From: Candidatus Bathyarchaeota archaeon
GTDB lineage: Archaea > Thermoproteota > Bathyarchaeia > Bathyarchaeales > Bathycorpusculaceae
Direction of reading: 5' to 3'
DNA length: 64,000 nt
NCBI GenBank assembly: GCA_963733095.1
Contig: CAVTBV010000009.1
Location: forward strand, 1 to 64,000
Part shown: positions 1 to 64,000 of the stretch, one piece after another
Position numbering within the stretch: the first letter of the stretch is position 1
Layout of the letters: each line of letters starts with the position of its first letter
Notes under the pieces: model-generated
The model's input: only the letters and a program-made list of their open reading frames with translations
Told to the model about the DNA's origin: nothing
Databases searched by the model: none
Made by a program: the position numbers and the translations under genes

Positions 1-15
1 TCCCAGCGGGCCCGC
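1..15 (+). tRNA. 3' end of a tRNA gene (T-arm 3' strand plus acceptor stem) used as attL; the rest lies upstream of the window
   Basis: TCCCAGCGGGCCCGC matches the archaeal tRNA 3' end pattern (..CCCAG-CGGGCCC-G). It is repeated at 37272-37286 and lies 76 bp upstream of an integrase. The isotype cannot be read (Lys/Arg-like acceptor). Confidence 0.7.
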
Positions 16-90
16 TCCCTTTTGGGAGCAGAACCATAGGCAGTTTTATAAGCAAAAAGCGCTGACGGTTTCTTTTGTGGAGGAAAGTGC

Positions 91-1401
91 TTGCGCGAGA
101 GTGAATACGCAACCCTGCTAGAAAACAAAGTCCTTAAAAGATGGTACGATAACGTCGCGCGTGGGTCAATCATAACTGCTGATGTGTACCTTCGCCGGTT
201 AGGACATTTTTGCAAAGAACTAAACGTAGCCCCAAATAGACTGCTTGAGATGAAAGAAGAGGAGCTCTATGATTTGTTTCTGGATACAGTTTCAAGGATG
301 GAACAGAAAGGTCATACGGGAAGCTATATTCACTCAACCATTAAGGCAATAAAATCGTGGCTTTTACATAACCGCATACAAGTTAGGGGCCGCATAAGGA
401 TAAGAGGAGCCCAAGATGCACCAACCCTCAAAGAGGAAAGGACCCCAATAAAGAGTGAGCTTCAGCGTATTCTGCTATCAGGTGATGAGAAGTCAAGAAG
501 CATTTGCGTGCTGCTTGCGCATGGAGGTTTTCGTCCTGAAACTATTGGCGACTATAAAGGAACTGATGGACTAACAATACGGGACTTTCCCGAGATATCC
601 ATTACCGATAAAGCCGTAACCTTTCTTAAAATTCCCACAATAGTTGTCGTACGTAAAGAACTCAGCAAGGCAAGACATCAATATTTCACCTTTATCGGTC
701 AAGAGGCATGCAACTACATAAAAGACTATCTAGAAGCTAGAATTAGGGATGGCGAAAACATCAATAGCAAATCAGCGATTATAACACCTAAAGGAAAAAT
801 GAAACCTTTTATCAGAACAGCAAACATAGGCGATGCAGCAAGAGATTGCATAAGAAAAGCAGGTTTTCCATGGCGCCCCTATGTTTTAAGGTGTTACTTT
901 GATACTCAGTTAATGTTAGCTGAATCCAAAGGCTGGGTCTTGCGGGATTATCGTCAGTTTTGGATGGGTCATAAGGGCGATATTGAAAACAGGTATACAA
1001 CTAACAAACAAAAGTTACCTGAAACGGTTATTGAGGACATGCGAACTGCTTATGAAAGGGGTGAGGAGCTTTTGAGAACAATCGATGAACCTTCGACGAG
1101 TGAGGAGAAGCTACGGCAGAGCATCCAAAAGCAGCTTTTAATGGTGGCTGGTCTAAGCGAAGAAGACGTTAACAAGCTAGAGTTGTCCAAGTTTAGTGAC
1201 GAAGAAATTCAGGCTATTCTTAAACAAAAACTACTTGCTGGCATCGTAGGAGAAAAGGAGCACAATCCAGTAATAGACTCTCATAGACAAAAGGTCGTCA
1301 GTGTTCAGGAGACTAATGCGTACTTGGAGAGAGGCTGGGAATATGTTGCTAAGCTCTCTGAAAGCATGGTTGTAATAAGAAATAACTTTGATAACAACTA
1401 A
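91..1401 (+). CDS. Tyrosine recombinase / site-specific integrase
   Basis: Catalytic motifs GFRPE (R), KELSK (K), YVLRCYF (H/Y-x-x-R), MGH and RY; C-terminal QKVV..YLERGWEYV tail typical of archaeal integrases; adjacent to att. Confidence 0.93.
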   Translation: MRESEYATLLENKVLKRWYDNVARGSIITADVYLRRLGHFCKELNVAPNRLLEMKEEELYDLFLDTVSRMEQKGHTGSYIHSTIKAIKSWLLHNRIQVRGRIRIRGAQDAPTLKEERTPIKSELQRILLSGDEKSRSICVLLAHGGFRPETIGDYKGTDGLTIRDFPEISITDKAVTFLKIPTIVVVRKELSKARHQYFTFIGQEACNYIKDYLEARIRDGENINSKSAIITPKGKMKPFIRTANIGDAARDCIRKAGFPWRPYVLRCYFDTQLMLAESKGWVLRDYRQFWMGHKGDIENRYTTNKQKLPETVIEDMRTAYERGEELLRTIDEPSTSEEKLRQSIQKQLLMVAGLSEEDVNKLELSKFSDEEIQAILKQKLLAGIVGEKEHNPVIDSHRQKVVSVQETNAYLERGWEYVAKLSESMVVIRNNFDNN

Positions 1402-1570
1402 TGCCAACCGACTATGGATGCTCCGAGCAAGAGTTATGACTATAGAAATCGTGAGCTAAACGATCGCTGCAGATATTAGCCTCGATCGGGGCCTTATAGC
1501 AACAGCCCTTTTTACACAGTTAAAAGCGCTTATGAAAAGCAATTATTGAAATTCAACGAATTGAGGAACT

Positions 1571-2056
1571 TTACTGAATGTCAAAAAGATAATCGTCAAT
1601 GAATTCAGAAACATTTTCATTATCAAGCCAAAATGAAGCTGACTCGCAGACAAACTTGCCTAAAACCCAATGGAGACTTTCGTGCAATAACACATATTCA
1701 GTTTCCTTATCAATAATCTCAAGATCTTTTGACTCATACATTCCGCCCAAACTGATAACATTGTGTTCACGGCAATACTTAGGTCCATAATTGTATACCA
1801 TAGTTTTCAAATATTCTTTAAGTTCGCAATCACAATATGGAGGTTCAGCAAGGAAAGTAATTTCCGGATAGGAAGAAACATCACTTACAGGATCAACATT
1901 TATCCTTTTCAATCCCTTGGAGGGTGAATCGCGGTAAATGCTGTCACATTTTGAACACGAAAAAAATACTTTCGTCTCTCTTATTAGCGACCCTGATTTG
2001 CAGTCAGGACATATTCTATGTTTTTCTTCTTTTTGTTCGATTCTGATTGATTGCAT
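1571..2056 (-). CDS. Hypothetical protein with N-terminal Zn-ribbon and HExxH motif
   Basis: CPDC..CSKC ribbon; LLHESLH zincin-like motif. Confidence 0.6.
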   Translation of the reverse strand: MQSIRIEQKEEKHRICPDCKSGSLIRETKVFFSCSKCDSIYRDSPSKGLKRINVDPVSDVSSYPEITFLAEPPYCDCELKEYLKTMVYNYGPKYCREHNVISLGGMYESKDLEIIDKETEYVLLHESLHWVLGKFVCESASFWLDNENVSEFIDDYLFDIQ

Positions 2057-2378
2057 TTTAACTAACTTCCTTCAAAGTTTCTCTTACAAAGGTTAAAGCC
2101 GCTTTTTGGAGATTGTCGATTTATAGCTATGGATAAAGCCATTTCACTATTTAAAGAACATCAAAATTTCTTTTATACATGATTTCAATGATTGCCCAAA
2201 TAATAGAAAAGATTTGTGGATTCAAACCTCAACCCCTGCACCATATCCAAATCATTTGTTTAGCCTGTTTTAAACTCTTTTAGCGCGAAGAACGGCTGAG
2301 ACTATTTAACAAAAGGTAATTCGGTAAAATAGCCTGCGGCTACTTGAATGAAGACATTCAGGTCTGTCTTGCTCAGCG

Positions 2379-2672
2379 TTAAGGCGGCTTATGCTCGATG
2401 CTTAATGCGTATAAAGGTGAAAGAAAATGGGCTTTTGCAGGTCTCACTCCATACTTAACTGTCCAGCCCTGTTCACATAATGCCTTCATTCGCCTGTCAA
2501 CGCTTTGCCTTTTGACATGTCTAAAACTCTTAATTCGCCTGATTTCTAGGTACATATCATAGCTTGTCAAGAGGTTCTTAGAATCAAGAATCATGAATAT
2601 AACACGGTTTAGTTTGGCTTGTCGACCACTGAACACTTCCAATTCCGCACCCTTGCCCATCTTCCGCGCCAC
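2379..2672 (-). pseudogene. Winged-helix DNA-binding protein, probably truncated by a frameshift
   Basis: wHTH-like spacing (LTSYDMY..SVDRRMKALCEQGW); plausible coding sequence (AALTLSKTDLNVFIQVA) continues in another frame past the stop. Confidence 0.5.
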
Positions 2673-2828
2673 CTATGTCTACCCCCCAGATGGGAGTTAT
2701 AAGTAAAAAGACTCTGAGAAGTCATGGAGGAGGGGGCAGCTTTTGACTATTGCACGTATATCGAGTTTTAAGTGTGCTATTGAGCAGTGTTAGTGTTAAC
2801 AACCAAGTCTTACTGTGCAATAATACTT

Positions 2829-2847
2829 AATTCTATATTTTAGAACA
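2829..2847. promoter_or_regulatory. Operator-like palindrome, type A (AATTCTA-N5-TAGAACA)
   Basis: Same motif as at 3188, 5547, 6607 and 9008. Confidence 0.5.
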
Positions 2848-2902
2848 CGCAATACTTCACCTTAATTGCAACTTAAGTTAAATAAACCCAAACTAAATCA
2901 AT

Positions 2903-3154
2903 TCAGGATATTGATTGACGAACCATGCGTTTTATGGCTAGCACAATGCAAGTAGCCCCACCAACAAAAACAACGGTTAAGCCTAGCGCTAGATATTGCC
3001 AAGGGATTTGTTCCTGCGGTTCAGAAATTTGTAGTATTGGAGCATTGCCTTGTGGTAAAAGATAGATTGTAACTAGAGTCAGCGAAATAGCTAACGTCAG
3101 TGCTACTATGATTGCAGTGGTCATTTTTACTTCTTGCATATCTTTGAACTGCAA
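2903..3154 (-). CDS. Small two-TM membrane protein, divergent from the HTH-TM regulator
   Basis: Two hydrophobic segments; same arrangement as 33197-33481. Confidence 0.7.
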   Translation of the reverse strand: MQFKDMQEVKMTTAIIVALTLAISLTLVTIYLLPQGNAPILQISEPQEQIPWQYLALGLTVVFVGGATCIVLAIKRMVRQSIS

Positions 3155-3187
3155 AGGCGTCCTTATAATTCTATTTCTTTAATAAAG

Positions 3188-3206
3188 TGTTCTAAATTTT
3201 AGAATA
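3188..3206. promoter_or_regulatory. Operator-like palindrome, type A (TGTTCTA-N5-TAGAATA)
   Basis: Lies between the divergent regulator and membrane-protein genes. Confidence 0.65.
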
Positions 3207-3250
3207 GGAATAAATAACAAATAATATTAACGATTATTTTATTCTACCAT

Positions 3251-3691
3251 TTGTGCCCTAGAGGGAGATTAACTGTTACTAAAGAAGAATTGTCAATACT
3301 AAAAGGAACTACTTATGTAGTTTATCGCTACATGGTGAAAGCAAGCAAGCCTTTAAGTGTGAGAGAGATTCAGCACGCACTAAAGCTTAGCAGTCCATCA
3401 GTAGCATTATATCACCTTTGTAAACTAGAAGAGTCTGGCTTTGTTAGACGTGAAAATGGTAACTTTGTAATTGCAAAAGTTGTTTTAGATAATTCAATAA
3501 AAATCAATCGCTTTTTGGTTCCAAGACACTTCATTTATGCCCTATTCTCCATTTTAGTCCTAATAATAGCGCTTGTCTTTTTTAGACCTGCTTTCCTTGA
3601 TAGAAGCTATTTTTTTGAGACTGTTGCGATCGCGCTCATAGTAGTAATATTATGTTATGAGACGCTTAGAGACTGGATAAAATCAAAATAA
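3251..3691 (+). CDS. Membrane-anchored wHTH transcription regulator (N-terminal wHTH plus two C-terminal TM helices)
   Basis: LSVREIQHALKLSSPSVALYHLCKLEESG HTH followed by two TM segments; paralog at 32623-33087. Confidence 0.85.
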   Translation: MCPRGRLTVTKEELSILKGTTYVVYRYMVKASKPLSVREIQHALKLSSPSVALYHLCKLEESGFVRRENGNFVIAKVVLDNSIKINRFLVPRHFIYALFSILVLIIALVFFRPAFLDRSYFFETVAIALIVVILCYETLRDWIKSK

Positions 3692-3884
3692 TAGATCAAA
3701 AATTAAAGAGGCAGGTATTTGGAAGCGACTTTTAACTAAAGTTAACGAAACCATGCGCATCTTTTTTAGATAGCTAGACGGCTATTTAGACTCATTTATA
3801 ATTGACCTCTAAAGGATAGAGATATGAACCGCATTGTGCCGAGCTTGTGGTGATTCAGTAACTGCTTTATCAATTAAAGGATTT

Positions 3885-5444
3885 TCAGGCTGTTCCGTTC
3901 CAATAAATGACATGTTGGTATCTCCCTGCAATTGAGAAGGACGGATCTGTATACACAATGTCAAGTTTTGAACCATAGGTGGCTAGGGACTGTTGTACTG
4001 AGTCCCAGACCTGCTGTGAATTAGCATCCGGTTGCCAGATACCCCATATCTTATCATTTTGGCTCCTCATGCCCCATCCATAATCTGCGGGCAATACTAA
4101 CACATCTTGAGCGGTAAAGGCGCCGGTGTCTCTCGCACTATTCATATTGTTATTCCAAAACTTTTGAATTGCAGCGAACTGTTCGTCCTGCAAAACTCCA
4201 TCTGTGTTGTTTAGTGCATAGTTAAAGACTACACCATATGTCGCACCGCATTCGTAAGCTTGCTGCAACTCACCGTATATTTGGTTGCCAGTTTGGAGAG
4301 TAATCGGTGATTGGCTTGCAGGCTCAATCATTACACCCCAACTTTTGTTCTGCATATCAGCAGCGCCTCTAACTAGTGCTAAAGTCTCTGAGTCAGTTTG
4401 CGTTCCGAATAACTCTGCAAATACAGTATTGTAGCCGCTCAGGTAGTCGAACCAGTAGAGGCCATAGTCTGAAGTGAAAAGCCTGACATTTGATTCATTG
4501 CCAATCGAAGTCAATGTCATCTTCTCAGTATTCACAAAGTCGTTTGCTGCTTCAGCATAAGTTTGAATTGGATTAGAATCCCATAATTGCTGGTAAGGTT
4601 CAAACTGAGAAATGTCGCCTTCATCAGTCGCGTATGTGCCATTTTCATACTGCACAGTGCCATCTGGATAGTAGTTTAGCGGCTCAATTGTTGAGGTGTC
4701 GTTGTTGAAAGTACAGTTAATTGTCCCGTTCGTGTAATAAGTCAAAAATGTTGAAGTATATACGTAGCTATCAAGGCTCGCGGGGAGGTGTGTGGTATTC
4801 ACCGAGGGAACGGCGGTAGAAAATGGGAATGAAAGCGGCGTACTCCTATTTGTTTCTATGGTGGTTTGCAAATTGATTACTCCTGAAGGTTCAAATGAAA
4901 TAGTGACCCAAGTGGTGTTTGATCCTTCATAGAAAATTTTTGACGTCGAAATCGTTCCGTTTGCGCCTTTTGAGATTGCGTTGTTTGCCGTGACATTGCC
5001 ATCCGCATAAAGCGGTACTTGGGAATCAAGCATGTTGCCTCCTGGTTCATCTTGGTAGTATAGCCCAAGGAAATGGCTGCCCCAACGGGCTTTAGCAAGG
5101 TTGAGCAGAGACACGCAAGTACTAGGGTCGCCGCTTCTGCCGTAATACAAGATTATATTTAATCCTGCGTTAGTGGCATAATCGCCGATCTGCTGTGTAG
5201 CGGCTACGTTTTGCATCAATGTACCCGACGCCAAAACAAACAGGTTAGTATAACTCTTGACTCTATCAATCAGTTGCTTCGCCTCTTTTACTGAATCTCC
5301 ACCGAATGTAACTCCCACATAAAATGATTTATTGGCTGCAACATGAGTGGAAAAAGACCGATAAACTTCTACAGCGGTAAACGATGACAATACAACGACC
5401 ACTATTACCACAAGTGATAAAGCGATTATTAGGTTTTTTTTCAT
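3885..5444 (-). CDS. Secreted or anchored protein with a putative glycoside-hydrolase-like TIM barrel
   Basis: N-terminal signal/TM (MKKNLIIALS..); YYQDEPGG and FTSDYGLYW motifs shared with the paralog at 23373-24719. The ORF track start is 5489. Confidence 0.7.
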   Translation of the reverse strand: MKKNLIIALSLVVIVVVVLSSFTAVEVYRSFSTHVAANKSFYVGVTFGGDSVKEAKQLIDRVKSYTNLFVLASGTLMQNVAATQQIGDYATNAGLNIILYYGRSGDPSTCVSLLNLAKARWGSHFLGLYYQDEPGGNMLDSQVPLYADGNVTANNAISKGANGTISTSKIFYEGSNTTWVTISFEPSGVINLQTTIETNRSTPLSFPFSTAVPSVNTTHLPASLDSYVYTSTFLTYYTNGTINCTFNNDTSTIEPLNYYPDGTVQYENGTYATDEGDISQFEPYQQLWDSNPIQTYAEAANDFVNTEKMTLTSIGNESNVRLFTSDYGLYWFDYLSGYNTVFAELFGTQTDSETLALVRGAADMQNKSWGVMIEPASQSPITLQTGNQIYGELQQAYECGATYGVVFNYALNNTDGVLQDEQFAAIQKFWNNNMNSARDTGAFTAQDVLVLPADYGWGMRSQNDKIWGIWQPDANSQQVWDSVQQSLATYGSKLDIVYTDPSFSIAGRYQHVIYWNGTA

Positions 5445-5546
5445 CTTAGATTCACACTTGCAAAGCCAAGTTAAGTGGCTATCTTCCATGAACTAGGCTG
5501 ATTTAGTACTTGCTAAAGATTTACTCGTAGTATTTTAGAGTGCTCT

Positions 5547-5585
5547 TGTTCTAAAATTTAGAAAAACAGGCTAATGTGTAGAATT
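5547..5585. promoter_or_regulatory. Tandem operator-like palindromes, type A
   Basis: TGTTCTA-AAATT-TAGAAAA plus a weaker second copy 20 bp downstream, between divergent secreted-protein genes. Confidence 0.65.
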
Positions 5586-5622
5586 ATAGCAGTGCTCAGC
5601 AAACCATAGGGCTATAGAAGGA

Positions 5623-6441
5623 ATGACTAAAATGGTTAAAATTAAACCTAGCAAACAAATGATTGGAGCAATCGCCGTCTTACTATTTAGTTTGATGGCA
5701 GCAAACTTGCTCATGCAGCCTGCACAGGCAGCCACGGCAGGTAATAGCGCAGGACCGAGAACGTTTCCTCAGCCATTACCGCCATCAGGAATGAACACGA
5801 CACAATCTGGCGCATCGCCCCAAGCCTCTACTTCGTATGGTTGCGAACCTGACCAGTCCGAAACCCTCGTGACCCAGGTGAACGCTCAAGTGGCACTCGA
5901 CGCAATAGGAATGGGTTCGAATTCTTTTACGAACTGGATGGGTTTGGCAGCTGTCTCTAACCTAAATCTGGATGCCGCGGCTGAAGTTGGCATTGCAGTT
6001 GATTACAACAACGGCTGGGGAACACCTTACGTGTACTTAACAACTTGGTGGGGTGGTCATGATAGCAACGTCCTTGAAACAACGGCAACACCATCAGGGC
6101 TCGCACTTGGTCAAACCATTGGACTTGCTGTTGGACAATACCAAGGAACTTGGCATGGATATTACAACCTCAACAAGGGTGCAGGGTGGCAAGAAATAGG
6201 CAATCGCTATACCGGCTTCACTTCGACGTCATATGTCTTCTCATCATGTGAGTCAACGATCGGATCAGGGATTCAGGGAAATATCTTTGGACAATGGAGC
6301 GGCGTTAATTACCAACAGAATAATGGAGCTAATTACAATGTCAATTTCCAAAATTTATACCTGAACGACTTCAACCACTTCTCTCCTGTGAACTACTACA
6401 ACAACAATGCTTGGTACGGTCAATATACTCAAACAGGATAA
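5623..6441 (+). CDS. Secreted beta-sandwich protein, neprosin/glutamic-peptidase-like
   Basis: Signal peptide (AQA/A), Pro-rich pro-region, AEVGI...SCEST two-Glu pattern, Trp/Tyr/Asn-rich. Confidence 0.55.
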   Translation: MTKMVKIKPSKQMIGAIAVLLFSLMAANLLMQPAQAATAGNSAGPRTFPQPLPPSGMNTTQSGASPQASTSYGCEPDQSETLVTQVNAQVALDAIGMGSNSFTNWMGLAAVSNLNLDAAAEVGIAVDYNNGWGTPYVYLTTWWGGHDSNVLETTATPSGLALGQTIGLAVGQYQGTWHGYYNLNKGAGWQEIGNRYTGFTSTSYVFSSCESTIGSGIQGNIFGQWSGVNYQQNNGANYNVNFQNLYLNDFNHFSPVNYYNNNAWYGQYTQTG

Positions 6442-6692
6442 TTGTCGTAAGTTATCCAAATCTTTTCCTTTTTTTTAATTTCTAGTATTTACAAATTTAG
6501 CATTATTTCCCGACCGGAACCGTTCGAGTCGTTTATGGCTTGACAGGAGCAGAAATTGTTGTTGCCTCACCGCTTTTTCAAAGTTTGAGAATTTTGACAA
6601 CCAAGCCGTTCTACTATTTAGCATAAGCATTAAAGTATAGAATTAAACGGTTTGTATCCCATTAACCTACTTGCTGAACGGAGACTTTCAAT

Positions 6693-6806
6693 ATGAAGTC
6701 TTTAACTAAAACAAATACCAGTCTATTGCTTCTCAGCCAACTGCTTGTTTCTACACCGCTACTGCTTGCACTAACACCGACCGTGAAAGGTGCAATTATT
6801 GTATAA
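6693..6806 (+). pseudogene. Remnant of a secreted-protein gene (signal peptide only, 37 aa)
   Basis: GGAGA RBS; MKSLTKTNTSLLLLSQLLVSTPLLLALTPTVKGA; preceded by type A operator copies at 6607-6644. Confidence 0.4.
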
Positions 6807-6966
6807 GAGGGTATTGCCCTAAAAACTGAAAAAGGTTAAGCGCAGTTGGTACTTTCTAACTTCCAAGTTTTAATTGGTTAACAAGAACAAGTCGTTCCAA
6901 AAGGTGGACACCTCGAAAGTGATATGACCTAAAGTATAGTATTAATAATAACGGTTCATCCATCAT

Positions 6967-7623
6967 TTGGTTGGTGACTTTCAGATGCAAAAAGGGATTA
7001 GAAAACACGTATGGATTTACGTGATAGTGTCAGTTTTAGTTGCTATTATGTTGGTTCCGCTTTACTATCAATTTGGCTACCTACCTCAGAAGCAAAGTGG
7101 AACCTCTCCCCAGCAAAAAGTTGGTTTAGTTGGGGGTCAAAGTGTAAATTCTCCTCAGCCGACCGGTAGTTCAACTGTAGTTCCTAATGTCACTGAAGGG
7201 GGTCCTGCCATCTTCGCGACTTTGGCCTTTTCGAACGAGACTGGTTTTGTGACGACTACTTATCCAACTTCGGGAACAACTGAATTTGTTCTGTTACCAA
7301 ATAGTGTAGGTAAATTTACAGTCACATATACAGGATTCGACTACAACAATTTATCGATATCCGCCTTTTCAGTCACGAATCCAGTTCCTGTATTAAATGT
7401 GTTATCGAATGGCACGCTTGTAACTAGCTCAGGATTGAGTGTCACTGAATCAAGTGTGACACAGGTAAGTTACTATCAAGTGATTGTTAACTACATTGTC
7501 ACTTCGGGAGGGTCAGATGGGCTATACGTCCTTGGACTGCCTTCAACGAGTCTTAGCACTCCCATTGTTAATGTTGGAACTCAACCCTACACGGGGACTC
7601 TACCATGCCTTAATCTAGGTTAA
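6967..7623 (+). CDS. Membrane-anchored Ser/Thr-rich exported protein
   Basis: N-terminal TM followed by a beta-rich extracellular domain. Confidence 0.75.
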   Translation: MVGDFQMQKGIRKHVWIYVIVSVLVAIMLVPLYYQFGYLPQKQSGTSPQQKVGLVGGQSVNSPQPTGSSTVVPNVTEGGPAIFATLAFSNETGFVTTTYPTSGTTEFVLLPNSVGKFTVTYTGFDYNNLSISAFSVTNPVPVLNVLSNGTLVTSSGLSVTESSVTQVSYYQVIVNYIVTSGGSDGLYVLGLPSTSLSTPIVNVGTQPYTGTLPCLNLG

Positions 7624-8031
7624 CGGAATTTTTAATTAGCGCACGCCGAGCGTTACTCAGGCCCTGTTTTCCCTATTTTAGCTGTTGCTGTTTGCCATTA
7701 TACTTGATTTCGCACTAGCGTAACTGATTAGAAAATTTGATTCCTTAGTTCTGTCTGTCAATCGTGTGGAGCCCTTTTGTTCGCGAATATTTCAAAAGGC
7801 AAACTGTTGGCAATCAGCAGGGCGATCACGTTAAGAGCAATAAAAAAATTCGTAATTCGATAAAGCACACGACTACTCTATAGGCTTTTTAAATTATTCA
7901 CTAATATGCTGCCTTTCCGACAAACACCAACGATATTCTGGCTGGTCGACATTAAGAACAAGTTATTGAAGTTGTGGCAACAGTTTCCGTTATAACAGTA
8001 ACAAAAAAGAAAAAAAGGGTTTATTTATTTC

Positions 8032-8859
8032 TTATGGTCCAGCGTTTTCCCAAGTGACCGTAAAGCTCGAGCCATCACTGCTTAAGGCTGACGTGGCAGC
8101 TTTGACATACTGATTATTTTCTGACATCATCGTTATCTGCACCCAGTTGTTTACGCCAAACGAGCTAATATAACCGCTCTGGCCATTGATGGTTGCTTCG
8201 CATGATGGAATACAGCTAGTGTAGTCTTGACCAAAGTATGCTGTGCCAAAGTTTGCTAAGGGTTGAAGGGTACCTACAATGGGTGCTTCCGCTATCCATT
8301 CAGCAGAGTTACCATGCCAATTGGCTATCCATTGAGTTGTGTGGAACTGTGTGTCGCCTTGTGTTACATCGTAGATATTCACTTGAATATTGTAGGACGT
8401 TCCACTCTGGCCTATTTCATAAACGGTTCCAATTATGGTGTCACCTGGATGTATAGTCATACTAGTTATGGTTACCCAATTGCTAGGAAGGTACTCATAC
8501 CATGCAAAATAAGTCGCTACGCCATTTACCATCTGAGACATGGTGCCGATTTGTTCCAAGTCGTTTCCATAATCATCGATGCCAACCCAAAAACTAGAGT
8601 AACCGTTTCCACTTACCGCTGGTACTTTCCATGATGCTATAGCAGCTGTGACTTGTTGCGCTCCTCCCATTACTAAATATCCTGCCCAGTTATCAGTGCT
8701 TCCTGTGTCTTGGGATAGCTTGACGAAATTTTGCATAATTCCATTTTTTGTAGTCGTTGACATAGCCTGCGCTGTTATAACTTGACCAAATACCGCTAAA
8801 AGCATCAATGAACCAACCAAGAGTACAGACAGCTTAAGCATTTGATGTTTTTTAGTCAT
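8032..8859 (-). CDS. Secreted glutamic peptidase, family G1 (eqolisin / Peptidase_A4)
   Basis: NWAGY, SFWVGID, LEQIGT (catalytic Q), AWYEYLP, SAEWIAEAP (catalytic E), LANFG; signal peptide. Confidence 0.92.
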   Translation of the reverse strand: MTKKHQMLKLSVLLVGSLMLLAVFGQVITAQAMSTTTKNGIMQNFVKLSQDTGSTDNWAGYLVMGGAQQVTAAIASWKVPAVSGNGYSSFWVGIDDYGNDLEQIGTMSQMVNGVATYFAWYEYLPSNWVTITSMTIHPGDTIIGTVYEIGQSGTSYNIQVNIYDVTQGDTQFHTTQWIANWHGNSAEWIAEAPIVGTLQPLANFGTAYFGQDYTSCIPSCEATINGQSGYISSFGVNNWVQITMMSENNQYVKAATSALSSDGSSFTVTWENAGP

Positions 8860-9007
8860 TTTTTTAACCTCAGAGTCATTTTATTGTTGTTCTCTTTCTG
8901 CCCTTCGCTTAGGACTAGGCGGTGACACGCCCCTAAGACAATAAGTCTTGGTGGAGTTTGCTTTGTTAGAGCAAACTACATAATCTCTTAATTAGCAAGA
9001 GTTACTT

Positions 9008-9047
9008 AATTCTACACTTTAGAAAGAATGTGCTAAACCATAGAATA
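9008..9047. promoter_or_regulatory. Tandem operator-like palindromes, type A, upstream of the G1 peptidase
   Basis: AATTCTA-N5-TAGAAAG and TGTGCTA-N5-TAGAATA with a 21-bp period. Confidence 0.6.
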
Positions 9048-9328
9048 GTTTGCTTGTTATAATTTACAATTTTTGAAAAGATGACTTGCTAAAAACAAAA
9101 AAGGTTTATGCAGTTCCTGAGTTATGGGCAGTCTGTTAATTCGAAGGTTAATGCGCCTACCCCGTTCCCTTCCAGTTGCCACCAAAAAATGAAATAGTGC
9201 GTGGCTACAGAGTAAGTGGCTATGGAAATCTTTTTCTTGCCGAAAGAGGAGTTGCTCTTAACCTTCAAGCTTGTAAAAGGTTCTGGATGGTTAACTGTGC
9301 CTTGTTCAGATAACGCGCGAACCACAGT

Positions 9329-9345
9329 TGTAGCGGTCGCTACTT
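9329..9345. promoter_or_regulatory. 17-bp palindromic site TGTAGCGGTCGCTACTT (copy 1)
   Basis: Identical copy at 10860-10876; both lie about 65 bp before an ORF start. Confidence 0.65.
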
Positions 9346-9410
9346 AGAAGTACAAAAATTTTAATAATTTCGGCAAGAGAAGCACATAATGCAAGTTTTT
9401 CCTATTTGAG

Positions 9411-10094
9411 GTGCAAATAATGGAAAACGAATTAATTAGAATACTTTCGGACCTTACTAACCACTACTTTGAAAATGAACAATTAAGCAATCAGGTTTGG
9501 GAAAAAACCAAAGAAATAGATAAAGTTGCCCATTCTTTAAGGGAGATTGCTGTCAATTGGGCGTCAATAGAAAAAAGTGTCTCAAAAGAACGAGGTAATC
9601 CGGAGTCAAACGACTTGAACTCTGAAAGCATCGTTTTGAAAGAGGATGAACTCCTCAAGATGGCTCAAATTAAGCGAAGTCTCAAAGAAATCAGAGAAGG
9701 TTTGGAGGAAATAGCACAGAGAATTAATTGCCAAATTTCAGAGTTTACTTCATCTAATTATTTTATTTGTCATGACGAAGGATTGATTATCTTATCACTA
9801 GATGAATTTGGCTACAAAAGAATCTTTGAAGCAAACGAACTTTTGTGCAAAACATCAGAGTTCTTGGCGGACATCAATTTTTCTCCACCAAAGGTTCAAC
9901 GGGACCTCTTAAGTTCCAAGTATCTTCCCAAACTTTTGCTTGTTGCCTCTGAAAAAATTGAGGATACAGCACAAGAGACAAGGCAAGCAGCACAAGTATT
10001 TCAAGTGACCAGCCGAGATGTCCAAAAATTAAAAGAAAAGCTTACACGTAACGCAACCAGAAACGGAACTCACTCCAAAGCCTTGAAGTCTTAG
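9411..10094 (+). CDS. Hypothetical coiled-coil protein
   Basis: 227-aa helical ORF with a GAGGTG RBS. Confidence 0.65.
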   Translation: MQIMENELIRILSDLTNHYFENEQLSNQVWEKTKEIDKVAHSLREIAVNWASIEKSVSKERGNPESNDLNSESIVLKEDELLKMAQIKRSLKEIREGLEEIAQRINCQISEFTSSNYFICHDEGLIILSLDEFGYKRIFEANELLCKTSEFLADINFSPPKVQRDLLSSKYLPKLLLVASEKIEDTAQETRQAAQVFQVTSRDVQKLKEKLTRNATRNGTHSKALKS

Positions 10095-10249
10095 AACTTG
10101 ATTTCGCCTTTGTTGATTAGTTCTTTTACTTTTAGTAGTGAAAACTGGACTGCGTGACTTCTGTCTGCGAAGTGTCCTAGTTTGACTTGCTCATCTATCC
10201 AGTGTATTTGTTCGGGGTTAAGACTGACGGTTAGTTTTAGTTTAGTCAT
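10091..10249 (-). CDS. CopG/ribbon-helix-helix DNA-binding protein (52 aa, not in the ORF track)
   Basis: MTKLKLTVSLNPEQIHWIDEQVKLGHFADRSHAVQFSLLKVKELINKGEIKF: classic RHH strand, helix, G-x-F-x-x-R-S-x-A-V pattern. Confidence 0.8.
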   Translation of the reverse strand: MTKLKLTVSLNPEQIHWIDEQVKLGHFADRSHAVQFSLLKVKELINKGEIKF

Positions 10250-10372
10250 CCTGTATCCTGAGGGTCTTATGTTTGCAGTGCTGTTTAGGGGTTATCTGTA
10301 ATTGTATGTAAACGTAAGTAAATGTTATATATGCCCTTCGACACTATGTATTACGATTTAATACTATGACCT

Positions 10373-10762
10373 TTGGATGGAGAACAATTGGTCAACTTAA
10401 CAATCAACCAGAAAAGCAAAACAACAATTGTTATCTCAACAGCATTATTTATGCTCCTGTGCTTAACGTCAACCAGTTTTGTCCTCGCACAAGATTTTCA
10501 GCCGCCGCAAATCCCTAACTACAATCTGCCACCAGATGAACAAAACAACCTAGACATAAACATTCCCAGCGAACCCTCCAATCCCGGTGTACCTAAAACC
10601 GAGCCAACCATAGCTCCAACACCAACTCCAGAATCCCAACCTGACTATGGATTGATATTCTTCGCAATCACCATAGCCGCCGCCATTGCAGGCATAATAG
10701 TCATCTGGACGGCATGGGCAAGAAGCAAAAAAAGAAAAACTCTCTCGCCGCAACCAACCTAA
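10373..10762 (+). CDS. Small exported Pro-rich protein with a C-terminal TM anchor
   Basis: Signal peptide, PTPTP linker, TM followed by a basic tail. Confidence 0.75.
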   Translation: MDGEQLVNLTINQKSKTTIVISTALFMLLCLTSTSFVLAQDFQPPQIPNYNLPPDEQNNLDINIPSEPSNPGVPKTEPTIAPTPTPESQPDYGLIFFAITIAAAIAGIIVIWTAWARSKKRKTLSPQPT

Positions 10763-10859
10763 ACCACCACCTTTTCTTTTTGTCTCTTCGCAAATCAACC
10801 GAAAGTTTACACGACCCCTTCTCAACCGACAACTTGACAGAACCCTGAAAAGGAAATGC

Positions 10860-10876
10860 TGTAGCGGTCGCTACTT
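10860..10876. promoter_or_regulatory. 17-bp palindromic site TGTAGCGGTCGCTACTT (copy 2)
   Basis: Identical to 9329-9345. Confidence 0.65.
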
Positions 10877-10940
10877 TACTGGCAAAAAAGCTTAAAGGTA
10901 AAAATGAGGATAGCTGCAATTACAAAATATCAGAAATGAG

Positions 10941-11723
10941 GTGTTGTCCATGGGTAATCGATTAGTCAATGATGACGACTTGCTTTTAGCAGTTGCGGGC
11001 GAGTTGAATGGTTGTTGTCTCAGCGACTTTGAGAGGCTAAGGGGCAGAGTAGCTTCGCAGTCTGGAAAATCCGCTCGTGAAATATCAGTTCAGGGAGTCA
11101 AACGTTCTTTGGAGAGGCTTTTAAAGGATGGCTTCATAAAAGTTGAGGCGTCTCAAGTTGGTCAGGAAGGGCAGTTCATAGAGTTGACTTTGTGGGGATT
11201 GCTTCGTGTTTTAGATGGCGTTTTTTTGGAAGAATTGGCTGACTATGCTTTAAAAGATAGAATTGACAAAATAGTATCCAACCAAGGTAAAAAGCTGCTT
11301 CCCATCATATTCTCGCCCTATTTCGCCAACAGGGAAATAGCGGTAAAAACAATCCGAATGTTCCTCAACTTTAACACTGGACAATATCAAAGATCAGAGC
11401 AAGACCTAATCGATAAGCTTGCTGGTTTTGGTTTCAAAAAAATGACAAAGCAGGAGATGGAAAAGATGACGCTGGAAAGCTTCGCTGATTTTTTCTTTCT
11501 TATTTCGCCCGAAAATCTCGCAAAGCCAGAGGAGGAAATGAGCCTATGGGATCGAGCATTAGCTAAAGATGAAGATACCAAACGATATGCGGTTGAAAGA
11601 ATTTGCCGCTATAGAGATAGATATGCGCCAAAAGTGGAAAAGGCTAACCAACGGATAGGATTTTTGAAGACTGCAAGCCTTGTTAAGAGCGACTCTTTGG
11701 CAGTTGCCTTTGCGAGGAAATAG
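10941..11723 (+). CDS. Hypothetical protein with an N-terminal wHTH-like domain
   Basis: ISVQGVKRSLERLLKDGFIKV..IELTLWG wHTH pattern. Confidence 0.65.
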   Translation: MLSMGNRLVNDDDLLLAVAGELNGCCLSDFERLRGRVASQSGKSAREISVQGVKRSLERLLKDGFIKVEASQVGQEGQFIELTLWGLLRVLDGVFLEELADYALKDRIDKIVSNQGKKLLPIIFSPYFANREIAVKTIRMFLNFNTGQYQRSEQDLIDKLAGFGFKKMTKQEMEKMTLESFADFFFLISPENLAKPEEEMSLWDRALAKDEDTKRYAVERICRYRDRYAPKVEKANQRIGFLKTASLVKSDSLAVAFARK

Positions 11724-11910
11724 GCATTTTTTGTGCTTCATTTTCGTCACCCAATGTTTAATGACCCCAAAAGAATCTTTTAAGCTGTATTCAACGCCAA
11801 TTGTGTAAAAAATCCCTGAATAGCATTTATCTGCAAAACATACACACAATTAACAATTGATAAATAGGATGGAAATTTTTGCGTCTCATTTAAGGCACGA
11901 ATTTTCTATG

Positions 11911-13542
11911 TTAATGCTTTTGACATAGATCACATTTGCCTTTGATTAATTCACCGTTCCTAACATTCCGCATTAAATTTTTTAGTTGATTTTCAAGTTC
12001 GAATCTAGTATTTGATGTCTCTTCTTCTAGCTCGAACCTTTCCACTTCAGTCAAAGATAGAGTCGCTTCAGCTTCTTCAGTACTATTTGTCTCTTTTACT
12101 TCTGGAACGCTATTAAGACGCTCTGACTTGTCTTCAAGAGCCTCCTTCGTTATCCTTTCCCATTCTATTCGTTCATCCTGGGTTTCAAGATATTGGATTT
12201 TGTCTAAAAGGCATTTGCATCTTTTGAAAAGCTCAATAATATGGGGATAATCGACGCCGAGATGTTGCAAAACGAATGGCCACATCTCAGGATCGGCTTG
12301 TAATTTTTGTCTCTTTCCTATTCCTCTAAGCAAATTACCTTTGTAGAAGTCATTTTGAGGTGTAAATTGTGGAAGAAATTCATTGATTGCAAGAATTCCT
12401 TTTACAAGGTCTTGGCTATGCTTAAGTTGAATGTTATAGTCCAACGTGTTATTGTAAATTTTTTGGTCATCATTTGACCAAGCGGCTTTCTTTAACAGTC
12501 TATCTTTGATTAAAAAATAATAGAAAATCTGAGCGGTAAACTTGAGGTTCGTGTCTTTTTCAGTTAACCAGTCTTCCAGCAAGTCCCGGATAGATACACT
12601 TTCTAAGTTTTCAAGTATTCGATAAATTACCTTAAATAAATCGCTGTAGGCTCCTTGTGTGTGCCAGATATCTGGAATCCCGTGCTGCTCTGGAGCTCGG
12701 TCGAATTCAGCAGCAGACAGGTCCAATCTTGAAAAGTTAGTGCTTTTCTGAGGCAAACTAAAGAGCCCTTTGATGGTACTGACAAGAGCGGCATTTTGCA
12801 TATCTACTTCTCTGATTGTTAGCACAAGTTTTATGACAATTTTTTCATATATCGAATGCGTTTTAGAATATGTTTCGGCGTATATTTCAGAACAGATAAT
12901 GTCAAAAATGGCTTTTTTAACATTAAGAATAAGTCCCTCACCCAATGTTCTGTCATCGAACCGCTTGTTCCAAAAATCTTTGTTCTCATTCTTGTTGACG
13001 AGTCTTACAGCTTTTAATATAACATCTATCAAACAAAGTAGTTGCCAATCGAACTTCTTATAGTCATTCAAGACCTCATTAAATAGCTTCCAAACTTCAT
13101 CCGAGCGTGTTATCTCAACAACATCATGCCCTTGAATTAACTCCTTCAAATTAGAATTTCCAAGAAAATCTTCAAATTTCCCCGGTTCAGGATAAATGGC
13201 AGCGCTAAAGATTCTGCGCAAGTTATAGGTTCCGATTTGAATACGAATTGGATCCCCACTTCTGACAAAATCAAGGTATTCGAGTATCTTGTCTCGTCGC
13301 TCAAAGCTCCCTCCACCCAAAACATACGCGTGCTTTTGCCTTACTATTATTCCAGCCTTTAGCAAATCATTCTTTACATAGTGTACTTCATTGCGGTTGT
13401 GCTTTAAAGTTCTAAAAGCACGGTCGGTAACAAACGGTTGTCTTTTCATATCTGCAGTAAAAAAGGTTCGCAGTATGTCATGTGCAATCCTGCTTTTAGT
13501 CAGCGTCTTCATTTTGGGGTCATTGCATCCTAATATTGCCAC
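11911..13542 (-). CDS. Hypothetical protein (543 aa)
   Basis: Long ORF, possible N-terminal wHTH, helical body, C-terminal GKCDLC. Confidence 0.7.
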   Translation of the reverse strand: MAILGCNDPKMKTLTKSRIAHDILRTFFTADMKRQPFVTDRAFRTLKHNRNEVHYVKNDLLKAGIIVRQKHAYVLGGGSFERRDKILEYLDFVRSGDPIRIQIGTYNLRRIFSAAIYPEPGKFEDFLGNSNLKELIQGHDVVEITRSDEVWKLFNEVLNDYKKFDWQLLCLIDVILKAVRLVNKNENKDFWNKRFDDRTLGEGLILNVKKAIFDIICSEIYAETYSKTHSIYEKIVIKLVLTIREVDMQNAALVSTIKGLFSLPQKSTNFSRLDLSAAEFDRAPEQHGIPDIWHTQGAYSDLFKVIYRILENLESVSIRDLLEDWLTEKDTNLKFTAQIFYYFLIKDRLLKKAAWSNDDQKIYNNTLDYNIQLKHSQDLVKGILAINEFLPQFTPQNDFYKGNLLRGIGKRQKLQADPEMWPFVLQHLGVDYPHIIELFKRCKCLLDKIQYLETQDERIEWERITKEALEDKSERLNSVPEVKETNSTEEAEATLSLTEVERFELEEETSNTRFELENQLKNLMRNVRNGELIKGKCDLCQKH

Positions 13543-13685
13543 GATTAATAAAATGTCTCCAATATTCAGACTTAGCTTTCAGTACAAACTCTTTTTGCAC
13601 TACGAAAAAATACCAATGGGCAATTCTCGGATACCAAACGTCCTCAAAAGCCTTACAACCATGATACCGCCTCGTTTGATTAGCG

Positions 13686-13874
13686 GTGCAACAATTGCAA
13701 AGCAGCAAGTACGTTAACATTAGAAGGTTAAAGACTTTCGTCTCCGAGTCTTTGCCGCCTGGAAATGCCTTAAGGGAAACGATTCTGTCCTTGGATGATT
13801 CACTTGACAAGGCTACATTTCTTCTTTGGGTTCCGATTTGGCTTAGGTTGTGTAGAGGTCAAAGTTACAAATGA
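13686..13874 (+). CDS. Small hypothetical protein
   Basis: 62 aa with natural-looking amphipathic helices; directly upstream of the 13893 ORF. Confidence 0.5.
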   Translation: MQQLQSSKYVNIRRLKTFVSESLPPGNALRETILSLDDSLDKATFLLWVPIWLRLCRGQSYK

Positions 13875-13892
13875 AAAATTGTAAAATCGTTT

Positions 13893-14360
13893 ATGGGTGG
13901 TAAAACAATGGGTAGTTGTGATAATTGGCTGTTTGGTAAAGAATCTGACATTGACAAGTTTGCAGACATATGTGTGGAAGTTAGAAAACTGTTGGCTACT
14001 AAGTGTGGTTCTAAAGAAACTGGTGCCTTCAGAGACTGGACGGGCATAAGTGAGTTTATCATTTGTTATGATAATCTAAAACGTACTCTTCATGGGCAAA
14101 AAACCGCTTTTTTCTCTGCTGAAGAAATCGAAGAGGAATGGACCAACTGCCAGCCGGATAAAGGTGAGGCCGCTATTTTCTGGATGGAAATCGAGTGGTC
14201 TCACAAAGTACCTTCGGAAGTCTGGGCGTTCATGCTGCAAGAGAGTAAAAAATTGAAAATACAGCAACTAGTCGAAAGTACCATCCGTGAATGGGGTCTG
14301 GAAGACGACAAAATTTTTGACTATCTAGAACCGAAACTTGGAGCGAGCGAAAAACTTTGA
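13893..14360 (+). CDS. Hypothetical protein
   Basis: 155-aa acidic ORF. Confidence 0.6.
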   Translation: MGGKTMGSCDNWLFGKESDIDKFADICVEVRKLLATKCGSKETGAFRDWTGISEFIICYDNLKRTLHGQKTAFFSAEEIEEEWTNCQPDKGEAAIFWMEIEWSHKVPSEVWAFMLQESKKLKIQQLVESTIREWGLEDDKIFDYLEPKLGASEKL

Positions 14361-14559
14361 AAAAAAAGAAATGCTCAATTTATCCGACTGAGCACATTGA
14401 AACAGTCCATTGTAAGTCCACATTTGAAACAGTAGTGAGTCAAGCGGCAAAAGCTGGTGATTTGAAACAGAACCTGTCAAGGTATTGTTTCAGGGGCTGG
14501 TCCTTGTCTTTTATGAAAGTTACTGTTTCAATAATTGGACCTAAAATTTTTGGGAGGAA

Positions 14560-15381
14560 TTGATATTGGGCTATCGGTTGACTTTAGAACAGTATGCTTA
14601 TTTGCTTGATCTTTTTTATGCGGGAATGTGTCTACGAAAGATTTCTCGCTTGTTTAGGGCACACTACGGAATTCCGATTTCTCCTGCAACTATACTCCGC
14701 CGAATATTGTACTGGGTAGGAGCAGTAGACGAAGCTCTACCATATTATATTGAAAAAGGTGAATACGGTTTTGAGTTTCAGTTCGGGGACATATGGGAAA
14801 CGGATGAAATGTTCTTTAAGCTTAGAAAGAATGAGTTAGCATTAATGGTGGTTAGAGATCTAAAGACTGGTTTTGATCTTGGCATAAATATAGACTATCC
14901 AGTTACAATTGAAACAGTAAAAATAGCTTTTAAAAATGCCGTGGCAATGGCCAAAAAATCCCCTGTTGAAGTGAGATGCGATGGCCTGCCAGTATATGAT
15001 AAGGCGGTTAAAGATGCGTGTGGACCCAAAACAAAACTCACAGTAAATAAAAGAGAAGGTGACATGGGACAAAACCAAGCGATTGAAGGGCATAACGGCG
15101 TATTTAGGGCTAGATTTAACGCAATGAAAAGCTTGCACAGTAAAGAAAAATCACCGCTAATAATAAAGGGTGTAGTAATTGATTATAATTTTGTCAACCC
15201 TAGTCCAAGCCTTTGCGATATGACACCAGCAGAAGTTGCGCTAAACAAAAAATCAATCGATGGAAAACACAGTTGGCTCCCTCTAATAAAACTTGCAATT
15301 GATTACAAGAAAAATATTAGCCCAAAAAAACGAAGCAAAAGATCCAAGCCCAAAGATTCAACTTTGGACTCTTTTGTTTAA
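14560..15381 (+). CDS. IS6/IS240-like DDE transposase
   Basis: GMCLRKIS HTH, WETDE, RCDG, AIEGHN, YNFVNP..TPAE; GGAGG RBS before TTG. Confidence 0.8.
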   Translation: MILGYRLTLEQYAYLLDLFYAGMCLRKISRLFRAHYGIPISPATILRRILYWVGAVDEALPYYIEKGEYGFEFQFGDIWETDEMFFKLRKNELALMVVRDLKTGFDLGINIDYPVTIETVKIAFKNAVAMAKKSPVEVRCDGLPVYDKAVKDACGPKTKLTVNKREGDMGQNQAIEGHNGVFRARFNAMKSLHSKEKSPLIIKGVVIDYNFVNPSPSLCDMTPAEVALNKKSIDGKHSWLPLIKLAIDYKKNISPKKRSKRSKPKDSTLDSFV

Positions 15382-16545
15382 CTCTGAGCTGGCTTCGATT
15401 GGTGTTTTCCCTCCGAGAGCTGAGTGAGGACGCTTGGAGTTATAGTATAATCGAAGTCCATCGAGAAGTTGGGCTGAAGAAGACAGATTGTCTAGTCTTC
15501 GGAAGTTTTTTATTCTCGTTTTAAGAGTTCCGTTTACTCGTTCAACTAAGTTGTTGTTAGTTGGGTCGGTAAATTTAGGCTTCGATAGATGCTTTATTTT
15601 GCAATCATAATCCTTTGATAAGGCGATATTGTAACTTTTCAAGCCGTCTGTCACAATTTCAATTTCTCCAAGTCCCGACTGAGCTTTTCTTAATGCCTCG
15701 CGTATTACCATTTCAGCGTCTTCGCTTGTTCTTCCAAAAGTTACCTCGCTTGCCAGCAATATCTTTGTTTCCGCATCCAAAGCATTCCACAGATAAGCGA
15801 GCTTGCCTCTTATTTTTATCAGGGTTTCGTCCACATGCCACGTTTTCCCAACATGCAAACTGTGTTCTTTCTCCAGTGCTTTCATGTTCTTTATGATGCG
15901 CCTTATCCATCGGAATATCGTTGGATACGAAACATGTAATGAGTAGATACTGTTCATGTGGTGTTCTATCGCACGGAGGCTTAATCCTTTGAAATAAAGG
16001 TCTGCCACCGCGATTACTGCTAGAGGATTTCCTTTCAGACCTTTACTCTCACCCTTATCACCGAATTTATGCTTGCATTCCTTGCACATATATCTCTGAT
16101 CTGCAAATTCTTTGTGATGGCTTAGTCCTTTTCTTATTATTCGGTTTGAATTGCATTTTGGACATCTGATCTCTCCGGATTGAAAATTCGCCATTAGAAT
16201 GTAGGGCAATCTGTTTAGAAAAAGCACAGCATATACATGCTTACACGATTGAAGTCTTTTTTCGTGGTCTTTACATTCGCAGACCCACCGTTTCCCATTC
16301 CAATATACTTTGTACCATCTTTCCATGTTTGATGATCGTACTAAGTACGTGTTTTCATCATTTCTCTTAATCATGCTGCCCTTTGCTAAAATCGCGAGCC
16401 CCCGCATTTCTCGTTCGCTGAACTCTCTCTTTCCCCTTCTTTGTGGGTAAGCTTCACTTACAGAGCACCCTAGCGAAGTTGGTTTTGGATCTTCGCCTAT
16501 CTTTCTGATGGGGCTGTTCTTTGTTGCTTTGAAAGCTTTGTCCAC
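15358..16545 (-). CDS. IS6-like DDE transposase with SWIM Zn-finger and Zn-ribbon N-terminus
   Basis: CECKD..CKH (SWIM), CPKC..CKEC, WHVDET, VTDG, NNLVERVN, YYNSKRPHSALGGKTP. Confidence 0.88.
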   Translation of the reverse strand: MDKAFKATKNSPIRKIGEDPKPTSLGCSVSEAYPQRRGKREFSEREMRGLAILAKGSMIKRNDENTYLVRSSNMERWYKVYWNGKRWVCECKDHEKRLQSCKHVYAVLFLNRLPYILMANFQSGEIRCPKCNSNRIIRKGLSHHKEFADQRYMCKECKHKFGDKGESKGLKGNPLAVIAVADLYFKGLSLRAIEHHMNSIYSLHVSYPTIFRWIRRIIKNMKALEKEHSLHVGKTWHVDETLIKIRGKLAYLWNALDAETKILLASEVTFGRTSEDAEMVIREALRKAQSGLGEIEIVTDGLKSYNIALSKDYDCKIKHLSKPKFTDPTNNNLVERVNGTLKTRIKNFRRLDNLSSSAQLLDGLRLYYNSKRPHSALGGKTPIEASSELNKRVQS

Positions 16546-16602
16546 AAAAATTCCTCAAAAAGTTTTTTCAAAAAGGGGCAAGAAAGAACTGTATACTTAA
16601 TC

Positions 16603-17748
16603 TTATACTAGCGAGTTTTTATTTTCCTGAATTAGTTTTTCTGATGACCAGATCTGAGGAGGAGGAGTGCTTGGGCAAAGCAGTTCTCTAAGTTTTTCCT
16701 GATAGGCCGCTATTAGTTCTTCCAATCTGTTTATCAGGGTCCTAGACTTTTCGCAGTTAGAAAGCGCAGAATTGTTACATTTTCGGAGTGTTTCAATTTG
16801 TTGGTTGACGGTAGCGATTTCGTCTATGGCCCTTTGCAGCTTTCCAATGTCTATTTTGCTTGCGTTATCTGCAGCATCATTGGGCAAAACCGATTGGAAC
16901 ACCTCAAAAATTTGTCGCGCGGTTTTCCAACCGCCAGATTCAATATCAGTTATGGCGATGGTAACTCCTTGAGACATAGACACGTAAAACGGTTTCTGAA
17001 CCTCGAGAAGGTTGGAAGGCGCGTCGTATACTAGTATTCCGTAGGTCGAACCCTCAGCCTTCGTGTGTTGAATGGTTTCCGCCAAATGTGTCCCACAATA
17101 TTTTTGTCTACCCGCTTTTCGTTCCACTATAATTTTCTGACCGAAACATTTGCCATTGAGTTGAATGCTGGGGATAATCACAAGATCTGGCTGCCCGGGT
17201 CCTCCTTTTTTAAATGTCTGGTCTTTAACAAAAACCTCTTGCCAACTAAGCTTCAGTGTCTCTTCGTTTACAAGACCCTTGCTAACTGGTTTGTTGATCA
17301 GTTGATTGATGGTGTCGTTTAGCTCTTTTAGATCTCTTTGGACAGGTTCAGTAGCGCTGGTGGCTGCTTCATGTATTAACTCTAATTTTTCGGTTAGTTG
17401 CACTTTTAATTCGCAAAACTCTTTTTTGACCCCCTCAGGAAGGGTTTCAATTAGCGCCTCTAATTTCTCGCTTAGCGGATAAACCATCTTAGTGACCATG
17501 TTTAGGGGCGTTAGAGCGTTGGCTACTTGTTCTTGAACGCTTTTCAATAGACCATTAATCAATGTTCTGCTGTCCGCGTTAAGCCTCAACCCCGGAAAGT
17601 TGTTCCAGGCGATGCTGGCAAGAACAATTGCTTGGTCGAGATTATTATCATGGAAACGTTGCTCGAGAAATCTCAAGTTGTCCTCGTTTATCTTGAAGTT
17701 GGAGGTTTCGCTTCCACAAATTGGACATTTTGCTAAAACTGTATTCAT
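16603..17748 (-). CDS. RmuC/DUF2130-like coiled-coil PD-(D/E)xK nuclease
   Basis: Coiled coils flanking KGLVNE..QPDLVI..IIVERK. Confidence 0.6.
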   Translation of the reverse strand: MNTVLAKCPICGSETSNFKINEDNLRFLEQRFHDNNLDQAIVLASIAWNNFPGLRLNADSRTLINGLLKSVQEQVANALTPLNMVTKMVYPLSEKLEALIETLPEGVKKEFCELKVQLTEKLELIHEAATSATEPVQRDLKELNDTINQLINKPVSKGLVNEETLKLSWQEVFVKDQTFKKGGPGQPDLVIIPSIQLNGKCFGQKIIVERKAGRQKYCGTHLAETIQHTKAEGSTYGILVYDAPSNLLEVQKPFYVSMSQGVTIAITDIESGGWKTARQIFEVFQSVLPNDAADNASKIDIGKLQRAIDEIATVNQQIETLRKCNNSALSNCEKSRTLINRLEELIAAYQEKLRELLCPSTPPPQIWSSEKLIQENKNSLV

Positions 17749-17831
17749 AATAAGTTACTCCTTTGATGACTTATTTTTGCAGTTTTCTTTTAAATAGAGA
17801 AAAACTAGTTTCTTTCCAAACCATTTTTTCG

Positions 17832-18236
17832 TCACCTTAACGCTTGAATAGGCTTTATTAGGAAGTTTTGGGCATTCCAACAAACGATCATTCCAATAAA
17901 AAATCCCGGTGATTTGCCTGGGCATAAAAGGTAACTTACCATGTAATCAAATCTTCGCGACCGTGCTCGAGCCCTTACAAGTTCATCAATATGGTCAGTC
18001 CCTTCTTTTTTTAGAAAAAGATCCCCTGAAAATTTGAACCCTTTTTCGCTAAGAAACTTCTGACATGCCTCTACTTGTTTCGAAATGTTAACTTCTTTTT
18101 TTGCTTCGTCGGAAACGTAAATAGCTGCCAATTGAGCATTTTTATTTAATATCATAGTTGTTTGCTGATAATTTTCTTTTTTCATTATCTGGGCGGTCTT
18201 CTTGTTTGCCATGTTCTCAATATGTTTTTTCTCCAT
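17832..18236 (-). CDS. Degenerate serine-resolvase catalytic-domain-like protein
   Basis: AAIYVS..ISKQVEACQKF..G..RARSRRFD resembles the resolvase N-domain but lacks the canonical Y-x-R-x-S. Confidence 0.55.
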   Translation of the reverse strand: MEKKHIENMANKKTAQIMKKENYQQTTMILNKNAQLAAIYVSDEAKKEVNISKQVEACQKFLSEKGFKFSGDLFLKKEGTDHIDELVRARARSRRFDYMVSYLLCPGKSPGFFIGMIVCWNAQNFLIKPIQALR

Positions 18237-18335
18237 TTTTCGTCACCTTTAACGCTGTGCGTTAATGCACAACATTAATAAACAACCAACTATATAAGCG
18301 TTGTTTGATAACGATGTTCACCAGTGCACAACAAA

Positions 18336-18536
18336 ATGAACCAAGATATCGAAAAAATAGTCTTGGAATTCCTTCGGAAAGAGTATCCAAAAGACTTCTC
18401 AATAGAAGAAATAGCCGCAAAAACCGGCGTGCATCGGAACACTATCTCAAAATATGTATTTGGATTAGAAAAGTGTGGAAAAGTGAAGATTTCGAGGATA
18501 GTGGGAAGAGCAAAAATGTATGTTGCCGAAAAGTAG
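18336..18536 (+). CDS. Small winged-helix DNA-binding protein
   Basis: FSIEEIAAKTGVHRNTISKYVFGLEKCGKV..VGRAKMY. Confidence 0.8.
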   Translation: MNQDIEKIVLEFLRKEYPKDFSIEEIAAKTGVHRNTISKYVFGLEKCGKVKISRIVGRAKMYVAEK

Positions 18537-18571
18537 ATGACTCTCGGAACCCTAGCAAATGTGAAAGTGGT

Positions 18572-18829
18572 ATGGCTATTGCCATTCAGAATAGAGCAGC
18601 AATTTACATTTGCGCTTTCTCGACAAACAATCAAAAATCAATTATTTCAAGTCAACTTCAAGTGTGCATACGGTTTATTCAGAGCGAAGGATGGACTTGT
18701 TCAGACTTATACGTAGAAAGAAAAGCTGGAGGATCCATAACTTCCTTAGCACGTACTCGAGCAAGGGCTGGACAATTTGACTTAATTATAAGCTTTTTAG
18801 AATTTGTTCCTAACGGGACAGGTAACTGA
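18572..18829 (+). pseudogene. Second serine-resolvase-like domain, truncated
   Basis: RAAIYICAFST..ISSQLQVC..GW..YVE..RARAGQFDLII; homologous GMIFV segment continues after stop codons. Confidence 0.55.
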
Positions 18830-19021
18830 TAATGAAATTAGGGAATGATATTCGTTTCCGACGCGGAAGATTTCGCAAAAGGATTATTTTAAGGCAGGGT
18901 CTATGAGATGTGTTTGCATGAGGCATTCGGTTTTTAAGGAAAGCGAAATATCTTTCCGAATCAATCAAGAATCAGAAATGCTCAGGAGTTATGGCGCCAA
19001 ACTCATTCGAGTTGATTTATT

Positions 19022-19243
19022 TTGGTGAAAATCGTTATTACCCCTAAGAAGATCAAATATCAGCGTTCTTTAAAATGTGACTCGAAACAGCGTTTAGTTT
19101 TTTCATGCGCAAACTGTCGCAAGAAATTTTCGTTTGAGGAAGCATATTTAGTAGGTGGCAATGGAAAAATTATTAAGAACTGGATGAATGAAGACGTATT
19201 TGCGTTGTCGTTATACTGCAAAGAATGCGTAAAAAAAATTTAG
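19022..19243 (+). CDS. Small Zn-finger protein
   Basis: CANC...YCKEC. Confidence 0.5.
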   Translation: MVKIVITPKKIKYQRSLKCDSKQRLVFSCANCRKKFSFEEAYLVGGNGKIIKNWMNEDVFALSLYCKECVKKI

Positions 19244-19670
19244 AAAAAGCTCTCAAGACTTTTTTGGTTGAAGGCCCAAAAACTGAAACAAACTGTGCTA
19301 TTACTCGGCCAAATATCGAAATCAACGCTCCACAAATCGAATTAAACTTCGTTTGGTATCGCGCACCTGATTAGGCTTATGATTGTTCGATATTTGAGGT
19401 AAAAAATGTATGCGATTATAATGTCATCAAAAATTTCTTCGCCAAAACCTGCTTAATGCTTTAAAAGGAAAAAGACGGCAATCGACCCTAAGTAATGTTG
19501 TCACTTTCAGATAGATTCAGACCCCTTGGAGATGCTGCCAGAGGCTTATTATAAAAAAAAAGATAATCAAATAAAATGTGATACCTAAAAAGTAACGGGA
19601 ATAAGTCAATAAACTTTATTTCTGTCATTAACCAATGAGTCAACAACCTATAACAAGTGGAGAATGTACA

Positions 19671-19919
19671 ATGCCTGAAGAACATAAAAAATTCGAAATT
19701 TTTGTTAATGGTAGTCGAAAGCCTTGGGACGAGGAAACGATCAATTATGTGCAGGTTGTCAATTTGGGATTCCCTCGCCCACCAAAACCAAACGAGATAT
19801 TCACAGTTGACTATACCAAGGGTCCCAAGGAGAACCCTAAGGGAACTCTGGCAGAGGGACAAACCGTAAAGGTCAAGAGCGGTATGGCATTCGATGTCAC
19901 TCCAACTGATAAGTCGTAA
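19671..19919 (+). CDS. Ubiquitin-like (multi-ubiquitin family) beta-grasp protein
   Basis: FEIFVNG..INYVQVVNLGF..FTVDYTKGP..GTLAEGQTVKVKSGMAFDVTPTDKS; GGAGA RBS before ATG 19671. Confidence 0.85.
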   Translation: MPEEHKKFEIFVNGSRKPWDEETINYVQVVNLGFPRPPKPNEIFTVDYTKGPKENPKGTLAEGQTVKVKSGMAFDVTPTDKS

Positions 19920-21087
19920 TGATGACCTAAAGCTACTTCAAGACGAAGGCTACGAAGTAAGTGTATTAAGCGGGCATCTTCTAGTCGCACACGTACCATA
20001 TGTTAACTCGAAGAAACAAGTTGCATATGGAACGTTGGTATCCCCGCTAGATTTGGCTGGCGACAAGACTATCAAACCATCCAATCATGTCGTCTATTGG
20101 GTCGGAGAATACCCATGTGACTCCAAAGGTTCACAGATGGTAAAACTTGTCAATGATCCGAATTTTCGGCTGAAAATCAGCGAAGGACTTGAAACTACCT
20201 GTCAGTTCTCTCATAAACCCGATGGAGGCTATGCCAATTATCACGAAAAGATGAGCAGGTACATCAAGATTCTTGAGGCGGAAGCACATGTTATTGACCC
20301 TACCGCTACCGCCCAAACCCACCCGGTTATTCGGACAATCGATGGGGATTCCGTCTTTTGCTACGTGGATAACGCTTCCAGCCATGCAGGCACTACAGCG
20401 ATAAACGAGAAACTCAGAGCACGTATCGCGATTGTTGGGCTGGGGGGAACTGGCGCGTACATCCTTGATTTTGTCGCAAAGACATTGGTCAATGAGATTC
20501 ATCTATTCGATGGTGACAGGTTCCTTCAGCACAATGCCTTCCGCAGTCCAGGGGCACCGTCATGCGAAGACTTAGGAAAGCAGCTAACTAAGGTGGAGTG
20601 GTTTGCTGAAAATTACTCACGAATGCGGAAGAAAATAATTCCTCATTTCCAATTCATTGACGATACGAACGTCTCAGAATTAGAGACTATGGACTTCGTA
20701 TTTCTTTGCCTTGATAATCCAGAAGCAAAGAAGATTATTGTCGAGTACCTTGTAGAAAAAAATATTTCATTTATTGATGTCGGAATGGGTCTAGTTCAGA
20801 ATGAAGCGATAGGTGGCGCAGTTCGAGTGACTGCTTGCACACCATCCTTTCATGAACACGTTGCGAGAAGAATCAACTTCATTAACGGAGAAGACGAGGT
20901 TTATTCTCGTAATATTCAGATTGTGGAGATGAATGCGTTAAATGCGGCTCTTGCCGTCATTAAGTGGAAGAAGCTCTGCGGATTTTACGCAGATTTGGAA
21001 CACGAGCACCATACGGTCTATAGTATTCCCACAAATGAGCTGATTAACGATGACTTGCCAATTGAAACGAAAACGGATCACGCCTAA
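19894..21087 (+). CDS. E2-like (DUF6791-type) domain fused to a ThiF/E1 adenylation domain
   Basis: N-terminal LLVAHVPYVN..HVVYWVGEYPC; C-terminal IAIVGLGGTG, LFDGD, HNAFR, FLCLD, IDVGMG. Confidence 0.88.
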   Translation: MSLQLISRNDDLKLLQDEGYEVSVLSGHLLVAHVPYVNSKKQVAYGTLVSPLDLAGDKTIKPSNHVVYWVGEYPCDSKGSQMVKLVNDPNFRLKISEGLETTCQFSHKPDGGYANYHEKMSRYIKILEAEAHVIDPTATAQTHPVIRTIDGDSVFCYVDNASSHAGTTAINEKLRARIAIVGLGGTGAYILDFVAKTLVNEIHLFDGDRFLQHNAFRSPGAPSCEDLGKQLTKVEWFAENYSRMRKKIIPHFQFIDDTNVSELETMDFVFLCLDNPEAKKIIVEYLVEKNISFIDVGMGLVQNEAIGGAVRVTACTPSFHEHVARRINFINGEDEVYSRNIQIVEMNALNAALAVIKWKKLCGFYADLEHEHHTVYSIPTNELINDDLPIETKTDHA

Positions 21088-21373
21088 GTTTGTGCGCTAT
21101 ATTCCTGAAAAGGTTGAGGAGGGTATTCTCTACATCTCCGTACTTTACGCAACGGCAACCCATAGGTGCCCTTGCGGTTGTGGCGAAATCGTAGTGACAC
21201 CAATTAAACCAAAAGACTGGAGTTTGACATGGAATGGAGAAACGGTGACTTTAGATCCATCTATTGGAAATTGGAGTTTTCCGTGTCAATCACACTATTG
21301 GATAATTGAGAATGAAGTAATATGGGTGAAGAAATTGGGTCATTCGAAACCAGACTATCCCCGCAAAAGATAG
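21050..21373 (+). CDS. DUF6527-like Cys/His metal-binding protein
   Basis: HRCPCGCG..VTP..W..TLDPSIGNWSFPCQSHYWI; overlaps the E1 stop. Confidence 0.82.
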   Translation: MTCQLKRKRITPKFVRYIPEKVEEGILYISVLYATATHRCPCGCGEIVVTPIKPKDWSLTWNGETVTLDPSIGNWSFPCQSHYWIIENEVIWVKKLGHSKPDYPRKR

Positions 21374-21848
21374 CTTATCGAAAAGCTCGACTATGAAAAG
21401 AGTGCAAGGGACAAATTGGCAGCTTCAAACTGTGATGAAAATTTAAGAAAATAGTCTTATTTCGTTATATCAGAGATAAGATCTCAGACCATTAGTGGTC
21501 CGAACATGCTATCTGATTCTTCAGTAGGTGATCATAAAAATTCCCAGCACATGCCGTCATGATTCGATATGATCACCTCTCAGGATTGGGTAAACTTTTG
21601 CTAAGCGTCGATGTGTAAGTTCGGGAAAGGGGCCAGATGTCTGACATTTTACTAACAATTGTTTCTCTTCTCTTTGATCCATCAATTCCGGTAATTTTCT
21701 AGAGGAATATGCTAAGATTGCCCTTTCTTTGAGGCGTCAGGACTTGATAAGATAAGGCAATCGAAAGTGGCCTTTAGTTTGCGTGGCACTGTCTGGATAG
21801 TCTTTTAGTTGCATAGTGAGAGCATAGGTGAAAATTGACCTGATTTCT

Positions 21849-22142
21849 TTAGTATAGCTCTGGCGGGATTTTGTGGTCTTCTTCTTTTATGGGGAGCGCT
21901 TTGTTCAGTTCTCTGAAGCCTTTAAGAACTGCTGTTCCGCGAGCAGTATTTGCATAAACCACTCTGCTTTTTCCAACGGTTCTTTCCTCAATTAGTCCTT
22001 GTTTGATTAGAAAATCCAAATATTCCTTTAAAACGCTGCAGTTAACATTTGACTTATACATAACATGCGTCAACTTTAGCGGTCCTTTTTGTGCTATCAC
22101 CTTGAGAATGTCAACGTACATTTCTAGTTTGGAGCGCCTCAT
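21849..22142 (-). CDS. Winged-helix transcription regulator (ArnR1/HTH_45-like)
   Basis: MRRSKLEMYVDILK..KLTHVMYKSNVN..YLDFLIKQGLI..YANTARG. Confidence 0.85.
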   Translation of the reverse strand: MRRSKLEMYVDILKVIAQKGPLKLTHVMYKSNVNCSVLKEYLDFLIKQGLIEERTVGKSRVVYANTARGTAVLKGFRELNKALPIKEEDHKIPPELY

Positions 22143-22285
22143 AACTTAACCCAAGCAACTGTTAAGATAGAGTTTAGGTATTAACAACTTGTGCGTAGCA
22201 ACCATTATGACAAACGCAAGCAAATCTCTAATAAGCCACCTGATTTGGGAAAAATTATTTATCCTATCTCTACTAATATTCAAAC

Positions 22286-22385
22286 GGTTAAGGGTCTGCC
22301 CAAACGCTTTAAACCCCTTCTCGAAAAAAATAAGCGTTCAACCCTTAATCATGGCGCGGCCAAAAGGCGTGCCATCAACCTTTTA
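22286..22385 (+). ncRNA. Putative structured small RNA, copy 1
   Basis: Stems 22286-22295/22341-22350 and 22351-22357/22369-22375; upstream BRE/TATA-like sequence; homologous copy at 37041-37140 with pairing preserved. Confidence 0.55.
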
Positions 22386-22639
22386 TGCTTTCTTTCTCAA
22401 GGTCCGAGAACTAAGTATAGCAGTCCGCTGGCTATTGCGATTATTCCAAGCGTGGCAGTCAGGTACTTAATTTTTTGTTTTCCAGCGAATTTAATAAGAA
22501 AGTCAATTAGAAACAGGCTGATTACAGTTGAGGTAATTATTGTTATAGCTAAACCTATCCATCCTATTCCAGCTATTGAGGGAGCAAATAAATGGGTGTT
22601 GGGGCCTTAACAAGTATTGCCTGGGGACTTGGGGTCCAT

Positions 22640-22977
22640 TTCCAATAATAATTAGGGGGAACACTATAACCGAGAACTCGGTAGGATTAGATGTTAGTGC
22701 CTTCTCAAACCAATCTGTTCTAATGGATAATAATATTTACGGAAATATCAACATGAGCATAAAACTTGAAGCTTCTTCTAAAGCTACCTACATTAATGCC
22801 TCAAATAATTGGTGGGGAACAACAGATACAGTAGTAATAAGCCAGTCTATCTACGATTCCAAAAACAACTCAAGCCTTGGTACACTCGTTTTCATCCCCG
22901 TATTGTCAACGCCGAACTCTCAATCAATGCCAATACCGAAATCAACTCTAGCAACGACGAATACGCAAAGCCTCTGA
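22640..22977 (+). pseudogene. C-terminal fragment of a NosD/parallel beta-helix surface protein
   Basis: GNTITEN, NNIYGN, INASNNWWGT repeats; no signal peptide or N-terminus. Confidence 0.6.
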
Positions 22978-23372
22978 GGCTAAGGTTTAGCCATTTTTTG
23001 CTTTGCATATTGTTTAATCTAGGGCATGGTTAAGGGGCTAAGTCATTATTGATTCAAACTATAGATAAAGGACACATTCTTGCGGTAGCCTGTACACCGC
23101 AAAATCAGGATAAAGTTTGCCACACTAATCAAAGAAAACTAGGTGACGTAAATTTGTTATACCGCAAAAACCTACAAAACAAACAAGGCTAAAACGCATA
23201 AATGGCATAGAGCATATTGATTTCAAGGACTTTATGGTTCGCTAAAGGTGGGCAATTCGTAGGTTATGTTAGCGACGACTATTCTACTAAACATAGGACA
23301 AACCGATGGATGAACGGATTTTGAGTTATTTCTGAATAGAATGTTCTTTGGTGAGGTTATTGGATTTATTCT

Positions 23373-24719
23373 TTATTTCCAATAGTATGTTTCGCCATAT
23401 TTTCCTGTGATAGGATATGCTGGGTCATCATAGACTATATCCAATTTTGAGCCATATTGGGTAAGCTTGCTTTGTACCTGGTTCCAGATTTGCTGTGAAG
23501 TACCGTTTGCATTCCATATGCCCCAAATAGTATCGTTTGGGTTTCGCATGCCCCATCCGTAATTTTCTGGCAAAACCAGCGCTGCTTGAGCTTTAACGCC
23601 ACCATGGATTACAGTGGGGTTGTGGACTACTTCATTCCAAAAGCGTTCTAATGCCTGGAAATGTTCCTCTTGTAGGGTTCCGTATGGTCCTGACATGCCA
23701 TCTGCATAGTTGAATAGTATGACGTATTGGGCTCCGTTTTCGTAGGAGGTTTTCATTTGGTTAAAAATTTCGTTTCCATCCGCAAGATATGGGGCTTGGG
23801 TGTATTTCCATGTCAAGATAGTTCCCCAGCTTTTGCCCTGCAGATTTGCAGCGCCGCGCACTAAGGCGATTTCTTGGGCAACCGAATTGTTCCAACCTAA
23901 CTGCGCAAGAACCACGTCGTATCCGCTCTTGTAATCCCACCAGTAAAGACCATAATCAGACGTAAAAATTGGAAAATCCCCTTTGCTTATTTTATATTGA
24001 TTTCTCAAGTTATCTATGGGTCCTTTGGTTTTGGCTATAAAGAGATTTGCTGCGGTATCGCCGTTAGGTATTGGGTTTGTGCTCTTTACTTGCTGATAAG
24101 TTTCTTCTTGAGCAATACGGTCTGAGCCATTTTCCATTGTATAGAAATTATTTCTCAGTACTTGATAAGAGTCCCCTGCATCATAGTGGCCATAAGGTAA
24201 ACCGCCTGTGTATACTTTATTTGTTGTACTTGTGATTGTTTCCCTTACTGTTATTGAGCCGTTTGGCTCATAAGTGGTCAAGTTGGTGTTACTTAGCGTG
24301 TTAGATATCGTTATAGAAGAATTGTTAGGGTCAAGCTCTGACGAAAAGCCATCATTGCTTTTCTGTACTGTAATTTTGCCGTCTGGAAAAAATGCTGTTA
24401 AACACCCATTGCCGTCATCGTAACTTACGATGCCATCATTCGATTTATTCACTGTTATTCCTTGGAGAGTGAAAGTAGCGGAGCCATCAAGCATTTTGCC
24501 TCCAGGTTCATCGCCCAAATAGACGCCCACGAACATGTCTCCCCATTGTTGCTTGGCAGTTCCTATCCACATTGCATTTTGGACGTGACCTGAAGCGTCA
24601 AAGTAAGCCGCAAAGTGTAATCCTTTTGATACCGCATAATCGCCTATTTCGTTGACGGCAGAAGTATTATCCTTTAAAAGGCCTGACTGTAGCACAAAGA
24701 GGTTTGTATAATTTGCGAC
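23373..24719 (-). pseudogene. 5'-truncated paralog of 3885-5444
   Basis: Begins at VANYTNLFVLQSG (compare VKSYTNLFVLASG); lacks the signal region and is joined directly to an ArsR remnant. Confidence 0.7.
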
Positions 24720-24721
24720 TC

Positions 24722-24888
24722 ATGCGAAAACTTCAAGTGGTAATTTAGTGTGCCAGTAGTGACGAACGTCTAAACTATCCATCAAGTCGGTGTAGCCTAA
24801 AGCTACCTTTCTCGTTGAGTACAAGAACGATTTTTCTTCACGCCTCATCTTTGAGAATTTTATGTAGTGATTCACGGGTTGAAGTCAT
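24722..24888 (-). pseudogene. Decayed ArsR-like HTH paralog of 25972-26721
   Basis: MTSTRESLHKILKDEA*RKIVLVLNEKGS/LGYTDLMDSLD/TTGTLNYHLK versus SLHKILKDETRSKMLLLLHEKVSLSYTELM..STGKMNYHLK. Confidence 0.75.
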
Positions 24889-24924
24889 TAAGCTAAGATA
24901 CGCTCTCAATGCATTTAATTTTTT

Positions 24925-24944
24925 TTGACTAAAAATCTCGTCAA
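24925..24944. promoter_or_regulatory. TTGAC-N10-GTCAA operator (copy 1)
   Basis: Upstream of the ArsR pseudogene; same motif at 25922-25941. Confidence 0.6.
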
Positions 24945-24991
24945 CAGCAATTTAGCGAGAATTACTGAAAAGGAAGGATAGGTTATGTATC

Positions 24992-25873
24992 TCATGTTAG
25001 CGTTTTCTCTGTACAGATTGTAGATGTTATGGTAGTGACGCCGTTGTTACCAGCGCTTTGTTGTGTCATAGTTCCGTATTGTGTTAGGTCGGATTGGATT
25101 AATCGGCATGTGTTTTGTTCTAGATAGGTGGTGCCGCTTAGTCGCAAGGAATAGTTGCCGCTGAATGCCAAGTGGATGCTTTGCAAGTAGGCTGGGTCAT
25201 AGTGCATTGTCAGGTTATCCGTTGATGTGTCTATTTTGAATGTTTTGTATGTACCTGCTGGCACTGTGAGGTCTTGGAATCCGCTGAACTTCATTGTTAT
25301 TTCACCTGTTAATCCCAAGCTGGCGTTGCCTGTGTTTACCGGCATCTGCCAGACATCGCCAATGTTAACCTGTGATTTTGCTAAGTAGGATACCAATGTT
25401 GGATTGTTGTTGATATTGTAAAAGATAGCTGGTCCGCCGGGCGCCATGAAGTTATCATAATAGTTGTTTTTGCTCACATTAAGGGTTATTGGCGGTAACG
25501 GATGATTTATTATCGTTGTTGTTAGAGTTTCGTTTAAGACATAGTTTTCCCCGTCGAAGCTTAAGACGTCTAAAGATATTGTTGAGTTATAAACCGTGGG
25601 GGATGACAGAGGAATACCTGTCTGCTGGCCAGTAACAGTGCTTGAGATGTCATAAACCATGTGGTCGCCTACCGTATACTGTAAGCTTAGTTGTACTGGT
25701 GAACTAGATCCTTGGGGAATTAACAGAGCCGTGACTGCAATTATGACCAAGACCGCTAATCCTCCGGCTATTGTGTACAATTTTTTGTGATGCTTCCGGC
25801 CAATCGTTTTCTCTTTGGGTTGGCTTAGGTTAAAAATAGGATGGGATGAACTCGTATTTTCTTGTCTAAACAT
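24992..25873 (-). CDS. Membrane-anchored exported protein (TVPAGTY/DUF3108-like beta protein)
   Basis: N-terminal TM; DLTVPAGTYKTFKI motif. Confidence 0.75.
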   Translation of the reverse strand: MFRQENTSSSHPIFNLSQPKEKTIGRKHHKKLYTIAGGLAVLVIIAVTALLIPQGSSSPVQLSLQYTVGDHMVYDISSTVTGQQTGIPLSSPTVYNSTISLDVLSFDGENYVLNETLTTTIINHPLPPITLNVSKNNYYDNFMAPGGPAIFYNINNNPTLVSYLAKSQVNIGDVWQMPVNTGNASLGLTGEITMKFSGFQDLTVPAGTYKTFKIDTSTDNLTMHYDPAYLQSIHLAFSGNYSLRLSGTTYLEQNTCRLIQSDLTQYGTMTQQSAGNNGVTTITSTICTEKTLT

Positions 25874-25921
25874 GTAAACATCTCCAATTGTCTATTTGAG
25901 GGCTAAGAGATTTAAGGTGTT

Positions 25922-25941
25922 TTGACTAAATATTTTGTCAA
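25922..25941. promoter_or_regulatory. TTGAC-N10-GTCAA operator (copy 2)
   Basis: Lies between the divergent 25873(-) and 25972(+) genes. Confidence 0.65.
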
Positions 25942-25971
25942 AAAGCCTAAAATGCTTTAGCACACTATATA

Positions 25972-26721
25972 TTGCTCATGAGTTCCGGAATTGCTTCGCT
26001 ACATAAAATTCTAAAAGATGAAACCAGAAGCAAAATGTTACTCTTACTGCATGAAAAAGTAAGCTTAAGCTATACAGAATTAATGAATGGTCTTGCAATA
26101 GATAGCACTGGAAAAATGAACTATCATCTTAAAATACTTAACGAGTTAGTTGTGAAAAGAGAAGACGGAAATTATGCACTTACTGAAAAAGGCATGTTGG
26201 CATCACGATTGCTAACTGATTTCCCCGAAGCTAATAGACAACAGTTTGGGCTGAAACCTAAATGGTGGCGACGTTTCTGGCTGGGAGCAATGGTATCCTT
26301 TATCTCTTTTTTTGTTATTTATTTTGCAGCATACTCAGCAGGTTACATTAACTCGTCTAATTTGTATGAAAATTTAGTCTCGCTAATACTTATCATGGGA
26401 TTTTGCTACATGATCCAGCACATATTAAGAGATGTGCTCTCGAAAAACGCGCAGCTCGTAATAGCTAAAATGGTATACATAGCTATTGGAGTCTTCTTAG
26501 GTATAACCATCGCATTTATCGCAGGAGGCTTTGCTTTTGTAGGCATTTCGAGGCTACTTGGAAAACAGTTTGAACCAGGTGACCCGCTTTACGCATTTTT
26601 TTGGAGCGACGGGTATCTTATCTTCTCACTTTTAATAGCTCCAACTGTAGGAGCAATTGCATCATACAACTTTGGTAAAAAAAGACATTTCAGAACTCAA
26701 AATTATAATCCCGACCTGTAA
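25972..26721 (+). CDS. ArsR-like wHTH regulator fused to four TM helices
   Basis: LKDETRSKML..SYTELM..TGKMNYHLKIL..YALTEKG followed by hydrophobic segments. Confidence 0.85.
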   Translation: MLMSSGIASLHKILKDETRSKMLLLLHEKVSLSYTELMNGLAIDSTGKMNYHLKILNELVVKREDGNYALTEKGMLASRLLTDFPEANRQQFGLKPKWWRRFWLGAMVSFISFFVIYFAAYSAGYINSSNLYENLVSLILIMGFCYMIQHILRDVLSKNAQLVIAKMVYIAIGVFLGITIAFIAGGFAFVGISRLLGKQFEPGDPLYAFFWSDGYLIFSLLIAPTVGAIASYNFGKKRHFRTQNYNPDL

Positions 26722-26903
26722 ATAAAAGTGAAAATTTCTCGATTGCAAATTTGGCTGGTTTTCAAAGTAACTATACATCAGATCGATTGTTTCTAATTTT
26801 ACCTTATAATCCTTTGGATTAGTCAAATCAATTCTTAGAACAGTCACAATATATTTTATTTAGTGCAAAAATTCTTAACTAAAAGGCTTCTGTGCTTTTT
26901 TTT

Positions 26904-27066
26904 CCATATGTCCATAACCAGCATACAAACTTGTGGTTAACTTCTTTTAGGAGGGGAAAACGGTAAGGAAGCTATCTTTCGGTATGGAAAAAGCTTTGCC
27001 GATTGAGGGGGGTAAAGAACCTCGCACAACAGGGAAAAGCCTTGTATGTTACTTATGGACATATGG
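26904..27066. mobile_element. 163-bp MITE (non-autonomous inverted-repeat element)
   Basis: 25-bp TIRs (22/25 match, outer 14 bp perfect: CCATATGTCCATAA), flanked on both sides by T8 (candidate TSD); no ORF. Confidence 0.75.
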
Positions 27067-27099
27067 TTTTTTTTAAAAAAAAGAAAAGATGAGAATGGC

Positions 27100-28929
27100 T
27101 TAGGGTGTCAAACGTATTGCATCTATGTTCAATAATACGCTGTTTCCGGTATCATAACCAACGACTGCAATGTAATTGAAACACGTATTAGTATAGCCGA
27201 AATCAATCCAACTTGGCGATGTTGAAGAAACCGTTATAGGCGAATTGATTTCATACCAAGTATTGCCGTCGTAAGATACGTAGACATATAGGTTGCTGTA
27301 ATAGCCTGATCCGCTATAGCAGTAAACCGATATGTCACCATGCTCGCCGCCAACATTCATGTTCCCAATAATCATTGCTTGATCTCCATAATTTCCCGCA
27401 TAGAGAGTTGCGTACTGACCATTGGGTGATGATCCCACTAGATTGCCAGGATTGTTTACTGATGCCGAATATGGATCGTGTGTGCTATATGTGCTATATG
27501 AGTTGATGCTTGATACATAATAATAGGTTGCAGTAGTTCCATCGCAATTGATAACATTATGGCAAACGTAGTATACTCCGAGACTCCAAAGTGCACGCTG
27601 ATTCCAAATTTGCCAGCAGAGGACACATCCTTCTCCTGCACTGCAAGCGCATATTATAGCGCATCCAATCCCAATAGCGGCGTTAAAAGCGATTTGGCAT
27701 ACTAGACATTGCCAGCTATCATCTCGTATCATAGCGGTACTGTTTAAAATCCTTAAATTATAAGTGGGCAGTTGTTTTTCTACTGTTTTCGATAACGAAT
27801 TCAATGCATCGACAATTGTATAATATCGATCTGCAAATTTCGTTAAATTAGCATCTGCGCTTTTCTGATAAATTTTTCCTAAGTCATCGGTGACTTTACT
27901 TAAACCCGTATACAGTTGTGATAACGTAACTGATGTGTTGAAAGCAACTTGCTCAAGAGATGAAATTCCAGTCTGGTCGCTCGGTGCAAAATCAATGACA
28001 GTTGAAGAAACGTTGTATGTTTGTGAATCCAATGGTATCAGAATTGTCAGTATTGAAAGGTTATAGTTTTGGGATTTGATACTGTCGTAAAGATGCATTA
28101 TTTGAATGGATTGACCATCTCCGGTAATGTTCAAAGATATTAGGCTCATTGTCTTATTGTACTCGCTAGTAGATTGATTTTGGCTCCATAAAGTGGTTTC
28201 ATCAACTGTGTATATTTGTTGTGTATCGTTAACATCATTTGTTACCGTATAAATAGTCTGATTGCCATTATTTTGTTCATTTATAGTTGTGCCGTTTGGG
28301 GCTAAGTTTACGGAGTTGTCTCCTGCTGCTGCGATGCTTTGACAAATACTACAACTGTCCTGATACAGAAGAGATGGCTCGATATTTACCGAGAGTTTGT
28401 GGTCATTTTTGGCACTAACTGTAACTGTGTGCTGACTAGTGTAGATAACATACCCCGCTTGTATCCAACTGATTATGCCGCCTTCCATGTTGTAAACGTG
28501 GGTAAAACCAAGGTTTACCAGAATTTGACATGCGGGCGCACTTCTTGCTCCAGCTGCACAATAGACTATAATTGGATCATTGATGTGTTTTTGGAGGTCA
28601 AGAATTTCATTTTGCTGATTAATAACAGGCAAAGTAACTCCATTTATATTTATCGTATCGTTTGCAAGCTGATTTTTACTAGTAGCATTGCTCTCTAGGA
28701 TAAATAGCGGTATCAGAATTGAGTCATATAAGTGACCCAGATTGTATTCACTTTGGTTTCTAACGTCCAGAATCAATATGTCTGGTGTATGTTTTATCAT
28801 TTGTTTAGCATCATGCACCGAAATGTTTTGGTAGCCTATTTCTTCCGCGGCTGCTGGTCTTATAAAAAGAAAAGTTGACAGCAATAGGCCGATAAGAATT
28901 AGGCAAATAATAGAAATCTTTTTTTTCAT
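27100..28929 (-). CDS. Secreted rhodanese-domain protein with a Cys-rich halocin-C8-like segment and a C-terminal beta-sandwich
   Basis: Signal peptide; ILDVRNQSEY..GHL, VYCAAGARS, NMEGGI; Cys-rich CLVC..GC..IC.C..GC.LC..VC..C. Confidence 0.75.
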   Translation of the reverse strand: MKKKISIICLILIGLLLSTFLFIRPAAAEEIGYQNISVHDAKQMIKHTPDILILDVRNQSEYNLGHLYDSILIPLFILESNATSKNQLANDTININGVTLPVINQQNEILDLQKHINDPIIVYCAAGARSAPACQILVNLGFTHVYNMEGGIISWIQAGYVIYTSQHTVTVSAKNDHKLSVNIEPSLLYQDSCSICQSIAAAGDNSVNLAPNGTTINEQNNGNQTIYTVTNDVNDTQQIYTVDETTLWSQNQSTSEYNKTMSLISLNITGDGQSIQIMHLYDSIKSQNYNLSILTILIPLDSQTYNVSSTVIDFAPSDQTGISSLEQVAFNTSVTLSQLYTGLSKVTDDLGKIYQKSADANLTKFADRYYTIVDALNSLSKTVEKQLPTYNLRILNSTAMIRDDSWQCLVCQIAFNAAIGIGCAIICACSAGEGCVLCWQIWNQRALWSLGVYYVCHNVINCDGTTATYYYVSSINSYSTYSTHDPYSASVNNPGNLVGSSPNGQYATLYAGNYGDQAMIIGNMNVGGEHGDISVYCYSGSGYYSNLYVYVSYDGNTWYEINSPITVSSTSPSWIDFGYTNTCFNYIAVVGYDTGNSVLLNIDAIRLTP

Positions 28930-28975
28930 TTTTTCACGCCCTATTCTATCTTGTCTTAATAAACAAGAGTTAGTT

Positions 28976-29015
28976 ATTTCTACGCTCTAGGACACTGTGT
29001 ACTAAACTCAGTACA
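28976..29015. promoter_or_regulatory. Tandem operator, type B (TAGGACA / TGTACTA)
   Basis: Upstream of 28929(-). Confidence 0.65.
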
Positions 29016-29090
29016 GATTGCCGGACTGCCCTCCTATCAAGAAGAATAAAAATGCTGGAAAAAGAGAAAAAAGTAGTTGGTAATGGGTTT

Positions 29091-30052
29091 CTAATTTTGT
29101 ACCCATGTGTCCCAGTAGTAGCTGTAGGTGCTCATGTAGTGGCTTTCATGCACTGGAGATGCGGTACCCCAACTTGTGCTGACTGAATTTGTCCAGTAGG
29201 ACCAGCCTCCAGCGTTGTGAAGCCAGTTCCGGTAGAATGTCGAATGTGAGGCGTCGTTGGTGAATTGTCCGTTGCTGTATACTTCGTTCTGGAAGCCTCC
29301 TTGAACCCAAAGGTTTGATAGGTGTCCGCTTCTGACCCAATTGTAATTTATCCAGACATCGTATTTCCAACATTGCTGTCCTGGGTGCCATCTAACATCA
29401 TTACAAATGTATCCGTTGCAGTTGAGGGTGTGTTCTTGTCCATGTAATATGTCATGCTGCCTCCGCCTTCATCGGAATCATAAGTATACCACTTGTAAGC
29501 TTCACCAGCATCATGGGTAACAACTACTTCAGCCCAGTTAGTAATGCCATTTAAGTCTCCTAATTGGACACAAAGATAGTGGTTTAGAGTTTGACCTGAA
29601 CTCATAGAGCCACAAACTATCTCAGCACTAACTCCTGTCCATGAATATCCGCTGGTCCTCATGTTTGAAGTCTTTTGAATCAAAGAAGTTGCTGCATTGC
29701 CTTGTTGGTTGGTAACTGTATTTTCATTCGAAGGTACTGGTATACTGATTGGCATTTTAGCCTGCTCTTCAGAAGTCAACTCTTTTCCAATCCATGTTGC
29801 ACTCGTCTTTGGATACCAACCCATGCCCAGCTTTTCATGTTCAACAGTTAATTGGTCATCGCTTAGCCCTTGCGCTCTAAATTCCTGAATCTTTAAAGTA
29901 ACAGGATCAACAAAGTTTTTGAGAGGCTGCCACGAACCAACGCTAGAAGTCTGATTATGTGTCTGCGCTGCCACAGTAAGCATCATTCAAGAAAGCATCG
30001 AAACGACAAGAAAAACGGCGGTTAAACAATAAGCGCTTTTATTCTTAATCAT
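29091..30052 (-). pseudogene. Disrupted paralog of 31527-32495
   Basis: In-frame TGA at 29987-29989 and a frameshift near 29372; otherwise highly similar through to WDTWVQN. Confidence 0.85.
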
Positions 30053-30095
30053 TTTATCATCTCTCCTAGTGCTAAAATGCAAAGATAAACTATTA

Positions 30096-30136
30096 ATTAC
30101 TACATACTAGGACAGGCTGTACTATACTCTAGGACA
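30096..30136. promoter_or_regulatory. Tandem operator, type B
   Basis: ATTACTA-N5-TAGGACA and TGTACTA-N5-TAGGACA with a 22-bp period. Confidence 0.7.
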
Positions 30137-30219
30137 TAACAAGAGTCAAATAACCGCTTCAGGCTATAAACAGCCAAGAAAAGCGATAAAATCGAGCAAA
30201 GAAAAGTGAGGGAGCTTAA

Positions 30220-30504
30220 ATGAGCAGATTTAGCAAGATAGTCTTATTGGGTATTTTTGACATTATCATAGGTATTACTTTTGTTGCTTCAAACTGGTGG
30301 ATTTGGAATTATCTTGATGGCAAAATAACTGCTAACAGTTGGGGGCCTCTTCAAATAGCTATCGTCCCAAAAACTATTGTCGGGGGAGAAGCAGTTACAA
30401 TTGGCACTTTTACTCTAATACCAAATTATCCCTTTATCTTGTTTTGGGTTGCTCTTGCAGTTAACTTTGTCTTTGTCGTTTTAGCGCTCAAAAACGAGTC
30501 ATAG
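30220..30504 (+). CDS. Small two-TM membrane protein
   Basis: GAGGGAG RBS; two hydrophobic helices. Confidence 0.7.
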   Translation: MSRFSKIVLLGIFDIIIGITFVASNWWIWNYLDGKITANSWGPLQIAIVPKTIVGGEAVTIGTFTLIPNYPFILFWVALAVNFVFVVLALKNES

Positions 30505-30555
30505 GTTAATAGATACACAACAAAAAAAGGAAATCAGGGAGGCTCTGATCTTATT

Positions 30556-31359
30556 CTATGATCTTGTTGACCAATCGTAATGATATCCATTGGTTGCATA
30601 TGTATTCACCATCCAGCCAGAGGAAACACCTCCTGACTGATACAGACCAGTATTCCATTGTCCATTGCTAGCAAGTTTTATGTTTATGCTATCAGCTAAC
30701 GTGATATATTGACCATTTGTTCCCGCAGCCGGTTGGTTGTATGCTTCTGTATTGGAATGAATCATATATCCCTGCCAATTTTGAGAGTATTGGTGAGTTG
30801 CAAAGACGACACCGTTAACATTCCACGCCCATGTGGAATCGCTTGTCCAGTATGTTGCTACCGTAGCAGATGCGGGTCCAGATCCGCTGTATCCAAGGTC
30901 GTAATATGCAAATATAGTACCTAATCCATTGGGGTCTTCAGAGTAACCTGCATAAGCTTGAGTATGCCAAATGCCGCCGTATATTGGCGTATACGTAATG
31001 TCAAGACCGATCTCTGCATAATAATTGCCTTCCCATATCACAACTACATCCACCCAGTATTCTTGAATTTGTGTCCACCAATCGTGGTCAAAATGTACAG
31101 GTTGTGGGTACAAAGTAGTATAAACACCGTTGTAACCACCTAGTCCACTAAGTTGATAGAAAGCCCAATCATTATAGTTGGGCTGACCTAAATCGGGCCC
31201 TGGATTCTGGGTAGTATTTACATCGGCCAAGTCCGGACTTAAAACATGTCCGGGGGGAGCTCTATGGCTAAGGGCTATGCCCGAGGGAGCGCTAGCCAGC
31301 GTTGGAGAAGCAATTAATGGCAGAAATGTTGCAACAAACAGTATTACGACAACTAACAT
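30556..31359 (-). CDS. Secreted neprosin/glutamic-peptidase-like protein
   Basis: Signal peptide, pro-region, YAEIGL...NTEAY two-Glu pattern, WAWNVNG. Confidence 0.55.
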   Translation of the reverse strand: MLVVVILFVATFLPLIASPTLASAPSGIALSHRAPPGHVLSPDLADVNTTQNPGPDLGQPNYNDWAFYQLSGLGGYNGVYTTLYPQPVHFDHDWWTQIQEYWVDVVVIWEGNYYAEIGLDITYTPIYGGIWHTQAYAGYSEDPNGLGTIFAYYDLGYSGSGPASATVATYWTSDSTWAWNVNGVVFATHQYSQNWQGYMIHSNTEAYNQPAAGTNGQYITLADSINIKLASNGQWNTGLYQSGGVSSGWMVNTYATNGYHYDWSTRS

Positions 31360-31443
31360 CGCTTTTTTCGTTTTTTCACCTCTTGCAAGTTATAACCTTG
31401 CAAGCTATGTCTTACTAATCAATAGATAGTTAATACCGTGCAC

Positions 31444-31493
31444 TAGGACAAAGTGTATTGAACTTAGGACAGACCGCTAGACTATTTAGGACA
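31444..31493. promoter_or_regulatory. Three TAGGACA half-sites, type B operator
   Basis: At 31444, 31465 and 31487 (21-22 bp period). Confidence 0.65.
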
Positions 31494-31526
31494 CTAACAA
31501 CAAAAAAATAATTGGAGTTTTTTTCC

Positions 31527-32495
31527 TTAATTTTGCACCCATGTATTCCAGATATAGCTGTAAGAACCCATTACGTGGCTTTCTCTCACTGGAGACGCTG
31601 CACTAAAGCCTGAAGATATACTGTTTGTCCAGTAAGACCAGCCACCTGCGTTATGTACCCAGTTGCGGTTGAACAGTGTAGACGAAGCATCGTTGGTGAA
31701 TGCCCCATTGCTGTATACCTCTTTCTGGAAACCTCCTTGAACAAACAGGCTCGATATGTGTCCGCTTCTAACCCAATTGTAATTTATCCACATATCGTAT
31801 TTCCAGCCACTGCCATCTTGTGTTCCGTCTAGCATTATTGTGTAAGTGTCGGTTGCAGTTGAAGCGGTGTTCTTGTCCATGTAATAGACCATGCTGCCGC
31901 CGTTTTCATCATTGTCATAAGTGTACCACTTGTAAGTTTCGCCTAAGTTGTGGGTAACTACTAGCTCAGCCCAGTTCGTAATGCCATCCAAGTCACCTAA
32001 CTGAACGCATGCATAATGATACTGTGTTTGCCCCGAAGCTACATTCATAGAGCCACAAACCATTTCGGTGCTAACGCCAGTCCATGAGTACCCACTTGTC
32101 CGCATGCTTGAAATCTTTCTCGGTAAAGAAACCATTGGGTTAACAGAATTGCGGTCAATATTAGCAGTGGAGTCCTTTGCTGGTGTGCTAATTGGCAGTT
32201 TAGCTTGCTCTTCGGGAGTCAACGCATGCCCAAGCCATGTTGCACCTGTCTCTGAATCCCAACCCATGTTTAGCTTTCCTAACTCAGTAGTTATTTGGTC
32301 ATTGCTTAATCCTTGTGTTCTAAACTCTTGTATCTTTAAAGTTACTGGGTCAACAAAGTTTTGCGGGGGCTGCCAAGAATCGATGCCTGAAGTTTGGTTA
32401 TCTGTCTGCGCTGCCGTTGTAAGCGTCATCACAGAGAGCATCGAAAAGGCAAGAAGTATTGCAGTTAAACTATAAGCGCTTTTCTTCTTAATCAT
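31527..32495 (-). CDS. Secreted protein with a pro-domain and a neprosin-like beta-sandwich
   Basis: Signal peptide; NWAELVV...FQKEVYS. Confidence 0.6.
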   Translation of the reverse strand: MIKKKSAYSLTAILLAFSMLSVMTLTTAAQTDNQTSGIDSWQPPQNFVDPVTLKIQEFRTQGLSNDQITTELGKLNMGWDSETGATWLGHALTPEEQAKLPISTPAKDSTANIDRNSVNPMVSLPRKISSMRTSGYSWTGVSTEMVCGSMNVASGQTQYHYACVQLGDLDGITNWAELVVTHNLGETYKWYTYDNDENGGSMVYYMDKNTASTATDTYTIMLDGTQDGSGWKYDMWINYNWVRSGHISSLFVQGGFQKEVYSNGAFTNDASSTLFNRNWVHNAGGWSYWTNSISSGFSAASPVRESHVMGSYSYIWNTWVQN

Positions 32496-32539
32496 ATTAT
32501 CACCTCTCTTTGCGCTTTAGATGCTGATAATTAGTATTA

Positions 32540-32580
32540 ACGTCTATAGTCTAGGACAGGGTGTACTACCTGATAGGACA
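32540..32580. promoter_or_regulatory. Tandem operator, type B
   Basis: ACGTCTA-N5-TAGGACA and TGTACTA-N5-TAGGACA. Confidence 0.7.
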
Positions 32581-32622
32581 CAGCGTTTCATTAGCAGGAG
32601 AGCAAATTAACCAAAATTTTTT

Positions 32623-33087
32623 CTATAGTCCACCCTTACGCCACACTTTGATGGCTTCATAGCTAAAAATAGCAACAACTATTATGCTTGCAATTACTGC
32701 GACGAGATAAAATTGGTCAATAACGAGCGGTTTAAGAGTGGTAAGCTCAGCTGCCAGAATAACAACTGCAAATAGCAGATAAAAGAAATATCTGGGAATC
32801 AGAAAATGGCTAATTCTTATGCAGTTATCCAATGCAATCCTGTTAACTACATAGTTGCCGCATTCACGCTTAACTAAACCCAAACTTTCTAACCTAATGA
32901 GGTGGTGCTGAGCTACCGAAGGACTACTGAGTTTCAGCGCTCGTGCAAGTTCCCTAACGCCAATGGGTTTATTAGCCTTTAACATAAAGCGGTAAATATC
33001 AAGTGCAGTTCCTTTCAGAACGTCGCTGGATTCTTTGTCACTCAAAGTTCCCCCCCCCCCTCGAAATCTAAAGTGGTGACATAACAT
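32623..33087 (-). CDS. Membrane-anchored wHTH regulator (paralog of 3251-3691)
   Basis: LKGTALDIYRFMLKANKPIGVRELARALKLSSPSVAQHHL plus two TM helices; alternative start TTG at 33045. Confidence 0.85.
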   Translation of the reverse strand: MLCHHFRFRGGGGTLSDKESSDVLKGTALDIYRFMLKANKPIGVRELARALKLSSPSVAQHHLIRLESLGLVKRECGNYVVNRIALDNCIRISHFLIPRYFFYLLFAVVILAAELTTLKPLVIDQFYLVAVIASIIVVAIFSYEAIKVWRKGGL

Positions 33088-33120
33088 TTAAGCACTTTCT
33101 TTCTATTGGTCACTGCCATA

Positions 33121-33142
33121 AGTGTACAGCAATTAGTACACT
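33121..33142. promoter_or_regulatory. Type B palindrome between the regulator and the divergent membrane gene
   Basis: AGTGTAC-N8-GTACACT. Confidence 0.6.
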
Positions 33143-33196
33143 CTTCCAAAAAATAGCATTAAAATAATAGCGTGTTTGTTTTAAGATAATTAGAGC

Positions 33197-33481
33197 TTGA
33201 AAAATGTGTTAGGATTAAAGACACAAATGGCGCTGGCAGCTATAGCGGCTATACTGTTAGGTCTTTTAGTAGTTGAAGTAGGCTATCTTCTCGCGCCCGC
33301 TAATTCAAACAATGGGATGCCTCTTCCAACGCCTGAGTCATCATTCATAAAAGAACTTATTATGGCGCTCCTCTGGATAGGCTTAGCCGCTCTAATTGCA
33401 TTTACAATAGTGGCTAGTGGAGTCCTTGTAAACCGAGTTATTCACAGGAAAGACCGTTTTGAGGAATTAGATGGCGACTGA
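33197..33481 (+). CDS. Small two-TM membrane protein
   Basis: Two TM helices with a Pro-rich loop; positional counterpart of 2903-3154. Confidence 0.7.
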   Translation: MKNVLGLKTQMALAAIAAILLGLLVVEVGYLLAPANSNNGMPLPTPESSFIKELIMALLWIGLAALIAFTIVASGVLVNRVIHRKDRFEELDGD

Positions 33482-33535
33482 AAAGATAGAAAGTTTTCGA
33501 ATAAGTTTTTATTACCAATCGAAAACAGACCCTGA

Positions 33536-33850
33536 TTAGTGCTCAGTCCTTTTAAATCCTTGATTAGTTTTTAACGGTTCTCCCTTGTACGCCCATGCAA
33601 ACGGCTTAGCAGTTCTATCAAACTGCTCGATGGAAGCTAAAAGCTGACTAGTCAAATCAGGCACAGACTCAAAATCCTGCTTAGACAACAACTGCCTCGA
33701 CAAAATACAAAACCACAACTCAACTGATTAAGCCAAGACGCTTGAGTAGGAGTAAAATGGAAATGAACAGACTTATGTTTATCAACCCACTGCCTAATTT
33801 CCGCAGTCCTGTGAGCACTAAAATTATCCATAATAATATGCAAATCCTTG
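33536..33850 (-). pseudogene. IS630-family transposase remnant
   Basis: LHIIMDNFSAH..HFTPTQASWLNQ, frameshift, then WF..AKPFAW. Confidence 0.85.
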
Positions 33851-33984
33851 TTTTGACCCCTATCGTAGACGTCCTATAGAAAACCAAAAAAACTCCACAT
33901 GCGGATGCTTCTCCTCCTTCTTAGCAAACCTCACCTTCATGAACCTTCAAAGCAGCGTATAGCGCCAAAACGCCATGACGTTTC

Positions 33985-34521
33985 TAACCAAATTCTCTCC
34001 TCTCAACCTGACTACACCACAACGATTGTTAACTTGGGAAACACCTCACAGGAAGTATCGGGCGGTAGCCCAGCGAACGATCAGTATCTTGCTCAACTGC
34101 TAAGCAAACCAGAAGCAAAAGTCTGCGACTCAGTAACAATCCCGTAACCAGCCCTACCTGGAAATCTATCATCATCGGTCCAAACAACCGGCGATTTAAC
34201 GTTGACATTCAAAGGCTATAAAGAACTCACTGTACCTGCAGGCACCTATAAAATGTTTGAGGTAGATTTGACCAGCAACAACCTCGCCATGACCATTAAC
34301 ACACCATCGCCCTCGTTAAAAAATTTAAACGTTACAGCGCCAGTTGAGGCCTCAAACACAACCATGAACACGAACCTGAGTTACCAGATTTACTTTGAAT
34401 ATAACACCATGCACCAAATCCATTCTACGATGCAAGAAACAGCAACTTTCCAATCAACAACCATGAACTATACAATGACAAATTAAATGGATATGACGCT
34501 CAACCGCGATATCCAACCATA
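33985..34521 (+). pseudogene. Fragmented paralog of 24992-25873
   Basis: LAQLLSKPEAKV..; TFKGYKELTVPAGTYKMF; internal stops; 5' end interrupted near the IS630 remnant. Confidence 0.65.
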
Positions 34522-34797
34522 AAAACCCTCACTTTCATTTTTTTGTGACTCCAACTTCGTAAAAGTCAGTCATTTCTGGTTTAAGTTCTCTAATCTTCTT
34601 TTGATGCACCATCACGATATTCATGGCACTACGGGTTCAAAGACAATTGGATCACAAGCTGAATTGGTCCGGTAAGCTATGATTGGGAAACATGGGTACA
34701 AAAATAGCGTAACAAATTAGGTCATTAAACCTTTTTTATTCTTCATCGATGATTTTTAAGATATGATTTTGCTTTAGCTTGATATGAGTTAATGACC

Positions 34798-34837
34798 TGT
34801 CCTACTTTGTGTACGCTTTGTCCTAAAGCATAGCGCT
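34798..34837. promoter_or_regulatory. Tandem operator, type B (TGTCCTA twice)
   Basis: 21-bp period; orientation is flipped to match the + strand gene. Confidence 0.65.
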
Positions 34838-34898
34838 AAATCTCCATGCCCATTAACATAGAAACGCAAGATAAATAGTCTTGACGGAGATAAGAAAC

Positions 34899-35771
34899 AT
34901 GAAACCTAAAATTATGTCAATCGGAGCAATTTTGATTCTATGTTTGCTATCTATACCAGTACTTTCAATGGGAATACAAACTGCGAGTGCTACGAACTAT
35001 GGCGCTGGTGTCTTCTGCCCCAACAATTGGTCACCAGACCCGCCCCCTAACGGCGCTGGCGACACAGCCAATGAACTATCGTTAACACAACAAAGTTGTC
35101 AGTATATATACAACTATCTCGATGCCCATTACGATGGCACCTGCTATTTTTATTATGGCGACACTACTCCTCCTAATCCCCCTTCCAACCCTAGAGTTTA
35201 TCCGAGCACCTACTACAATACGCTTACCACCTTAGAGCAAAGCAATAACAAAGTTACAGTTTTTTCAAAAGGCCACTGTGTTCCTTGGGGGAATGGCGCT
35301 CACTATGAATTATTATGCACAGATAATCCTGATGTTGCAACTGACAACAGTATCTTTTTAGCCACCAATCAGGCAAAATGCCATTTTGACTTTATTTGGC
35401 ACTGCGGCACATCAAGAAGTTACCCTGTTGCATACCCATATTCAGATGCTTATGGATACATCGGAATGCCCTTAGCCTTTACACATCGCGTTGATATGAC
35501 TAAGTACGGCACTAGCGGTCCAGCTGTCTATGCAGGTTGGGATTGGACGTCACCTCAATTTGAGAATCGTATCCCCCAAAATACCAATTGGCAATGGGCT
35601 CAATTTGCTACAGCAGTCTTCTACTATATGCACAACAACCCTACTTGGAGTCTTGGAACTACTCTAAACTATTTGGCAACTACTATCTATGGATCCGCCA
35701 ACTTCCAAAGCTGCCCGCTTAACAACCAGTTGGTTGTATGGGGCAACATGAACATGGTACTATCATATTAG
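34899..35771 (+). CDS. Secreted protein, possible clan-CD (caspase/gingipain-like) Cys peptidase fold
   Basis: Signal peptide; VFSKGH...FIWHCGT His/Cys spacing, AVYAGW, VVWGN. Confidence 0.5.
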   Translation: MKPKIMSIGAILILCLLSIPVLSMGIQTASATNYGAGVFCPNNWSPDPPPNGAGDTANELSLTQQSCQYIYNYLDAHYDGTCYFYYGDTTPPNPPSNPRVYPSTYYNTLTTLEQSNNKVTVFSKGHCVPWGNGAHYELLCTDNPDVATDNSIFLATNQAKCHFDFIWHCGTSRSYPVAYPYSDAYGYIGMPLAFTHRVDMTKYGTSGPAVYAGWDWTSPQFENRIPQNTNWQWAQFATAVFYYMHNNPTWSLGTTLNYLATTIYGSANFQSCPLNNQLVVWGNMNMVLSY

Positions 35772-35786
35772 GAGTGAAAATAAAAA

Positions 35787-36923
35787 ATGAAACAACTAAA
35801 CAAAGTAATATGTGCGATCTTTATACTATCAATCATAACAATGCTTGGCGGAGTTTCTTTGGTGCACTCGTCAGTCTCAACAGCTCAAGATAAAGCATTA
35901 GCCTTCATAAAAAACGTGCTACCGTTTGATACTACGCAATATAATATAACACTTCGGAATTATGATGTGCCAAAACTACCTGACCTTGGTTCGACTCAAC
36001 CTATCAATGGCCAACAAGAAGTTCTAACGTACTCTTTGGAATCAAAAGATAGCGCTGTGGATGTGATTTGCACTATACAAAATAATGCTGTATCTATGGT
36101 GGCCGCATATGTTGTTAAAGGAAATGCCATTAGCGACCAATCATACAATAATGTAGTCGATGCCGCCAAGGGTTTTCTACAGAAATACCAAGCCTACTCT
36201 GGGATGGACTCAAAAAACATGATCTCCATGCTGTCAAATGTCTATTCAATCAACAATGCAACTGTCACATCTGACAACCTTGAGCTTAATATAACCCACA
36301 TTGATGCAACTGGCACCTTCTTTGGTGACTCAATTGACTATCGTTGGGTACAAACTTTCAATGGATGCGAGTATCTATCATTAGACGTTAGCTTCAAAGA
36401 CGGCGTATTCTCAGGCCTAATCGACGGTCGAGCCGTGAATTCAATAGGCGATACGAGCGTAAACATTTCTAAAGAACAAGCCATAAAAATTGCAATGAAT
36501 GCAATACAGAACTACTCATATCGCATGTCAGATGACTGGGTTGTAACGGGGTTCAATGTCACTCAGAATAAAGCAGTTACAGTCTTACACCCGCTGGCAA
36601 AAGAAGCCAATGTCTTGTACCCCATTTGGACTGTCACCCTACCCCTTAACGGAACATATCCTGGTAGTGTCACAGAACTCTTAGTCGAAGTCTGGGCTGG
36701 TACAGGAGAAGTACATCTCGTACAACACCAAGCTTACGGCGGAGCTGACCTTCCTCCAGTTGACAGTGCAGACTCTGGATTACCAACGACATCACCATCA
36801 TCTCAATTGACCAATACCAATGAGGCACCACTGAACCTCGGCATAGTAGCTATACTATCGGTCATAGTAGTCGTAATTGTAGTAGCAACAATTACATTGA
36901 TAGTCAAAAAAAGAAGTAAATAG
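35787..36923 (+). CDS. Exported protein with PepSY-like repeats and a C-terminal TM anchor
   Basis: ISKEQAIKIA..YPIWTV..VEVWAGTGEV; C-terminal TM plus KKRSK. Confidence 0.7.
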   Translation: MKQLNKVICAIFILSIITMLGGVSLVHSSVSTAQDKALAFIKNVLPFDTTQYNITLRNYDVPKLPDLGSTQPINGQQEVLTYSLESKDSAVDVICTIQNNAVSMVAAYVVKGNAISDQSYNNVVDAAKGFLQKYQAYSGMDSKNMISMLSNVYSINNATVTSDNLELNITHIDATGTFFGDSIDYRWVQTFNGCEYLSLDVSFKDGVFSGLIDGRAVNSIGDTSVNISKEQAIKIAMNAIQNYSYRMSDDWVVTGFNVTQNKAVTVLHPLAKEANVLYPIWTVTLPLNGTYPGSVTELLVEVWAGTGEVHLVQHQAYGGADLPPVDSADSGLPTTSPSSQLTNTNEAPLNLGIVAILSVIVVVIVVATITLIVKKRSK

Positions 36924-37040
36924 AACTCCATTTTCTTTTCTTTTTTAAAATTTTCAACGGAAACTTCACTAACTTATGTTGTAGTCACTGAGTCGTGAAA
37001 TTGGCAAAAACTTTTATGCTATCTCTATTGATGTAGAAGC

Positions 37041-37140
37041 GGTTAAGGGTTAGCTTTTAGAAGTTAGTAACCCCTTTCGAAAAACATCATCCGATCCTTA
37101 ATCATGGCACCTCCAGCCCAAGGCGTGCCATCACCTTCTA
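37041..37140 (+). ncRNA. Putative structured small RNA, copy 2
   Basis: Stems 37041-37050/37094-37103 and 37104-37110/37125-37131; homolog of 22286-22385. Confidence 0.55.
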
Positions 37141-37271
37141 TTTGCATTTATCAACACTGATTAAGTCAGCAAATAAAGAACTATTGCAAAGCAAGCAAAA
37201 AATTACTAAAGGCGTGATTGAATTGCCTAAGCGATTTCTGAGTTTAAGTTCCGACCCCTTTTAGGGGCTAG

Positions 37272-37288
37272 TCCCAGCGGGCCCGCCA
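37272..37288 (+). repeat. attR (tRNA 3' fragment plus CCA)
   Basis: TCCCAGCGGGCCCGC identical to 1-15, followed by CA; no tRNA 5' half upstream. Confidence 0.88.
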
Positions 37289-37512
37289 CCCCAGTGCGAA
37301 TTTGTACTTCTCAGTTATGAGCTAAAAAGAGAAGAAGTCGGTACCTCAACTCAAAAGAACCACGATATCCTGCGAAAGATATAGTGTGTTGCAGCAAAGC
37401 ACAAGGGAATGCAAATGATTTCAAAGCGTGCGCCAAGGACGTCCTTGAGAAGGGAAGCAGTTAGTTTTCTTGAGAAATGGGACGAAATTTAGTCACTATT
37501 ATAAAAAACGTT

Positions 37513-38118
37513 CTATCTTGTGTTTTCTTTCTCTATTTTTTCAAATAATTTAATAAACATTTGCTCAGGCTGCGCACCTACAATTGTGTATTCATCATTT
37601 ATGACAAATGTGGGAACACCAGTAACATTGCGTTCTCTTGCTTCAAGACAATTATTAGCATATATCTTTTCAAGCAAAGGGTCTATCAACGCTCTTTCAA
37701 CATCCTGTTTTGTCAAACCAATTTTCTTCGCTACTTCAACTACGACCTCTTCTTTTCCGATGTCAAGACAGTCTTCAAAATAGGCTTTGAATATTGCATC
37801 TGTAAATTCCTCGTTTTTCCCAATTTTTCTTGAATATTCACCTACAATCAGAGCTTTTCTAGAATTAGGCAGTATTCTAACATCACAAAAATTCAGACCG
37901 TATTCTTTGCCCCTACTTCTCAAATGTTCGTACATTTCATTTGTTTTGGAGATGTATTTTCTTAAATCGACTCCACTGATGGGAGTTTCTGGATGGATTT
38001 CAATTCCAACGTGTTCAATTTCAATATCAAATCGATTCTCAAGGTTGTCAATAATTGCTTTGCCAAGATAACAGAAAGGGCAAATGTAATCTGAAAACAT
38101 CTTAACTTTTATTTTCAT
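37513..38118 (-). CDS. DsbA/FrnE-family thiol oxidoreductase
   Basis: FSDYICPFCY, VTGVPTF, IVGAQP. Confidence 0.92.
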   Translation of the reverse strand: MKIKVKMFSDYICPFCYLGKAIIDNLENRFDIEIEHVGIEIHPETPISGVDLRKYISKTNEMYEHLRSRGKEYGLNFCDVRILPNSRKALIVGEYSRKIGKNEEFTDAIFKAYFEDCLDIGKEEVVVEVAKKIGLTKQDVERALIDPLLEKIYANNCLEARERNVTGVPTFVINDEYTIVGAQPEQMFIKLFEKIEKENTR

Positions 38119-38232
38119 CCAATCACCGCAGTGAATATCTATTTCATGTTCTTCCATAATAATAATTATTTTTTTAAAATTATGGAATATCAGGACAAGT
38201 TAGCAAGCCATTGTCCTTATCGAGCTGGGTTT

Positions 38233-39670
38233 TCAGATGGGTTTCTTACCGATAATTGGTTTGCCTCGAACTAGAGAAGTAATAACGCCTGCTGCCGATA
38301 TGATGGCAGCAATGACAAATGCCCTCTGCATTGCTTCAACAAACCCTTCAGTTGCCACCCCTAAGGTTGATGGGTTAACGCCCACGAAAAGAGCAGAAAG
38401 CATGCTACTAGATATGAAAGTGGCAAAAATCGCACTCATCAAGGCTAGGCTCAGTGACTGCCCCAAAAACCGCATCGTTGCCAATGTTCCAGACGCTATA
38501 CCAAGCCGACTTTTCTCAACAGACCCCATTACAGCACTAGTGTTAGGAGAAGAGAAAAGCCCCATTCCAAACCCGATGATAAACAACCTGAGAGCAACAT
38601 CAACCGACGAAGAACTAAGACTCAAAGTGCTCATCAACAAAAGCCCCACACATATCACAGCCATACCTGAGGACGCCAATGTACGTGACCCAATCCTATC
38701 GGAAAGCCAACCGCTTACGGGCGATAAAACCGCCATTGTAACCGGCATAATGAACAATATAACCCCTGCCTGCAAAGGAGAATAGCCCAAAGCACGCTGA
38801 AGGTAGAAAGATATGAAAAAGCTTACACCGAAAAAATGAGGTATAGTTCAACAGCGCAGAGGTATTAGCCGCTGAAAACAATCTGTTGTGGGAAAACAGC
38901 GAGACATCCAGCATGGCTTCGTCTCCTCTGCTTCTCTCGAAAAATACGAACATAACTAAGAAAACACTTCCAGCAATCAAAAGACTAACTGTCAAAAATG
39001 AGCTCCACCCGTAAATCCCGCCCACTGTTAAGGCGAGAAGAAGAGGAACAATCCCAAACGAAAAAGATAAGGCACCAATCAAATCAAATCGTTTTTGACT
39101 CACTACTGGAGGCTCACGCATCTTCCAAAGGGACATAACTATCACGAATAGCCCTATCGGAATATTGATGTAGAAGATCGTGCGCCAACCGACTGCACCA
39201 GTTAGAAAACCACCCAAACTTGGACCAACCGCAAGTCCCACATAGACCGCCATGGCGTTTATTCCAAGAGCTTTCCCTCTTTCTTTACCAGGAAACAGGT
39301 CAGTGACTATCGCAGGTGAAGTGGACGCCATAAAAGCAGCTCCAGCACCCTGAATAATCCTAAAGACTATCAGTTGCAGTCCACTAGTTGAAATACTGCA
39401 AAGGAAAGAGGCCAATGTGAATATGGCAAATCCAGAAATGAAAAAGGGCTTTCTTCCTCTCATATCTGAAAGCCTTCCTATACTCAGCAACATAACCGTG
39501 AGGGCTGCTAAGTAAGCTGTGGGCACCCAGATTGCCATTGCATAATCCATGTTTAAACTTGAGGTTATTGAAGGAAGAGAAACGCTGACTATAGAGCTAT
39601 CAAGAGGAGACATAAAGGAGCCTATTGAAGTCATCATCAAAATAATCCATCGATAGGAACTCGTGCTCAT
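38233..39670 (-). pseudogene. DHA2 (EmrB/QacA) MFS transporter with a single +1 frameshift
   Basis: LDSSIVSVSLP, GRLSDMRGRK; extra T in the run at 38831-38836 (could be an assembly error). Confidence 0.85.
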
Positions 39671-40001
39671 TTCTAAGCTCCAAACGTTAAATGGGACACG
39701 ATATGCAGTCCAGAAATATTAGCTTTCAGTGTGTAACTTTGAAAAAGTTCAGGTGTGGACTTTTCGAAAAATGAATCAAAATCGTATATCGCACTCGCTA
39801 TCAAAAAAAAACCCAGATGCACAGGAAAAAACCATTTTTGATCCATCAAGAACTGGGCGTGTTTTACGAATTAGTAGTTGACTCCAAAAGAAAAAAAGAG
39901 AATCGTGAGTGAATATCTCAACTTGTCCTAGGGTTCAAAACCCAGCGACCCCCTATTCGTTTGCGGTTAAAATAAAGGATTCGCTTAACAGTTTAAACGC
40001 A

Positions 40002-40022
40002 TCCTAGCGGGTCCACCACCCC
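40002..40022 (+). repeat. Degenerate tRNA-3'/att-like sequence
   Basis: TCCTAGCGGGTCCACCACCCC versus TCCCAGCGGGCCCGCCACCCC at 37272 (3 mismatches in 21). Confidence 0.55.
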
Positions 40023-40445
40023 GAACGAATTTAATCTGCACTCAAACCTTTCTTTTTCTTTTTTCAGATTGACGTTCGAGGGACAGGTAGAAAGTATAAA
40101 AAAAATGTTTTTGTTCCAATATGCAAATCGCTAATTTCATTTGTGTATAGTGCTTTGTCTTGGTGCTTAAATTGAGGCTTGTTTTGGAGTTGTGTTAATT
40201 GAAGGTAGTTTTGAGGAGTTCTAAAAAGGGGAGTCAAGGTGGCTTTCATGTTGGTAGTGTTCCTTTGAACAGATTGACACAGGTAGCTTCTGGGCGGCAA
40301 CGCTTTTGGAAGCATGAAGGTGACTGTTTGGTTATTCAATCTTCTTGAGCGAACGCTTGTGTGCAAGACTTAACAAACTTCAAATGTTCTGGCTAGAAAA
40401 AGAGTTTTAAATATAATCTCTATATTTAGGGCACGGAGAAACATA

Positions 40446-40733
40446 ATGACAATTCATATACGGCGCGTCTTAATTGAGGCTCTAAAAGCACGAGAAACCT
40501 CTCTTGTGGAACTATCACAGGCAATTTGTGCTGTAAACGGCGTTGAAGAATGCGATATCGTAGTAACTGATGTTGACGCAAAAACAGAGACAATAAAACT
40601 CACTGTTAGAGGTGCCAACATTGAGTATAGCGGAATTGTGAGTACTTTACAGGAAAACGGTGTTTCAGTTAAAGGTGTGGATGAAGTTAACGTATCAAAG
40701 GTAAAGCAGATTTCACAAAGACCAACGCTTTGA
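40446..40733 (+). CDS. DUF211-family protein
   Basis: IRRVLIE..GVEEC.I.V..VD..T..IKLTV.G..DEV pattern. Confidence 0.8.
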   Translation: MTIHIRRVLIEALKARETSLVELSQAICAVNGVEECDIVVTDVDAKTETIKLTVRGANIEYSGIVSTLQENGVSVKGVDEVNVSKVKQISQRPTL

Positions 40734-40740
40734 TCGCTAC

Positions 40741-41331
40741 TCAAATGAGTAAGTTTAAAAGAAAACCTACCACGAAAGCAAGTACTCCAAAGGCTACCAT
40801 CCTTAACCCTTTTTTATAAGGATTTGTTTTTCCGATTCGTCCCATGTAAACACCTGCACCAAATAATGTGCCCAAGGCGAGCGCTACAGAAATCCAACCA
40901 GCTATGTCAAGAGGCAATATTCCTATAACGACAAGTATAAAGGGTGTGATCGTTACAGCGCATGAGAACATGGGTGTTGCAAAGTTGATTAACGTGGCGA
41001 TTATTATAGTATATTTGGCGGTTTTTTGGATGCTTGTATCTTTTAGATTAGTAAAAAGTGCCTTTTCGAGATCCGCGATTTTACTTTCTTGTTCTAAGCT
41101 CTCTGCTTCATAGACACTTACACCTGTTGATATGCCCAAGGCAAGACTTGTTGTTAGCATAGTTGGTATGATTATATTCAAGCCAGCTGCTGCACCTGCG
41201 AACGCTGAACCAACGACTATTCCAAGTAGCATGAAAGTAGAGTCAAATATTGTGTTAATAAAGAACCTGCGAATTATAGGACCAACGCTTTCATGTTTAA
41301 GCGTTTCTCGTAAAATTTTCAACTGCTGCAT
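40741..41331 (-). CDS. VIT1/CCC1-like membrane protein
   Basis: RRFFINTIFD, GISTGVSVYEAE. Confidence 0.8.
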   Translation of the reverse strand: MQQLKILRETLKHESVGPIIRRFFINTIFDSTFMLLGIVVGSAFAGAAAGLNIIIPTMLTTSLALGISTGVSVYEAESLEQESKIADLEKALFTNLKDTSIQKTAKYTIIIATLINFATPMFSCAVTITPFILVVIGILPLDIAGWISVALALGTLFGAGVYMGRIGKTNPYKKGLRMVAFGVLAFVVGFLLNLLI

Positions 41332-41601
41332 TTTTTTCGTTAGTAACCAAGTTTAACGAAGTAATAAGTGCTCTGCTTAGTTTACGTTTCTTGTTGTTCT
41401 CCCAACATCAAAACACTCATTGACATAAGCAGGTCTACCTTCCGTAGGGCTGAGATTCTGACAGAATGGAAATAAAGCTGCATAGAAATACAGAATAACC
41501 AAAACCTGGTTCTTTCCCCACTGAAAAGACATCAATGTCAGGTAGTCTTTCTCCGAATTGGCGTAAGATAATAATGATTTTATAAACTCAGGAATAATAC
41601 T

Positions 41602-42195
41602 ATGACTATGCGCAAGCCATCAAATACTGAATTAAAAAAAGAGTTGTCACCAAAACAACGTGAAGAACTACTCAGAACATTGAAAACCCGTTTTGAGAAA
41701 AACATGAATCGCCATAGAGGTCTTGAATGGGCTAAAGTACAAACAAAACTGGAGGCAAATACTGAAAAACTGTGGTCCCTCAACGAAATGGAAAGAACTG
41801 GCGGCGAACCAGATGTTGTTGGCCATAACATAAAGACGTGCGAATACATTTTTTATGACTGTTCAGCGGAAAGTCCTAAAGGCCGCAGAAATGTTTGCTA
41901 CGACCATGAAGGGCAACAGGAGAGGGAAAAGAAAGGTATCCATCCAGAGGGAAACGCAGTTGATATGGCAGCTACCATGGGCATTGAGCTCTTAACGGAA
42001 GAACAATACCGGGAATTGCAGAAACTTGGAAATTTCGATACCAAAACCCAGAGCTGGGTGAAAACACCTTCTGATATTAGAAAACTCGGCGGCGCCATCT
42101 ATGCTGATCGCCGCTACGACCATGTCTTCGTGTACCATAACAGTGCACCCTCTTTCTACTGCGTAAGAGCGTTCCGTGGCTCACTAAGGGTTTAA
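41602..42195 (+). CDS. DUF4256-family protein
   Basis: LKTRFEKNMNRH, MERTGGEPDVV, ESPKGRR, FRGSLRV. Confidence 0.85.
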   Translation: MTMRKPSNTELKKELSPKQREELLRTLKTRFEKNMNRHRGLEWAKVQTKLEANTEKLWSLNEMERTGGEPDVVGHNIKTCEYIFYDCSAESPKGRRNVCYDHEGQQEREKKGIHPEGNAVDMAATMGIELLTEEQYRELQKLGNFDTKTQSWVKTPSDIRKLGGAIYADRRYDHVFVYHNSAPSFYCVRAFRGSLRV

Positions 42196-42375
42196 CGCGT
42201 CAGCGGGACGTCAATTTCTTTAAAAAGTTAGCCGATTAACTATAAGTCAGGGTCCTAAGGACTCTCTCTCAAAAAGAGAGATTCTGGCAATATTTATATG
42301 TTGGGGGAATAACACTGTTATAGTGGAAGAAGAGTTTCTTCTCAAAAAAATGATAAAAATAAAGGAAATAAGAAA

Positions 42376-45223
42376 ATGAAAAACAACCGAAATAAAACTA
42401 TAACTATTGCAATTGCTATTCTTTTGACTATTTCAATGGCAACTTCTACAAGTCTTATGCCAAAAGTTAGCGCGCACGATCCCGGATACCAGATTCCAAC
42501 GTTTGCTTACATTGCGGTTCATCCTGACCCAATCGGTGTCGGCCAGACAGTTAACGTTTTCATGTGGCTCAACCAAATCTTCGGAGTAGGCTTGGGTGAC
42601 TCAAGCAGCTATGCACTACTATCCAACAGCTACAGATTCCACAACTACAATTTCACTATCGTTGCTCCAGACGGCACTGTTAAAACTACAATTTTCGAAA
42701 CTGTTTCAGACACTACCTCAAACCAAATAACAAGTTTCACTCCCGACCAAACTGGTACATACACTTTAATGTTCAATTTCCCAGGACAAACATACACAGC
42801 AAGCAACGGTAATCCAAACAGTATAATGGTCAACGACACATATCTACCAAGCAGCGCATCAACAACACTTACTGTTCAATCAGAAGCAGTTCCAGGTGCT
42901 ATAGGTAGTTCTCCGTTGCCGACCGCTTACTGGACACGTCCAATCTACGGTGAAAACAGTGACTGGTGGACTATTTCCTCAAACTGGCTGGGCGCAGGCT
43001 CAGCGGTTAACCCCGCAGTAGGTTCAGGCGTAGTCTCAAGTTTCTCTACAGGACCACCAACAAACATGTGGGGAGCAATCATGAGTCGAAATCCCGGTGA
43101 CGCAATAGGGTCCCTGACTAGCCACGTAATGTGGACTAAGCCGATTCAAAGTGGCGGAGTCGTCGGAGGCAACGCGTTCTATGAAGGCGGTGGATATCCA
43201 GGAAACGGTCAAGGAGTCGGCTACTACGAAGGAACTGCATACGAACAACGCTACATCAACCCGATAATTATGGACGGTATCCTCTACTACATGGGAGTAT
43301 TAGGATTCGATGCTCCAAGCTATGGACCATTAACAGCTCTTAATCTGCAAACTGGACAAGTTGTTTGGACCAGCAATACATTGCCAGCGCCATCATTTGG
43401 CTACATATACAACCTTTGGAACCCTGATGAACACGGAACTTTCCCACCAATACTGATTTGCCCAAGCGGAGCTTTATGGGATGATGGTTGATGGATTCAC
43501 TGGAACCGTACTGTTTAACGTGACTGGTGTTCCCTCAGGCTACGTCGCAGCAGGCCCATCAGGCGAACAACTACGATACGTCTTACAGAACAAAGGTACA
43601 ACCGCAAACCCGAACTGGTACTTGGCAGAATGGAATTCATCAAGAATCTGGCAATACGACATTAACCCATTCACAGGTGCAGGAAGTGTTTCACCAGCAA
43701 TCATCAATGCAAGCACCGCATCATCATTAGTTACAATATTCCCAGCTTCCAACCAAGCAGCCGCTCAAAATACGCTCATTGTCCAAGCAAACGTAGGATT
43801 TAACACAATTGTCCCAGGTACACTTTTGGACTCTACTAAGTACCCCTCAGAATGCACTTATGACTGGAACGTTTCAATACCCGAACTGAACAACCCTGGC
43901 GGATCATCACCTTCAGTAATTGCAGGTATGTACAACAACGTTTTGATGACCTTGAACGGAACTCTACCCGCATCGCCAAGCAGCTTTAATGGAGCAGGCA
44001 GCTATACACCTTACACCTACATGGCATTCGACCTAACCATCGGCCATGAAGGGGCATTTAAATGGATAAACACACTCCAACCAGTAGCAGGCAACGTCAC
44101 CGTTTACTATGCAGGCGTTGATCCGACAACTAACGTCTTCATAGAAGAAAACTATGAAACCTTGAATTGGGTTGGATATAGCCTGTTAACAGGACAAAAG
44201 ATATGGGGTCCAACTCCAGCTATGGAGTCGCTTGACTACTATGGTCAAACAGCGCCAAACGAATTCTGCGGTCAACTTGCCTTTGGTAACTTATACACAA
44301 GCGCATTCGGTGGAACAGTATACTGCTATAATGATTCAACTGGAGAACTGCAATGGACATACGGTAACAGCAACACACCTGGCAACAGCACTCTTGCAGG
44401 ATTTAATACACCCTACGGCGATTATCCGACGTTCATTCAGGCAGTTGGCAGCAATGGCGTGATTTACACTGTTACAACTGAGCACACTGTGATCGACCCG
44501 ATCTACAAAGGTTCATTAGCTCGGGCAATTAATGCCACAACAGGTGAAGAGATCTGGACAATTTCAGATTACACCAGCGAATTCATTCAAATGAGTTATG
44601 CTATCGCAGACGGATACAACACTTGGTTTAACGGGTATGATGGACAAATCTATGTTGTAGGCAGAGGACCGAGTCAAACAACTGTTACGGCGCCAAATGC
44701 AGGTTTAGCCTTCGGGCAGAGCGTGGTAATACGCGGTACAGTTACGGATATATCCTCTGGCACAGAGCAGACGCAGCAGGCAGCTAATTTCCCCAACGGC
44801 ATTCCAGTTGCAGCAGACGGGATTATGGGTGACTGGATGGGCTATGTCTACCAGCAGCAACCATTGCCAACTAACTTCACAGGTGTTCCAGTGGCGATCA
44901 GTGTGACAGATTCAAACGGCAATACCAGAGTTATCGGCACTACGACAACTGATGCAAGCGGCGATTACGCTCTAACATGGGTCCCTGACATCCCCGGTGA
45001 CTTTACTGTAACCGCAAACTTCGCGGGAACAAATGGTTACTGGCCATCAGCATCGACGACCTCATTTAATGTCATGGTAGCTTCAACACCTGCGCCGACA
45101 ACCTCAGTGCCTTCAGGTCTTGCGTCTACAGATACTGTGGTGTATGGCATAGTGGCAATTATAGTTGTGATGGTTATAATTGGCATTGTGTTAGCATTGC
45201 TCATGCTGAGAAAGCGGCCCTAA
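42376..45223 (+). CDS. Large secreted PQQ-like beta-propeller surface protein with a C-terminal TM (one frameshift near 43480)
   Basis: ORFs 42376-43491 and 43481-45223 join as GALW/MMVDG if one G is removed; A-x-N-x-x-TG-x-x-x-W repeats. Confidence 0.82.
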
Positions 45224-45276
45224 GCTAAAGAACCAAATAAATTTCTTCCCTTTTTTTTGTTTAAATGTATACGTTG

Positions 45277-45380
45277 AGGGCTGAGTGGGCTCTGTTTTAG
45301 TTCGCGATGCTAGTAGCCACAGTTTTGTGAGGAGCGTTTTTGCATTTTCGCTCTTTCTCCTACTATTCCAGAGCCCAGCA
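45277..45380. ncRNA. Conserved hairpin element, copy 1
   Basis: GGGCTCTG/CAGAGCCC closing stem; homolog at 49961-50052. Confidence 0.45.
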
Positions 45381-46004
45381 AACATTTTGCCTCTTCTCCT
45401 TTTTAATCAGGCTTTCAAGCTTTCCTTCAGAGAGTTTCTCCACTACCAATTCTGCTCACTACCAATCAGAGGCACGAAAGCAAACGGTTTAAAGTTGAGC
45501 ACTATTTGAAATAAGAGGCTTAATTTATCAAGTAAATCCCAGCAGGCCGTCATTATTTTAGCATTCAGAGCTTGATTTTCACTTGGATTTATGTAACTAA
45601 ATCAGTGCCGCTGTAGCTATTTTCTATAACGCTCACTCAGCACCTAAAGCAGCAACCAATTCACCCGATTAGGCGCTTCTTGCTCTAAACCTACAACGGA
45701 AAACAAGACGAAGAGTTCCCCAACATACCCCACACTCACACCCACACTACTCTGCATAGGTGCCATGTTGAGATGTATGGGCAAACATTCTTCCCACACT
45801 AAATCTGAATTAGGCAAGAGCCTAAACCAAAAAAGCAACCATATCCAAACCCCGCAGTGTAGCGTGCAAACATTAGAGCCCCACACCCACACAAAGACAA
45901 AAAAAGGCTTTTCCTGCCGCGTCTTGGTCAAATACTTGGTGGTGATTGAATGCAATTCTTGTCGGACATAACAATTATATGTTGTCTGGGAATTAACGTA
46001 GATT

Positions 46005-46811
46005 ATGGCAGGTCGCATTAAAAAAGCACAGGTGCAAATTGATGATATCGTTTTGAATAAAGGTAATGCTTTTACGGTAGTGAATATTGTTGTTCGCATC
46101 CTTAATCGTAGAAGAGTGCCTTTTCCATCAGCAGTTTACGATTTTTTCAACAAGGTAGGCAGCATCTCTGACGACGAAGACAGTGGCAGCGAAGACTTCC
46201 TCAGGGAATACATAGTACCGCAACATGGAAAGTGTCTTGTTGATGTGGGTGCAAATGTTGGTGGCTGGACTTTCTTTGTTGCCAAAAAAGGGCTTGAAGT
46301 CTACGCATTTGAGCCCATGCCTAAAGCATACAACATTTTGAAAGAGAGAGCAAAGAATTTTCCTAATGTTCACCCCTTCCCATATGCTGTAGGAGACAAG
46401 GATACTGTTGGACGTTTAGGCTTCACAGCTTTCGGTGTAACAGGAACAATGGATGAAGAAATCAACCTGCCTGGGGGCGGAACAATAGATATACCCGTAC
46501 GAAAATTAGATAGCATGAGATTACCTGAAGTGGGTGTAATCAAAATAGACACAGAGGGCTATGAAACGCCTATACTGCAAGGCGCCCGAGAGATTATTAC
46601 AAAATACAAGCCAATTTTAATCATCGAAGTTCATAAACAGACAGGTAAGGCAGCGAAAAACTTCGAGGAAGAAAAACAAAGAATCGAAAGCATTCTTAAA
46701 AATTTACACTACAACTGGATCGTATACTATCGACAGATTAGTCTACATGGTGAACTACAACCTTTCTTAATAGCAAAACCCGATATCCAAAAAACACAAC
46801 AAACCGATTGA
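46005..46811 (+). CDS. FkbM-family SAM methyltransferase
   Basis: VDVGANVG, YAFEP, IKIDTEGYE. Confidence 0.92.
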   Translation: MAGRIKKAQVQIDDIVLNKGNAFTVVNIVVRILNRRRVPFPSAVYDFFNKVGSISDDEDSGSEDFLREYIVPQHGKCLVDVGANVGGWTFFVAKKGLEVYAFEPMPKAYNILKERAKNFPNVHPFPYAVGDKDTVGRLGFTAFGVTGTMDEEINLPGGGTIDIPVRKLDSMRLPEVGVIKIDTEGYETPILQGAREIITKYKPILIIEVHKQTGKAAKNFEEEKQRIESILKNLHYNWIVYYRQISLHGELQPFLIAKPDIQKTQQTD

Positions 46812-46877
46812 AAACTGAAAATCCATCCACTATAATATCTATGAAGCAATTCTGTTTTAATAAAAAGACATTTTTGA

Positions 46878-47858
46878 TCAGAAAGTAGTTATGTGCTGCA
46901 TGGGAGTTGGCCATCTAATGGGGATTTTTCTTGTGCTGACTTCAATTTTGGTGATTCCGCAAACTCGGGCAATTTCATCCTGAATATCAAATGATTGAGC
47001 TATATCTCTAACCATCGCGGTCAAATGAAGATCGTAATCGCCACTGGTTTTCGTAATAATGATTACATCAGGAATTCTTGATAATGATTCAACTATAGTC
47101 TCTGTTAAACCTTCGGAGGCAGTAAAAGCTATGCTAAAATCCATTATCGCACTGTACCCAATTACGTTTGGATTTATCTGTATTGAAACTTTTATTGCTC
47201 CGTTTTCTTCGAGTTTTCGATACCTTTGTACTACTGTATCGGTTGATAGACCGATATCCTTGGCTATTTTCGTGAATGACATCCGCCCGTTTATGGCTAA
47301 TTTTTGCATTATTTGCCTATCTACATCATCGATTTCAACTTCGTTAGTCACCCTGTTGACTACGGAGGTAAGGCGCTGTTGTCCAATTTCAACAGTATTT
47401 CTGTTACGGGTAAAGTTCAAGTTTTCAGGATTATTTCTAACCCCCGCCCAAATGTAGGTCTTTAACCCTGTAATGGGCAATTTCCACTTAATCATCTGCT
47501 TTACATGGTCTAATTCATTTAGATCTTTTAAGGTAGCCACAGCTCTAACATTATAAATACTGTTGTACTGTCGATACGCACGTACCTCTGTTATTTTATC
47601 TGTAAATCCCATGGCCTGTTCCATCTGCTGGGACTCTATGCTAATTAGTATAGTTGCTAGTGCTGCGTCACCAAATTGCGCAAAATTTATTTGAACAGTA
47701 GCTCCTGTGATGATGCCTTTCTTCTCCATAGCTTTGCAGCGTTTCCAGACCTTGTTTTTTGGCTCTCCACATGCTTTAGCTATAGAATCGTAGCCTGTTC
47801 TCCCATCCGTTAACAAGATTTTCAGGATTCTTGAATCAAGCTCACTTACTTTGGGCAC
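46878..47858 (-). CDS. Tandem-domain Lrp/AsnC regulator
   Basis: Two HTH plus RAM units (LDSRIL..DGR; IDDVDRQI..NGRMSF). Confidence 0.9.
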   Translation of the reverse strand: MPKVSELDSRILKILLTDGRTGYDSIAKACGEPKNKVWKRCKAMEKKGIITGATVQINFAQFGDAALATILISIESQQMEQAMGFTDKITEVRAYRQYNSIYNVRAVATLKDLNELDHVKQMIKWKLPITGLKTYIWAGVRNNPENLNFTRNRNTVEIGQQRLTSVVNRVTNEVEIDDVDRQIMQKLAINGRMSFTKIAKDIGLSTDTVVQRYRKLEENGAIKVSIQINPNVIGYSAIMDFSIAFTASEGLTETIVESLSRIPDVIIITKTSGDYDLHLTAMVRDIAQSFDIQDEIARVCGITKIEVSTRKIPIRWPTPMQHITTF

Positions 47859-47992
47859 GCATTTCCCCTCTTCTAGGTTTGTTAAGGTATGACATTTAAG
47901 ACTACTTGTTTCCGTTATTTTTTTCCACTGAAATTCCCTAAATACTTATTTTTTTGCTAATTTATTCGAGGAATTGCTTCTTGATTAATTGG

Positions 47993-48931
47993 CTAAAAAG
48001 TCGAAATGTATTGACGAGGACTAGGCCACTTCTTCATTTCTACACTAAGTTCCAAGAGTTCCAAGTCGATTTTAACTATTCCAGGAATCTGTCCAATCTG
48101 CTTTTGAATGTACAGTAGCTGACCAATATCCTGTACAAATGCGTATATTTGTAAATCAAAATCTCCAGATGTTTTCATAATGCTTAGGACGTTGGGTATC
48201 CTGCTGACTTTGTCAACAATCAAATTTGAGTTTTCGCTTGATGTAGTTGTGAAGAAAATACACATCGCTCGGTATCCAATTTTAGTAGGATTAACTTGAA
48301 TTGTGACTTTTAATGTGCCATTTTCCTTTAGTTTTTTATACCTTCTTTTGGCAGTCTCTGTTGAGACTCCAATTTCTTTCCCAAGGACACTCATGGATAT
48401 TCGACCATCCTCGGCAAGTTTATCGGCTATTTTTTGGTCGATTTCATTTATAGGCCTATTTTGTGAATCTTTTTTTTCGTTTAGGACATTTTCATGATGG
48501 TTCATTGCTGCTTTTTTGTAGTCAGCTGGAATTATTGCCAAGTTTTCGTTCATTTCTTTTACGTCTGTCCAGATTGCAGTTTTCATCTCTAAAATCGAGA
48601 AGCGCCTTTTAATTGAGTCCTTAATTTCGTTTAGTTGTTCTAAGGTTTTGAGGATTACTAATGTGTCTATGTTTCCTTTAACGCCCCTATTGTAGTAGGC
48701 GTAAAGCTCTGGCATTTTTTGTAAGTATTCGGCAAGCTTGTCTTCTTGTTGGGGGTCTACGTTGATTAGAATGTGGGCAACCGCTTTATAACCGAAACTT
48801 TTGTAATTGATGTGGATTGTGGCACCCGTAATTACGCCCATTTCTTCCATTTGACGATAATTTGTCTTTACTTCTTCCTTTGTTAAGCCTAGTTTTTTTG
48901 CGATTTCGCTTTCGGTTTTGCGTCCATCCAC
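47993..48931 (-). CDS. Tandem-domain Lrp/AsnC regulator (paralog)
   Basis: Same architecture, ends WPSPRQYISTF; the open frame extends about 17 codons upstream without a canonical start. Confidence 0.88.
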   Translation of the reverse strand: MDGRKTESEIAKKLGLTKEEVKTNYRQMEEMGVITGATIHINYKSFGYKAVAHILINVDPQQEDKLAEYLQKMPELYAYYNRGVKGNIDTLVILKTLEQLNEIKDSIKRRFSILEMKTAIWTDVKEMNENLAIIPADYKKAAMNHHENVLNEKKDSQNRPINEIDQKIADKLAEDGRISMSVLGKEIGVSTETAKRRYKKLKENGTLKVTIQVNPTKIGYRAMCIFFTTTSSENSNLIVDKVSRIPNVLSIMKTSGDFDLQIYAFVQDIGQLLYIQKQIGQIPGIVKIDLELLELSVEMKKWPSPRQYISTF

Positions 48932-49074
48932 TATTAGCTCTTTAAGGACTTTTGCTTGGATTGCTGTAACTTGATTTGTTAAGATTGATACCTCTTGTTA
49001 AAGCGTTCATAAATGTTATTTTACTATATTTAATTTTTCGCGTATTTAGTTTTTACTAAGCGGGCGGCAACATC

Positions 49075-49899
49075 AACAGACTCTGGACTTGAAACACCAT
49101 TTGCACACTATCCAACATTCGTTAACGCCATCGGCAGCGAAATAGTCTACACAGTCACCACTGAACACACACCCCAAACACCCTTATTCAAAGGTGGATT
49201 ACAACGTGCCATCAACGCTACCACCGGACAAGAACTTTAGAGCATATCAGGCTACACCGGTGAATTCATGACCTTCAGTTATGCTATGGCAGACGGCTAC
49301 AATAAATTGTTTAACGGCTACGACAACCAAATCTGCGTTGTCGGCAGAGGACCAAGCGCAACTACCGTCTCAGCGCACACGCAGGTTTAGCGTTCATGCA
49401 AATAGTCGTTATCAGCGGCTCAGTTACTGATGTTGCAACTGGCACAACCCAAACACAAGTAGCAGGCAACTTCCCCAACGGTGTCCCAGGCTCTTCTGAC
49501 GCAAGTATGAGCGAATGGATGGGATATGTCTACCAACAGCAACCAGAACCCACAAACTTCACAGGTGTTCCAGTCACAATAGCTGTCACCGATTCAAACG
49601 GAAACTGCTAAGACATTGGCACTGCAACAATAGATGCAAGCGGAACCTATGGCATTACCTGGGTACCAACAATCGCCGGTAACTACACTGTCACAGCAAC
49701 CTTCGCTGGCACCAACGGTTACTATCCTATAATGCAGAAGACCGCTTCACCGTCATGGAACAACCAGCAGCAACCACCGCTCCACACCAGTACCTGCCTC
49801 ATCTGTTGATGCATACTTCGTTCCTGCAGTCATCGGCATAATCTTAGCTATCATCATAGTCGGCGCCTTTGCTGTTCTTTTGCTTAGAAAACTAGCATA
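49075..49899 (+). pseudogene. Decayed C-terminal half of a PQQ-like surface protein paralog
   Basis: YPTFVNA, VTTEH, WMGYVYQQQP, GVPVTIAVTDSNGN; multiple stops and frameshifts. Confidence 0.85.
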
Positions 49900-49960
49900 A
49901 AACACAAAAACAAAAACAATCCCTCCCCTTTTTTAGTCCCTAAATCAGTGGAGAAGAGTT

Positions 49961-50052
49961 AGGGCTGAGTAGGCTCTGACATATTCGCAAAATAGCCATA
50001 GTCAAAAGAGCTTTTGCATTTGCTCTTTTCTCCTTTAAGCCAGAGCCTCAGC
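49961..50052. ncRNA. Conserved hairpin element, copy 2
   Basis: AGGCTCTG/CAGAGCCT closing stem, compensatory relative to copy 1. Confidence 0.45.
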
Positions 50053-50111
50053 ATACCCAACACCTTGGTATCACTAATTATCAAATGCGTCCAGCATGGC
50101 CATTATCGCTA

Positions 50112-51587
50112 CTAAAACAAGTTTTTGATGTATTTTATGATGAGTTGGGGCTGGTTAATTGCTATTTTAAGCGCTTTTCGAGGGTGCTGTAGGTGGCCTA
50201 ATAGTGATAGTTTCTTGTATTCATCTAAAGCTTTAGCGGCAATCTCCTTGACTTCTGCTGGTGTAAACTCGTCGGTTGTTATCAGCGGCATGCCCTTGGG
50301 TTGTCTAGCTTCCGCAAAAGCGTTCCATGTAAGGTCTTGTTTGATGTAGCCTTTTGTTCTACATTCCTCGTAGAGTCTTGTGCCGTAGGAAGGCGTCGCC
50401 ATGAACAAGTGCATCCCAACATCGTATTTGCGTTTAAGTTCAAGCGCAAAATCCACTGTTTTCCGCATGTTCTCTTTTGTTTCGCCTGGAAAACCGATTA
50501 TGTAGAAGGCGCCTGTTTTTAAACCGATTTGCTTAGCGTCTTTTGCGAATTGAACCACGTGGTTTAGGTCGAGGCTCTTGCAAATAACCTTATCCAGGAT
50601 TTGTTGATCTCCTGACTCCACTCCGACAAATATGCTGTTGGCGCCTGAATGCTTCATTTTTTTGAGAAGATCCAGGTTTAAACAGTCTGCTCGTACACCG
50701 TTGGGGGTCTCCCAACCAATCCTTATCTTCCGCTCAATTATTCCGTCACAGATTGCTTCAAACCGTTTTATGTCCAGTGTTAAGTTGTCGTCTTCAAAAA
50801 AGATGTTTTTAACCTTAAACTTGTCAACGACGTATTGAATGTGATCTAAAACGTACTTTGCCGAGTGTGCACGGAATTTTTGTCCCATGTGCAAGTGGAC
50901 AGCGCAGAAGCAGCAGTTAAATGGGCAGCCGCGGCTTGTAATCATAGATATGGCTCGGTCTTGGAAGCTGCGGTAACCAATCTTTTTGGGAGTAAGATAC
51001 TGCTCCATATCTACCAGGTTATAGGCTGGGAAGGGTAAATCGTCTAGATTCTCAATAAGTGGTCTGGCTGGGTTTACCACAACTTTCTCGTTTTGGCGGT
51101 ATGCGATGCCTTGAATTTGGCTTAGCTGTTTTCTGCCCTCGAACGCTTGAACAATCTCAAGCATGGCATATTCGCCCTCGCCGATGACAGCTATGTCGAC
51201 GTTCTTTGCTTCCTCCAAGAACTCTTGTGGAATCAAAGTGATGTGTGGACCGCCCATAACCGTCAAAATTCTTGGGTTGACTTCTTTGGCTAAATTGCTG
51301 ACTTTAATAGAGTTTTCTATCTGGCATGTAAATGGTCCAGATATGCCGACAATGTCTGGTTTCCTTTCGGTTATTTCTTGTTTAATCTGCTCAAAGGGCA
51401 TCCCAACGCTTATGGAGTCACTGTTTTTTTGGAATGTTGCCGCCATGAACGCGTCTAAAATCTCAACCTTCGCTTCCGCTCTCTGGAGTACGGCTGCTAT
51501 GTACATCAAGCCTATTGGCAGGTTGCCTGCGGGCTGTTCTGAGCCTGGATAGAACGTCTGCGGCGGATTGATTAGAAGCACTTTCAT
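50112..51587 (-). CDS. B12-binding radical SAM protein
   Basis: GGPH, GEGE, TSRGCPFNCCFC, GVESG. Confidence 0.95.
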   Translation of the reverse strand: MKVLLINPPQTFYPGSEQPAGNLPIGLMYIAAVLQRAEAKVEILDAFMAATFQKNSDSISVGMPFEQIKQEITERKPDIVGISGPFTCQIENSIKVSNLAKEVNPRILTVMGGPHITLIPQEFLEEAKNVDIAVIGEGEYAMLEIVQAFEGRKQLSQIQGIAYRQNEKVVVNPARPLIENLDDLPFPAYNLVDMEQYLTPKKIGYRSFQDRAISMITSRGCPFNCCFCAVHLHMGQKFRAHSAKYVLDHIQYVVDKFKVKNIFFEDDNLTLDIKRFEAICDGIIERKIRIGWETPNGVRADCLNLDLLKKMKHSGANSIFVGVESGDQQILDKVICKSLDLNHVVQFAKDAKQIGLKTGAFYIIGFPGETKENMRKTVDFALELKRKYDVGMHLFMATPSYGTRLYEECRTKGYIKQDLTWNAFAEARQPKGMPLITTDEFTPAEVKEIAAKALDEYKKLSLLGHLQHPRKALKIAINQPQLIIKYIKNLF

Positions 51588-51823
51588 TGGTGTACCAGTG
51601 ATTAGTTAGTTGATTTGCTGGAGATATTTAAATTAACTTATGATGCACTTTAATCGTCAACCATGGTATCGTAAGCTGTTTTATGTCTAATTACCCGTCT
51701 TGAACCGATTTTTTCGATACTTAGTTAGCATGTTATAGCTATGCCACTACAACATAAGTTTAAGAGCGGTTGTTCGGCATTATTCTTGTCAAATTTTGCG
51801 TAGTAAAATAGGAGGTGAATTTT

Positions 51824-52141
51824 TTGAGTACACGATCTGAAGAACGAAAAGGTAAAATGACAGTTGCTGAAGCGGGAAGGAAAGGAGGAGAAAAAACCGC
51901 TTCCACTCATGGACGCGAATTCTATGAAGAAATAGGACGTAAAGGCGGCGAAAAAGTCTCGATGGAACGAGGACCGGAATTTTACAGTGAAATTGGTAGC
52001 AAAGGCGGTTCTGAACGTGCCAAGCAACACGAAGGTTCCGTAGAAGCGAGGGGTAAAACAAGTCTAGAAGAAGCTGGTCATAGAGGTGGACAGAGAGTTC
52101 GACGACTAATCCAAGCGGGAAAGGAACACGAGGAAGAATAA
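51824..52141 (+). CDS. KGG/Em-like general stress protein
   Basis: MTVAEAGRKGG, HGREFYEEIGRKGG repeats. Confidence 0.9.
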   Translation: MSTRSEERKGKMTVAEAGRKGGEKTASTHGREFYEEIGRKGGEKVSMERGPEFYSEIGSKGGSERAKQHEGSVEARGKTSLEEAGHRGGQRVRRLIQAGKEHEEE

Positions 52142-52226
52142 GCAACCCAAAAATTAACCCAGATTTTATTGTTTAATCTTATTTTTCCCGTTCCTGGCTT
52201 AATTTATTTTTTGTGGAGGTGATTCT

Positions 52227-52415
52227 TTGGAAGAAAAAAAAGGTAAAATGACCGTTGAAGAAGCAGGCCGCAGAGGCGGTCTTAGAACTTCTGCAACTCA
52301 TGGCGAAGAATTCTACAGTGAAATAGGCCGCAAAGGAGGAAAGATAGGCGGACCAAGAGGAGGTCAAAGAGTTCACAAACTTATCCAGGAAAGAAGGGAA
52401 CACGAACGAGAATAG
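52227..52415 (+). CDS. KGG/Em-like general stress protein
   Basis: MTVEEAGRRGG, FYSEIGRKGG. Confidence 0.9.
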   Translation: MEEKKGKMTVEEAGRRGGLRTSATHGEEFYSEIGRKGGKIGGPRGGQRVHKLIQERREHERE

Positions 52416-52632
52416 GTGTCTTTCTTAGTTTATTGCATTTGAGTTTTTATTTTTAAATCTATAAATAGGTTATTCTATGCAAAAATTAACTAATTCTTAT
52501 TTTTGAAAGTCATTTCTAACACAAAAAGTAGCCTGTTGCTGTACATGAACAGCCACATACGTTTATGAGGCATGTTTCAAGCTAGAAATTGATGGAAAGG
52601 CAAACATTCAACTTTTTTTGGAGGTGATATGG

Positions 52633-52884
52633 TTGAGTGAGGACAAAAAGAAAGGCAAGATGACCGTTGAGGAGGCTGGTCGAATGGGCGGGGCTAAAAC
52701 CGCTGAAACACACGGACCGGAATTTTACAGTGAGATAGGTAGCAAAGGTGGTTCTCAACGGGCCAAGCAACATGAGGGCTCAATCGAAGCCCAGGGCAAA
52801 ACTAGCTTGGAAGAGGCAGGTCACCGTGGAGGTCAAAGAGTCAGGAAATTAATAGAACAAGGAAAAGAATATGCGGCAGAATAG
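52633..52884 (+). CDS. KGG/Em-like general stress protein
   Basis: MTVEEAGRMGG, FYSEIGSKGG. Confidence 0.9.
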   Translation: MSEDKKKGKMTVEEAGRMGGAKTAETHGPEFYSEIGSKGGSQRAKQHEGSIEAQGKTSLEEAGHRGGQRVRKLIEQGKEYAAE

Positions 52885-52941
52885 ATTTCAGAGCATTCTT
52901 AAAATTTCTAAGGTTGATTTTTCAAACAGAAGGTGAACCGT

Positions 52942-53140
52942 ATGGCTGATGAAAGAAGAAAAGGCCAAATGAGTGTTGAAGAGGCAGGACATTTAGGCGG
53001 CCAAAAAGGTGGACAAGAACCGCTGAGACTAATGGCCGCAAATTCTGCGAAGAAATAGGGCATAAAGGTGGGCAAAAAATTCGCCGGATTGTCCGAGAAG
53101 GGAAAGAACACGACGAAGAATCGGCAACTTGGTGTATAGT
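52942..53140 (+). pseudogene. KGG/Em-like protein, frameshifted
   Basis: MADERRKGQMSVEEAGHLGGQKGGQ, frameshift, then TAETNGRKFCEEIGHKGG. Confidence 0.75.
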
Positions 53141-53188
53141 GTCGTTTTTTCAATTGCCCTAAAAATTTTTGTTTGGAGGTGAAAAACT

Positions 53189-53470
53189 ACGAGTAAACAA
53201 GGAATAACAACTAAACGTAGTGGAATCGGTCAAGGTAGAGGAAATAGACAGCAATATACTGATAGGAGCGGAAGGTCTGGACGTGTTAGCCCAGCAATAG
53301 TGTTAAAGTACTTGGCTGGCATGCATTTTCCAGCTGAAAAAAAGAAACTGGTTGATAACGCCCAAAACAAAGACGCGCCAAACGACGTTCTAAACCTGAT
53401 AAATAAGTTACCTGACAAGACATACACGTCCCCCATAGACATAACAAAGGAAATCGGAAAAATCGAATAG
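53189..53470 (+). CDS. DUF2795-family protein (ACG at the expected start position; not in the ORF track)
   Basis: GGAGGTGA RBS; KYLAGMHFPAEKKKLVDNAQNKDAPNDVLNLINKLPDKTYTSP. Confidence 0.75.
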   Translation, partial: TSKQGITTKRSGIGQGRGNRQQYTDRSGRSGRVSPAIVLKYLAGMHFPAEKKKLVDNAQNKDAPNDVLNLINKLPDKTYTSPIDITKEIGKIE

Positions 53471-53647
53471 ATAACTCACAAAGTGTCTGCTTTCCGAATT
53501 TATTTTTTTGACAGTCGTAGGCAGTTTACTGTGTTTGCTTGATGGGTTTATGATTGCTTCTTTGATCCACATATGCTCAAGGACTATTTTAGGAAACTAT
53601 ACGTAAATAGGTTTTTTCCAGCTATGGGCGGAGAGATGATTTTGGAA

Positions 53648-53842
53648 ATGAAAAATGAGGAAGGGCAGAGGATGACTCGGCAGGAGGCTGGTAGGAAAGG
53701 TGGCGAGAAGGCGCGCGGGAAAGAGGAGCGGAGTTATACAGAAGGGTTGGTCGCAAGGGCGGTGAGACAGTGGTTGAGGTGTGTGGGTCAGAGTTCTACA
53801 GGCAAATTGGCTGTAGGGGCTGAGAAAGCAGGAGAAGCGTAA
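53648..53842 (+). pseudogene. KGG-repeat protein, frameshifted
   Basis: MTRQEAGRKGGEK, then in a shifted frame ELYRRVGRKGGE..EFYRQIG. Confidence 0.7.
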
Positions 53843-54005
53843 ACCGGACTGATAGAACTAAAGGTGGAGGTAGCAAAAGATTTTGGTCACCAGCACATGA
53901 ACGCAAATAAAATATGGTGTCCATAATTGTTCTCTTTTTCACAGGGTAGATCTAAAGATTGGTTGAACAAAATGTTGAAATAACATTATCGTCTATTTTT
54001 TGTTT

Positions 54006-54452
54006 ATGAAGAAAGTACTTGTTCTATATTATAGCCGAACAGGCAACACTGAAAAAATGGCAAACGCCGTTGCAGAGGGCCTTCAAAGCGGCGGCAAAAG
54101 CGTCGAAGTAGAATTAAGTTATCATGTAGACGCTGAAAACTTGGGTGTTTATGATGCTATTATAGTGGGGGCTCCAACCTACCATCATGACATGCCCATT
54201 GACTTTAAGAACCTATTCGAGCAAGCTGCTGTACAGGGTTTGAATTTGAAAGGTAAGATAGGTGCAGCGTTTGGTTCTTATGGCTGGAGCGGTGAAGCGC
54301 CAAAACTGATTTTGGAAATTTTGAAGAACAAGTTTGAGATGCAAGTGGTTGAGTTGCCTTTACTTTCAAAGTACACTCCAGACCAAACCATAGTCAACGC
54401 TTGCCGGGAACTTGGAAAACGGGTTTCCGAAAGCTTGATGAATCAGGCTTAA
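54006..54452 (+). CDS. Flavodoxin (FprA C-terminal-like)
   Basis: YYSRTGNTEKMA, GAPT, AFGSYGWSGEA. Confidence 0.92.
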   Translation: MKKVLVLYYSRTGNTEKMANAVAEGLQSGGKSVEVELSYHVDAENLGVYDAIIVGAPTYHHDMPIDFKNLFEQAAVQGLNLKGKIGAAFGSYGWSGEAPKLILEILKNKFEMQVVELPLLSKYTPDQTIVNACRELGKRVSESLMNQA

Positions 54453-54477
54453 CAATTAGCCTTAGGAGAAACTGTTT

Positions 54478-54966
54478 ATGGAAAAAAAGAAGGATAATGA
54501 CCTCCTAGATTTCTTGAAGAATCAAGTTACTGTTGAAAACGAAATAGTGTCCTCGCTCGAGAACGCGCTCGTCGACATGAAGAATCCTGCAGTTAAAGGA
54601 GTCTTGAAGGGTGTTTCTTTGGATTCTGTAAAGCACGCAGAGCTTTATTCAGCAGCCATTACCCTGTTGACACAGGCTTCTACAGCCTTAAATCAGGGCA
54701 ATCTTGATGAACAAAGGGAACTTATAAAAAAGCACATCGAGATTGAAGCAAAACTAATCAAGGTACTCCAAGAGAAAATACCGAAAATTGAAAATGAAAA
54801 AGTTGTGTTCCTTCTAAAAGCCATACTGGAAGATGAATGCAGGCACCATGCGATGCTTAAGATGGTTTTAGAAATAATCGTTCAGGGCGAAACCATAACA
54901 GAAGCTGACTGGTGGAAGATGCTCTGGGAAAACGTGCCGTTTCACGGCGCTCCCGGCGGCGGGTAA
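54478..54966 (+). CDS. Ferritin-like/rubrerythrin-like protein
   Basis: DSVKH and DECRHH four-helix di-iron motifs. Confidence 0.8.
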   Translation: MEKKKDNDLLDFLKNQVTVENEIVSSLENALVDMKNPAVKGVLKGVSLDSVKHAELYSAAITLLTQASTALNQGNLDEQRELIKKHIEIEAKLIKVLQEKIPKIENEKVVFLLKAILEDECRHHAMLKMVLEIIVQGETITEADWWKMLWENVPFHGAPGGG

Positions 54967-54984
54967 ACAAAAAATGGGGTTTAA

Positions 54985-55989
54985 CTAAGCGTTATCACTG
55001 CAGTTGATAATTTGCTGTGAAGAACTCCATGTTTCATCCACTATCTGCTGAAGCTCAGCCAGTACACTGGCTAACATCTCTCCTTTACATGTTAAACCGT
55101 AAGCTTTAGGCGTTTTTCTTATGAACACGAGTTTTTTGCCTTTTAACCCTCGAAGATACTTGTAGGTTCTCCTCAATGAGAGCCCTGTCTCTTTAGCAAG
55201 TTTTCCTGCAGATATGCCTTCATTTGGTAGGGTGTCGTAGACTTTCCGTTCGGTTTCCGTGAAGGTTTCTTTGCATGGGTCGCGTTTGGATTTGAAGAAG
55301 AATATGTAATCTCTCTCTTCGGGAGTTTCTATTAGACCAACAGAGCGTAAACGTTTTAGGATTCGTGATGCAATCTTTGAGGAGATTAAGTTTTCGATTT
55401 CCTCAAAAGTTTTGGGACCAGACAGAAGTGCTCTTAGAAGAGTTTCTTCGTAGCATTCAGAATGGGCTGGAAGTATCTCTGCAAATTCAGGGAAAGCTCC
55501 AAGCAAGTTTGTTAGACGACCACCGAAGGTGGTGGCGTAGTATTCATCCCGTGATTCAGTCGCTAATCCAACAGCCATTAGGGGTTGAAGGTATTCTTCG
55601 TTTATTGTGTCTTGGCTGTGTGTATGCCCGGTTTTCTTTAGTTCTTGCTGAAGTTGGCTAACCGAGTACCTACCGTTAACTATGGCTTTTAGGATGTGAA
55701 GTCGTGTCTCATTTTTGAGGACATTGAATAATTCTTTTATGTAGTTGGGGTTGTCCATGGTTTCGCGAAGTTTGCGGAGTTCGTTTTTTAGTTTGTAAAC
55801 TTGGCAGCGGGTTATGCATTCTAGGGGTGATGTGGGTGCGCAGTTTCTACATTCAGCGTCCAGTGTCTTTAGCATTGATACTAAGTCCCGGTTTTCGCTG
55901 TTTCGGGTTGGTTGTAGGACGTTACCCATTTGTTTGTTCTCCTTGTTAGCGTGTTTTTGGCGGTTTTGTGATTCTGTGGTTGGGTGCAA
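54985..55989 (-). CDS. Multi-wHTH protein with an N-terminal Cys cluster
   Basis: CRNC..CITRC followed by several wHTH units; likely start near 55929. Confidence 0.75.
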   Translation of the reverse strand: MHPTTESQNRQKHANKENKQMGNVLQPTRNSENRDLVSMLKTLDAECRNCAPTSPLECITRCQVYKLKNELRKLRETMDNPNYIKELFNVLKNETRLHILKAIVNGRYSVSQLQQELKKTGHTHSQDTINEEYLQPLMAVGLATESRDEYYATTFGGRLTNLLGAFPEFAEILPAHSECYEETLLRALLSGPKTFEEIENLISSKIASRILKRLRSVGLIETPEERDYIFFFKSKRDPCKETFTETERKVYDTLPNEGISAGKLAKETGLSLRRTYKYLRGLKGKKLVFIRKTPKAYGLTCKGEMLASVLAELQQIVDETWSSSQQIINCSDNA

Positions 55990-56016
55990 AACAGGTGTTG
56001 TGGTCTGCTAACCGTC

Positions 56017-56049
56017 ATGACACGCGTCATAAATTATGACATGCGACAT
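56017..56049. promoter_or_regulatory. Tandem ATGAC-N4-GTCAT operator
   Basis: ATGACACGCGTCAT and ATGACATGCGACAT between divergent regulator genes. Confidence 0.55.
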
Positions 56050-56082
56050 ATTTAAATAAGTTTCCCCACGAAATAAAGGTAA

Positions 56083-56472
56083 TTGGTGCGTAACTTGATA
56101 CTACCGTGCGAAGTAGGAGTAAAAACAGTCCTGCCAGCAGTAAAAGCAATAATGGCGAGATCCATCGTGGAAAAACATGGCTTAAACGAAAAACAAACCG
56201 CAAACCTCCTCGGTCTATCCCAATCTGCCGTCAGCAGGTACGTGGGAAGAGAAAGAGGCAACCTCCTCGCAATCGAAGGCACAACCGAAGTAGTTGCTCT
56301 AATCGAACAAATGGCCACCCACATAGTAAAATACCCAGACAACCGAATAGAATTCCTAAAACTCTTCTGCCAAACCTGCCAAACAATCAGGGAAAAAGGC
56401 TTAATGTGCACCCACTGCCAAAAAGAAATGCCCCCAGAATGGTCAGAAAAATGCCTGTTCTGCCGAGAATAA
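56083..56472 (+). CDS. HTH transcription regulator (COG2522-like)
   Basis: LPCE..LPA..A..L..GL.QSAVSRY..ERG; C-terminal Cys cluster. Confidence 0.82.
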   Translation: MVRNLILPCEVGVKTVLPAVKAIMARSIVEKHGLNEKQTANLLGLSQSAVSRYVGRERGNLLAIEGTTEVVALIEQMATHIVKYPDNRIEFLKLFCQTCQTIREKGLMCTHCQKEMPPEWSEKCLFCRE

Positions 56473-56525
56473 GCAACAATTAATATTTATTAAAAACATC
56501 GTTCCACTGATTTTGAGGAAACACC

Positions 56526-57491
56526 TTGTCATACGACGAGAACGCATTCTTGGACACCATAGAAAAAGTAAGCGAAAGCGTAGTTAACATAAGCACCATA
56601 AAACTTGTCCACAACATCTTCTATCAGGCAGTGCCCGTTGGAGGCACGGGTTCAGGCACCATCATCGACGACGGCTTAATCTTAACAAACAACCACGTGG
56701 TAGGTGGTGCAGAAAAAATCGACGTGACCCTATGGAACAACCAGGTTTTAGAAGGCACAATCGTCGGGTCATGCGCCATTCACGACATAGCCGTTGTTAA
56801 AGTTGCGGGAAAAGACCTGCAATCAGCTCAGTTGGGGGATTCTGATAAACTCAGGGTTGGGCAAAGAGTCTATGCTATCGGCAACCCATTCGGTTTGGCA
56901 GGCGGTCCAAGCGTCACCTCGGGAGTGATAAGCGCTGTAAACCGAACAATAGACTCAGAACGCGGTCTAATAGAGAATCTTGTTCAAACAGATGCGTCAA
57001 TTAATCCCGGAAACAGTGGCGGCCCTCTCGTTGACATGACTGGCAAAGTAGTCGCTATCAGCACGGCAATCATTCCTTACGCTCAGGGAATCGGGTTTGC
57101 GATTCCCATAAACTCCGCAAGAAGCTGCACAGACAACATCCTGACAGAGGGAGCAACCAAGAAACCTTGGCTGGGCATAGTCGGCTTAAGCATAACTTCA
57201 CAAATCGCCCATTACTATGGTCTCCCAGTTGACCACGGCGTATTAGTGACCAAAGTAGCTGAGGGAAGTCCAGCGGAAGCCGCAGACATGGAAGATGGCG
57301 ACATAATCCTGCAAATAGGAGATGTCGAATTACTTAGAATTGAGGATTTAGTTGCGCAGGTTCACATAAGAAAAGTTGGAGAGCAAGTGACAATTTTTGC
57401 TTTTCGAAACAGCGGGAAACACACTTTTGAGTTAAAACTCAGCGAAGCCCATAAATTATTCAGAGGGAAAAATCGTTTTGACCCAAATTGA
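56526..57491 (+). CDS. htrA: HtrA/DegP-family serine protease with PDZ domain
   Basis: TNNHVV, DIAV, QTDASINPGNSGGPL, PWLGI. Confidence 0.93.
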   Translation: MSYDENAFLDTIEKVSESVVNISTIKLVHNIFYQAVPVGGTGSGTIIDDGLILTNNHVVGGAEKIDVTLWNNQVLEGTIVGSCAIHDIAVVKVAGKDLQSAQLGDSDKLRVGQRVYAIGNPFGLAGGPSVTSGVISAVNRTIDSERGLIENLVQTDASINPGNSGGPLVDMTGKVVAISTAIIPYAQGIGFAIPINSARSCTDNILTEGATKKPWLGIVGLSITSQIAHYYGLPVDHGVLVTKVAEGSPAEAADMEDGDIILQIGDVELLRIEDLVAQVHIRKVGEQVTIFAFRNSGKHTFELKLSEAHKLFRGKNRFDPN

Positions 57492-57903
57492 AATTAGCTA
57501 CTTTTTAAAAAAAGCAAAAACTATAGCAATGGTTGGGTTGTCCCCCGATTCGCAAAAACATAGTTTCCAAGTAGGTTTCTATCTTAAACGTCATGGTTAC
57601 CGCATCATACCAGTAAATCCCATGGCGAAAAAGATTTTAGGCGAAAAAAGTTACAAGAACCTCCTTAGCATTCCATTGGAAGTCCAGAAAATCATAGATA
57701 TCGTTGACATCTTTAGGAAGCCTGAGGATGTGTCGCCGATTGTTGAGCAAGCAATCCAACTAAAAAGCAAAGTTGGCAGGCCCTTAATTGTTTGGATGCA
57801 GCAAGGCATAGTTAATGAGGCGGCGGCTGAAACAGCAAGAAAAGCTGGGCTCACCGTGGTTATGGATAAATGTCTGATGATTGAGCATCATCGCTTATGT
57901 TAA
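57478..57903 (+). CDS. CoA-binding protein (YccU-like)
   Basis: IAMVGLS, IIPVNP, VDIFR, VWMQQG, MDKCLMIEH. Confidence 0.9.
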   Translation: MTQIEISYFLKKAKTIAMVGLSPDSQKHSFQVGFYLKRHGYRIIPVNPMAKKILGEKSYKNLLSIPLEVQKIIDIVDIFRKPEDVSPIVEQAIQLKSKVGRPLIVWMQQGIVNEAAAETARKAGLTVVMDKCLMIEHHRLC

Positions 57904-57907
57904 GCTT

Positions 57908-58771
57908 CTATATAGAGCCAAGCAGCAAAGACACAACCGTTGCGACTATAACGATAGCTATCGTTTCGGCGAGAGTAACTTTCCAATTTACCCTCGTCTT
58001 ATTTGAGCGGTAGCGCGCCAGGAATACCCCTGAGATAATAACGACTTCCCCCAACGATACAGCAATGTTGTAGAGAGGGGGCAAAGCAAGGTAGGTTGCT
58101 ATTGGAATAATGCCAGCCACAAAAGTGGTTACCCCAGATATTGTGGCGCCATAAAGGTTCGACCTATGTATTTGTTTACTAAGCACTGTGAACAGTTTCT
58201 GGACAAGCAGCAGCGACTTATCACGCTCTTTCTTATCTGGTATGTCGCTTAAACTATAATTCATCAAATTCTGCAGTGTCATGATGTCCGCTAAATCTGC
58301 GGTGATTCCGCCAAGCAGAAAACTCGAAAAACCAGTTATGGCTACGGCGCTCAAAGTTAATAACGCAGCGAAAATGAGGGTTCTGGGGTCACCCAGTAGT
58401 GTTTGGGTACCCGTTAAGGAGGCTATGAAAGCTGAGAGAATTACAACTAAGCTGGTTATTGAGCCATCAACCAATCCAGCGACAATTTCCATGATGGGCT
58501 CTTTCTTTAGTAAGAGACTTTCCCATTCTTTGCCCAGTTTTTGTCCCTGTGGTGTCAACTGCACTGTGTCCGCTTTTTCTACTATAAGTCCTTCGGCAGC
58601 CATTTCTTTTAGCGCTTTATCGAGTTCACTCATTTCGATGCAGGCATAGTTGACACAGACACGGTCAATGCGGTTTTTAAGAGTTGTTTTCTTTATTTTA
58701 GTACGTTTAGTTAGGTTTAAAAGAACAATAACTCTGATAACGTCAGGCAACTCTTGGATTTCAAAGGCCAA
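57908..58771 (-). CDS. wHTH fused to a VIT1/CCC1-like membrane domain
   Basis: N-terminal wHTH (..EGLI..VQLTPQG) followed by AGLVDG and TM helices. Confidence 0.7.
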   Translation of the reverse strand: MAFEIQELPDVIRVIVLLNLTKRTKIKKTTLKNRIDRVCVNYACIEMSELDKALKEMAAEGLIVEKADTVQLTPQGQKLGKEWESLLLKKEPIMEIVAGLVDGSITSLVVILSAFIASLTGTQTLLGDPRTLIFAALLTLSAVAITGFSSFLLGGITADLADIMTLQNLMNYSLSDIPDKKERDKSLLLVQKLFTVLSKQIHRSNLYGATISGVTTFVAGIIPIATYLALPPLYNIAVSLGEVVIISGVFLARYRSNKTRVNWKVTLAETIAIVIVATVVSLLLGSI

Positions 58772-58980
58772 CTAGATGAATCCACCGATTAATACTCAAA
58801 TAATTTTTAGGGAACTAATAACTTTTCGTAAACTAATTGATGAACTTTAACAGATTTTAACATTTCAAAAATGTCTGCCAAAAACTCCAATGAAGTCTGG
58901 AGTTTAGCTTAAACCTAAATACACCCTCGCTTACTGTAAAAGTAAATAAATAGGTTGACCTAACATTACAGAAACTTAGC

Positions 58981-60795
58981 TTGGTGAAAACAGTGAAGCG
59001 AACGTATGCAATCCTGTTAATTATAGCTTTCTCACTATTGATTATCTTACCAGTTGCTCTGCCTTCTGGCGTTGTTTCTGCTCAAACCAGCGGTTACACT
59101 ATTGACAGAGTGGATCATCAGGTTCAGGTAATGTATTCTGGGCACGTTGTCATTATAGACACGATTCATGTTTCAGGTCAGATAACTAATGGCTTCATGA
59201 TTGGGTTACCCTACAAGTACAGTGCCGATGTGCTGCAGGGAATAGCATACGATGATACGCATGTTTACCAGATGAATTTGGGTGTTCAACTTGGCGACCG
59301 TAGTGGATTCTATGGAGCAACAATAGATTTCAACGGAAACACTCCAAGCGTATTCAATGTCGTCTTTGTTCTATCCAACAATCTCATCTCTGAGCAAGGC
59401 AACGGTGTTGACGACCTTAATTTTCCAGCTTACCCAAGTCTAACCCAAGATGTTGGCACCTGCAATGTTACGTTGACTTTTCCCAGCACCCCCACAAGCC
59501 TGACCATAACCAAAGATGACGGCGTTATCAACGATGCTGTTTACTCAAAATCAAACTTGCCCGCTTACACATACGCTCCAGCTACAGCTAGCTTCCAAGT
59601 TCCCACAGGAACCCTGCAGTTAACCACAATAAGCAGCTTAAACCGCCAAATAACCATCGCCTCAACAGGAAAAGTAACCGCCTCCGACAGCTACCGAATC
59701 ATCAACAACTCCACATCACTCCTGACTTCATATGTACTTACGTTGCCTCTAGAAGCGACAAATATAGCCGTGAGAGATCAATTTGGAAACTTGGAATTCA
59801 GTCTTGTTGCGTCCGCAAGCGGCAATGTACAGTTGGCTAATGCCACTTTAGTTACCTATTTATCGAGCGGGCAGTCAACAGTGTTAACTGCACACTACAA
59901 TTTGCCCAGCGCCACCCTTGAAGGCGCCAACTATGTTCTATCCAACTTCCAACTCTTCCCCGAGTTCGCCTACTTCGTTAATTCGGCAACTATAAAATTT
60001 ACACCACCTGAAGGAGCAACTATTGTTACTCCTCAAGCCTCTTCTCTGGATTCATCCTCAACTTTAACTAGAGAAACCTATCAAGACACCTTATCAGTGA
60101 CAAGAAACGCTTTAAGCTACGTGGATTATCTTGCACCACAAAAGAACACCCTTCAATTTTCCTTCAACTATAACCCGGTTTGGGTTTCTCTTAGACCCAC
60201 TTTTTGGGCTTCACTCTTGGCAGTTGTTGGATGCGTAGCGGTCTTTTTCGTTAGAAGAAGCAAACCCAAAGAGGAGACATATGCAGACAGGACTGAACGT
60301 TTAGCAATACTTGAACCGTCGCCAATAACATTACCGCAACCCAAAGGAGCGGAAGTTAGGGCTGCCAAACATGCCACTGCAGAGAACATTAAACAATTCA
60401 TAGATGCATACGAAGACAAAAAACAACTAAAAGCTGAATTAAAATCGATGGATATAAAGGCACAGAAAGGAAAAATCCCAAGACGCCAATACAAGGTTCA
60501 GAGAAACGCCATAGAAGTTCGCTTAGAAGGCATAGACCGAAACATCGCCAAGACAAAAGAAACATTCAAAGGAACAACCGGCGGCTACACTGATTTGGTC
60601 AAGCAACTGGACTTGGCTGAAGCAGACCTAAATGAAGCTGAAGAAAACATCAAAACCTTAGAATCTCGCCGAAGCACCGGCGAAATTTCGATTGAAGTCT
60701 ACAAGAAAAGCGTCGGAGACTACCAGAAACAACGAGACAAAGCTGAATCTGCCATCAACGGAATCTTGCTCAGATTACGTGAAAAAATACGTTAA
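58981..60795 (+). CDS. Ribophorin-I-like membrane glycoprotein with a cytosolic coiled-coil
   Basis: Signal peptide; ISSLNRQITIASTGKVTASDSYRIIN; TM; helical tail. Confidence 0.6.
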   Translation: MVKTVKRTYAILLIIAFSLLIILPVALPSGVVSAQTSGYTIDRVDHQVQVMYSGHVVIIDTIHVSGQITNGFMIGLPYKYSADVLQGIAYDDTHVYQMNLGVQLGDRSGFYGATIDFNGNTPSVFNVVFVLSNNLISEQGNGVDDLNFPAYPSLTQDVGTCNVTLTFPSTPTSLTITKDDGVINDAVYSKSNLPAYTYAPATASFQVPTGTLQLTTISSLNRQITIASTGKVTASDSYRIINNSTSLLTSYVLTLPLEATNIAVRDQFGNLEFSLVASASGNVQLANATLVTYLSSGQSTVLTAHYNLPSATLEGANYVLSNFQLFPEFAYFVNSATIKFTPPEGATIVTPQASSLDSSSTLTRETYQDTLSVTRNALSYVDYLAPQKNTLQFSFNYNPVWVSLRPTFWASLLAVVGCVAVFFVRRSKPKEETYADRTERLAILEPSPITLPQPKGAEVRAAKHATAENIKQFIDAYEDKKQLKAELKSMDIKAQKGKIPRRQYKVQRNAIEVRLEGIDRNIAKTKETFKGTTGGYTDLVKQLDLAEADLNEAEENIKTLESRRSTGEISIEVYKKSVGDYQKQRDKAESAINGILLRLREKIR

Positions 60796-60862
60796 AACAC
60801 CTAAACCCTTTTATTTTACTGCTCAACTTTTGAAAGAAATATATCCTAGAGGTAAGACAAAA

Positions 60863-61042
60863 ATGGTAAAAATTGTTGTCGATCCTAAATGCACTGGATG
60901 CGAAACTTGTGTCAACACTTGCCCCGTCGGCGTATATGAAATCAAAGACGGCAAATCAGTACCAAGCAAGTCAAGCGAATGCTTGGTTTGCAGAGCATGT
61001 GAAGCACAATGTCCAGAAGGTGCAATTCAGGTAATCGAATAA
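60863..61042 (+). CDS. 2[4Fe-4S] ferredoxin
   Basis: CTGCETCVNTCP and CLVCRACEAQCP. Confidence 0.95.
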   Translation: MVKIVVDPKCTGCETCVNTCPVGVYEIKDGKSVPSKSSECLVCRACEAQCPEGAIQVIE

Positions 61043-61510
61043 ACCAAAATTTCTATGCTACCCTCTCATCCAATTGAGAGAGCTTCCCTTTTATTAGTCA
61101 AAAATTTTTCAACAATCCATTTTTTTGAAACTAGAAGAAACTTAGCAGAGCAGAAGAATGTTTTGTTAGTCTTCGAGGTTTAGCAAAAACTCAACTATTC
61201 GAGCAAGCTGCTTTGCTGTTGCAGTGTCGAGGGTTTGTTCTTCCTCTATGTTTGTGAGTGAATTATCGGTTTGCATAGTCTTCCTATTGACTACTTTTGT
61301 TATAACAATATCTCTGTTGTATACTTCGAAGTTCGAAGTAGCGGAAAACTGAGAGTTAATGTTTTAGCATTTTCATTTAAATTCATAAGCGATAACTTGA
61401 GCACAGGTGCATAAAGGTTACACTAATAGTGTTTAATTCAGCTTTTTCCATTGAAATCGGGTTGATGTCTCAGGTAAAAGTTATATGTTAAAACACGTTA
61501 ATCTTGCTCT

Positions 61511-61786
61511 ATGCCAGACAAAGTACACTGTTGCCACATACTGGTCAAAACAGAAACAGAAGCAAAATATGCCAAAGCCCGCCTAGACAAAGGCGAAAAA
61601 TTCGGCGCCGTAGCCCAGCAAATCTCCCTTTGCCCATCCGGAAAGAAAGGCGGAGACCTCGGCACCTTCACAAGAGGCAAGATGGTTAAGGAATTCGAGA
61701 AAACAGCCTTCGAACTCGAGAAGGGCCAAACTTCTGCTCCCGTAAAGACCAAGTTTGGGTACCACATCATAAAACGAATAGAATAA
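61511..61786 (+). CDS. ppiC: Parvulin-type peptidyl-prolyl isomerase
   Basis: HILVK, SLCPSGKKGGDLG, FGYHII. Confidence 0.93.
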   Translation: MPDKVHCCHILVKTETEAKYAKARLDKGEKFGAVAQQISLCPSGKKGGDLGTFTRGKMVKEFEKTAFELEKGQTSAPVKTKFGYHIIKRIE

Positions 61787-61874
61787 ATTTGAACCCAACA
61801 GAGTTAGTTTCACCCCCGATAGCTTTTATATGAAAATAGCTTCTATCAATACCTATTATTGCTGGACTTGAAAA

Positions 61875-62618
61875 GTGGATACACAACCTCTTAAGCTATC
61901 TCAAAAAGAACGAGCACTATTCATCGTTTGCCTAATATTTTTCTTGGGTTTTTTATTCCTCACACTTTTCAGAACGAGCATCCACTCGATTGACTCTTCA
62001 GTTAACCTTTGGATACCTTCAATCCAGTCAGGAGCATTGACGTTTTTGGCTCAGGGAGTGGCTTTAATCTTTGACACAACCAGCCTCGTCTTACTCTCCT
62101 TAGTAGTCTCCGGTTTTCTCTACTTGAAGCATTACAAGCCACAGGGTCTCTTGCTTTTGGGTGCGATGGGAGGTGATGCCTTGCTTGTTTCTGTTCTCAA
62201 AAACCTTGAGCATGTTGCTCGACCGGCCAATAAGCTGTTTTTTGATGCGGGTTTTTCTTATCCGAGTGGTCATAGTGCTGGTTGCGTTGTTTTTGGTGGG
62301 GTGCTTGCTTATTTTGCTTGGCGGCACTGGCAAAGTACGCGTTCTCGGGCTTTGATTGGGGTGGGCTTAGGTGTGATGATTGGTGTCGTTGGTTTTGATA
62401 GGTTGTACTTGAATGTTCACTGGCTGAGTGATGTTGTGGGTGGATATTTGATGGGGGGATGTTGGTTTTTGTTTGTTGTTTTGGTGTTCGGGCGGTTGAG
62501 GTTGACTTGGGATTTTGAGTCTGCGAGGTTTGGTTTTGTTGCTAACTTGCTTTATGTGGGGGCTGTCTTTGTTTCGGTTTTTGTTGTTTTGTTGGGCTTA
62601 TTTGGTGTTGTTGCTTAA
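61875..62618 (+). CDS. PAP2-family phosphatase
   Basis: K..RP, SYPSGH, RLYLNVHWLSDV. Confidence 0.92.
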   Translation: MDTQPLKLSQKERALFIVCLIFFLGFLFLTLFRTSIHSIDSSVNLWIPSIQSGALTFLAQGVALIFDTTSLVLLSLVVSGFLYLKHYKPQGLLLLGAMGGDALLVSVLKNLEHVARPANKLFFDAGFSYPSGHSAGCVVFGGVLAYFAWRHWQSTRSRALIGVGLGVMIGVVGFDRLYLNVHWLSDVVGGYLMGGCWFLFVVLVFGRLRLTWDFESARFGFVANLLYVGAVFVSVFVVLLGLFGVVA

Positions 62619-62714
62619 TCTTTGATGTTAAAGATATATCTTTTTCAGACACATTTATATTTGTGTAAAAACCCATAAATAACCAATTGCAAAAGCGCGA
62701 GCGAGGGCAAACTA

Positions 62715-64000
62715 ATGAGCCAAGAAAAAACCAAAAAAATCACACTCAACATCGGCGGCATGAGCTGCATAAACTGCGCACACACAATCGAAAAAAAACT
62801 CTCCAAGCTAAACGGAGTGACCCAAGCAATCGTAAACCTAGCTGCTGAAAAAGCAATCATAGACTACAACCCCGACCTCGTAGACCAGAAAACCATCGAA
62901 GACGCCATCATTCAAGCAGGCTACAAAGTAATCCATGAAAAGGTAACCCTGCAAGTCGGTGGCATGAGTTGCGTTAACTGCGCCAAAACCATAGAAAAAG
63001 CGCTAAACAACCGGGAAGGCGTCTATACTGCCACCGTTATATTTGCTGCAGAAAAAGTCACCATTGAATACAACCCAGAACAGATAAGCGCGGCAGGCAT
63101 CAAAAAAATCATCCAAGACGTCGGATACACTGTAATTGAACAAGAAAAAACCCTTGAAGATACCGAAGGAAAAGAACGCAAACGCCACATTCAACGATTA
63201 GAAATTCTCTTAGCGGTCAGCATCACATTAACCATTCCAATACTGCTCCTGATGTGGCTATCCCCCTTGCCCATGGAGCAAAACAACATCTTGATGTTTT
63301 TGCTTGCAACCCCAGTGCAATTCGTCGTTGGATGGACCTTCTATGTGGGTGCTTATAAGGGCTTAAAAAACAAAAGCGCCAACATGGACACCTTAATCGC
63401 GATGGGCACATCCACAGCCTACATCTACAGTACAGTAGCCACTTTCGCCCCAACCGCCCTTCCCGGTGCATCAGTATTCTTCGATACTGCAACCATGATA
63501 ATGTCCTTTATCTTGCTGGGCAAACTCTTAGACGCCATCGCTAAAGGCAGAACCTCCGAAGCCATCCGCAAAATCATGGGTCTCCAAGCAAAAATCGCTC
63601 GCGTTATTCGAAACGGCGAAGAACTCGAAGTTCCAGTAGAAGAAGTTCAAGTCGGTGACATCATAGTAGTGCGTCCAGGGGAAAAAATCCCGGTTGACGG
63701 CATAGTAATCGATGGATACTCTGGTGTTGATGAGAAGGTAATCACTGGCGAGAGCATACCTGTTGAAAAGAAGGCAGGTGACCAAGTCGTCGGAGCGACC
63801 ATGAACAAGACCGGCATGCTCAAGTTTAAAGCGACAAAAATCGGCAAGGACACGGTTTTAGCCCAAATCATTAACCTTGTAGAAGATGCTCTTAGCTCGA
63901 AAGCGCCTGTTCAGAGATTAGCCGATGTCGCATCAGGCTACTTTGTCCCAGTCATTATATTAACCGCAACTCTCTCCGCATTAGCATGGTACTTCCTGGT
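62715..64000 (+). CDS. copA: Cu(I)-type P1B ATPase, 5' part (runs off the window)
   Basis: Two HMA domains (GMSCINC, GMSCVNC), [18 protein letters not shown]. Confidence 0.95.

What the first reader, a model, noticed from the sequence alone, without database searches (positions are those of the whole stretch)
19671..21373. Three-gene ubiquitin-like conjugation operon (Ubl ending -TDKS, E2-E1 fusion, DUF6527-like) on an archaeal island
Seen: three overlapping ORFs. The first is an 82-aa beta-grasp Ubl with no C-terminal Gly-Gly (ends DVTPTDKS). The second has an E2-like N-domain carrying HxxxWxGEYPC fused to a ThiF adenylase (GLGGTG) that lacks the usual CxxC Zn pairs. The third is a small CPCGCG...C..H protein. 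No JAB deubiquitinase, E3 or sulfur-transfer enzyme is adjacent. Known: bacterial E1/E2/Ubl operons (Bil, CBASS Cap2) act in antiphage defence. From memory, this Ubl/E2-E1/DUF6527 arrangement is listed in bacteria but has no established mechanism. It is unlike archaeal SAMP/UbaA or eukaryote-like Ub systems. Inference: a horizontally acquired, probably antiviral, protein-conjugation system with non-canonical (Ser-terminal or processed) Ubl chemistry, in which DUF6527 acts as peptidase, E3 or Zn-supplying subunit.
Basis: partly seen in the sequence, partly recalled or inferred. Interest (0 to 1): 0.85.

Follow-up and report, generated by a model that had tools for sequence, protein, structure and literature searches.

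The report
Archaeal Type II Bub ubiquitin-like operon
This is an archaeal copy of the recently characterised bacterial "Bub" protein-tagging operon (a small ubiquitin-like tag, a fused E2-E1 enzyme and a small protease); its parts are ordinary for that family, and the modest news is that it sits in archaea and that the tag always ends in serine instead of glycine.

Summary
This is a Type II Bub (formerly 6E.2/DUF6527) operon, BubA-BubBD-BubE. Its mechanism was published in 2024 (Ye et al., bioRxiv 10.1101/2024.11.21.623953). The Ubl is relayed through an E1 crossover-loop Tyr and an E2 Ser as oxyesters, and DUF6527 is a Ser-His protease with a C4 zinc site.

The window carries every published catalytic residue: S106/K108/H65, R217, Y337; BubE C40/C42/C44/C79, S71, H82.

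The Ser terminus is a family trait, not a peculiarity of this locus. 121 of 121 BubA homologues end in Ser, as does the crystallised E. coli BubA.

The host is a Bathyarchaeia MAG. The operon is sporadic in its group (3 of 401 class genomes, 4 of 401 phylum genomes) and moves as a 1.76-kb cassette. It falls in a set that holds all 7 archaeal-labelled sequences and none of the 9 bacterial-labelled ones.

The biological role is unknown. Verdict: new member of a known kind, interest about 0.3.

The parts
19671..19919 (+). bubA: single beta-grasp ubiquitin-like protein, 82 aa, with C-terminus ...TPTDKS. An alternative upstream ATG at 19635 would give 94 aa.
   Evidence: Pfam Multi_ubiq 6e-16. Residues 7-82 align end to end with the third beta-grasp domain (146-222) of E. 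coli ZDHYS365 BubA, PDB 9cd2, E 3.5e-12; both end in TDKS. Ser82 is invariant in 15 of 15 aligned loci and 121 of 121 homologues. GGAG lies 9 nt before the ATG at 19671.
19894..20373 (+). bubBD, E2 (UBC-like, DUF6791) domain, residues 1-160. Putative oxyester nucleophile Ser106, with His65 and Lys108.
   Evidence: Pfam DUF6791 7.8e-54. The AF2 domain model has pLDDT 86. Its best structural match is Citrobacter BubB 9eav_D: Z 9.8, rmsd 3.4 A, 120 of 128 residues, with the next match at Z 5.8, followed by UBC/UEV/RWD chains. S106 is kept in 120 of 120 and 142 of 145, H65 in 120 of 120 and 145 of 145, K108 in 118 of 120 and 129 of 145.
20374..21087 (+). bubBD, E1 (ThiF-type adenylation) domain. 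It has the G182xGGxG187 loop, Arg217 and crossover-loop Tyr337, and no CxxC pairs.
   Evidence: Pfam ThiF 1.2e-14. NCBIfam NF004805 scores 540.6 bits against a cut-off of 352 over the whole protein. The full-length AF2 model has pLDDT 92.6. The top 8 Foldseek PDB hits are Citrobacter BubCD chains, E 4.9e-14 to 1.0e-12. R217 is kept in 145 of 145 and Y337 in 144 of 145. The pLDDT block 331-340 drops to 73 between blocks of 93 and 92, as expected for a mobile loop.
21050..21373 (+). bubE: DUF6527 protein, 107 aa, with a C4 zinc site (C40, C42, C44, C79) and a Ser71/His82 dyad. It ends at a TAG where relatives carry a further tail of 10-45 residues.
   Evidence: Pfam DUF6527 3.6e-25. C40, C42, C44, C79, S71, S81 and H82 are invariant in 15 of 15. 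The complex model with BubA scores 0.82 against a best control of 0.00, and the BubA tail 75-82 touches BubE 70-78 and 82. An independent DNA run (X5) covers 21008-21458 without indels.
19654..21415 (+). Extent of the transferable three-gene cassette, i.e. the limits of homology to the closest relative's locus.
   Evidence: In tblastx of L003 (9.2 kb) against the whole window, all HSPs of 30 aa or more lie within 19654-21415, apart from one 37-aa HSP at 29188-29298. Among 13 same-genus genomes, DNA of the operon region is found only in G000 and in G401, which matches the whole 20-kb query at 100%.

Best explanation

The mechanism below is inferred by homology to the characterised E. coli and Citrobacter systems:
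1. The ThiF-type E1 domain of a BubBD dimer binds the beta-grasp protein BubA. Using ATP (G182-G187 loop, Arg217), it adenylates the carboxylate of the C-terminal Ser82.
2. The acyl group passes to Tyr337 on the mobile crossover loop as an oxyester.
3. It then passes to Ser106 of the N-terminal UBC-like domain, assisted by His65 and Lys108, as a second oxyester.
4. It ends on a lysine of a target protein.
5. BubE, a zinc-stabilised beta-sandwich with a Ser71-His82 dyad, grips the BubA tail and cleaves BubA-target bonds, so it restrains the pathway.

Shown here: the gene set, the folds, the conservation of every named residue, the predicted BubA-BubE interface, the patchy distribution and the archaeal host. 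Inferred: all of the chemistry, and the role. I take the role to be a stress or antiviral response, at roughly 40% odds. No target is known.
For: - Domain hits are all far above cut-off.
- The E1 domain is structurally closest to Citrobacter BubCD. The E2 domain is closest to Citrobacter BubB, Z 9.8 against 5.8 for the next chain.
- Published catalytic residues are conserved: S106 142 of 145, H65 145 of 145, K108 129 of 145, R217 145 of 145, Y337 144 of 145 representatives; all are at 118-120 of 120 in closer relatives.
- BubE's C4 site plus S71 and H82 are invariant in 15 of 15.
- BubA aligns end to end with the E. coli Type II BubA domain that was active in vitro.
- The three-gene order holds in 14 of 14 loci plus 3 of 3.
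- BubA-BubE complex model: score 0.82, best of 3 controls 0.00. That mark was reached by 58 of 80 solved complexes and 2 of 110 mismatched pairs. The runs agree in at least 80% of contacts and the partner pLDDT is at least 82. The counts hold only roughly, because my own alignments and a zinc ion were used. No solved relative of BubE exists by sequence, so the pass is not from memory of a solved complex.
- The mechanism is taken from Ye et al. 2024, sections 5 and 8-12.
- Horizontal spread: 4 of 401 phylum genomes and 3 of 401 class genomes carry it. Homology to the nearest locus stops at the cassette ends. A second, roughly 60%-identical allele is in another genome of the same genus.
- Contigs from two RNA-seq libraries match 19745-20020, which spans the bubA/bubBD junction, and 20353-20503 at 100%. 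This is only a weak hint of transcription.
Against: - No biochemistry was done on this copy.
- I could not align it directly to E. coli BubBD or Citrobacter BubE, because their sequences were not in hand. The residue equivalences rest on invariance, motif spacing and near-identical numbering.
- BubE here lacks the C-terminal extension that the authors call conserved across BubE proteins, and that 14 of 14 aligned relatives have. Its regulation or solubility may therefore be impaired.
- There are no CapW or CapH+CapP-like regulators, and no PADLOC defence model matches the 10 neighbours beyond weak HTH hits.
- The authors found no phage protection, so the defence role is conjecture.
- The two RNA libraries gave identical contigs and may be one data set. 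DNA carry-over is not excluded.
Confidence: 0.87

Rival explanations
1. The cassette is a decaying, no longer functional remnant of a mobile element. The genes are still open, but the system is inactive in this host.
For: - BubE stops at a TAG where all 14 aligned relatives continue for 10-45 residues. The in-frame sequence after the stop still shows K and Y at family-conserved spacing.
- Two related Nitrososphaerota loci (L014, L017) have bubBD split into two ORFs.
- The flanks hold IS-type transposase ORFs at 14560-16545. My reading of the translations also finds recombinase-like fragments at 17832-18829.
Against: - All three ORFs are intact across their Pfam domains, and every catalytic residue is retained.
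- An independent population (run X5) keeps the same reading frame and the same stop. In the 451 bases its contig covers in bubE and just after it, there are only 4 substitutions (1 synonymous, 3 conservative).
- RNA-library contigs match the operon.
- The BubA-BubE interface is still confidently modelled.
Confidence: 0.08
2. The E2-like domain works as a classical thioester E2 through Cys75, which lies ten residues after His65, as in my recollection of the HPN...C spacing of canonical E2s. On this view the archaeal clade differs from the published oxyester mechanism.
For: C75 is kept in 118 of 120 close relatives and 15 of 15 aligned loci. It lies in a conserved H-x3-[WF]-x-G-x2-P-C motif.
Against: - Across 145 family representatives, C75 is kept in only 104 (H 19, R 6, Y 6, F 4), while S106 is kept in 142.
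- In E. coli BubBD, S106A abolished conjugate formation.
- The authors place the invariant Ser at the position structurally equivalent to the E2 catalytic Cys.
- The E1 domain has no conserved Cys to feed a thioester relay; the crossover loop carries Y337 in 144 of 145.
Confidence: 0.04
3. It is a sulfur-carrier or cofactor or peptide-modification pathway of the ThiS/ThiF, MoaD/MoeB, SAMP/UbaA or MccB kind, not a protein-conjugation system.
For: The E1 domain shares the ThiF fold. ThiF, MoeB, UBA5 and MccB follow BubCD in the Foldseek list. A rhodanese-domain ORF lies 5.7 kb downstream.
Against: - Scores against ThiF, MoeB and UbaA models are far below cut-off, for example SAMPActivE1UbaA 13.6 against 450 and TIGR02356 26.6 against 275.
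- The Ubl has no Gly-Gly.
- An E2 domain and a Ubl-binding protease are fused or linked to it.
- The rhodanese gene is on the other strand, five ORFs away, and lies outside the region shared with other loci.
- The distribution is sporadic, unlike housekeeping cofactor genes.
Confidence: 0.01

Closest known systems
Type II Bub operon (6E.2) of E. coli ZDHYS365: BubA, BubBD, BubE (Ye, Gong, Chambers, Corbett 2024, bioRxiv 10.1101/2024.11.21.623953; BubA structure PDB 9cd2)
   Same: Same three genes in the same order, with no JAB peptidase. BubBD has the same DUF6791-ThiF architecture, with Ser106, Arg217 and Tyr337 against the published S106, R219 and Y342. BubA ends in the same TDKS. BubE has the C4 site plus the Ser-His dyad.
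   Different: - BubA here has one beta-grasp domain (82 aa) instead of three (222 aa).
- BubE lacks the hydrophobic terminal extension.
- The host is an archaeon, and the sequence falls in a set that holds only archaeal-labelled named members.
- BubBD identity to the bacterial loci found is 54% or less.
Type I Bub operon (6E.1) of Citrobacter sp.: BubAB, BubCD, BubE (PDB 9ea4, 9ea8, 9eae, 9eav)
   Same: Closest solved structures for both domains: BubCD for the E1 part (E 4.9e-14) and BubB for the E2 part (Z 9.8). It shares the oxyester logic and BubE.
   Different: Type I fuses the Ubl to the E2 and a JAB peptidase to the E1. Its Ubl ends in Gly after JAB cleavage, and its E2 Ser is helped by His plus Asp rather than Lys plus His. 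E1 sequence identity is only 18-21%.
CBASS Type II Cap2 (E2-E1 fusion) with Cap3
   Same: An E2-E1 fusion on one chain, and a peptidase that reverses conjugation.
   Different: Cap2 uses Cys thioesters and conjugates a CD-NTase, not a Ubl, and its peptidase is JAB. The PADLOC E1-E2 models match only the ThiF part, at 27.9 bits or less. No CD-NTase is present here.
Bil (bacterial ISG15-like) operons
   Same: A dedicated Ubl plus E1 and E2 on mobile or defence loci. The Ubl belongs to the same broad Multi_ubiq-type diversity.
   Different: Bil has separate E1 and E2 proteins with catalytic Cys, a JAB peptidase, a Gly-terminal Ubl after processing, and proven antiphage activity.
Archaeal SAMP/UbaA sampylation
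   Same: A beta-grasp protein activated by a ThiF-type E1 in an archaeon.
   Different: By recall, SAMPs end in Gly-Gly, have no E2 and double as sulfur carriers. The UbaA model scores 13.6 bits against a cut-off of 450.

Membership tests
Type II Bub (6E.2/DUF6527) operon | Gene set Ubl (BubA) + E2-E1 fusion (BubBD) + DUF6527 (BubE), co-directional, with no JAB/JAMM peptidase. | tested here: met
   Pfam on the neighbours shows no JAB. The same order is found in 14 of 14 and 3 of 3 related loci.
Type II Bub (6E.2/DUF6527) operon | The BubBD N-domain has a diverged UBC fold like BubB. | tested here: met
   VIA-align against 48,161 chains: 9eav_D (BubB) Z 9.8, rmsd 3.4 A, 120 aligned; next Z 5.8; most further rows are E2, UEV or RWD chains. 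Foldseek alone gave no match at E <= 0.001; BubB 9eae_C ranked 27 with E 0.86.
Type II Bub (6E.2/DUF6527) operon | Invariant E2 serine accompanied by invariant Lys and His, and no invariant catalytic Cys. | tested here: met
   S106 142 of 145 (3 have Cys), K108 129 of 145, H65 145 of 145, C75 only 104 of 145. In close relatives: 120, 118, 120 and 118 of 120. The assignment of which His and Lys are meant is mine, by conservation.
Type II Bub (6E.2/DUF6527) operon | E1 adenylation domain with a conserved Arg and an invariant Tyr on the crossover loop, and no catalytic Cys. | tested here: met
   R217 145 of 145 and Y337 144 of 145. Y337 lies in the lower-confidence block 331-340 (pLDDT 73) of an otherwise >90 model. 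The fold is closest to BubCD.
Type II Bub (6E.2/DUF6527) operon | BubE: DUF6527 fold with a C4 zinc site and a Ser-His dyad placed at the Ubl C-terminus. | tested here: met
   C40, C42, C44, C79, S71 and H82 are invariant in 15 of 15. In the complex model, BubA 75-82 touches BubE 70-78 and 82; score 0.82 against control 0.00. The correspondence to Citrobacter S92/H102 is by motif spacing, not by direct alignment.
Type II Bub (6E.2/DUF6527) operon | Accessory, not defining: a hydrophobic N- or C-terminal extension of BubE, reported as conserved. | tested here: not met
   The window's BubE is 107 aa and stops at TAG. The 14 aligned relatives are 117-153 aa with a tail. An independent run confirms the sequence. 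No PylS was found that could read TAG.
Type II Bub (6E.2/DUF6527) operon | ATP-dependent Ubl conjugation through Tyr and Ser oxyesters. | not testable with these tools
   Needs biochemistry. It has been shown only for the E. coli and Citrobacter proteins.
Antiphage / antiviral defence system | Protection against virus infection, or at least consistent placement among defence genes or damage-responsive regulators (CapW/BrxR, CapH+CapP). | tested here: inconclusive
   There are no PADLOC hits in the 10 neighbours except weak HTH matches, and no match in viral contigs. The authors report no protection in E. coli. Mobile-element context is present.
SAMP/UbaA (archaeal sampylation) | Gly-Gly-terminal SAMP and a UbaA-type E1 without an E2. 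| tested here: not met
   BubA ends in TDKS. NF047750 scores 13.6 bits against a cut-off of 450. An E2 domain is present.
CBASS Type II Cap2/Cap3 | Cap2 E2-E1 with catalytic Cys residues, beside a CD-NTase and a JAB Cap3. | tested here: not met
   PADLOC E1-E2 models score 27.9 bits or less and cover the ThiF part only. No CD-NTase or JAB is found in the neighbours.

The most novel reading that the evidence does not exclude
Type II Bub systems have an archaeal branch that spreads as a bare three-gene cassette among Bathyarchaeia, Nitrososphaeria and Thermoplasmata, with a BubA homologue also labelled Methanoregula. There it would act against archaeal viruses or other stress.

Its invariant Ser-terminal Ubl (121 of 121), which the main texts of the two Bub preprints do not remark on, would be mechanistically required and not merely tolerated. 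The terminal Ser side chain could, for instance, help position or activate the acyl-adenylate or oxyester relay, or mark the BubE cleavage site. That would make this the first E1 family specialised for a non-glycine Ubl terminus.
Probability: 0.2. Interest if true: 0.55.

Novelty: new member of a known kind. Interest (0 to 1): 0.3.

Why it matters
The finding adds little that is new about mechanism, because the operon class was dissected biochemically in 2024. Three points are still useful.

- **Not only bacterial.** 'Bacterial ubiquitination-like' systems are not confined to bacteria. A coherent set of archaeal sequences exists in at least three archaeal classes, at a frequency under 1% of the genomes sampled. 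This bears on how ubiquitin-like machinery moved between domains.
- **Invariant terminal Ser.** The universal C-terminal Ser of Type II BubA contrasts with the Gly terminus of Type I Bub and, by recall, of Ub, SUMO, ThiS, MoaD and SAMPs. This gives a simple, testable question about E1 specificity.
- **A minimal system.** With an 82-aa single-domain Ubl that should not form filaments and a naturally tail-less 107-aa BubE, this system might be an easier subject for structural work on BubE. The authors could not solve that structure.

Tried and rejected
- **Viral origin.** A scan of viral contigs with BubBD gave 7 pattern matches, none confirmed by tblastn.
- **Frameshift in bubE.** The DNA alignment suggested a 2-nt gap. 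Scoring the three downstream frames against the 14 relatives' tails gave means of 18.5-20.2 against shuffled means of 18.0-19.5, so none stands out. An in-frame stop fits slightly better by eye but is not proven. An independent run shows no indel.
- **TAG read as pyrrolysine.** The best PylS match is 28.6 bits against a cut-off of 178. TAG ends 11 of 37 long open frames in the window. Rejected.
- **Foldseek on the E2 domain.** No match at E <= 0.001. The fold was recognised only by the all-against-all VIA search.
- **Defence-island context.** PADLOC and NCBIfam on 10 neighbours gave nothing beyond weak HTH hits, an Sso10a-like protein and a rhodanese protein.
- **BubA single-sequence search.** It found only 9 proteins; the profile search was needed.
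- **Literature.** 'DUF6527' occurs in 4 held papers, which are the two preprints and their PMC copies. 'DUF6791/PF20590/PF20137/PRK06153/PF14452' added only an unrelated cyanobacterial TA paper. '6E.2/6E.1' added only a CBASS regulator preprint, seen in the listing only. 'archaea' occurs once in the mechanism preprint, for the P. furiosus JAMM1 comparison, and not at all in the Ubl preprint. 'terminal serine', 'S222' and 'TDKS' occur in neither main text. Supplementary tables (Table S1 with the 544 operons) were closed, so archaeal entries or the Ser terminus may be shown there. I read only the preprint versions. The PDB release dates of 2025 suggest that a journal version exists, which I did not see.
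- **Limits of the tree.** It used the quick method, with SH-aLRT support only. It held 60 rows that I chose from the 269 proteins in hand plus loci. L010 (contains N), L014 and L017 (split genes) were left out. 44 rows carry no organism label, so the '24-row archaeal set' may hold unlabelled bacteria. The root is unknown.
Full report
**What is there.** One search shows three co-directional, overlapping ORFs on the + strand:
- 19671-19919, 82 aa; an upstream ATG at 19635 would give 94 aa
- 19894-21087, 397 aa
- 21050-21373, 107 aa

The overlaps are 26 nt and 38 nt. The 19671 start is supported by a GGAG 9 nt upstream. The closest relative also starts at the equivalent codon, with 82 aa.

Pfam assigns Multi_ubiq (6e-16) to the first ORF, DUF6791 (7.8e-54) plus ThiF (1.2e-14) to the second, and DUF6527 (3.6e-25) to the third. 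NCBIfam places the fusion in the PRK06153 'hypothetical protein' equivalog NF004805 (540.6 bits, cut-off 352). Its scores against ThiF, MoeB, TcdA and UbaA models are far below cut-off. PADLOC has no model for the Ubl or the DUF6527 protein. Its Cap2 'E1-E2' models match only the ThiF part, weakly.

**It is a known system.** A full-text search for DUF6527 leads to Ye, Gong, Chambers and Corbett, bioRxiv 10.1101/2024.11.21.623953. I read sections 5 and 8-12 and passages of the companion preprint 10.1101/2024.11.21.623966. They rename the '6E/DUF6527' operons Bub.
- Type II Bub (6E.2) is exactly BubA (Ubl) + BubBD (E2-E1 fusion) + BubE (DUF6527), typically without a JAB peptidase.
- They show that Bub enzymes lack catalytic cysteines. 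The E1 uses an invariant Tyr on the crossover loop (Y342 in E. coli BubBD). The E2 uses an invariant Ser (S106), helped by invariant Lys and His.
- R219A, Y342F and S106A abolish ATP-dependent BubA-BubA conjugates.
- BubE is a weak Ser-His dyad protease with a C4 zinc site. It removes BubA conjugates in cells.
- They found no phage protection in E. coli and call the biological role open.

**Membership tested.** I collected two sets of BubBD relatives: 120 close ones (54-100% identity) and 145 full-length representatives of 50%-identity clusters (40-55% identity; the 6 rows shorter than 370 aa were dropped).

| Residue | 145 representatives | 120 close relatives |
|---|---|---|
| H65 | 145 | 120 |
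| S106 | 142 (the other 3 have Cys) | 120 |
| K108 | 129 | 118 |
| R217 | 145 | 120 |
| Y337 | 144 | 120 |

C75 is thus not the conserved nucleophile.

- An AlphaFold2 model of the whole protein is confident (pLDDT 92.6). Its top eight Foldseek PDB hits are all Citrobacter BubCD chains (E 4.9e-14 to 1.0e-12), ahead of ThiF, UBA5, MoeB and MccB.
- Y337 sits in the only lower-confidence block (331-340, pLDDT 73) of the E1 core, as expected for a mobile crossover loop.
- The N-domain modelled alone has pLDDT 86. Foldseek found nothing significant for it. An all-against-all VIA-align search put Citrobacter BubB first (Z 9.8, rmsd 3.4 A, 120 of 128 residues) and well above the next chain (Z 5.8). 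Most further rows are E2, UEV, RWD or Atg3 chains.
- In BubE, C40, C42, C44, C79, S71 and H82 are invariant in 15 of 15 sequences.
- A BubA + BubE + Zn complex model scored 0.82 against 0.00 for the best of three controls. That mark was reached by 58 of 80 solved complexes and 2 of 110 mismatched pairs. The runs agree in at least 80% of contacts and the partner pLDDT is at least 82. The counts hold only roughly, because my own alignments and a ligand were used. The BubA tail (75-82) lies on BubE 70-78 and 82. No solved relative of BubE exists by sequence, so this pass is not a memory of a known complex. It matches the AlphaFold 3 predictions the authors report for their proteins.

**The serine terminus.**
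[quoted passage not shown] That protein also ends ...TDKS.
- All 17 BubA ORFs next to BubBD in related loci end in Ser: TDKS, TDQS, TNRS or SNKS.
- So do 121 of 121 proteins listed by a profile search: TDKS 51, TNRS 32, TDQS 19, TNKS 7, TSRS 5, TDRS 4, others 3.

The non-Gly terminus is real but is a trait of the whole Type II family. The E. coli protein was expressed with N-terminal tags and was active without any processing enzyme, so the Ser carboxylate itself is presumably adenylated. Neither preprint's main text mentions this Ser. The figures and supplements were not visible to me.

**Host and spread.**
- A 100%-identical locus lies in a record labelled Candidatus Bathyarchaeota archaeon (L002). 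The window's own assembly has 2.84 Mb in 16 contigs and is 95% complete.
- The closest named relatives are archaeal: Bathyarchaeia 68%, Thermoplasmata 62%, Nitrososphaerota 59-60%, Nitrosopumilus 59%, and another Bathyarchaeota 56%. The nine bacterial loci found are 44-54% identical.
- In a quick maximum-likelihood tree of 60 rows, all 7 archaeal-labelled rows fall in one 24-row set with SH-aLRT 96, and none of the 9 bacterial-labelled rows does. The other 17 rows of that set are unlabelled, and the root is unknown.
- A BubA homologue labelled Methanoregula also exists.
- The operon is rare: DUF6791 in 4 of 401 genomes of the phylum (0 of 10 other genomes of the genus in that sample), and DUF6527 in 3 of 401 genomes of the class.
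- Among 13 same-genus genomes, DNA of the operon is present only in G000 and in G401, which matches the whole 20-kb query at 100%.
- Another genome of the genus (G715) carries a different allele, about 60% identical.
- Homology between the window and the nearest locus (L003) is confined to 19654-21415.
- IS-type transposase ORFs lie at 14560-16545.

This supports horizontal acquisition of a bare three-gene cassette. It does not show a defence island. Ten neighbours have no PADLOC match beyond weak HTH hits, there is no CapW or CapH+CapP, and no relative was found in viral contigs.

**State of the copy.**
- BubE here is the shortest of the 15 aligned sequences. It stops at TAG (21371-21373), where the relatives carry a tail of 10-45 residues, often ending in a Trp-rich hydrophobic stretch. 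The authors describe such extensions as conserved and possibly membrane-associating.
- A frameshift could not be demonstrated. An in-frame nonsense change is plausible. Pyrrolysine read-through is excluded.
- A DNA run from a different study covers 21008-21458 with no indel and four substitutions: I86I, K94R, L96W and R107K. The short form is therefore not an assembly error.
- Contigs from two soil RNA-seq libraries (identical, possibly one data set) match 19745-20020, across the bubA/bubBD junction, and 20353-20503 at 100%. This is a weak hint of transcription.

**Verdict.** This is a complete Type II Bub operon, a new archaeal member of a recently characterised kind. Confidence in membership and in the inferred oxyester mechanism is about 0.87. 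The defence role remains conjecture. The residual novelty is the archaeal set of sequences and the unremarked invariant Ser terminus.

Noticed in passing
window 21338-21450: bubE ends at TAG (21371-21373), while 14 aligned relatives continue with a tail of 10-45 residues. The in-frame sequence after the stop keeps K and Y at family-conserved spacing, which suggests a nonsense change. In run X5 codon 96 reads Trp, the family consensus, instead of Leu.
   Followed up: partly
BubBD representatives, column of window residue 106: 3 of 145 cluster representatives carry Cys instead of the catalytic Ser. These could be Type II Bub variants that use a thioester at the E2 step.
   Followed up: no
L014:3974-5187 and L017:1447-2660: In two Nitrososphaerota-type loci bubBD is split into two overlapping ORFs, by a frameshift or an assembly error, while bubA and bubE are intact.
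   Followed up: no
L005 and L006: Nearly identical Bub loci (BubBD end branches 0.016 and 0.019, flanked by the same HTH plus a 239-aa ORF that looks to me like a CapH+CapP-type regulator pair; this was not tested). They sit in MAGs labelled Gammaproteobacteria and Ilumatobacteraceae (Actinomycetota). This is either very recent transfer or a binning error.
   Followed up: no
window 14560-16545 and 17832-18829: Two DDE transposase ORFs (IS240/rve-type, the first below the Pfam cut-off). Beyond them are short ORFs whose translations look like fragments of a serine recombinase (my reading, no family hit). A copy of window 17862-18564 at 82% identity and of 19095-19248 at 74% lies on another contig of genome G401.
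   Followed up: partly
window 21868-22386, 23366-23975 and 28952-30000 / 31408-32443: Multi-copy families within the genus: the Sso10a-like winged-helix gene, the 3' part of the 440-aa ORF, and a 72%-identical paralogous pair inside the window itself. Most ORFs of the first 37 kb of the window have no Pfam match.
   Followed up: no
window 19894-19919 and related loci: The 26-nt bubA/bubBD overlap is kept at the same length in the related loci printed. The conserved BubA end (TDKS) and the conserved BubBD start (MS..LISRN) are therefore encoded by the same bases in two frames.
   Followed up: no
P0316: A BubA homologue 49% identical to the window's is labelled Methanoregula sp., a further archaeal lineage. 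Its neighbours were not examined.
   Followed up: no
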